A DNA stretch of 32,000 nucleotides from an archaeon (GTDB lineage Archaea > Asgardarchaeota > Thorarchaeia > Thorarchaeales > Thorarchaeaceae), in assembly GCA_024275415.1 (NCBI GenBank), contig JAJRZD010000085.1:1727-33726 (forward strand). Reading direction: 5' to 3'. The notes beneath the pieces are model-generated. The model saw nothing but the letters and a program-made list of their open reading frames with translations, did no database searches and was not told the DNA's origin. Shown one piece after another: positions 1 to 32,000 of the stretch (its first letter is position 1; each line of letters begins with the position of its first letter). The translations under genes were made by a program, and so were the position numbers.

Positions 1-780
1 TCACTCCGAGAGTGCCTCCCTTAGTACATCGACCCCACGAGCAACAGCATCCTCTTGTTCTGTAAGCTGAAGGAAAAGCTGCTCAAGTGTCGCACCTTCT
101 TGTTCAGCCTGCATACGTAGTTCTTCAAGAGTGCCTTCTGCCACCAGTCGTCCATTGTCTAAGATCCCAATCCTATCACATAGTCCCTGTGCTACTTCCA
201 TGATATGGGTACTGAGTAACACTGCTCCACCATTCTCTTTCTGGATGCCAATTATGTCTTTCATGATTCGCACGCTTTTGACATCAAGGCCCGAAAACGG
301 TTCATCAAGAATCAGTAGTTTAGGTGAGTGTAACAATGCAGAAACCAGTAACACTTTCTGTTGGTTCCCTTGAGAAAGAGTCAGGATCATTTGATTGAGG
401 TACTCGGAAAGGCCAAGTGCCTTTGACATCTTACGAATTTTATTCCGAGTCTTAATGTCTGGAAGGTCGCGTATCGATGCAATGAACTCAAATAGTTCAC
501 GCGGTGTAAGTGATTCATATAAGATGTGTTCCTCGGGAACATAACCGACTTGCTTCTTGACTTCAATAGACTCCTCGCTACAATCTATCCCAAGGATTCT
601 TCCGGTTCCAGAATCGGGTTCTAGCAGCCCCATGAGAAGCTTGAGCGTTGTCGTTTTTCCAGCCCCGTTTGGGCCCAGAATTCCGTACACTTCGCCTTCA
701 TGAACCTCAAAGGATATGTCATTAACAGCAACAAGATTTCCAAAACGCTTGATGTAATTGATAACTTCTACTAGGGGCAT
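1..780 (-). CDS. ABC-2 type transporter ATP-binding protein
   Basis: Walker A GPNGAGKT, signature variant LSQGN, Walker B LLILDEP, H-loop STH. GAGGAG RBS upstream, and the TGA stop is at 1-3 so the ORF is complete. No permease partner in the window; it probably lies beyond the left edge. Confidence 0.93.
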   Translation of the reverse strand: MPLVEVINYIKRFGNLVAVNDISFEVHEGEVYGILGPNGAGKTTTLKLLMGLLEPDSGTGRILGIDCSEESIEVKKQVGYVPEEHILYESLTPRELFEFIASIRDLPDIKTRNKIRKMSKALGLSEYLNQMILTLSQGNQQKVLLVSALLHSPKLLILDEPFSGLDVKSVRIMKDIIGIQKENGGAVLLSTHIMEVAQGLCDRIGILDNGRLVAEGTLEELRMQAEQEGATLEQLFLQLTEQEDAVARGVDVLREALSE

Positions 781-889
781 CTACAGGTCTCCTCTTTCAT
801 GCCAATGGACTTCAATACAAGCATTTTCCTGAATGGATATAAGCTTCTCCCACAGACTTTGAGTAAAGGAACAGGAGTAGCATATACAG

Positions 890-943
890 AAATTCGAAAA
901 AGACGAAAGGAGAACTCTCGTGCTTTAAGCACTCGATTCTCCT
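890..943 (-). terminator. Hairpin plus T-rich tract downstream of the PRC-barrel gene
   Basis: Minus strand reads AGGAGAA-TC-GA-GTGCT-TAA-AGCAC-GA-GA-G-TTCTCCT (908-943), starting 6 nt after the stop and followed by TTCGTCTTTTCGAATT. Confidence 0.55.
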
Positions 944-949
944 AGGACA

Positions 950-1624
950 CTACAGGAGTCCCTGAGGTCTTGGATTGAATTTAAGGGAAACATATCTTGC
1001 ATCGTCAGATTCGTGCAATGATGACGCCTCGCGTCTATAACGCTCATATTCGTCCTTGCACTTGCCTTCGAGCTGGAACTTTGTGTATTTCAGTCTGATG
1101 CCATCCTTGTCCAGTTTCTCGATAAACTCCATTGGTATCAAGACATCTAGGTCGGGCAAGACCCCTATGCGTTCCAATAGTTCTGCAAATGGGTTACCAC
1201 CCGCCACAAGCCATGGTGACCCATCGATATCAAACCAGATGTCAGAAACCTTGCCGGTGTCCATGCCTTCCGAGTCGATTATCTTAAGCTTTGAGAGCTC
1301 TGAGAGTCGCATGTCTTTCTCTGTGATGGTTCCTTCATCAAGGGTCGTCTTGAGATTATCCGCATCCTCAATAATGACAGCATCCTGTGTGATCTGAGAA
1401 ATGCAATCTAGCTGGAACACTGGATCAATGTCTGGGCGGAGACCTATGGATTCCAAGAATTCTTCAATCCTGCCACCACCCAACACTATGGACTTCAGCT
1501 TGATTGTATCATCAGCATATGTGATGATGAAATCATTCACAGTGCCTGCTTCTTTGTTCTTTGCATCTATTACTTTCTTTCCCATCAAATGACTAAATCT
1601 TATTCCGCAGCATTGAAAAGGCAT
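950..1624 (-). CDS. Tandem PRC-barrel domain protein
   Basis: Two similar halves: IRFSHLMGKKVIDAKNKEAGTVNDF...GGGRIEEFLESIGLRPDID and MRLSELSKLKIIDSEGMDTGKVSDI...GGNPFAELLERIGVLPDLD, each with the PRC pattern L-x-G-x-x-V-x-D-x-x-G-x-x-x-G-x-V-x-D. Start moved from 1672 to the ATG at 1624, which has a GAGGTG RBS just upstream. Confidence 0.8.
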   Translation of the reverse strand: MPFQCCGIRFSHLMGKKVIDAKNKEAGTVNDFIITYADDTIKLKSIVLGGGRIEEFLESIGLRPDIDPVFQLDCISQITQDAVIIEDADNLKTTLDEGTITEKDMRLSELSKLKIIDSEGMDTGKVSDIWFDIDGSPWLVAGGNPFAELLERIGVLPDLDVLIPMEFIEKLDKDGIRLKYTKFQLEGKCKDEYERYRREASSLHESDDARYVSLKFNPRPQGLL

Positions 1625-1695
1625 GAATACCACCTCATTAACAATTGTGAACTCATATATAAGTTCATTCATCTAGCATTGGGACAATAGTCGTC

Positions 1696-2355
1696 CTAAG
1701 ATGGGTGGGGCTCATCCACAAGATCAAGTCTTACCTGCCTGGGTTGCCTATACAGCCCCCAGCCCTTCAAACCAGAAAGTTCGTGGGCGAATTCTTCCTT
1801 GACCTCAAAACCAAGATGCTCGTACATCTCGACGTTGCGCGAAGCGGCCGTGTCTACGTATATGCCTACTCCTTCAGTGTCGGCCAGATTGAGTACCGGC
1901 TTCAATAACTTGCTTGCAATCCCCTTCCTCTGCATCGAGGGGGACACGGCGAGCATCAGCAGATGATAACATGGGTGCTTGGCGTGTTTCCTCTCAAGTT
2001 GCCAGAACTTGAACATCACCTTGGTAGCCCTCAACCCCATAACTAGGAATGTGCTCGTGATGAGTCTGTACATGCCAAGCAAGGCACGCACTCTACGCAA
2101 CAATGGCTGTTTCCTTGTAAGATGTGGTTTCCACATGACGACTCCTTTCAGAGGATGTCCCTCCCCCATCAACCGTCCCTGTGTCCATTCTATCTCTACA
2201 AGTGCTCTATATATTTTCAGGCGCATTCCTCTTTGATCGGGAAAGGATGATAGCAGGTATCTCCAAAGAGGGTCATCTTCGAATGCATCTGCCAATATGA
2301 CCGCAGCATGAGTCAGCTCCCTCTCAGAAATCTTTCTCATCCGGGTATCACCCAT
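1696..2355 (-). CDS. GNAT family N-acetyltransferase
   Basis: Acetyl-CoA motif A VSPSMQRKGIASKLL, C-terminal RNVEMYEHLGF, N-terminal AAVILADAFEDDP typical of this GNAT subgroup. Alternative start ATG 2340 has a GGTGA RBS. Confidence 0.88.
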   Translation of the reverse strand: MGDTRMRKISERELTHAAVILADAFEDDPLWRYLLSSFPDQRGMRLKIYRALVEIEWTQGRLMGEGHPLKGVVMWKPHLTRKQPLLRRVRALLGMYRLITSTFLVMGLRATKVMFKFWQLERKHAKHPCYHLLMLAVSPSMQRKGIASKLLKPVLNLADTEGVGIYVDTAASRNVEMYEHLGFEVKEEFAHELSGLKGWGLYRQPRQVRLDLVDEPHPS

Positions 2356-2504
2356 TCCGGTAAGTCAAATCGATTATTTCTCATTTGCACAATAGATACT
2401 ATCTTTTTCTATAAGATAGACTGCCCTAACACGGGAGAACGCTCCGGTATCATAGTCGTAGTCAGAGTCATGTGCCAGCAATAGTAGCATTATGAATCCA
2501 CGCT

Positions 2505-3203
2505 CTATGTTGGCAACAGGTGCGCAGTGTTGCAATGCTCACAGACTACTGCTTCCTCCCAGTATTCTGGAAGGGGCAATGGAGCTCCACAATTCTGACA
2601 TTTTAGCTCCTTGAGGTCTGCTCGTTCTTCGGGTGTGATATCAAGCCTGAATACGTTCTCAGCAACATCACTGATTCCCTTTCCAATCTTGGCTGCTGCA
2701 CGAGCTATTGCATTGGTTTCTGTATCTGTCAGGTTTCCAAGACCAACAGATTTGAAGAATGTGTCTATCGCTGCGCCCACTTTACTGAGGAACGCCCCAA
2801 TGGTTCGGCCTCGTTTCCAATCTCGAATCGCAGCAATATGTACTTCGATCAACTCTTCGTCGGGATGTCCAGGTATCTGATATCCCTTCTTCCATGGCGT
2901 CTTCTTGTCATGCGTTGGAGAGAGGATTTGACCACAGCTGGGACATTCAAGACGGTATTCTTTAGAGAAGAACCCTTTCTTGTGCTCTTTCTCACCATGC
3001 TTGTACCAGCAACGCTTGTGAGCTAACTTACTACAATTCGGGCACGGGAACAGATAGAACCGTTCAGGTTTATGTTTGATTGTCCTGCCCGCGACATTAG
3101 GGACATATGCAAGATCCTCAGTCTTGTAAGACAATAGGTCTCGCCCGCAAATGAAGCATGGTCTGTCCTTGAACCTGTCCATTTTGTCTGCTGTGAGCTT
3201 CAT
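2505..3203 (-). CDS. Zinc-finger protein: N-terminal C4HC3 (PHD/C1-like) finger, central helices, C-terminal zinc ribbon
   Basis: C16-x2-C19-x34-C54-x2-C57-x4-H62-x2-C65-x21-C87-x2-C90, plus C-terminal CQNC-x15-CEHC. GAGG RBS upstream. Confidence 0.75.
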   Translation of the reverse strand: MKLTADKMDRFKDRPCFICGRDLLSYKTEDLAYVPNVAGRTIKHKPERFYLFPCPNCSKLAHKRCWYKHGEKEHKKGFFSKEYRLECPSCGQILSPTHDKKTPWKKGYQIPGHPDEELIEVHIAAIRDWKRGRTIGAFLSKVGAAIDTFFKSVGLGNLTDTETNAIARAAAKIGKGISDVAENVFRLDITPEERADLKELKCQNCGAPLPLPEYWEEAVVCEHCNTAHLLPT

Positions 3204-3236
3204 CGTGAATCCTCAAATAGAGGTGGACGCCGAGTG

Positions 3237-3252
3237 CTTTTAAGGTATTTTG
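3237..3252 (-). promoter_or_regulatory. Putative BRE/TATA promoter for the zinc-finger gene
   Basis: Minus strand CAAAATAC-CTTAAAAG ends about 34 nt upstream of ATG 3203, the usual archaeal spacing for a short leader. Confidence 0.45.
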
Positions 3253-3272
3253 ACGGGGATGCCTGAATCGAG

Positions 3273-3686
3273 CTATCTACTTTCCAAAACTGCACGAATC
3301 GAGTCGGCTGCCTTCTCCAGTGTCTTCCACACTTTCTTGTCGTCAATTCTTTTGAAAAAGAGGAATCTTCCGTTTCGGATTTCGGCCCCAATCCTAAACC
3401 ATCGGTTCCTAACCTTGAACTCGTGGACTGTGATGGACACACCTGACCCTTTGATTGTCGAGATTCGTGGATGATCATACCCCAGATTCTCATTTACCCT
3501 GCGCGATGTATCCGAAAGCAGAGATATCATTGCAGCCAATCTATCCCTCTGGACTAGATCTCTAGCTCTTCCCGCAACAACAAGACCTTGCTCATTGGTC
3601 ACGACGCAGTTCTTGAATGCGTAGCCAATCTCGCTCTCAAAGTCCTTGAGCACAAGGTCTAGCTTCTCAGATTTTCCCAAGCTCAT
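3273..3686 (-). CDS. Roadblock/LC7 domain protein (divergent)
   Basis: Helix, then NCVVTNEQGLVVA, helix DRLAAMISLLSDTSRRVNENLG, beta strands and a terminal helix, matching roadblock topology. ORF track start is GTG 3695; ATG 3686 follows an AGGTG RBS. Confidence 0.8.
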   Translation of the reverse strand: MSLGKSEKLDLVLKDFESEIGYAFKNCVVTNEQGLVVAGRARDLVQRDRLAAMISLLSDTSRRVNENLGYDHPRISTIKGSGVSITVHEFKVRNRWFRIGAEIRNGRFLFFKRIDDKKVWKTLEKAADSIRAVLESR

Positions 3687-3697
3687 GATTGTCACAC

Positions 3698-4159
3698 CTA
3701 TGTCATGGACTCCTCATGTAACCTGACTTCCCAAAGGCGAACGACCTCCCGGATTTCCTGTCTCAAGTTCTCAATCTCGAATGATATCAAACCGAGCTCC
3801 AAATCACGTGGGAAGATGCAAGCCAGCATTACATTCTCAGCGAGATGCTTCAAAAGGATCGAAAACGAAACCATGCCTGCATCTTCTGCTTCAATTATTA
3901 CCTGTCCAAAGCTCTTAGTGTTATTGACAAGTTTGATGAAGTCTTCTGAGATCGTGATAAGTCCAGCTGACATGCTACTGATTACAGTTTCAATGTTCTC
4001 AGGCATTGATTCATTGTTGTGTCTATGACCTAATACATATCCATCGACAGTGAAGACTGTAAGGGCCCAGACTGGTAATCTGCGGTTAAATTCCATCAGG
4101 AGCTTTCTAATCTCCAATACAGGGGGAATTATGCTCTTCTCTTGATACAACGTATTCAC
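3698..4159 (-). CDS. Roadblock/LC7 (MglB-like) domain protein
   Basis: ALTVFTVDGYVLG, SSMSAGLITISEDF, QVIIE and a C-terminal LGLISFEI helix. Starts 3 nt after the GTPase stop; alternative start TTG 4150 after AGGTGA. Confidence 0.82.
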   Translation of the reverse strand: MNTLYQEKSIIPPVLEIRKLLMEFNRRLPVWALTVFTVDGYVLGHRHNNESMPENIETVISSMSAGLITISEDFIKLVNNTKSFGQVIIEAEDAGMVSFSILLKHLAENVMLACIFPRDLELGLISFEIENLRQEIREVVRLWEVRLHEESMT

Positions 4160-4162
4160 CTA

Positions 4163-4831
4163 TCATATCTGCTGAAATGGGAGTGTGGACTCTTCGGGTG
4201 TCCTAGAAGTACGATTCATGAGGACACCCTCTATTTTTCTGAGAAGCAGAATCAATGCATCTTTGCATGACTCTTTATCCTTCGCTGACATCCCTATGGT
4301 TTCTCTCACTCCAAGCCATGTAGAGACTTGGAATGGATAAGCACTTTCAGGCAAGTCCTGCTTGTTGGCAATCACCACCATAGGCAGGTTACCAAACGCA
4401 GCTAACGTTTCTGCTAGAATGGCAGATGCATCACCTATCATTGCTGGATCCGAAGAATCCACAATTAGCAGTACACCATTGGAGTTAATGCGCATTGTGT
4501 CACGAACGAACTTGAAATGCAGCTGCCCTGGTACCCCACGGAGTTCTACCTCCTTTGCGAGCCACGCATAGTACTCGTCTCGTTCTCTCAGGAACTCGTT
4601 CTTCGGAATGATCAGACCTGCTGATTCCGCTGACTTCCTTGCCCATATGACTCTGCCAAGGTCAAATCCTGTGGTAGTCGTACTCTCTTCCCCACGATAT
4701 TGATCTCGCAGCTTCCGTTCGACCGATATCGTATCTGGGTCTAGAGTATGAATCATCGTTGTTTTTCCGGCCTGAAACGGGCCAGTCACATAGACTTTAT
4801 AGTCATATGATCGGAGGTTATGCACTGCCAT
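4163..4831 (-). CDS. Small GTPase, MglA/CvnD-like (prokaryotic Ras-like) family
   Basis: G1 GPFQAGKT, G2 region STTTTGFDLG, G3 GVPGQ (no Asp, as in the GTPGQ family), G4 NKQD, G5 MSAK. Flanked by roadblock genes. Confidence 0.9.
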   Translation of the reverse strand: MAVHNLRSYDYKVYVTGPFQAGKTTMIHTLDPDTISVERKLRDQYRGEESTTTTGFDLGRVIWARKSAESAGLIIPKNEFLRERDEYYAWLAKEVELRGVPGQLHFKFVRDTMRINSNGVLLIVDSSDPAMIGDASAILAETLAAFGNLPMVVIANKQDLPESAYPFQVSTWLGVRETIGMSAKDKESCKDALILLLRKIEGVLMNRTSRTPEESTLPFQQI

Positions 4832-4880
4832 CCTACATTCTTCCTATTCTACTGTTTTCAAAGTCAGCCGTCGTCTTGAC

Positions 4881-5243
4881 TTACAGGATATCCTCCACAC
4901 TCGCTACTGCCTTTTCCATCTCAAAGTCGATGAGACCGATTTTCGCTTCTTTGGGCGCAGTGGCAATCAAAGAGGAATTTGAGAGCTTGCGGACAATGAC
5001 TGTTTTGGACTCGCCCTCGATCGTGATAGTCTTTGGCTTACCGGATTTCAAGGCTGCACCCACTCTGGTTCCAATGGAAACCAGTGCAGCAGCCATGGCT
5101 GAGATAGCCTTGTCATCAACACCTTTATGGAGTGCAGCGACCATCATCTGGCCTCTGTCACTGACCAATGCGCAACCATCGACTTCACTGTCAGCTTCGA
5201 GTTGCTTGAGTATCGTTTCGAGTTTCTTGATTTTTGCACTCAT
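4881..5243 (-). CDS. Roadblock/LC7 (MglB-like) domain protein
   Basis: Canonical pattern GCALVSDRGQMM, DKAISAMAAALVSIGTRVGAAL, TITIEG, AKIGLIDFEM. Start moved to ATG 5243 (GGAGGT RBS at 5250-5255); the extension to 5324 overlaps another ORF. Confidence 0.9.
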   Translation of the reverse strand: MSAKIKKLETILKQLEADSEVDGCALVSDRGQMMVAALHKGVDDKAISAMAAALVSIGTRVGAALKSGKPKTITIEGESKTVIVRKLSNSSLIATAPKEAKIGLIDFEMEKAVASVEDIL

Positions 5244-5254
5244 CCTTATACCTC

Positions 5255-5377
5255 CTATTTCTCGTAATGTGGGCAAGTGTCTTTTTCTTCGGCTGGGACA
5301 TAGAGCTTCTTCTTTTCGCACCAAATCAGCCCTGCAGCGTTAGATTCACCTGCATGTTTACAATCACAACTTGCCAT
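5255..5377 (-). CDS. 40-aa Cys/His-rich microprotein, probable metal-binding; not in the ORF track
   Basis: Translated by hand: MASCDCKHAGESNAAGLIWCEKKKLYVPAEEKDTCPHYEK*. ATG is 7 nt after the V4R stop with GAGGGAG upstream, and its TAG overlaps the RBS of the next roadblock gene. Confidence 0.7.
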   Translation of the reverse strand: MASCDCKHAGESNAAGLIWCEKKKLYVPAEEKDTCPHYEK

Positions 5378-5384
5378 ATCTCCC

Positions 5385-5852
5385 TCACTCCAAAGACACA
5401 GTGAAGATTGATGCGTTCAGCTCTGGTCTGTAAAGAGCGGATTCGACGACACAGGTCTTACCGAGTTTCTCATTCAGTGATGCATATAGAATAGCCATCA
5501 TCGGACAGGGAGGGATTTTTGTGACATCATCACCGCGGATTATCTTCGTGGCTGATGAGTAGATACACTCCCCGATATCGATTTTTATCCTGTCTTCACT
5601 CACTTCCAAGATTTCGCAGCGTTGAACAGCACCAGATTTCTTGATTTCCTCTTTAAATGACTCCACGATAGACTGTACATCATTCCCTTTGATGTCTAAG
5701 CCGAGAGATCCCAATAGCCCTTTAGCCTCGTTCTGAAAGGCAGATGCTATTTGCGTCCAAATTAAAGGTATGTTAAGTCCCATATTTGTCATAGCTGATG
5801 CAACTGCAACCATGACGGCATTGCTAGCGTCCATGAGCTGTCTGTATTCCAC
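5385..5852 (-). CDS. V4R / MetOD1-like small ligand-binding domain protein
   Basis: Helical N-terminus, then EILEVSEDRIKIDIGECIY...PPCPM...terminal beta strands, the V4R-superfamily pattern with conserved Cys. GTG start 9 nt after an AGGAG RBS. Confidence 0.68.
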   Translation of the reverse strand: MEYRQLMDASNAVMVAVASAMTNMGLNIPLIWTQIASAFQNEAKGLLGSLGLDIKGNDVQSIVESFKEEIKKSGAVQRCEILEVSEDRIKIDIGECIYSSATKIIRGDDVTKIPPCPMMAILYASLNEKLGKTCVVESALYRPELNASIFTVSLE

Positions 5853-6098
5853 CGTAATTTTCTCCTGTTCTGCCCAAGCGGAATGGGCTAGTTATGCATA
5901 TGTCTGATTATTTCATATATATGATTAATTTGGATATATCTAAAATTATGGAATGATAGTAAATAAAATGCAGTAATAAACTGGTTTGTCTATTATCTCA
6001 CTGGAGTGATGTGCCTTTTCAGCCCTGTCAGTTTAGTCGCATCTGACATTTAGTGTAATCTGTGTACACGCTTCAGATGGTACACAGCCATTGTGAAT

Positions 6099-6623
6099 TC
6101 ATTCTAACTCGGATGTCTTAGACAAAGCCTCTGATGCAATTATCTGTCTGAGGTACTTTCGAATATGATCAAGATTCCTTTCTGTTTCTTTTTGAAGCCA
6201 CGCCAGCGAACTCCTTTCCTCAAATTCGCTGTCATCCATGGATAATCTCATCCCCTCTATCTCTCTCAAGAGGCCCTCTAGTTCTATTGACACTCTACGC
6301 ACTGCAAACATAACAATTCCAGAAATTCCATCGGTGAGTTCGTACAGAACAGGCCGGCGTCCAGGACCAGAATGACTTGTAATGACTCTACTCTCAATAA
6401 ACCCAAGGCTTTTGAGCTGGGAAACTGCAACACTTATGCTACCACGAGAGTATCCAGTGAGTTCGACAAGATCGTCGGTTGATAGCGGTTTGTGTGTCCA
6501 ATAGAATTCAACCAAGAGTGAAGAAAGGATGTCCCTTGCTGCATCAGAAAGCCCAATCCACTGCAGATGTTTCCTGATGATTCTGTGAAGGTTTCTATAG
6601 GCCATTGAGTCGTGTTGCACCAT
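6099..6623 (-). CDS. Winged-helix transcriptional regulator (GbsR/MarR-like)
   Basis: HTH LSTDDLVELTGYSRGSISVAVSQLKSLGFIE, wing PGRRPVLYEL, and a long C-terminal coiled helix. Confidence 0.85.
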   Translation of the reverse strand: MVQHDSMAYRNLHRIIRKHLQWIGLSDAARDILSSLLVEFYWTHKPLSTDDLVELTGYSRGSISVAVSQLKSLGFIESRVITSHSGPGRRPVLYELTDGISGIVMFAVRRVSIELEGLLREIEGMRLSMDDSEFEERSSLAWLQKETERNLDHIRKYLRQIIASEALSKTSELE

Positions 6624-6825
6624 ATCTTACCACAGCTATTGAATACCAGAAAATCACATTTATATCTTATTATTCTATTACATTAAAAAAATAAAAAATA
6701 ACAAGTAACAAACAGAACAATTCAAGCTGACACAGTTCAAACCGAATAGGGCTAAATACAGTTCGTACACAATCAAACCGACACTTTAACGATGCAAAAT
6801 GTTTACCACTGGTGAGAGAAGGCGC

Positions 6826-14299: not shown

Positions 14300-16965
14300 T
14301 TGTAATGCATCCTCTCTTGGCCTTTGCCTTTAGAGGTCGTCACAAGACAATACGTATCCTTCTCATAGCTGTGCTTTTGTCTGTGCCTATAGTGACACTT
14401 ACGTCATCTGACTATCTGACTCTTTCAACACTTCGAGATATTGAGAATGATATGTTGTTGGTTGTACAAGTTTCACATACCGATTTGAACTTGTTTCTAT
14501 CGTCGCTAGAGAGTCTACAGCAGAACACCGACCTCCGGAATGTCAGCGCTTTAAGCTTCACATTTCTTCATGACACTTGGCTTGTCGCCCCAGAAGGTGC
14601 GACAGGTACAACTATTGCCCTAATCGGGCTGGAGAATTGGATCAGTCCAGATGATGTGGTCGCAACTGACTCGTATACGGCAAGGCAATTGAATCTGAAA
14701 CTTGGTGACAAGGTGAATCTCACAGATACAGAGAACAAGTTCAACAAAACCTATACATTAACGACTGCTCCTGAACTAACCGAGTATCAAAACGCACTCA
14801 TTACTGAATTAGAACAATCCTCGCTTTTAACAGGAGAATCTTTTGGATCCCGCTTGTACGGGTCGCTTCCGTTTCTCTATTCTGAATCGCTCGACATTTT
14901 GACAAAGATTGAACTTTATCCAATGGTTTCTGTGAATTTGGTAGTCTTTGCTTATCTGCGACAAGGAATCACCACTGGGACGTTCTCACAAATCAGTGAT
15001 AATGTAAACTCGATTGTTGAATACGTGACTACCTCTTTGTCTGGCGTCGGAAACGTGAAAACTCTCAGGGATCCACGTTCTCGATTGGAGTCGGTTCGCC
15101 TTGCTTATGATCAACTAGAATGGAGTCTCCAGACAATAACTCTCCCAAGTATTGCCGGCTGCATGGTGTTTCTTTTCGTCGCTGCATGGATTCACTTTGA
15201 GGGGATTGCAACAGAGCGTCATCGTTTGGCTGCACGAGGCGTTTCAAAAGAGCAGTTTGTTGCTGCCAATTTGCTAGAATCAGCAGTTATCGGAGGTTTG
15301 GGAGGGCTGCTCAGCATCCCGGCTGGTGCGTTCCTCTCAATGATCGCATTTGGATTCTCTCCCACAGAATGGATCACTTGGTCTGATATTTTGTGGCAGA
15401 ATCCAAGTTTCACAATAGGAATCACAGTCATCCTATCTGTAACCATCTCCCTGATTGCAGCTTACGAAGCACTCAAGTCATTAGATGTCACACGAAAGGC
15501 GGTTTTGAAGACTACCTCGGGAATCATCGGTATTTTAGTCCTGCTTGCTGTGTTTACCGATATAACTCTCGGGTTTCCAAGTTTGCTTTTTGTACGTAGT
15601 TTGAGTTCAGGTATTGACAATCTGACGGCTGACTTTGTTATCAACGCACTTGCATTACTCGAACTAGTTATGTTCGTGTTAACACCAGTTCTGGCACCAC
15701 TTTTCGTTTCTCGTGCTTATCCGAGCTGGAATCGGCCATTTCGAAAAGTTGTGTCCAAGCTTCTAAAAGTGGATGTTCTCGTTACAAAATCCGTAACGGC
15801 TAAGAAGACTCGTCGTTTTCGTTTTGTGTTCTTGGCGATGATCATCGCTTTTATTCTAAGTGCACCAATCCTTGCATATTCTGCACATGAGTCAATGAAG
15901 AGCGCAGACCAACGTCTTGTTATCGGGGGCGACCTCAAGGTCACACTCTATGGGCTCAATACAACATTCTCTAGCAGGAATTTAACCTCGGCACTATCTT
16001 CTATTGAGGGAATCTCAACGGTAGCGTGGGCTGGTGAGCTACAAGTGCTGGCTGGTTTTGCCCGTCCTCTCCTCGAAAGTTCCTCGCTACTCGTTGTGTC
16101 GGATGAGTACTTTCAATTGAACATGGTACGAGAATACTTTTCCGAAGTCCCCCCATCTGCAATCTTGAGCGAATCGTTGGCTAAGACAGTCGAGAGTCCT
16201 TCAAGTGTTTTTGTTGAGATTTCAAATAATGTTGCAGCTCTCAACGTATCAGGTTTCTTCCAGTTTGCACCAGGTTTTCACCATTCACCACTTCAGTTTC
16301 AAAAACTCGACAATGCTGTCCTAATGACCTTAGCCTATTATGAAACTCAGTTGGGCACTCTTAACACCTCTACCTCGCAGTTGGTTGTTGATGTCCAAGA
16401 TGGCTATCGCTTCAACGAAGTGACTGCCCAAGTATTCAGTCTACTGAACACAACCATAGGCGACCCGAGTAGATTCTCAATCACGACATTTAGTAGTGAT
16501 GCTCTCCTTGGTGTTGAGTACCGGATTGCAATTGCCGCACAAGCATTTCTAGTTCTTGTGGGAACTATAGCATTAGGTTTCGTGATAAGTCTGGATGTCC
16601 GTAATCTTAAGCCTGAAGCCACAACACTTTGGCTTCGCGGAGCCTCACACAGGCAAGTTATCATAGGGATTCTCATCGAAGAGGTCGGAGTTCTCATACC
16701 AACTTTCTTCTTTGGACTTCTCACCAGTTTCAGCTACTACTATGGATTGTCCATCGTATTCCTGCTCCTGCTCGATTCCTCAATAACAAGATTGCCACAG
16801 GGCTATATCATTCCAATCCCCATGGTTCTTGTTGTGATACTGCTCTTTCTATTCATCACATTGGCAATTACAACATTGATAGAGGTAAAACGCTGGAGTA
16901 CAGTTCAATATAGTCGGGATGTTGAGGTCTTAGCCTATCGAGATGCTGACAGAACACGGTCATGA
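14296..16965 (+). CDS. Second FtsX/MacB-like ABC permease with two FtsX modules
   Basis: Same architecture as 10898..13606, with motifs ERHRLAARGVS and EATTLWLRGAS and shared GGDLKV/GSDMQI and FAPGF segments. 4-nt overlap with the ATPase stop. Confidence 0.85.
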   Translation: MIVMHPLLAFAFRGRHKTIRILLIAVLLSVPIVTLTSSDYLTLSTLRDIENDMLLVVQVSHTDLNLFLSSLESLQQNTDLRNVSALSFTFLHDTWLVAPEGATGTTIALIGLENWISPDDVVATDSYTARQLNLKLGDKVNLTDTENKFNKTYTLTTAPELTEYQNALITELEQSSLLTGESFGSRLYGSLPFLYSESLDILTKIELYPMVSVNLVVFAYLRQGITTGTFSQISDNVNSIVEYVTTSLSGVGNVKTLRDPRSRLESVRLAYDQLEWSLQTITLPSIAGCMVFLFVAAWIHFEGIATERHRLAARGVSKEQFVAANLLESAVIGGLGGLLSIPAGAFLSMIAFGFSPTEWITWSDILWQNPSFTIGITVILSVTISLIAAYEALKSLDVTRKAVLKTTSGIIGILVLLAVFTDITLGFPSLLFVRSLSSGIDNLTADFVINALALLELVMFVLTPVLAPLFVSRAYPSWNRPFRKVVSKLLKVDVLVTKSVTAKKTRRFRFVFLAMIIAFILSAPILAYSAHESMKSADQRLVIGGDLKVTLYGLNTTFSSRNLTSALSSIEGISTVAWAGELQVLAGFARPLLESSSLLVVSDEYFQLNMVREYFSEVPPSAILSESLAKTVESPSSVFVEISNNVAALNVSGFFQFAPGFHHSPLQFQKLDNAVLMTLAYYETQLGTLNTSTSQLVVDVQDGYRFNEVTAQVFSLLNTTIGDPSRFSITTFSSDALLGVEYRIAIAAQAFLVLVGTIALGFVISLDVRNLKPEATTLWLRGASHRQVIIGILIEEVGVLIPTFFFGLLTSFSYYYGLSIVFLLLLDSSITRLPQGYIIPIPMVLVVILLFLFITLAITTLIEVKRWSTVQYSRDVEVLAYRDADRTRS

Positions 16966-17133
16966 AACTGCCGGTGTTCCCTTCACTGATCTCCCTGCTT
17001 GGTTTCTGTCCAAAAATGCAGGAATTCAGAGGCAAAGTAACCAAGGCATAATATACAAGCATTATGATTCGTCATACAATGAGATCAAAACGCAACATTA
17101 GGATTATCCCGAGGTGTGTTAAGAGGTGATTTA

Positions 17134-17298
17134 TTGGACAGAACTCCTTGCTTGAACCACTTTCTTAAGATTAACAAAGATGACATCGGAATCGATTTCT
17201 ACTGCCAAAAGGTTGGCGAATCTTATTCAGTTCGGGGCCCACAAAGAATCATCATCACAAATGTGGAAAACGATAGTGGATTAGTGAGTAACAATTAA
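17134..17298 (+). CDS. Small hypothetical protein (54 aa)
   Basis: TTG start 3 nt after a near-perfect RBS GAGGTGAT (17123-17130). Fills an otherwise empty 390-nt gap in the same orientation as its neighbours. Confidence 0.45.
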   Translation: MDRTPCLNHFLKINKDDIGIDFYCQKVGESYSVRGPQRIIITNVENDSGLVSNN

Positions 17299-17353
17299 TT
17301 AGAGGAGTGGCGACCTAGAGGATAGAGTCCCGTAGATAATCGGAGGCGCAATA

Positions 17354-18004
17354 TTGTTTGAGATGATTCAGGAGCCTGACCGCGGTTCATCAATCTCTAA
17401 GGTGCTTGTACATGTACTGGTTCCAGGCGAACCAGATGCTGAAAGCAAAGATGGACTGTCTGAGCGAGGAAGGAGTCAAGTATTTGAGCTTGCCCGATCA
17501 CGACTACTGGCCGCCCCTGCTAAGATATATTCGTCAAAGTCCAAGGATTGTGTGACTACTGCGGATATACTTGTGAAAGAGCTATTCTCCTCCTTATCCA
17601 TTCGAGATTGTCTAGATGAAGTCGACCTGGATGCGAAGGCACTCGATGATGCATTCCTTCGAAATGAAATGCCTAAAATCTGGGATGATTTTGACTATTC
17701 ATATGGTTCAGGCGAGAGTCTTCAAACAGGACGGGCGAGAATCTCATCGTGCATCAACGCTCTTGTGAAACTGCATCCCGACTCGACAATTGGAGTGGTT
17801 CTTCCTCCTATCGCTTCAGTACTTTTCTATCGACTCGTTGTAGGTGGCTCTCCTCAAATTGAGGACTGGCTCTACCTTGGTTTTGCCTCTTGTACTACCT
17901 ATGAATACTCGAAGAACGGCTGGACGCTCGTAATGCCCCCCGAAAATAGTTTTCTTACTGAGCCTTCAACAGTGATAGACATATTGCCATCAGGGATTTT
18001 CTAA
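17354..18004 (+). CDS. Histidine phosphatase (phosphoglycerate mutase) fold protein lacking catalytic residues
   Basis: Scaffold motifs GLSERGRSQ, KIYSS-x4-CVTTA, L-x-E, GESLQTGRARI are present; RHG is replaced by VPG. GGAGG RBS 7 nt before the TTG. Confidence 0.75.
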   Translation: MFEMIQEPDRGSSISKVLVHVLVPGEPDAESKDGLSERGRSQVFELARSRLLAAPAKIYSSKSKDCVTTADILVKELFSSLSIRDCLDEVDLDAKALDDAFLRNEMPKIWDDFDYSYGSGESLQTGRARISSCINALVKLHPDSTIGVVLPPIASVLFYRLVVGGSPQIEDWLYLGFASCTTYEYSKNGWTLVMPPENSFLTEPSTVIDILPSGIF

Positions 18005-18009
18005 TTCTG

Positions 18010-18042
18010 AAAAAAAAAGAAAGAGGGAGGGAAGTCCTCCCT
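18010..18042 (-). terminator. Hairpin plus poly-T terminator of the large surface-protein gene
   Basis: Minus strand AGGGAGG-ACTTC-CCTCCCT followed by CTTTCTTTTTTTTT, starting 10 nt after the stop at 18053. Confidence 0.75.
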
Positions 18043-18052
18043 TGACATTAAA

Positions 18053-21000
18053 CTACCGTCGCCGTCTGATAAGGACACACGCAATGACAACGACCACAAG
18101 TACACCGGCAACCATGACCATTAGACCTGCGTTTCCGCCGCCACCTGTTGGGATGCTGCCGGTACCAGTGTCAGTACCTGTGATGGTGCCAGTTGTGGTC
18201 GTATCAGTCGTACCTAATGGTGTCTGCTGGGCACTCGTGTACGACACGAACACTGGGTCAACGCGAACCTCCTGACCACCCCAATGGGTGTAACCTGCTG
18301 TCATGAACAGCATGGAGGCGTCCACGTTCCATTGTGTGACAGACTCACCAGACTCAGATTCGTACATGACGCTGAATGCGCCGATGGGAACAGTAGATGA
18401 TCCAGAGGTATAGTTGGTGGAATATCCGTCGCCCGCCCATGTGTAGGGCATTCCGCCCATCGACACATTAGCGAAGGGACTGTCCTCAGCACCGAATTCA
18501 TAGTAGTCAGCCGTCAGGCTCTCACCATTGGTGTCAGTGACAGGCTGTTCTCCTGCAGTATATTCTGTCCGAGTTGCAGTGCCCAAGATGCCAAAGAAGT
18601 TCACTGCGAGCCCTCGGTCATCAAGAACCGAATCGTCGAACTCCTCTAGATCCCAGTCACCTATCTTCTGGTCAACCTTGAAAGCGACTGCATGGTTCCA
18701 TGTCTGCTCGTCCTCGGGGTCGTACTGAACCATGTCCACACTAAAGGTGATGTCGAATGCCATCTCAGTGATGTTGGCATGGGTGATCCAGTAGTCGAAG
18801 TTGGTCCTGTTCAGTCCCAACGCGCCCTCATAGGACTCGCGGAACGCCCAGGGCCCACGAAGGCCATCGGAGTTCTCGACCTGTAACGGATAGAGGGTCA
18901 CCGACACGTTGTAGATCGAGATACCAAATGTGACAGTGGTGTTCGCATCTACCGTGACATTGCCTGTGTCGTTGGTCGCACCGAATGGTCGTCGAAGCTC
19001 AAGCGATTCGATGTCATCAATCAGGACGACATGAGTGACCTCGTCCGTCTGGATCTCACCTTCCTCGATTTCAAAGTCTGGAGCTTGGTTCGGCTGTAGT
19101 GGACCGTTACCATCTGGATCGAGATCATTGAAGATGAGCATGCCAGCATACTCGGCCTGGAATCCTGCGTAGGTAGCACTTGTGGCACTTGTCGCGACAT
19201 TGAACCACTGGTTTGTGCCCCATGCGAACCATGAGGTCTTCCAGTAGTTGCTGTCGAGACCTGTGATTGCGCTAAGGTCGATGGTACGGTTCTTGGAGAG
19301 CCATGCTACCCAGAGGTATCCTGGTGCTGCGATCTCGTTGTCGTAATCCGCCCACATGGTTTCCTGAACATTTGCCATCTCTGACGAGTTCAGCTTGGAG
19401 AAGTCAGAGGCATGATACCAGTAGAAGGTCTCATTTGCCTTGAACTCGACCTCGAGTGTGGCGACGCCCATCCAGCTGTTAGAGTGGAACTCATCGCCAT
19501 CCTCACCTGGGGATGGGTCGAACAGGACTCCTACCCACATACCTTCGACAGTCGTGTTGCCCCAGCTGTCAAAGTAGCCTGTACGCTTGACAAAGTACTG
19601 GTCTTCAGTGGTGAACACATTGCCATCAAGATCGATAGCACCGTCCTCAGTGACTGTCCACTTCTGTGGATCCCACATTGAAAGGTTGCCAATGATTAGA
19701 TGTGCGGGGCTCCATATCATCTGATTTGAATCAAACTCTTGGAATGTTGAGCCAGATACATCTGGATTTGTGAAATTCATTGTATTCGGATACATGACGA
19801 AGTTGTTCAGTCCTGCTTGCGAGATGTTTAACTGCCATGCCTGACGAACACCTGAAACCATCCGAACTTCGTCTATCTTCATTGCAGGCGTGTCATTTGC
19901 GAATTTGATGTCGAAATTCAATGCCAATTCATTGTTCCCAATTGAGAAGTTGTGATTTAGAATGATAATAAAGTCATCAATCTCATTTAGGGTGTAGCTG
20001 ATGAATGTGCCATTGAACCAGTACATCCATTCTTCCACACTAGAATTGACGTATGATAGGTCATTCTTCATATCTAAAGTGATGTTCTGTTCGGCACGAA
20101 CACGCCATCGATGGGTCTCGTTGTTCATAATTCCCTCGGAAGAGAAGGATAAGGTAATGTTGTCTCTGATAGTCGTTACATTGACACCCGCGATGTCATA
20201 TAACGTGCCATCAACATCAACATTTGTCCAATTCAATGGAATATAGACAGTTCCGTTGATTTCCTCTGTTGGCGCATGGACAATCAAAGACATATTGAGG
20301 ATATCGCCAGGGTCAGCCCGTCGAACCACCTCGCCATTCATCCGCACAAATCCTTCCATGAAGGCGTCTTTGAATCCAAGCCTCACGGTGTGATGAAGAT
20401 CAATCTCTGGACGAGCATAAAGGGGTTCACTGTTCGTGTCGTTAACCGCCCATAACCAGGGCTCTCCCTTTATGGTTCCACCGCTCTTCATTTGATCTGG
20501 GTTCATATCCGTGAAATTAGTATATTGCCCAGTCCAAGAGATGAGTGCACCTGAATGTTTGACATTGACATCAGTTGAAATATAGAACTTTGTCAAGTCA
20601 ACTGTTTCATTAACTTGAAAGTCTATCGTAGGAACCCATTGCATGATCTGTGTGTTCCAACTCCAAGATACATCTTGCATGTAACTCACAGTGGCATATG
20701 CATTTGTTCCATTGTACACAAACGTTAGCAGCGGCCACGCCTCAGTAACAGGCGTCCAGCCAGTGAGGAATCTTCGATAGTCATTAGGCATCGCATAGGA
20801 TACACTTTGCTTATACTTCGGGTCAAATGTGATGTATGAGAATGGAACCTTCACTTCACCAAACTCGACGTTGGCAGAGATCTGGAATGTGAAATTATCA
20901 TAGGCATCCACATAGTGAAGGATGTTACCATCGTTGTCGATCACCTCGGCATAATAGCGTTCTGGCAATGCAAAGTGACCTACATTCACCTCTTTCCCAA

Positions 21001-21661
21001 GACCTATGGGTGGGGTTTCAAATGTGCCTGACTGAAGCCTTGCTAGCCATGAGGGGGTCACTGGTCGTCCTTCTTGGTCGATGGCTTTCATCCCTGTCCA
21101 GAATATCCCTGTTCCAATATCAGCAATGAAAACAATGTTGAATGAAACAAAGTATTCGTCCTCAGTTTCAGTGAACACGGAGTTTGCTTCGTTATGGGAC
21201 AAGAACTCTCCCGTGCTTGGCTGTTGACTACCGGGTTCGTATCGTACTGAGATTGCTTCCCATTCATCTCCAGTCACGTTATATCCGAGGCCAAAAGCTG
21301 AAACGGCATCAACACCTTGCATGTAACCCCAGAAACCAACACTGCTCATGTTATTTCCTACACCCATGAAGGCTTTTGGAACAGTGATGTTCACAAAGAG
21401 GCTCGTATTGACCTCGACTCGGAATCCATTCTCCTCGATAGAGGTCATGTTCTCGGCATATCCGACCCACACTGTTGGTTGTGGACCGAATATCCACTGC
21501 GAATTCTGATCATGTCTCTCGTGTTCGTTGAACTCATCGACCACCTGCCATGACACCTGAAGCTCGGGATCTGATGATGCTTGGGCAAGTGTAAGACCGT
21601 TCATGCTGAACACGCTCACGACCAGAATCGTGATTATTAGTAGCGTATTCTGTTTTTTCAT
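18053..21661 (-). CDS. Large secreted, C-terminally anchored surface (glyco)protein, 1202 aa
   Basis: Signal peptide MKKQNTLLIITILVVSVFS; acidic beta-rich body with many N-x-S/T sequons; Thr/Gly linker GTTDTTTTGTITGTDTGTG; TM LMVMVAGVLVVVVIACVLI followed by RRRR. GGAGGT RBS. Confidence 0.85.
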   Translation of the reverse strand: MKKQNTLLIITILVVSVFSMNGLTLAQASSDPELQVSWQVVDEFNEHERHDQNSQWIFGPQPTVWVGYAENMTSIEENGFRVEVNTSLFVNITVPKAFMGVGNNMSSVGFWGYMQGVDAVSAFGLGYNVTGDEWEAISVRYEPGSQQPSTGEFLSHNEANSVFTETEDEYFVSFNIVFIADIGTGIFWTGMKAIDQEGRPVTPSWLARLQSGTFETPPIGLGKEVNVGHFALPERYYAEVIDNDGNILHYVDAYDNFTFQISANVEFGEVKVPFSYITFDPKYKQSVSYAMPNDYRRFLTGWTPVTEAWPLLTFVYNGTNAYATVSYMQDVSWSWNTQIMQWVPTIDFQVNETVDLTKFYISTDVNVKHSGALISWTGQYTNFTDMNPDQMKSGGTIKGEPWLWAVNDTNSEPLYARPEIDLHHTVRLGFKDAFMEGFVRMNGEVVRRADPGDILNMSLIVHAPTEEINGTVYIPLNWTNVDVDGTLYDIAGVNVTTIRDNITLSFSSEGIMNNETHRWRVRAEQNITLDMKNDLSYVNSSVEEWMYWFNGTFISYTLNEIDDFIIILNHNFSIGNNELALNFDIKFANDTPAMKIDEVRMVSGVRQAWQLNISQAGLNNFVMYPNTMNFTNPDVSGSTFQEFDSNQMIWSPAHLIIGNLSMWDPQKWTVTEDGAIDLDGNVFTTEDQYFVKRTGYFDSWGNTTVEGMWVGVLFDPSPGEDGDEFHSNSWMGVATLEVEFKANETFYWYHASDFSKLNSSEMANVQETMWADYDNEIAAPGYLWVAWLSKNRTIDLSAITGLDSNYWKTSWFAWGTNQWFNVATSATSATYAGFQAEYAGMLIFNDLDPDGNGPLQPNQAPDFEIEEGEIQTDEVTHVVLIDDIESLELRRPFGATNDTGNVTVDANTTVTFGISIYNVSVTLYPLQVENSDGLRGPWAFRESYEGALGLNRTNFDYWITHANITEMAFDITFSVDMVQYDPEDEQTWNHAVAFKVDQKIGDWDLEEFDDSVLDDRGLAVNFFGILGTATRTEYTAGEQPVTDTNGESLTADYYEFGAEDSPFANVSMGGMPYTWAGDGYSTNYTSGSSTVPIGAFSVMYESESGESVTQWNVDASMLFMTAGYTHWGGQEVRVDPVFVSYTSAQQTPLGTTDTTTTGTITGTDTGTGSIPTGGGGNAGLMVMVAGVLVVVVIACVLIRRRR

Positions 21662-21810
21662 CGTTGTTTACCTCCAACGGATAGACGCAAGGAATTTCGT
21701 ATACCTTGTTGACTCCTTATTCCTACACGACAAAGTATCTATCATTGGTACAGTCCTCACGTCCGCTGATAGAAGAAACCGATTGACTGCACGAACACCA
21801 ATGACTATTT

Positions 21811-21820
21811 CATATTAAAG
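21811..21820 (-). promoter_or_regulatory. Putative TATA box for the surface-protein gene
   Basis: Minus strand CTTTAATATG about 150 nt upstream of ATG 21661. Confidence 0.35.
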
Positions 21821-21855
21821 GGCGATGTATGAATCATCTAGAATAATCATCTGCA

Positions 21856-22821
21856 CTATTTTCGCGCAAAATAGACACCGTTGATGAATTCTAATTTACC
21901 TTCTCCGCGCTCTTGAAGGACTTTTACTAGGTCAAGGGTTTCCGCCAGCGCTAGGATAAGCTGGTTCGCATCATACTCGCCATAGAGCATACGAGAAAGA
22001 TCGTAGATTGAAATCGGGGTTGAAGACAGCACCTGTCTGACATGATGCATCTTCACATCGTAGTCTTTCAACAGGGTATCTATCCGTCCCTCAATGTTGG
22101 AGATCAACTTTCTGTGTCCCGGGAATGCCAAATATCCTGAGAGCCCTCTGACCTTCTCCAGCGAATCAAGATAGTTTAGAAGCGATATGCCCATGGCTCC
22201 CTCAAAATCGAGGCTTGGGTTTGACGATATGTCACCTAGGATATGGTCGCCTGTGAAGACAACGTGGGGCTCGTCAAGCACGTAACACAGGGAGCCAAGG
22301 GAATGTCCCGGGGTCCATATAACCCGCAGATGACCCTGACCTGTTTCGATCTTTTGCTCCTCCGTGGCATATTTGACTTCCTTAACGGACTCGCCGAACT
22401 TCATGAAATACTCGGTGAGGGTCTCACGAGGCCCTAACAGTCCATCAACAGGAGCCCCCGATTGAGTTGCGATCCTCTGATATGCTTGCACTCGGTCTAC
22501 AATATAATCCTCGTACTCGGTGAGTCGTTTGGCATCTCTTTCGTGTATCCAGACATCAACTGTGAAGTCGCTCTGGTCTACAATTGTTCTGACGAGACCT
22601 ATGTGATCCACATGACCGTGGGTAATACATATCTGTTCTATATCGCTGATGGACTGACCTACCTCTCTAAGCCCATTTTCCAGTTGTTTCAATGCTATTG
22701 ATGATTTGACACCAGTGTCGATGAGGGTCAAGGGGGTTCCTTCTATCAGATAGCAGTTCACAGCGCCCACAGGGAATGGTGTCGGAACTTTGATCAGATG
22801 TATCTCTTGGATGTCCTGCAA
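21856..22821 (-). CDS. Metallo-beta-lactamase fold hydrolase with C-terminal winged helix
   Basis: THGHVDHIG, TPGHSLG, FTGDHIL, FPGH metal ligands; N-terminal PTPFPVGAVNCYLI. Start moved to TTG 22821 (AGGAG upstream, 1 nt after the GH133 stop), which removes a 125-nt overlap. Confidence 0.88.
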   Translation of the reverse strand: MQDIQEIHLIKVPTPFPVGAVNCYLIEGTPLTLIDTGVKSSIALKQLENGLREVGQSISDIEQICITHGHVDHIGLVRTIVDQSDFTVDVWIHERDAKRLTEYEDYIVDRVQAYQRIATQSGAPVDGLLGPRETLTEYFMKFGESVKEVKYATEEQKIETGQGHLRVIWTPGHSLGSLCYVLDEPHVVFTGDHILGDISSNPSLDFEGAMGISLLNYLDSLEKVRGLSGYLAFPGHRKLISNIEGRIDTLLKDYDVKMHHVRQVLSSTPISIYDLSRMLYGEYDANQLILALAETLDLVKVLQERGEGKLEFINGVYFARK

Positions 22822-22822
22822 C

Positions 22823-32000: not shown

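What the first reader, a model, noticed from the sequence alone, without database searches (positions are those of the whole stretch)
2505..5852. Seven-gene small-GTPase signalling module: V4R, microprotein, roadblock, GTPase, two roadblocks, zinc-finger protein
Seen: co-oriented genes with gaps of 7, 11, 49, 3, about 2-11 and 69 nt. Known: MglA/MglB in Myxococcus and CvnD/CvnB in Streptomyces conservons pair this GTPase family with one roadblock GAP; eukaryotic Rag/Ragulator uses roadblock heterodimers; V4R is related to the TRAPP Bet3 fold; Asgard genomes are known to be rich in all three families. Inference: three distinct roadblock paralogs could form heterodimeric GAP/scaffold units, with the V4R protein as ligand-sensing input and the zinc-finger protein as output. 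That would make a complete sensor-switch-effector circuit in one locus. The parts are known; this combination, to my knowledge, is not described.
Basis: partly seen in the sequence, partly recalled or inferred. Interest (0 to 1): 0.75.

Follow-up and report, generated by a model that had tools for sequence, protein, structure and literature searches.

The report
Conserved Asgard GTPase, roadblock, V4R operon
A Thorarchaeota (Asgard) genome carries a six-gene operon, kept in the same order across several Asgard families, that links one MglA-type small GTPase to three different roadblock proteins, a sensor-fold (V4R) protein and a 40-residue cysteine microprotein, so it names likely partners for an archaeal G-protein switch; the zinc-finger gene beside it is only a neighbour.

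Summary
The seven co-oriented genes and their gaps (7, 11, 49, 3, 2 or 11, 69 nt) are real.

**Six genes form a conserved module.**
- Their order is V4R-fold protein, 40-aa three-Cys microprotein, Robl1, GTPase, Robl2, Robl3.
- This order recurs in Thorarchaeota and in three other Asgard families. A fifth family splits it into two divergent units.
- The GTPase carries the MglA group 2-5 signature: G3 is GxPGQ without Asp, and G2 is TT. It is not an Arf, despite public names.
- Robl2 and Robl3 are true roadblock relatives (profile-profile probability 96-97%).
- The first gene has the V4R/Bet3/H-NOX fold only by structure prediction. It has no Pfam hit.
- The microprotein follows the V4R gene in 23 of 23 copies. 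Complex prediction gives weak support for binding (0.57; best control 0.00).

**The zinc-finger gene is not part of it.** It is in 60 of 76 genomes of the same family, most of them without the module. In two congeners it sits beside a PRC-barrel gene with no module nearby.

**Recurrent neighbours** are MarR-like regulators and PAS sensors or kinases, which recalls the actinobacterial conservon.

**Verdict:** a new variant of the MglA/MglB (conservon-like) kind. I found no published description. Earlier notes of this scan describe a similar multi-roadblock Asgard cluster on other DNA. No biochemistry exists.

The parts
5385..5852 (-). V4R/Bet3/H-NOX-fold protein (155 aa), first gene of the module; Asgard-restricted family without a Pfam model hit
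   Evidence: No Pfam or NCBIfam hit. Only 17 homologues, all unnamed. AF2 model has pLDDT 85. Foldseek best matches are the PoxR/MopR/DmpR phenol-sensor domains, TRAPPC3 and H-NOX, then M. jannaschii V4R-type proteins (MJ0758, TM 0.70) and TRAPPC3/5. C96 and C116 are invariant; orthologue consensus has four Cys, the window copy three.
5255..5377 (-). 40-aa microprotein with three invariant Cys (C6, C20, C35) and a W-C-x-K-K motif
   Evidence: Conserved at the same position in 10 related loci, with extra copies in 5, and in distant families. It directly follows the V4R-fold gene in every copy seen. His8, His37 and Cys4 of the window copy are not conserved. Called as a 'hypothetical protein' in public annotation. 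Complex prediction with the V4R-fold protein gave weak support (score 0.57, best control 0.00).
4881..5243 (-). Robl1, canonical MglB-type roadblock/LC7 protein (120 aa)
   Evidence: Pfam Robl_LC7 at 35.1 bits against a cut-off of 23. The profile hits solved Asgard roadblock proteins (E 3.5e-20), cvnB5, MglB and LAMTOR2. Orthologues are 62-83% identical and start at the same Met.
4163..4831 (-). MglA-type small GTPase (222 aa): G1 GPFQAGKT, G2 TT, G3 GVPGQ (no Asp), G4 NKQD, with a roughly 30-residue insert between strands beta2 and beta3
   Evidence: Pfam ATP_bind_1 and Arf are both above cut-off. Motifs are invariant across 37 family members. AF2 model has pLDDT 89. Best structural match is MglA (Z 20.6, rmsd 2.8, 171 aligned), tied with Arl2/3 and Rab8. 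Nearest Atlas clusters are CvnD-type and MglA.
3698..4159 (-). Robl2, divergent roadblock paralogue (153 aa) with a conserved C-terminal tail (W143, L147, H148 invariant) and an invariant D39-G40 pair
   Evidence: No Pfam hit. hhalign against the Robl1 profile gives probability 96.4%, E 1e-9. The profile hits PDB Robl_LC7 7f8m (E 6e-6) and MglB. A 3-nt gap follows the GTPase stop.
3273..3695 (-). Robl3, most divergent roadblock paralogue (140 aa)
   Evidence: Pfam Robl_LC7 at 17.4 bits, below the cut-off of 23. hhalign against Robl1 gives probability 96.8%, E 2e-10. The profile hits PDB 9jue roadblock and cvnB5. Always the gene after Robl2.
6099..6623 (-). MarR-like winged-helix protein (174 aa); recurrent upstream neighbour, probably its own transcription unit (246-nt AT-rich gap)
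   Evidence: Weak MarR_2 and TrmB hits below cut-off. Homologues flank the module in 11 of 20 loci and in the own-genome paralogue.
6799..9012 (+). REC-PAS-PAS-HATPase hybrid histidine kinase, divergent from the MarR-like gene; belongs to a class of recurrent neighbours
   Evidence: Pfam hits. PAS-domain proteins or kinases lie next to the module in 10 of 20 loci, in the congener locus L039 and in the distant family f9.
2505..3203 (-). Cys-rich zinc-ribbon protein (232 aa): adjacent here, but NOT part of the conserved module
   Evidence: Found in 60 of 76 genomes of the same family and none outside it. It sits next to the PRC-barrel gene with no module nearby in congeners G257 and G203. It is missing from 17 of 18 related loci.

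Best explanation
SHOWN. Positions 3273-5852 (minus strand) hold a six-gene module that is restricted to Asgard archaea as far as my searches reach. Its order is V4R-fold protein, three-Cys microprotein, Robl1, MglA-type GTPase, Robl2, Robl3. The order is conserved. The GTPase has the MglA group 2-5 catalytic signature. All three small proteins around it are roadblock-family members, and each forms its own orthologue group.

INFERRED. The GTPase is a nucleotide-dependent switch. Its GTP hydrolysis and/or nucleotide exchange is controlled by dimeric roadblock platforms, as MglB controls MglA. The most likely platforms are a Robl2-Robl3 heterodimer (always adjacent, tightly spaced after the GTPase gene) and a Robl1 dimer, which would pair with a fourth, Robl1-like paralogue where one is present. 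The conserved C-terminal tail of Robl2 may act like the MglB C-terminal helix. The V4R-fold protein together with the microprotein would be the input unit, sensing a small ligand, metal or redox state through cysteines, and would couple to Robl1, from which it is never separated. The output probably runs through the MarR-like winged-helix regulators and PAS sensors or kinases that recur beside the module. That would make the whole a conservon-like signalling system. The zinc-finger gene downstream is an unrelated neighbour.
For: - **Gene order.** The core Robl1-GTPase-Robl2-Robl3 is in 17 of 18 related loci (L017 lacks only the upstream Robl1 hit) and in the paralogue on another contig. The full six-gene order is in 10 of those loci, in congener locus L038 and in families f24, f27 and f28. 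In family f9 it is split into V4R-micro-Robl1-Robl2' and GTPase-Robl2'' on opposite strands.
- **GTPase.** Across 37 sequences G3 is GxPGQ, G2 is TT and G4 is NKxD. This matches the published signature of MglA groups 2-5 (PMC4316618). The top structural match is MglA bound to MglB. The nearest Atlas clusters are actinobacterial CvnD-type and MglA.
- **Roadblock identity.**
- **V4R fold.**
- **V4R and microprotein.** They are adjacent in 23 of 23 copies, including one locus (L035) with no GTPase within the 7 kb read. Complex prediction gave weak support: score 0.57 against a best control of 0.00, with the runs agreeing in 100% of contacts and partner pLDDT at least 77. That mark was reached by 58 of 80 solved complexes and 2 of 110 mismatches, but scores of 0.60 or under are weak.
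- **Co-occurrence.** 24 of the 25 genomes with a strong V4R-fold hit also have a Robl2-like gene.
- **Neighbours.** MarR-like genes and PAS proteins or kinases recur.
- **Precedents.** 1:2 MglA:MglB systems and the conservon are known (PMC4316618). An AF3 model of a Thorarchaeota MglA-MglB pair has been published (PMC13408092).
Against: There is no biochemical or expression evidence. Which roadblocks pair with which was not tested, and no heterodimer was modelled. The V4R-fold protein has no sequence-model match to V4R, and the window copy has only three of the four Cys found in most orthologues, so metal or ligand binding is uncertain. The complex score is in the weak band. PAS, kinase and MarR genes are common in these genomes and are not invariant neighbours (about half of the loci), so their role as output is the weakest step. 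The module is patchy: by the Robl2 marker it is in 41 of 301 Asgard genomes sampled, and in only 1 of 5 other genomes of the same genus. It is therefore accessory.
Confidence: 0.6

Rival explanations
1. TRAPP-like reading. The V4R/Bet3-fold protein, the microprotein and the roadblock (longin-related) proteins form a structural exchange-factor platform for the GTPase. This would resemble eukaryotic TRAPP, where Bet3-family subunits flank a longin heterodimer that activates Rab1. The V4R-fold protein would then be a scaffold subunit, not a ligand sensor.
For: The fold matches TRAPPC3, TRAPPC5 and Trs31 (TM 0.5-0.68). An Atlas neighbour cluster is a Thorarchaeota TRAPP-domain cluster. In family f9 the V4R-micro-Robl1-Robl2' genes form their own unit opposite GTPase-Robl2'', as expected for a separate regulator complex. 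Roadblock and longin platforms bind GTPases in a conserved orientation (PMC10933270).
Against: The best fold matches are prokaryotic V4R sensor proteins (MJ0758 at TM 0.70, and the PoxR phenol sensor), not Bet3. The GTPase is MglA-type, not Rab-like. The partners are roadblocks, not longins. No interface was modelled.
Confidence: 0.2
2. Polarity reading. The module is a spatial regulator like Myxococcus MglA/MglB/MglC. It would position a cell-surface, cytoskeletal or membrane machine rather than relay a chemical signal to transcription.
For: It belongs to the same GTPase family and has roadblock partners. Several roadblock dimers (MglB, MglC) act on one MglA in Myxococcus (PMC9481161 abstract). 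Asgard cells have complex morphologies (PMC10933270).
Against: No motility, pilus or cytoskeleton genes recur next to the module in the 20 loci clustered; the recurrent neighbours are regulators and sensors. The signature is that of groups 2-5, and group 1, which lacks it, is the one that holds the polarity MglA proteins.
Confidence: 0.15
3. The first reader's seven-gene circuit, in which the zinc-finger protein is the dedicated effector or output of the GTPase.
For: It has the same strand and a gap of only 69 nt with no obvious terminator. ZnF and module lie on one contig 5-20 kb apart in three other genomes, and 4 kb apart in locus L021.
Against: The ZnF is in 60 of 76 genomes of the family, most of which lack the module (22 of 76 have Robl2), and in none of the other families that have the module. 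In congeners it keeps its PRC-barrel neighbour and has no module beside it.
Confidence: 0.05

Closest known systems
MglA/MglB systems, groups 2-5 of Wuichet and Sogaard-Andersen 2015 (PMC4316618), including 1:2 MglA:MglB systems
   Same: A single-domain Ras-superfamily GTPase with G3 GxPGQ (no Asp) and TT in G2, encoded next to roadblock (MglB-type) genes. More than one roadblock gene per GTPase is known.
   Different: There are three (in some loci four) distinct roadblock orthologue groups per GTPase. A V4R-fold protein and a Cys microprotein are obligate companions. The lineage is Asgard-only. There is a roughly 30-residue insert between beta2 and beta3.
Actinobacterial conservon (CvnA kinase, CvnB roadblock, CvnC DUF742, CvnD GTPase)
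   Same: A multi-gene signalling cassette built around an MglA-family GTPase and a roadblock protein, with a sensor kinase and a further small protein. The nearest non-Asgard Atlas clusters of the GTPase are actinobacterial CvnD-type.
   Different: No DUF742 protein is present; a MarR-like winged-helix protein takes that place. G4 is NKQD, not the NxFD of group 2. The kinases are soluble PAS or REC types and are not invariant. There are extra V4R, microprotein and roadblock genes.
Eukaryotic TRAPP core (Bet3-family subunits plus a longin heterodimer, a Rab GEF) and Ragulator-Rag (roadblock heterodimers)
   Same: A Bet3/V4R-fold protein, roadblock/longin-superfamily platform proteins and a small GTPase are combined in one functional set. 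Several non-identical roadblock proteins suggest heterodimers, as in LAMTOR2/3 and LAMTOR4/5.
   Different: The GTPase is MglA-type and lacks the C-terminal roadblock domain of Rag GTPases. There are no longin subunits. The V4R-fold protein resembles prokaryotic sensor V4R proteins at least as much as it resembles Bet3. This is an analogy of parts, not shown homology of the complex.
Published Asgard operon: LAMTOR1-like roadblock + Rab-like GTPase + DENN protein (Liu et al., bioRxiv 10.1101/2020.10.19.343400)
   Same: An Asgard gene neighbourhood that couples a small GTPase to a roadblock-superfamily protein.
   Different: The GTPase family differs, there is no DENN protein, and the partner set differs.

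Membership tests
MglA family, groups 2-5 (PMC4316618) | G3 motif GxPGQ, lacking the Asp of DxxGQ | tested here: met
   GVPGQ in the window. G99, P101 and G102 are invariant and Q103 is at least 90% conserved in 37 sequences.
MglA family, groups 2-5 (PMC4316618) | Thr instead of the intrinsic Arg finger next to the G2 Thr | tested here: met
   T52 and T53 are invariant.
MglA family, groups 2-5 (PMC4316618) | Coupled to an MglB-type roadblock gene within four genes | tested here: met
   Three roadblock genes lie directly beside it.
MglA family, groups 2-5 (PMC4316618) | The roadblock dimer binds the GTP form and stimulates hydrolysis | not testable with these tools
   Needs purified proteins.
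Arf family (public name 'ADP-ribosylation factor-like protein') | DxxGQ G3 motif with Asp, and an N-terminal amphipathic helix | tested here: not met
   There is no Asp in G3. Residues 1-10 are coil with low pLDDT in the model. The Pfam Arf hit covers only residues 115-177.
Actinobacterial conservon | CvnC-type DUF742 protein in the cassette | tested here: not met
   None of the 10 proteins scanned at E up to 0.1 hit DUF742. The upstream protein gives weak MarR_2 and TrmB hits.
Actinobacterial conservon | Group 2 GTPase with an NxFD G4 motif | tested here: not met
   G4 is NKQD.
Actinobacterial conservon | Sensor histidine kinase encoded with the cassette | tested here: inconclusive
   A REC-PAS kinase lies divergent in the window. 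PAS proteins or kinases are found in about half of the loci. They are not invariant.
Roadblock/LC7 (MglB-type) | Match to the Robl_LC7 model or to profiles of solved roadblock proteins | tested here: met
   Robl1 is above the Pfam cut-off. Robl3 is below it and Robl2 has no hit. Both match the Robl1 profile at 96-97% probability and match PDB roadblock chains.
V4R domain (PF02830) / Bet3 fold | Sequence match to the V4R model | tested here: not met
   No Pfam hit at E up to 0.1. hhalign against the XylR_N+V4R protein of the paralogous locus gives probability 0.4%.
V4R domain (PF02830) / Bet3 fold | The fold itself: N-terminal helices plus a beta-beta-alpha-alpha-beta-beta core | tested here: met
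   The AF2 model has pLDDT 85. The top matches are PoxR/MopR/DmpR, TRAPPC3 and H-NOX, then MJ0758 at TM 0.70.
V4R domain (PF02830) / Bet3 fold | Four-Cys zinc site, as in Thor-TRAPPC3 (PMC10933270) | tested here: inconclusive
   C96 and C116 are invariant. The third and fourth Cys positions vary, and the window copy has three Cys. The geometry was not examined.
Ragulator-Rag | GTPase with its own C-terminal roadblock domain, forming a heterodimer | tested here: not met
   The protein is 222 aa, a single G domain with a helical end.

The most novel reading that the evidence does not exclude
The invariant trio of V4R-fold protein, Cys microprotein and Robl1, with the further roadblocks, is an archaeal counterpart of a TRAPP-type exchange factor: a Bet3-fold subunit on a roadblock/longin-type platform, acting on an MglA-type GTPase. 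The microprotein would supply cysteine ligands to a shared metal site, so that the switch responds to metal or redox state. This would be the first defined regulator-GTPase pairing of this kind in the closest prokaryotic relatives of eukaryotes.
Probability: 0.15. Interest if true: 0.85.

Novelty: new variant of a known kind. Interest (0 to 1): 0.62.

Why it matters
Asgard genomes encode dozens of small GTPases, roadblock, longin and TRAPP-like proteins, but which ones act together is largely unknown. Tran et al. 2024 (PMC10933270) state that in the cultured strain MK-D1 GTPase genes are generally not in operons with such genes, which makes partners hard to predict. This module is an exception. 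It is conserved across several Asgard families and names a concrete set of six proteins that can be expressed and tested together: a GTPase, three non-redundant roadblocks, a sensor-fold protein and a microprotein. It would extend MglA/MglB-type switches from one or two roadblocks to three or four. It also puts a Bet3/V4R-fold protein into the same unit, which bears on how TRAPP- and Ragulator-like platforms arose.

Tried and rejected
- **ZnF as part of the module:** rejected on distribution and on synteny in congeners.
- **GTPase as an Arf:** rejected on motifs. Structure alone cannot separate MglA, Arl and Rab, because the Z scores are tied within 1.
- **Microprotein as a Cys/His zinc finger with six ligands:** only three Cys are conserved, and the His residues and Cys4 are not.
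- **Microprotein as 'hidden' or unannotated:** it is called as a hypothetical protein in public records, including this genome's.
- **Sequence link between the V4R-fold protein and the XylR_N+V4R protein of the other module types:** none found (hhalign probability 0.4%). The recurrence of a V4R-class partner there rests on Pfam for that other protein, where XylR_N is above cut-off and V4R is below it.
- **Solved Asgard roadblock structures (7f8m, 9jue):** they are only about one-third identical to Robl1, so they are other paralogues.
- **Expression:** no sequencing run was listed for this stretch, so co-transcription could not be examined.
- **Complex prediction:** my one job went to the V4R-microprotein pair. 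No roadblock-roadblock or roadblock-GTPase model was made.
- **Literature:** searches for a prior description found none. The library does not hold most subscription-journal papers.
- **Earlier scan note e1-2301237:** a sequence look-up did not link it to this family, because the word method needs about 60-70% identity.

Full report
**Observation.** One search lists seven co-oriented minus-strand ORFs at the stated coordinates.
- The 120-aa roadblock gene starts at the ATG at 5243, as in all its orthologues.
- The longer TTG-started frame that reaches 5324 overlaps the 40-aa gene at 5255-5377.
- The gaps are 7, 11, 49, 3, 2 (or 11) and 69 nt.
- The window is part of contig C66 of a 3.5-Mb genome that is 93% complete.

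**What the genes are.**

*Robl1* passes the Pfam Robl_LC7 cut-off (35.1 bits against 23).

*Robl3* scores below the cut-off and *Robl2* has no hit.
- Profiles built from their orthologues match the Robl1 profile at 96.8% and 96.4% probability (E 2e-10 and 1e-9).
- The same profiles hit solved roadblock proteins, MglB and cvnB5.

*The GTPase* passes the Pfam cut-offs for both ATP_bind_1 and Arf.
- In an alignment of 37 family members the P-loop, a TT pair in G2, GxPGQ in G3 (Gly in place of the usual Asp) and NKxD are invariant or nearly so.
- Wuichet and Sogaard-Andersen give exactly this as the signature of MglA groups 2-5. These groups include the conservon GTPase CvnD and the archaeal group 4 (PMC4316618).
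- The AF2 model (pLDDT 89) is most similar to MglA bound to MglB (Z 20.6). That score is tied with Arl2, Arl3 and Rab8 within one Z unit, so the fold alone does not decide.
- Language-model neighbours are CvnD-type actinobacterial clusters and MglA clusters.
- The public names 'ADP-ribosylation factor-like' and 'SRP receptor beta' are therefore misleading.

*The first gene* has no Pfam or NCBIfam hit and only 17 unnamed homologues.
- Its AF2 model (pLDDT 85) matches the V4R-type phenol-sensor domains of PoxR, MopR and DmpR, and also TRAPPC3 and H-NOX.
- It also matches the M. jannaschii V4R-type proteins, with MJ0758 at TM 0.70.
- It is V4R/Bet3 by fold, not by sequence model.

*The 40-aa ORF* is a real gene. 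It is conserved at 45-65% identity, with invariant D5, C6, G10, G16, W19, C20, K22, K23, Y26 and C35. It is called as a hypothetical protein in public annotation.

**Conservation.**
- In 18 loci from other genomes the order Robl1-GTPase-Robl2-Robl3 is kept wherever the contig reaches, except that L017 lacks an upstream Robl1 hit. The paralogous locus of the same genome keeps it too, with proteins 49-72% identical.
- Ten of those loci also have the V4R-fold gene and the microprotein gene in the window's order.
- Other loci replace these two genes with a MarR-like gene, or with an XylR_N+V4R protein, and may add a fourth, Robl1-like roadblock.
- With profile HMMs the full order V4R-micro-Robl1-GTPase-Robl2-Robl3-like is found in three further Asgard families.
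- A fifth family has two divergent units: V4R-micro-Robl1-Robl2'-(a larger protein with a Robl3-like domain), opposite GTPase-Robl2''.
- The V4R-fold gene is followed by the microprotein gene in all 23 copies read. One of these is a locus with no GTPase within the 7 kb read (L035).
- In the divergent family a copy of the microprotein motif also forms the C-terminus of a 502-aa HEAT plus GNAT-like protein.
- In a sample of 301 Asgard genomes the V4R-fold protein was found in 30 and Robl2 in 41. Of the 25 genomes with a strong V4R-fold hit, 24 also have a Robl2-like gene, usually 1-2 kb away.
- The module is patchy. Only one of five other genomes of the same genus has it.

**The zinc-finger gene.**
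- It was found in 60 of 76 genomes of the same family and in none outside that family. This is a different distribution from the module.
- In congeners G257 and G203 it lies next to the PRC-barrel gene, as it does in the window, with no module nearby. G257 carries its modules on two other contigs.
- It is a neighbour, not a component.

**Neighbours that do recur.**
- MarR-like winged-helix genes occur in 11 of 20 loci.
- PAS-domain proteins or kinases occur in 10 of 20 loci, and also in L039 and in family f9.
- The window has both: a MarR-like gene at 6099-6623, and a divergent REC-PAS kinase at 6799-9012.
- A 246-nt AT-rich gap separates the MarR-like gene from the V4R-fold gene.

**Mechanism.** Most of this is inference; the Best explanation section sets it out step by step. 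By family membership the GTPase should cycle between GTP and GDP forms under the control of roadblock dimers, as MglA does with MglB.

Three points suggest non-redundant platforms:
- the three roadblocks form separate, old orthologue groups;
- Robl2 and Robl3 are tightly coupled downstream of the GTPase gene;
- some loci add a fourth roadblock.

I read these platforms as a Robl2-Robl3 heterodimer and a Robl1-based dimer. Robl2 has a conserved C-terminal tail with invariant W143, L147 and H148. It could act like the MglB C-terminal helix discussed in PMC13408092.

The V4R-fold protein and the microprotein probably form one unit:
- Complex prediction gave weak support: score 0.57 against a best control of 0.00, runs agreeing in 100% of contacts, partner pLDDT at least 77.
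- That mark was reached by 58 of 80 solved complexes and 2 of 110 mismatches, but scores of 0.60 or under are weak.
- The strict adjacency made binding likely beforehand.
- V4R-related domains fused to a rubredoxin-like module exist elsewhere, which is a loose parallel.

I read this unit as the input, and the flanking regulators and kinases as the likely output. That makes the system conservon-like. It fails the conservon membership tests, however: there is no DUF742 protein and no NxFD G4 motif.

**Novelty.**
- I found no description of this operon.
- Tran et al. 2024 say that GTPase genes of MK-D1 are generally not in operons with roadblock, longin or TRAPPC3 genes.
- Liu et al. describe a different operon: LAMTOR1-like, Rab-like and DENN.
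- PMC13408092 modelled one Thorarchaeota MglA-MglB pair.
- Earlier notes of this scan report a similar multi-roadblock, Bet3-like, kinase-linked Asgard cluster on other DNA (e1-2301237) and the paralogous cassette in this genome. The scan has therefore seen this kind before.
- The parts are of known kinds. What is new is the conserved six-gene combination and the microprotein.

Noticed in passing
own genome contig C57 (locus L008 5822-10225): A paralogous module: MarR-like, Robl1, GTPase, Robl2, Robl3, an 89-aa ORF and a second winged-helix protein. The proteins are 49-72% identical to the window's. It has no V4R-fold or microprotein genes, but a divergently oriented XylR_N+V4R protein lies at 5822-6481.
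   Followed up: partly
L027 6985-8493 (distant Asgard family f9): The microprotein motif (D-C-K-Y ... W-C-x-K-K ... C) forms the C-terminal 40 residues of a 502-aa HEAT-repeat plus GNAT-like protein. That protein is encoded just after the GTPase-Robl2'' unit and before a PAS histidine kinase.
   Followed up: partly
L035 3058-3647 (genome G112, same order): The V4R-fold gene and the microprotein gene occur as a pair, with no GTPase or roadblock gene in the 7 kb read. The pair can therefore stand alone.
   Followed up: no
window 950-3203: The PRC-barrel gene (950-1672) and the zinc-ribbon gene (2505-3203) are neighbours in two congeneric genomes as well. In the window a GNAT acetyltransferase gene (1696-2355) lies between them.
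   Followed up: partly
window 4881-5324: A TTG-started extension of the Robl1 frame overlaps the microprotein gene. Several related loci show similarly over-long Robl1 ORFs (148-168 aa) in a mechanical ORF list, so automated start calls may differ between genomes.
   Followed up: partly
window 9384-16965: A 443-aa ORF is followed by two ORFs of about 900 aa flanking a 230-aa ORF. Other first-stage notes call this a secreted-protein gene plus an FtsX/MacB-type ABC cassette. I did not examine it.
   Followed up: no
window 18001-19000 and 23001-26000: GC content rises to 0.50-0.53, against about 0.45 elsewhere in the window.
   Followed up: no

Follow-up and report, generated by a model that had tools for sequence, protein, structure and literature searches.

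A Thorarchaeia-specific protein with a probable RING-like finger and three zinc sites, encoded beside a Ras-like GTPase operon in a single genome

In the 32,000-nucleotide stretch of Thorarchaeia DNA analysed here (the window), the gene for a 232-amino acid protein, P0001 (positions 2505-3203, minus strand; open reading frame and translation), follows genes for a Ras-like GTPase and Roadblock proteins at a distance of 69 nt and in the same orientation. A preliminary description of the window proposed that P0001 carries a PHD/C1-like finger and may act as an effector coupling the GTPase to the membrane. The question is whether the position of the gene reflects such a function, or whether the finger belongs to another kind of protein that came to lie there. 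The explanation that we favour as a whole, and hold to be probable if by no means secure, is that P0001 is a Thorarchaeia-specific, three-zinc, RING-like adaptor protein encoded by a transcription unit of its own. Its parts are of unequal strength: the identity of P0001 as a RING-like three-zinc protein that is not a GTPase effector can be stated with considerable confidence, and the mechanism, that of an E2-independent protein-protein adaptor, is put forward tentatively, at somewhat less than even chances.

Zinc ligands and distribution of the family

Direct reading of the translation gives the N-terminal ligands as C16-x2-C19-x34-C54-x2-C57-x4-H62-x2-C65-x21-C87-x2-C90, exactly the pattern that had been claimed. 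The coordinates given for this C4HC3 core, 2934-3158 (minus strand), are also exact, since the codon of C16 occupies 3158-3156 and that of C90 occupies 2936-2934. The strings quoted from the protein were all recovered, namely FPCPNCSKLAHKRCW at residues 52-66, YRLECPSC at 83-90, KKGFFSK at 75-81 and GAFLSKVGAAIDTFFKSVG at 136-154. The last of these had been called amphipathic; the string is present, but the strongest helical hydrophobic moment lies further on, at residues 163-187. A Gly/Ala-rich linker of low model confidence (residues 135-149; 2757-2801, minus strand) falls inside the same 136-154 stretch, and the linker region gives weak matches to Chlorosome_CsmC in 8 of 32 family members. 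The C-terminal zinc ribbon (residues 200-230; 2514-2606, minus strand), C202-x2-C205...C221-x2-C224, was likewise correctly recognised, with its four cysteines invariant in orthologues and H223 invariant as well.

Across 32 orthologues of 46-80% identity, all 12 ligands (the eight N-terminal ones and the four C-terminal cysteines) are invariant, as are F17, G20, W66, W104, Y108 and P111. The invariance of the ligands was seen again in 22 orthologues derived from loci, and the pattern is, given both sets, far beyond chance. Apparent stops inside some orthologues, which might have indicated selenocysteine or a broken gene, were followed up in one of them (L031), where the codon proved to be the natural stop.

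The gene was found in 68 of 87 genomes of the class, including 22 of the 24 high-quality ones, and in 16 of 17 genera, almost always in single copy. A word-indexed search returned some 100 clusters at 90% identity, all of them full length and nearly all the named ones labelled Thorarchaeota; the sole matches of an exhaustive phmmer search over 1.84 billion representatives were one 50%-identity cluster and a C-terminal fragment. Neither search detected a sequence relative of the family outside Thorarchaeia. The family is near-universal in this class and restricted to it. Sequence searches of the PDB with P0001 alone and with a profile of its N-terminal domain gave matches at chance level only, and a literature search found no paper on the family.

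Predicted fold and kinship of the finger

The full-length AF2 model has a pLDDT of 83, with residues 135-149 disordered (pLDDT <50), and the model of residues 1-134 reaches a pLDDT of 92.1 and a pTM of 0.85. In the N-terminal model a central helix (63-70, starting at H62) is accompanied by two beta-hairpins and by flanking helices at 5-11 and 123-131. Loop 1 carries a 34-residue insert in the predicted domain; the tip of a hairpin, KKG(F/W)F, is basic/aromatic, and W104, Y108 and P111 mark a conserved extension. When both models were compared with 48,161 representative solved chains using VIA-align, the best 50 matches were all RING/U-box E3 domains, with Z scores of 3.2-4.2; in absolute terms such values are low, as those of small domains usually are. 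These matches often span the whole target, e.g. 77 of 82 residues in 3lrq, 72 of 76 in 5eya (TRIM25), 60 of 60 in 8i3x (APIP6) and 56 of 56 in 2bay (Prp19). The fold search that had been proposed against PHD, C1, FYVE and RING domains therefore points to RING/U-box domains only: PHD, C1 and FYVE chains are absent from the best 50 of the 48,161, a result that leaves room for more distant similarity. Foldseek returned nothing from the PDB at E ≤0.001 with either the full-length or the N-terminal model; among AFDB clusters it retrieved the P0001 family itself, followed by weak rows for RING-CH, OBERON-PHD, RING and C1 domains. In the ESM Atlas, a shape search found a 62-residue bacterial cluster of the Prok-RING_1 family that superposes on the P0001 model over 54 residues (rmsd 2.4; TM 0.67, by row), and a feature search pointed to the same cluster.

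A cross-brace topology is implied by this superposition of the predicted fold on solved RING/U-box structures. Residues 1-131 (2811-3203, minus strand) would accordingly form a divergent, Asgard-type RING finger with short helices on its flanks, as suggested by the AF2 model, VIA-align, the ESM Atlas and the profile comparison described below. Because of this superposition, and not from the geometry of the zinc sites, the ligands would be paired in the cross-brace manner, with C16/C19 and H62/C65 holding one zinc ion and C54/C57 and C87/C90 the other. Beyond the finger the protein would continue with the Gly/Ala-rich linker, as a flexible segment, and with a small helical region before the C-terminal ribbon. 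Since a two-zinc finger of cross-brace type is followed by a third zinc site, the three zinc ions anticipated in the preliminary description are a reasonable expectation from the model. Of its PHD/C1-like cross-brace, the two-zinc finger of cross-brace type, within the RING/PHD superfamily, is retained, and the subtype is not. The flanking helices may be worth a comment, in that TRIM25, RNF168, Rad18 and BRCA1/BARD1, which are among the best-matching solved RINGs, pair through such helices.

Profile comparisons lead in the same direction. A reference set of 14 canonical RING fingers (Pfam zf-RING_2 above cut-off) was assembled from five other Asgard genomes, and all 14 follow the pattern C-x-(I/V)-C-x(11-12)-C-P-x-C-x4-H-x2-H-L-x2-W-x6-C-P-x-C. 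Aligned to this set with hhalign, the N-terminal profile of the P0001 family obtained a probability of 88%, P = 2.8e-6 and a score of 35.8 over a match that spans ligand pairs 2-4 only, and 30 column-shuffled controls scored at most 15.8, with P of at least 0.03. The finger of P0001 shares with Asgard RING fingers the eight ligands, the C-P-x-C-x4-H-x2-(H/C) block, the C-x-(I/V)-C first pair and the C-P-x-C last pair. It differs from them in ligand 6, which is Cys and not His, in the lengths of loop 1 (34 residues against about 12) and loop 2 (21 against about 10), in the position of the Trp, displaced by three residues, and in the additional conserved extension, helical region and zinc ribbon. 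In view of the hhalign kinship and of the common C-x2-C-x4-H spacing, the finger is best read, from profile and model, as a divergent RING of Asgard type.

This spacing had been used in the opposite sense. Four residues before the His were taken as a mark of PHD fingers, and the same C-x2-C-x4-H spacing occurs in canonical Asgard RING fingers; because these carry C-P-x-C-x4-H-x2-H, the x4 spacing does not separate PHD from RING. The rule of thumb is corrected accordingly: in these genomes Asgard RING fingers normally have an x4 of "PHD type", which is therefore no test between the two. A PHD-type module that reads histones or peptides, and is neither adaptor nor ligase, would account for the C4HC3 order and the C-x2-C-x4-H-x2-C spacing, for OBERON-type PHD fingers at weak scores in the Foldseek AFDB list (E about 0.1) and in the atlas list, and for sub-threshold matches to PHD_4 and PHD_NSD in 3-5 of 28 members. 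PHD fingers are marked by a Trp two residues before ligand 7. This Trp is missing from P0001, its model contains a central helix, unlike PHD fingers, and no PHD chain stands among the best 50 solved structures, all of which makes a reader of this type very improbable.

The likeness to C1 domains is of a similar kind. The C1 pattern of PKC and the Raf CRD runs H-x12-C-x2-C-x13/14-C-x2-C-x4-H-x2-C-x7-C. P0001 resembles PKC-type C1 domains, the Raf CRD and rabphilin-type fingers in its H-K-R-C-like block and in weak, sub-threshold C1_1 matches in six or seven family members. It departs from them in its loop 1 of 34 residues, in ending with x21-C-x2-C instead of x7-C, and in lacking the leading His; as had been noted at the outset, there is no His 13 residues before C16. 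A C1-type finger is not upheld on these grounds. Some related bacterial clusters bear automatic UniProt names that read "Phorbol-ester/DAG-type".

Among Pfam models, those for RING, PHD and C1 domains all stay below their curated cut-offs on P0001, and zf-RING_2 does not match it. The best match is Prok-RING_1 (PF14446), with 24.2 bits for the full-length protein, a score that stems partly from the C-terminal ribbon, and 19.8 bits for residues 1-134, against a cut-off of 29.1. The same model matches 29 of 32 family members at E ≤0.01 (best 3.6e-8). Prok-RING_1 and its companion Prok-RING_2 are prokaryotic RING families (Burroughs, Iyer and Aravind 2011, as cited in ref. 9 of PMC4506424). P0001 resembles Prok-RING_1 in this match and in the superposition of the 62-residue cluster; unlike that family, it stays below the cut-off and is without Ubl or JAB neighbours. 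Neighbourhoods of the Prok-RING_1 family have Ubl or JAB components. The notion that fingers of the PHD/C1 type are regarded as eukaryotic has to be revised, with prokaryotic RING families in Pfam and RING fingers known from Asgard archaea. The P0001 family is a new and divergent family within this known kind.

The ligands might also belong to independent, sequential zinc ribbons, possibly binding nucleic acid or associated with the ribosome, in which case the finger would have no cross-brace. Many weak zinc-ribbon Pfam matches fit such an arrangement, HVO_2753_ZBP being found on 23 of 28 N-terminal domains, as do small ribosomal zinc-ribbon proteins in Foldseek at E 0.2-0.5 and automatic names from JGI (DUF1610, S27E, RPC12). 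These Pfam and Foldseek matches, however, are all non-significant, and against this stand the confident model with a helix at H62, the end-to-end superposition on RING/U-box domains, not to be expected of sequential ribbons, and the agreement of the C-x2-C-x4-H-x2-C-W block with the Asgard RING motif. We consider sequential ribbons quite improbable, if marginally less so than a PHD reader. The C-terminal ribbon of P0001 is matched below threshold by DZR and other zinc-ribbon Pfam models. Ribbons resembling it are carried by further Thorarchaeia proteins (225 and 634 residues), for which Pfam gave no clue to function; an ESM Atlas feature search with residues 123-232 of P0001 gave nothing informative.

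The GTPase operon and the conserved neighbourhood

The GTPase operon itself is as described: its GTPase (222 residues; 4163-4831) has Arf and ATP_bind_1 matches, and of its three small proteins two match Roadblock/LC7 (3273-3695 and 4881-5324) and one (3698-4159) has no Pfam match. A 155-residue protein is also encoded upstream, co-oriented with the P0001 gene. Downstream of the P0001 gene, the window holds genes for a GNAT acetyltransferase and for a 240-residue PRC-barrel protein (950-1672, minus strand; Pfam PRC, 4.2e-14).

The arrangement with the GTPase is peculiar to this genome. In a tblastn comparison, proteins of the window were set against loci from 29 other genomes of the class, of which four belong to the same genus (68-80% identity); in 27 of these loci the upstream flank extends over 999 nt or more. 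GTPase or Roadblock genes were found upstream of the RING-like gene in none of the 29, and the locus of the source genome was the sole match for these proteins. Gene maps around six orthologues, including the one of 80% identity, show no GTPase either. In genomes G018, G003 and G005 the closest homologues of the GTPase (60-68% identity) are encoded on contigs or at positions distant from the RING-like gene. No conserved module of GTPase and zinc finger exists here, and a tempting but false lead is thereby removed. The place of the P0001 gene behind the GTPase/Roadblock operon is probably the outcome of a rearrangement in this one genome.

The upstream region of the P0001 gene argues in the same sense. 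A box, AAAATACCTT(A/T)3AG, situated about 34-35 nt upstream of the ATG, has been kept in five genomes of the same genus, and its flanks are otherwise unalignable among these five upstream regions. In the window it reads AAAATACCTTAAAAG (BRE/TATA-like; 3237-3251, minus strand), and a Shine-Dalgarno-like GAGG, 7 nt ahead of the ATG (3211-3214, minus strand), is invariant in the same five regions. Box and GAGG, preserved where their flanks are not, bear out the caveat in the preliminary description that the gene appears to have its own TATA box. They fit a promoter and ribosome-binding site belonging to the gene itself, whatever lies upstream, and the box presumably acts as the promoter of what would be a separate transcription unit.

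A PHD/C1-like, membrane-binding finger that couples the adjacent GTPase to the membrane would explain why the genes lie side by side and co-oriented in this genome, and both the KKG(F/W)F tip and the Gly/Ala-rich linker could touch membranes; the weak C1_1 matches would also fall into place. The adjacency is nevertheless absent from all 29 other genomes, homologues of the GTPase lie elsewhere, and the P0001 gene has its own promoter-like box. The finger, moreover, has neither the leading His nor the x7-C ending that define C1, and C1, FYVE and PHD chains do not figure among the best 50 solved structures. Since adjacency to GTPase genes occurs in this one genome only, P0001 is not regarded as a GTPase effector: the preliminary description had itself counted a linkage to the operon that is not conserved among the things that would refute its proposal, and at the level of the family the proposal is refuted on this ground. 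This also sets P0001 apart from C1, Raf CRD and rabphilin-type fingers. As an account of this particular protein, an effector role is the least probable of all the readings weighed here. A separate matter is membrane contact, which the hairpin tip, KKG(F/W)F, may make and on which the evidence is neutral.

The conserved order in the class is a different one, with the RING-like gene followed by a gene for a 100-residue protein and then by a PRC-barrel gene. The 100-residue protein gene lies downstream of the RING-like gene in 27 of the 29 other genomes and a gene for a double PRC-barrel protein of about 228 residues in 23, four of the six exceptions being contig ends. Upstream, a His_Phos_1 gene is often found in divergent orientation. 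Around the RING-like gene in the six other genomes mapped, the neighbours are genes for His_Phos_1, a 1200-residue protein, the 100-residue protein, the PRC-barrel protein and a PPDK-like protein; Ubl, E1 and JAB genes were not seen in this neighbourhood. The conserved three-gene neighbourhood provides concrete candidate partners for P0001.

The 100-residue family is also restricted to Thorarchaeia, with a mean column identity of 80%, and has no Pfam match. Each genome examined has two paralogues, one linked to the RING-like gene and one distal. The source genome differs in having the distal type only, on contig 9, with the GNAT gene in place of the linked copy, so that of the two genes conserved downstream only the PRC-barrel gene is left in this window. 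Because the linked gene is missing, partnership with the 100-residue protein cannot be a requirement in this genome, unless the contig 9 paralogue takes its place. A complex prediction for the RING-like and 100-residue proteins gave a score of 0.00 in a run without controls, and is evidence neither way. As to the nature of the 100-residue protein, the ESM Atlas feature search gave a score of 0.93 to a cluster in which 28% of the members carry Pfam Gelsolin. A search of the PDB with the 100-residue profile returned no gelsolin chain, such as might have been expected from the ProGel and 2DGel structures of PMC7444086; PF00626 matches in four Thorarchaeia genomes fall on genes other than this one; and hhalign of the family against 12 Thorarchaeia gelsolin domains gave a probability of 1.3% (P 0.039). 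A gelsolin-like nature is thus a lead only and is not established.

A RING-like finger in a lineage without detectable E2

A RING finger that works as an E3 binds an E2 and promotes Ub/Ubl transfer, and E2 is common in Asgard archaea outside Thorarchaeia. The E2 family (PF00179) was detected in 144 of about 152 Asgard genomes outside Thorarchaeia and in one of 48 genomes of the Thorarchaeia family, the single match there being weak and below cut-off. In the source genome no E2 was found with PF00179, nor with Prok-E2_A, Prok-E2_B or UFC1, UQ_con being the only model with a positive control; the absence of E2 is thus a statement about PF00179, PF14457, PF14461 and PF08694. The ubiquitin family (PF00240) was not found in the source genome either. 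Canonical RING fingers (zf-RING_2) were detected in none of 31 Thorarchaeia genomes and in five of five other Asgard genomes. Thorarchaeota "seemingly lack true ubiquitin homologues" (Hatano et al. 2022, PMC9192718). The Asgard/archaeal RING fingers to which P0001 is compared come from E1/E2/RING ubiquitylation operons, and one such system, in an uncultured archaeon, is reported to form a functional cascade (Hennell James et al. 2017, ref. 66 of PMC9192718).

Could P0001 still be a genuine E3 ligase, working with an unrecognised E2-like protein or with an E1-only ubiquitin-like conjugation system of Thorarchaeia? Its profile kinship is to Asgard RING fingers that adjoin E2 genes, as in genome G087, where the RING (1063093-1063224) lies about 330 nt from an E2 gene (1062389-1062763), and positions that usually contact E2 are conserved in P0001, namely I18 in C-x-I-C, P88 in C-P-x-C, and W66. 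On the other hand, the host lineage of P0001, unlike the Asgard RING operons, has no detected E2 or ubiquitin, in agreement with the published report of its absence; the conserved neighbourhood offers no Ubl, E1 or JAB gene; and W66 stands one residue after ligand 6, compared with four in Asgard RINGs. An E3 ligase is on these grounds improbable, although less so than the effector, reader or ribbon readings.

P0001 would most likely be a three-zinc adaptor and not a canonical E3 ligase. We infer E2-independence from the fact that Thorarchaeia are without detectable E2, canonical RING and, according to the literature, ubiquitin. The finger could then serve as an E2-independent scaffold together with the co-conserved 100-residue and PRC-barrel proteins, and candidate binding surfaces would be the extension with W104, Y108 and P111 and the basic/aromatic KKG(F/W)F tip. 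Such a finger may be a relic of an ancestral Asgard ubiquitin system.

A more specific scenario, which we regard as rather unlikely though somewhat less so than an E3 ligase, is that ubiquitin, E2 and the canonical RING ligases were lost in Thorarchaeia and a single remodelled, highly conserved finger was kept as an E2-free zinc-scaffold subunit of a lineage-specific module with the 100-residue protein (possibly a very divergent gelsolin/cofilin-like domain) and the double PRC-barrel protein, perhaps at the membrane or the cytoskeleton. If true, this would be a natural case of a RING finger repurposed after the loss of its own pathway. That a RING-like finger persists in Thorarchaeia, alone among Asgard classes in apparently lacking ubiquitin, E2 and canonical RING genes, bears in any case on the gain, loss and reuse of parts of the ubiquitin system in the archaeal relatives of eukaryotes. 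RING-like folds that serve as non-catalytic interaction modules have been described elsewhere, among them the C-terminal RING-like domain of alpha-COP (PMC4678705) and the U-box-like domain of IFT172 (PMC13290226); both are unrelated to P0001, and the analogy is one of use only.

Remodelled surroundings of the RING-like gene

In the window's genome a GNAT acetyltransferase gene (window 1696-2355, minus strand) fills the slot that is held in all close relatives by the gene for a 100-aa protein and an ORF of 74-89 aa; the interval between the RING-like gene and the PRC-barrel gene is thus a remodelled one here. The same is true of the upstream side of the RING-like gene. Here it carries a GTPase cluster (window 3273-5852, minus strand) encoding, besides the GTPase itself, a 155-aa protein, two small Roadblock proteins and a third small protein (window 3698-4159) that has no Pfam match. 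Related genomes carry homologous GTPases at two or three further loci, and the cluster looks like one among several paralogous modules. In distant Thorarchaeia genomes (loci L001, L002, L004, L005 and L008), two genes recur 5' of the RING-like gene: one, transcribed divergently, for a His_Phos_1 phosphatase, and one for a protein of about 1200 aa that matches no Pfam family. Both are absent from the window. Five genomes of the same genus retain the box AAAATACCTTAAAAG (window 3237-3251, minus strand) ahead of their orthologous gene, in flanks that are otherwise unalignable; the box is a candidate BRE/TATA element.

The 100-aa protein family

In 27 of the 29 other Thorarchaeia genomes compared, the gene for the 100-aa protein comes immediately after the RING-like gene (e.g. 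at L005:7794-8096 and L008:5481-5783, both plus strand). The family, found in Thorarchaeia only, has a mean column identity of 80% and an invariant C-terminal SPREVY. A distal second paralogue of about 55% identity is present in all genomes checked, and is the only copy in the window's own genome (G000:C9:53085-53366, extracted as L009:1495-1785). Compared with gelsolin-containing clusters, the protein obtained an Atlas feature score of 0.93, a link that was confirmed neither by Pfam nor by PDB profile search or hhalign.

Zinc ribbons and RING fingers

Ribbons closely resembling the C-terminal ribbon of the RING-like family also terminate a 634-aa Thorarchaeia protein (L054:2449-4350, minus strand) and a 225-aa one matching the bacterial PH domain (L056:1281-1955, minus strand). 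The pattern common to all three, K-x-I/L-x-C-x2-C-G-A/G-P/A-L ... C-E/D-H-C-G/N-T, suggests that the ribbon may be a C-terminal module of several Thorarchaeia proteins.

E2 (UQ_con) and zf-RING_2 were undetected genome-wide in G000 and 48 Thorarchaeia-family genomes, except for a weak UQ_con match (E 3.2e-5) in one Thorarchaeia genome, G076; almost all other sampled Asgard genomes possess both. The canonical RING fingers (zf-RING_2 matches) of non-Thorarchaeia Asgard genomes (L059-L072) follow a uniform pattern, C-x2-C-x11/12-C-P-x-C-x4-H-x2-H-L-x2-W-x6-C-P-x-C, several with an extra upstream C-P-x-C-G. Their second ligand pair is C-x2-C, with x4 to His, whereas eukaryotic RING-H2 fingers have the textbook pattern C-x-H-x2.

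Variants of the RING-like gene

The RING-like gene of one genome (G023:C3:88800-89478) appears to be broken into two overlapping frames, for residues 3-87 and for residues 86-232, through either a frameshift or an assembly error. In most orthologues (L008, L012, L013, L015 and others) the start codon aligned to M1 is TTG or GTG instead of ATG.

What the first reader, a model, noticed from the sequence alone, without database searches (positions are those of the whole stretch)
5255..5377. Unannotated 40-aa Cys/His microprotein inside the GTPase operon
Seen: below the ORF-track cutoff, MASCDCKHAGESNAAGLIWCEKKKLYVPAEEKDTCPHYEK exactly fills the V4R-roadblock gap, has its own RBS, and its stop overlaps the next RBS (TAGGAGGT). 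Ligand pattern C4-x-C6-x-H8-x11-C20-x14-C35-x-H37. Gene callers may instead extend the roadblock ORF to 5324 and hide it. Inference: a Zn or Fe-S microprotein acting as a redox/metal sensor or adaptor subunit of the module.
Basis: partly seen in the sequence, partly recalled or inferred. Interest (0 to 1): 0.65.

Follow-up and report, generated by a model that had tools for sequence, protein, structure and literature searches.

The report
Conserved Asgard HiPIP-like cysteine microprotein
The 40-codon reading frame is a real gene found only in Asgard archaea; it always follows a V4R/TRAPPC3-like gene at the head of a Roadblock–small-GTPase operon, and its predicted fold resembles the tiny iron-sulfur accessory subunits of glycyl-radical enzymes.

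Summary
The ORF at 5255-5377 (-) encodes the stated 40 aa. It fills the gap between the upstream 155-aa gene and the Roadblock gene, has a Shine-Dalgarno-like site, and its TAG stop lies inside the next gene's ribosome site.

It is a real gene:
- Orthologues sit in the same slot (V4R-like, microprotein, Roadblock) in every one of more than 50 Asgard loci examined.
- Median dN/dS is about 0.1, and synonymous sites are saturated.
- In 301 Asgard genomes its presence tracks the V4R-like gene almost perfectly: 25 have both, 3 have only one, 273 have neither.

It was not hidden. Public gene calls already contain it as a hypothetical protein.

Only three cysteines (C6, C20, C35) are invariant. C4, H8 and H37 are not conserved. 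The likely older form is C-x2-C-x13-C-x14-C.

No Pfam, NCBIfam or PDB sequence matches. The AlphaFold model (pLDDT 88.6) has 9 matches at Z≥2 among 48,161 chains. Eight of them are HiPIP-fold [4Fe-4S] proteins: HPADγ, BSSβ, a MASS small subunit and true HiPIPs.

The upstream protein does have a V4R/TRAPPC3/H-NOX fold. A complex prediction with it gave weak support.

Best reading: an Fe-S (less likely Zn) accessory subunit of the V4R-like protein. Metal binding and sensing are untested.

The parts
5255..5377 (-). Microprotein gene, 40 aa plus TAG stop. Invariant C6, C20, C35. Nearly invariant D5, A9, N13, G16, W19, K22, K23, Y26, V27, E31, Y38.
   Evidence: ORF. (conservation). (median dN/dS 0.105). 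(fixed synteny). (predicted HiPIP-like fold).
5380..5391 (-). Shine-Dalgarno-like GGAGTGAGGGAG, 3-14 nt upstream of the ATG. It overlaps the stop codon (5387-5385) of the V4R-like gene, which implies translational coupling.
   Evidence: Comparable GGAG/GAGGTGA motifs lie upstream of the orthologues.
5250..5257 (-). TAGGAGGT: the microprotein stop codon fused to the ribosome site of the Roadblock gene (ATG at 5243).
5385..5852 (-). 155-aa V4R/TRAPPC3(Bet3)/H-NOX-fold protein, the constant upstream partner. C96 and C116 are nearly invariant, and further Cys sit at variable positions.
   Evidence: No Pfam or PDB sequence hit. AF2 pLDDT 92.9. Foldseek matches: TRAPPC3 6aq3 at E 1.6e-4, PoxR V4R, H-NOX, Thor-TRAPPC3 7yh3. 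Alignment A4. Co-occurrence with the microprotein.
4881..5243 (-). Roadblock/LC7 protein, 120 aa from the ATG at 5243. It is the constant downstream neighbour in most loci.
   Evidence: Pfam Robl_LC7 at 1.1e-8. Synteny. The start MSAKIKKLE is conserved in orthologues.
4163..4831 (-). Small GTPase of the operon (Arf/Ras/ATP_bind_1-like).
   Evidence: Synteny.
3698..4159 (-). 153-aa divergent Roadblock-like protein of the operon.
   Evidence: No Pfam hit. Its tblastn matches overlap Roadblock genes in other loci. A counterpart in L027 scores as Robl_LC7.
3273..3695 (-). 140-aa Roadblock-like protein of the operon.
   Evidence: Pfam Robl_LC7 at 0.0037, below the cut-off. Conserved position in Thor-type loci.

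Best explanation
The ORF 5255-5377 (-) is a translated, conserved gene for a roughly 40-aa cysteine-rich protein of a family found so far only in Asgard archaea. It is co-transcribed, and probably translationally coupled, with the V4R/TRAPPC3-like gene just upstream. Most likely it is a small accessory subunit of that protein.

Its predicted fold is a minimal HiPIP-like fold, the same as the small [4Fe-4S] accessory subunits of glycyl-radical enzymes (HPADγ, BSSβ/γ, MASSβ/γ). It would hold one metal centre, most likely a [4Fe-4S] cluster, through C6, C20 and C35. The fourth ligand would be an N-terminal Cys (C4 here, CxxC in the older forms). Asp5 would take that role in the many members that lack the first Cys.

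The V4R-like/microprotein pair would then form the input or regulatory end of the Roadblock–GTPase switch. The cluster would serve either a structural role or as a redox/O2-labile element.

Shown here: the gene is real, it is under purifying selection, it is obligately paired with the V4R-like gene, and three Cys are invariant.

Predicted only: the HiPIP-like fold, and binding to the V4R-like protein.

Inferred: the identity of the metal, the Asp ligand, and any sensing role.
For: Gene reality:
- Orthologues occupy the same slot in all 26 genome-contig loci and in the further genome-search loci tabulated (14 of 30). Gaps to the V4R-like gene are 9-39 nt in 37 of 38 distinct pairs and 77 nt in one.
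- In 25 orthologues mean pN is 0.143 against pS 0.811. Median dN/dS is 0.105.
- Entropy by codon position is 0.385 / 0.316 / 1.154. The other frames on the same strand carry stops in 19 and 25 of the 25. Cys codons alternate between TGT and TGC.
- SD-like motifs lie upstream of most of the orthologues inspected.
- The product is present in public gene calls.

Pairing with the V4R-like gene:
- Of 301 Asgard genomes, 27 have the microprotein, 26 have the V4R-like gene, and 25 have both.
- The three exceptions are two genomes with only long-frame matches (233 and 251 aa), read as GNAT-fused forms but not inspected, and one with a distant V4R paralogue.
- The pair stays together where no Roadblock or GTPase gene was found downstream within the fetched locus, in L006 and L007.

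Fold:
- AF2 mean pLDDT is 88.6.
- In an all-against-48,161-chain structural search only 9 chains reach Z>=2, and 8 of them are HiPIP-fold [4Fe-4S] proteins.
- The eight are 2y8n_B (Z 4.0, rmsd 1.8, 37 aligned residues), 9o8u_F, 4pkf_B, 9pzj_E, 3h31_A, 8z82_a, 1isu_B and 1pih. Foldseek also lists 2y8n_B and 1pih.
- The literature describes these small subunits as HiPIP-like, with a CX2CXnCXnC motif. One HPADγ cluster is ligated by 3 Cys plus 1 His (PMC12358834, PMC13450708).

Motif:
- Spacing is C-x13-C-x14-C in 61 of 70 unique domains.
- Twelve of the 70 keep an N-terminal Cys: CxxC in 8, CxC in 3, CxxxC in 1.
- Fifty-five of the 58 that lack it have Asp directly before Cys2, against 4 of the 12 that keep it.
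- Tyr/Phe at Cys4+3 is invariant. That matches a conserved HiPIP feature (PMC7462912).

Binding:
- Complex prediction of the V4R-like protein with the microprotein scored ipSAE 0.48, with 0.00 for the best of 3 controls. The tool's verdict was 'weak support'.
- That mark was reached by 58 of 80 solved complexes and 2 of 110 mismatched pairs. At scores of 0.60 or under, only 7 of those 80 solved complexes and both mismatches passed.
- The runs agree in at least 97% of contacts, and partner pLDDT is at least 76.
Against: - No metal or cluster has been measured.
- The structural Z-scores are low (4.0 to 2.2), as expected for 37 residues, and they rest on a predicted model.
- There is no sequence similarity to Pfam HIPIP, to the GRE small-subunit families or to any PDB chain.
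- Most family members have only three Cys. A complete Cys4 site is therefore the exception.
- The Asp-for-Cys pattern could be simple shared ancestry within one clade.
- The Trp that precedes Cys4 in true HiPIPs is absent here. A Trp precedes Cys3 instead.
- Small Cys-rich archaeal proteins are more often Zn-binding.
- The complex prediction is only weak support.
- No transcript, ribosome-profiling or proteomic data were available.
Confidence: 0.55

Rival explanations
1. A zinc-binding microprotein (zinc knuckle or mini zinc finger). It uses C6, C20 and C35 plus a fourth ligand to fold, and acts as a purely structural adaptor between the V4R-like protein and the Roadblock/GTPase proteins.
For: - Three to four conserved Cys in 40 residues.
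- Archaea encode many small zinc-finger proteins, for example Brz (PMC2253796, listed).
- The partner's fold family uses a structural Cys4 Zn site (Thor-TRAPPC3 and PoxR; PMC10933270).
- The same synteny and weak complex support apply.
Against: - The Cys layout is a single, often degenerate, knuckle plus two isolated Cys 13-14 residues apart. It is not the paired CxxC knuckles of zinc ribbons or rubredoxins.
- No zinc-finger fold appears among the nine structural matches at Z>=2. Eight of them are HiPIP-fold proteins.
- No zinc-finger Pfam or NCBIfam model matches any of the 45 members, even at E<=10.
Confidence: 0.27
2. A partner-completed site. The three invariant Cys do not form a site on their own. 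They share a metal or cluster with Cys of the V4R-like protein (C96/C116 and variable others), so the cofactor bridges the two chains.
For: - Most members have only three Cys.
- The V4R-like partner has 4-5 Cys at partly variable positions.
- The two genes are an obligate pair.
Against: - No co-variation is seen between loss of the microprotein's first Cys and any Cys column of the partner.
- The same domain also occurs fused to GNAT proteins and as second standalone copies not adjacent to a V4R gene.
- V4R-fold proteins normally complete their own Zn site (PMC10933270).
- The complex prediction released no contacts.
Confidence: 0.1
3. Not a functional protein: a chance ORF, a coupling or leader peptide whose sequence does not matter, or a conserved RNA element in the intergenic gap.
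For: - The ORF is very short.
- No expression data exist.
- An alternative extended Roadblock frame overlaps it.
Against: - There is strong amino-acid-level purifying selection with saturated synonymous sites.
- Cys, Trp and Tyr are invariant across four or more Asgard classes.
- The domain also occurs inside long ORFs.
- There is no Rfam match.
- The Roadblock start MSAKIKKLE is conserved, and the upstream extension is not.
Confidence: 0.02

Closest known systems
Small [4Fe-4S] accessory subunits of glycyl-radical enzymes: HPADγ C-terminal domain (2y8n_B), BSSβ (4pkf_B, 9pzj_E) and a small subunit of MASS (9o8u_F)
   Same: - These are the best structural matches to the model: Z 4.0 for HPADγ and 2.4-2.6 for the others, with 35-37 residues aligned at rmsd 1.8-2.4.
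- They are tiny, cluster-built domains with a CX2CXnCXnC motif.
- They act as non-catalytic subunits bound to a larger partner.
- One HPADγ cluster uses 3 Cys plus a non-Cys ligand.
   Different: - There is no detectable sequence similarity.
- The partner is a V4R/TRAPPC3-like protein in a Roadblock–GTPase operon, and no glycyl-radical enzyme was seen next to it in the loci examined.
- It is shorter, at about 40 aa against 51-86 aa for the chains matched.
- Most members lack the first Cys.
- It is restricted to Asgard archaea in the searches made.
[quoted passage not shown] 1pih, 1isu, 3h31; PioC at 54 aa is the smallest known
   Same: - The predicted fold matches.
- The Cys spacing is of the same type (C-x2-C ... 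C ... C).
- There is an aromatic residue two positions after Cys2 and an invariant Tyr/Phe at Cys4+3 (PMC7462912).
   Different: - The HIPIP HMM does not match.
- There is no Tat signal or any N-terminal extension. HiPIPs are exported periplasmic electron carriers of bacteria (PMC7462912).
- No Trp precedes Cys4.
- At 40 aa it is smaller than the smallest known HiPIP.
- Its genomic context is signalling, not photosynthesis or respiration.
Small archaeal zinc-finger microproteins (e.g. Brz of Halobacterium)
   Same: Size, cysteine richness, archaeal origin and a likely regulatory or adaptor role.
   Different: - There is no paired CxxC or CPxCG knuckle.
- No family model matches.
- The structural neighbours are Fe-S folds, not zinc-finger folds.

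Membership tests
HiPIP (Pfam PF01355) | Sequence match to the HIPIP profile | tested here: not met
   None of the 45 members matches any Fe-S family in Pfam, even at E<=10. The PF01355 search of the window's own genome finds nothing at E<=1.
HiPIP (Pfam PF01355) | Four Cys ligands in a C-x2-C-xn-C-xn-C pattern | tested here: inconclusive
   Cys2, Cys3 and Cys4 are invariant, with x13 and x14 spacing in 61 of 70 domains. Cys1 is present in only 12 of 70. It is CxC in the window, and 58 of 70 lack it.
HiPIP (Pfam PF01355) | HiPIP fold | tested here: inconclusive
   On a predicted model (pLDDT 88.6), 8 of the only 9 chains with Z>=2 are HiPIP-fold proteins. However, Z is only 4.0-2.2 over 35-37 residues. 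This leans towards met.
HiPIP (Pfam PF01355) | Exported (Tat) periplasmic electron carrier | tested here: not met
   The protein is 40 aa in total and the first Cys is at residue 4, which leaves no room for a signal peptide. HiPIP export is described in PMC7462912.
HiPIP (Pfam PF01355) | Binds a [4Fe-4S] cluster | not testable with these tools
   This needs anaerobic purification and spectroscopy.
Glycyl-radical-enzyme small subunits (HPADγ, BSSβ/γ, MASSβ/γ) | Encoded with, and bound to, a glycyl-radical-enzyme catalytic subunit | tested here: not met
   The neighbours in the loci examined are V4R-like, Roadblock, GTPase, wHTH, and HEAT-GNAT genes. No explicit search for a glycyl-radical enzyme was run.
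Glycyl-radical-enzyme small subunits (HPADγ, BSSβ/γ, MASSβ/γ) | Sequence similarity to these subunits | tested here: not met
   No PDB chain matches the family profile at E<=10, although 2y8n, 4pkf and 9o8u are in the library.
Glycyl-radical-enzyme small subunits (HPADγ, BSSβ/γ, MASSβ/γ) | Small HiPIP-like domain acting as an accessory subunit of a larger protein | tested here: inconclusive
   The best structural hit is 2y8n_B at Z 4.0. The pairing with the V4R-like gene is obligate. Complex prediction gave weak support: 0.48 against 0.00 for the best control.
Zinc ribbon / rubredoxin-like fingers | Two CxxC (or CPxCG) knuckles | tested here: not met
   There is at most one knuckle. Cys3 and Cys4 are isolated and 14 residues apart.
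V4R / TRAPPC3 (Bet3) fold (for the partner gene 5385-5852) | Two-layer alpha/beta V4R fold | tested here: met
   AF2 pLDDT is 92.9. Foldseek matches TRAPPC3 6aq3 (E 1.6e-4), PoxR 5frz (2.6e-4), H-NOX and Thor-TRAPPC3 7yh3.
V4R / TRAPPC3 (Bet3) fold (for the partner gene 5385-5852) | Match to the Pfam V4R profile, or sequence similarity to the solved Thor-TRAPPC3 | tested here: not met
   There is no Pfam hit at E<=0.1. There is no relevant PDB sequence hit at E<=10.

The most novel reading that the evidence does not exclude
The microprotein carries an oxygen- or redox-labile [4Fe-4S] cluster, and with its V4R/TRAPPC3-like partner forms the sensor head of a TRAPP-like assembly. That assembly would be a Bet3-fold protein plus three Roadblock-fold proteins controlling a small GTPase. 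Asgard archaea would then have a redox-gated GTPase switch built from the same folds as eukaryotic TRAPP and Ragulator, with an Fe-S subunit that eukaryotes later lost.
Probability: 0.15. Interest if true: 0.85.

Novelty: new variant of a known kind. Interest (0 to 1): 0.55.

Why it matters
Asgard small GTPases, Roadblock proteins and TRAPPC3-like proteins are studied as forerunners of eukaryotic membrane-trafficking regulators. Which regulator works with which GTPase is unknown. A structural study noted that in the cultured Loki strain these genes generally do not sit in operons (PMC10933270).

Here a V4R/TRAPPC3-fold gene, Roadblock genes and a GTPase form a conserved gene cluster across Thor, Loki, Hel and Hermod lineages. 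The cluster contains an overlooked fourth component: a 40-aa protein family with no database model and a predicted Fe-S fold.

If it binds a cluster, it gives these GTPase modules a concrete, testable input, namely redox state, O2 or Fe-S status. It would also be the smallest HiPIP-like domain known, and it would extend HiPIP-like accessory subunits beyond glycyl-radical enzymes.

It also shows that a conserved component of such a module can fall below the ORF-length cut-offs commonly used for reading sequence.

Tried and rejected
- **Family and sequence searches.** Pfam and NCBIfam scans of the microprotein, and of all 45 aligned members at E<=10, found nothing relevant.
- **PDB sequence searches.** The profile and two four-Cys members gave only chance hits.
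- **Foldseek against PDB.** Nothing was significant for a 40-residue query. 2y8n_B and 1pih were only in the weak list.
- **ESM Atlas.** Searches by features and by shape returned unnamed clusters and a weak DUF6472 lead (score 0.85), which Pfam does not confirm.
- **Atlas lead for the V4R-like protein.** It pointed to PF27323 RdxA_C, MJ0207 and ATC_hydrolase. This could not be checked because PF27323 is not in the local Pfam copy.
- **First related-loci scan.** The scan with the most diverse alignment failed for lack of a conserved stretch. It was repeated with closer sequences.
- **Co-variation with the partner.** I looked for co-variation between loss of the first Cys and the Cys columns of the V4R-like partner and found no clear pattern.
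- **Link to the window's GNAT gene.** The GNAT gene at 1696-2355 is not specifically related to the GNAT domain of the fused forms.
- **RNA element in the gap.** There was no Rfam hit.
- **Internal signals.** Consensus scans gave no internal promoter or terminator in the gap. These are bacterial consensus patterns and so of little weight in archaea.
- **Ligand-by-ligand superposition.** Model coordinates and structural alignments are not released, so I could not check it. The correspondence with E. halophila HiPIP Cys33/36/50/66 rests on my memory of that numbering plus the aligned ranges.
- **Paralogue in the window's genome.** None was found.

Full report
**1. The observation**

The upstream 155-aa gene ends with TGA at 5387-5385, 7 nt before the ATG. 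A GGAGTGAGGGAG stretch (5391-5380) spans that stop. The ORF's TAG (5257-5255) starts the TAGGAGGT that precedes the Roadblock ATG at 5243. The alternative 147-aa Roadblock frame from TTG 5324 also exists. The exact 40-aa product is already in the public protein collection from this contig, source NCBI, so it is not hidden from gene callers.

**2. The surroundings**

The same-strand run of genes is:

| Coordinates | Product | Evidence |
|---|---|---|
| 6099-6623 | wHTH regulator | |
| 5385-5852 | 155-aa protein | no Pfam hit, |
| 5255-5377 | microprotein | |
| 4881-5243 | Roadblock | Robl_LC7 at 1.1e-8, |
| 4163-4831 | small GTPase | Arf/Ras/ATP_bind_1, |
| 3698-4159 and 3273-3695 | two divergent Roadblock-like proteins | |

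The 155-aa protein folds with pLDDT 92.9. It matches TRAPPC3/Bet3 (6aq3, E 1.6e-4), the PoxR V4R sensor domain, H-NOX and the solved Thorarchaeota TRAPPC3 (7yh3). It has no sequence match to 7yh3, so it is a different subfamily.

**3. Is it a gene?**

- **Homologues.** Six-frame searches found homologues in related genomes. A pattern scan of 185,579 species genomes found 26 loci. All are Asgard: Promethearchaeota/Loki, Thor, Hermod, Hel and Harpocratesius.
- **Synteny.** In every locus the order is V4R-like, microprotein, Roadblock. The microprotein lies 9-39 nt after the V4R-like gene in 37 of 38 distinct pairs and 77 nt after it in one.
- **Selection.** Across 25 orthologues mean pN is 0.143 against pS 0.811 (saturated). 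Median dN/dS is 0.105 where it can be computed.
- **Codon-level signs.** Codon-position entropies are 0.385 / 0.316 / 1.154. The other two frames carry stops. The Cys codons alternate between TGT and TGC.
- **Ribosome sites.** SD-like motifs precede most of the starts inspected.
- **Not an RNA element.** No Rfam family matches the region.

Orthologous loci keep an open frame and conserve the Cys.

**4. Distribution and linkage**

A full HMM scan of 1.84 billion representative proteins finds only 33 clusters at E<=1e-3. These are standalone proteins of 39-57 aa (one of 77 aa), or the C-terminal domain of GNAT acetyltransferases (156-475 aa), some with N-terminal HEAT repeats. Two further rows look like frameshifted or truncated copies, and the weakest, a 1133-aa protein, is probably chance.

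In 301 sampled Asgard genomes, 27 have the domain and 26 have the V4R-like gene at E<=1e-10, and 25 have both. The two domain-only genomes carry only long-frame matches (233 and 251 aa), which I read as fused forms but did not inspect. The one V4R-only genome has a distant paralogue with no small ORF after it.

The pair persists in two loci where no Roadblock or GTPase gene was found downstream within the fetched stretch (L006 and L007). The V4R-like protein is therefore the constant partner. Thor-type loci often carry a second standalone copy upstream of the V4R-like gene. Loki-type loci carry the HEAT-GNAT fusion beside a divergently transcribed GTPase–Roadblock pair.

**5. What is conserved**

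- C6, C20 and C35 are invariant in 45 sequences.
- D5, A9, N13, G16, W19, K22, K23, Y26, V27, E31 and Y38 are at least 90% conserved.
- C4 is Ser in 39 of 45. H8 is Tyr/Phe in 40 of 45. H37 is Phe/Asp/Tyr in 44 of 45.
- Among 70 unique domains the spacing is C-x13-C-x14-C in 61.
- Twelve of the 70 have an extra N-terminal Cys: CxxC in 8, CxC in 3 (including the window), CxxxC in 1.
- Fifty-five of the 58 without it have Asp directly before Cys2, against 4 of the 12 with it.
- The CxxC forms occur in the most divergent lineages (Hel, and two separate families). This suggests, but does not prove, that C-x2-C-x13-C-x14-C is ancestral and that Asp may stand in for Cys1. Shared ancestry could explain the same pattern.

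**6. Fold**

The AlphaFold model built from the 45-sequence alignment has pLDDT 88.6 and shows three short strands and one short helix. Foldseek gives nothing significant for so short a query. The exhaustive VIA search of 48,161 chains finds only nine with Z>=2:

| Chain | Protein | Z |
|---|---|---|
| 2y8n_B | HPADγ, C-terminal domain (rmsd 1.8, 37 aligned) | 4.0 |
| 9o8u_F | MASS small subunit | 2.6 |
| 4pkf_B | BSSβ | 2.6 |
| 3h31_A | HiPIP | 2.5 |
| 8z82_a | HiPIP | 2.5 |
| 9pzj_E | BSSβ | 2.4 |
| 1isu_B | HiPIP | 2.4 |
| 1pih | HiPIP | 2.2 |
| 6zn8_F | chain of the VapXD toxin-antitoxin complex (unrelated) | 2.2 |

The literature describes exactly these small subunits as HiPIP-like. They have CX2CXnCXnC motifs that bind [4Fe-4S]. 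They act as structural or regulatory accessory subunits. One HPADγ cluster has 3 Cys plus 1 His (PMC12358834 and PMC13450708).

A conserved aromatic at Cys4+2 or +3 is a HiPIP hallmark (PMC7462912), and Y38 fits it. The Trp before Cys4 is missing. The aligned ranges against 1pih (model 3-40 on chain 32-71) would put C4, C6, C20 and C35 on that HiPIP's Cys33, 36, 50 and 66. That residue numbering is from my memory, not from a tool.

There is no sequence-level relation to HIPIP or any other family. The resemblance is one of fold and motif only.

**7. Partner test**

Complex prediction of the V4R-like protein with the microprotein, both supplied as alignments, scored ipSAE 0.48, against 0.00 for the best of three controls. 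The verdict was 'weak support'.

- That mark was reached by 58 of 80 solved complexes and 2 of 110 mismatched pairs.
- At scores of 0.60 or under, only 7 of those 80 solved complexes and both mismatches passed.
- The runs agree in at least 97% of contacts, and partner pLDDT is at least 76.

Given the strong prior from obligate adjacency, I take this as modest corroboration. No correlation was found between the microprotein's N-terminal Cys state and the variable Cys positions of the partner.

**8. Interpretation**

Most likely (about 0.55) this is a HiPIP-like, cluster-binding accessory subunit of the V4R/TRAPPC3-like protein at the head of a Roadblock–GTPase switch. A Zn-binding adaptor is the main rival (about 0.27). 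A metal site shared with the partner is possible (about 0.1). A non-functional ORF is effectively excluded. A redox or O2 sensing role is inference from the chemistry of exposed [4Fe-4S] clusters and from the sensor nature of V4R/H-NOX folds. Nothing here tests it.

**9. Comparison and novelty**

The family has no Pfam or NCBIfam model and only 'hypothetical protein' labels. No paper in the library mentions both Asgard and HiPIP. The structural study of Asgard GTPase, Roadblock and TRAPPC3 proteins does not describe such a component in the passages found by term search. It notes that in MK-D1 these genes generally are not in operons (PMC10933270).

I rate it a new variant of a known kind: a HiPIP-like mini-subunit in a new sequence family, a new lineage and a new functional context.

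Other readers of this scan had already noted the same ORF and the module.

Noticed in passing
L027:545-2005 (-); also P0004, P0006-P0009, P0013, P0015, P0021: The same three-Cys domain forms the C-terminus of GNAT acetyltransferases, some with N-terminal HEAT/PBS-lyase repeats. In Loki-type loci these are encoded beside a divergently transcribed GTPase–Roadblock pair next to the V4R-like/microprotein/Roadblock genes. The domain is therefore a portable module, not only a standalone peptide.
   Followed up: partly
L003:1498-1611 and 2385-2501; L004, L020, L023, L030, L032, L033, L035, L053: Thor-type loci carry two standalone copies of the microprotein, one about 250-400 nt upstream of the V4R-like gene and one directly after it. 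In L003 the upstream copy follows a wHTH-PAS gene. The window's locus has only the downstream copy.
   Followed up: partly
window 5385-5852 (-): The 155-aa partner has a V4R/TRAPPC3/H-NOX fold but no Pfam V4R hit and no sequence match to the solved Thor-TRAPPC3. Language-model features point to PF27323 'RdxA_C', the C-terminal domain of putative rubredoxins. This hints that related domains elsewhere are fused to a Cys-rich metal domain. It could not be checked because the family is not in the local library.
   Followed up: partly
window 2505-3203 (-): The 232-aa RING/zinc-ribbon-like protein downstream of the operon has no counterpart in any of the 31 related loci compared by tblastn. It is probably not part of the conserved module.
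   Followed up: partly
P0030 (44 aa) and P0033 (115 aa): Two database members match the family profile only over the first 21-24 positions and then diverge. They look like frameshifted or truncated copies, or assembly errors.
   Followed up: no
P0041 (431 aa): A 431-aa HlyD-family secretion protein is listed as a member of the 90% cluster of a 57-aa microprotein homologue. The sequences are unrelated, so this looks like a clustering artefact in the collection.
   Followed up: partly
L007:1483-1716 (+): One Thor-family orthologue (TXT57528.1, 77 aa) has the four-Cys form plus a 37-residue Lys/Glu-rich tail. It is followed by an aquaporin-like (MIP) gene instead of Roadblock and GTPase genes.
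   Followed up: no
window 6799-9012 (+): A REC–PAS–histidine-kinase gene is divergent from the wHTH regulator that heads the cluster. A REC/HisKA gene also lies near the Loki-type locus (L027:6664-7506).
   Followed up: no
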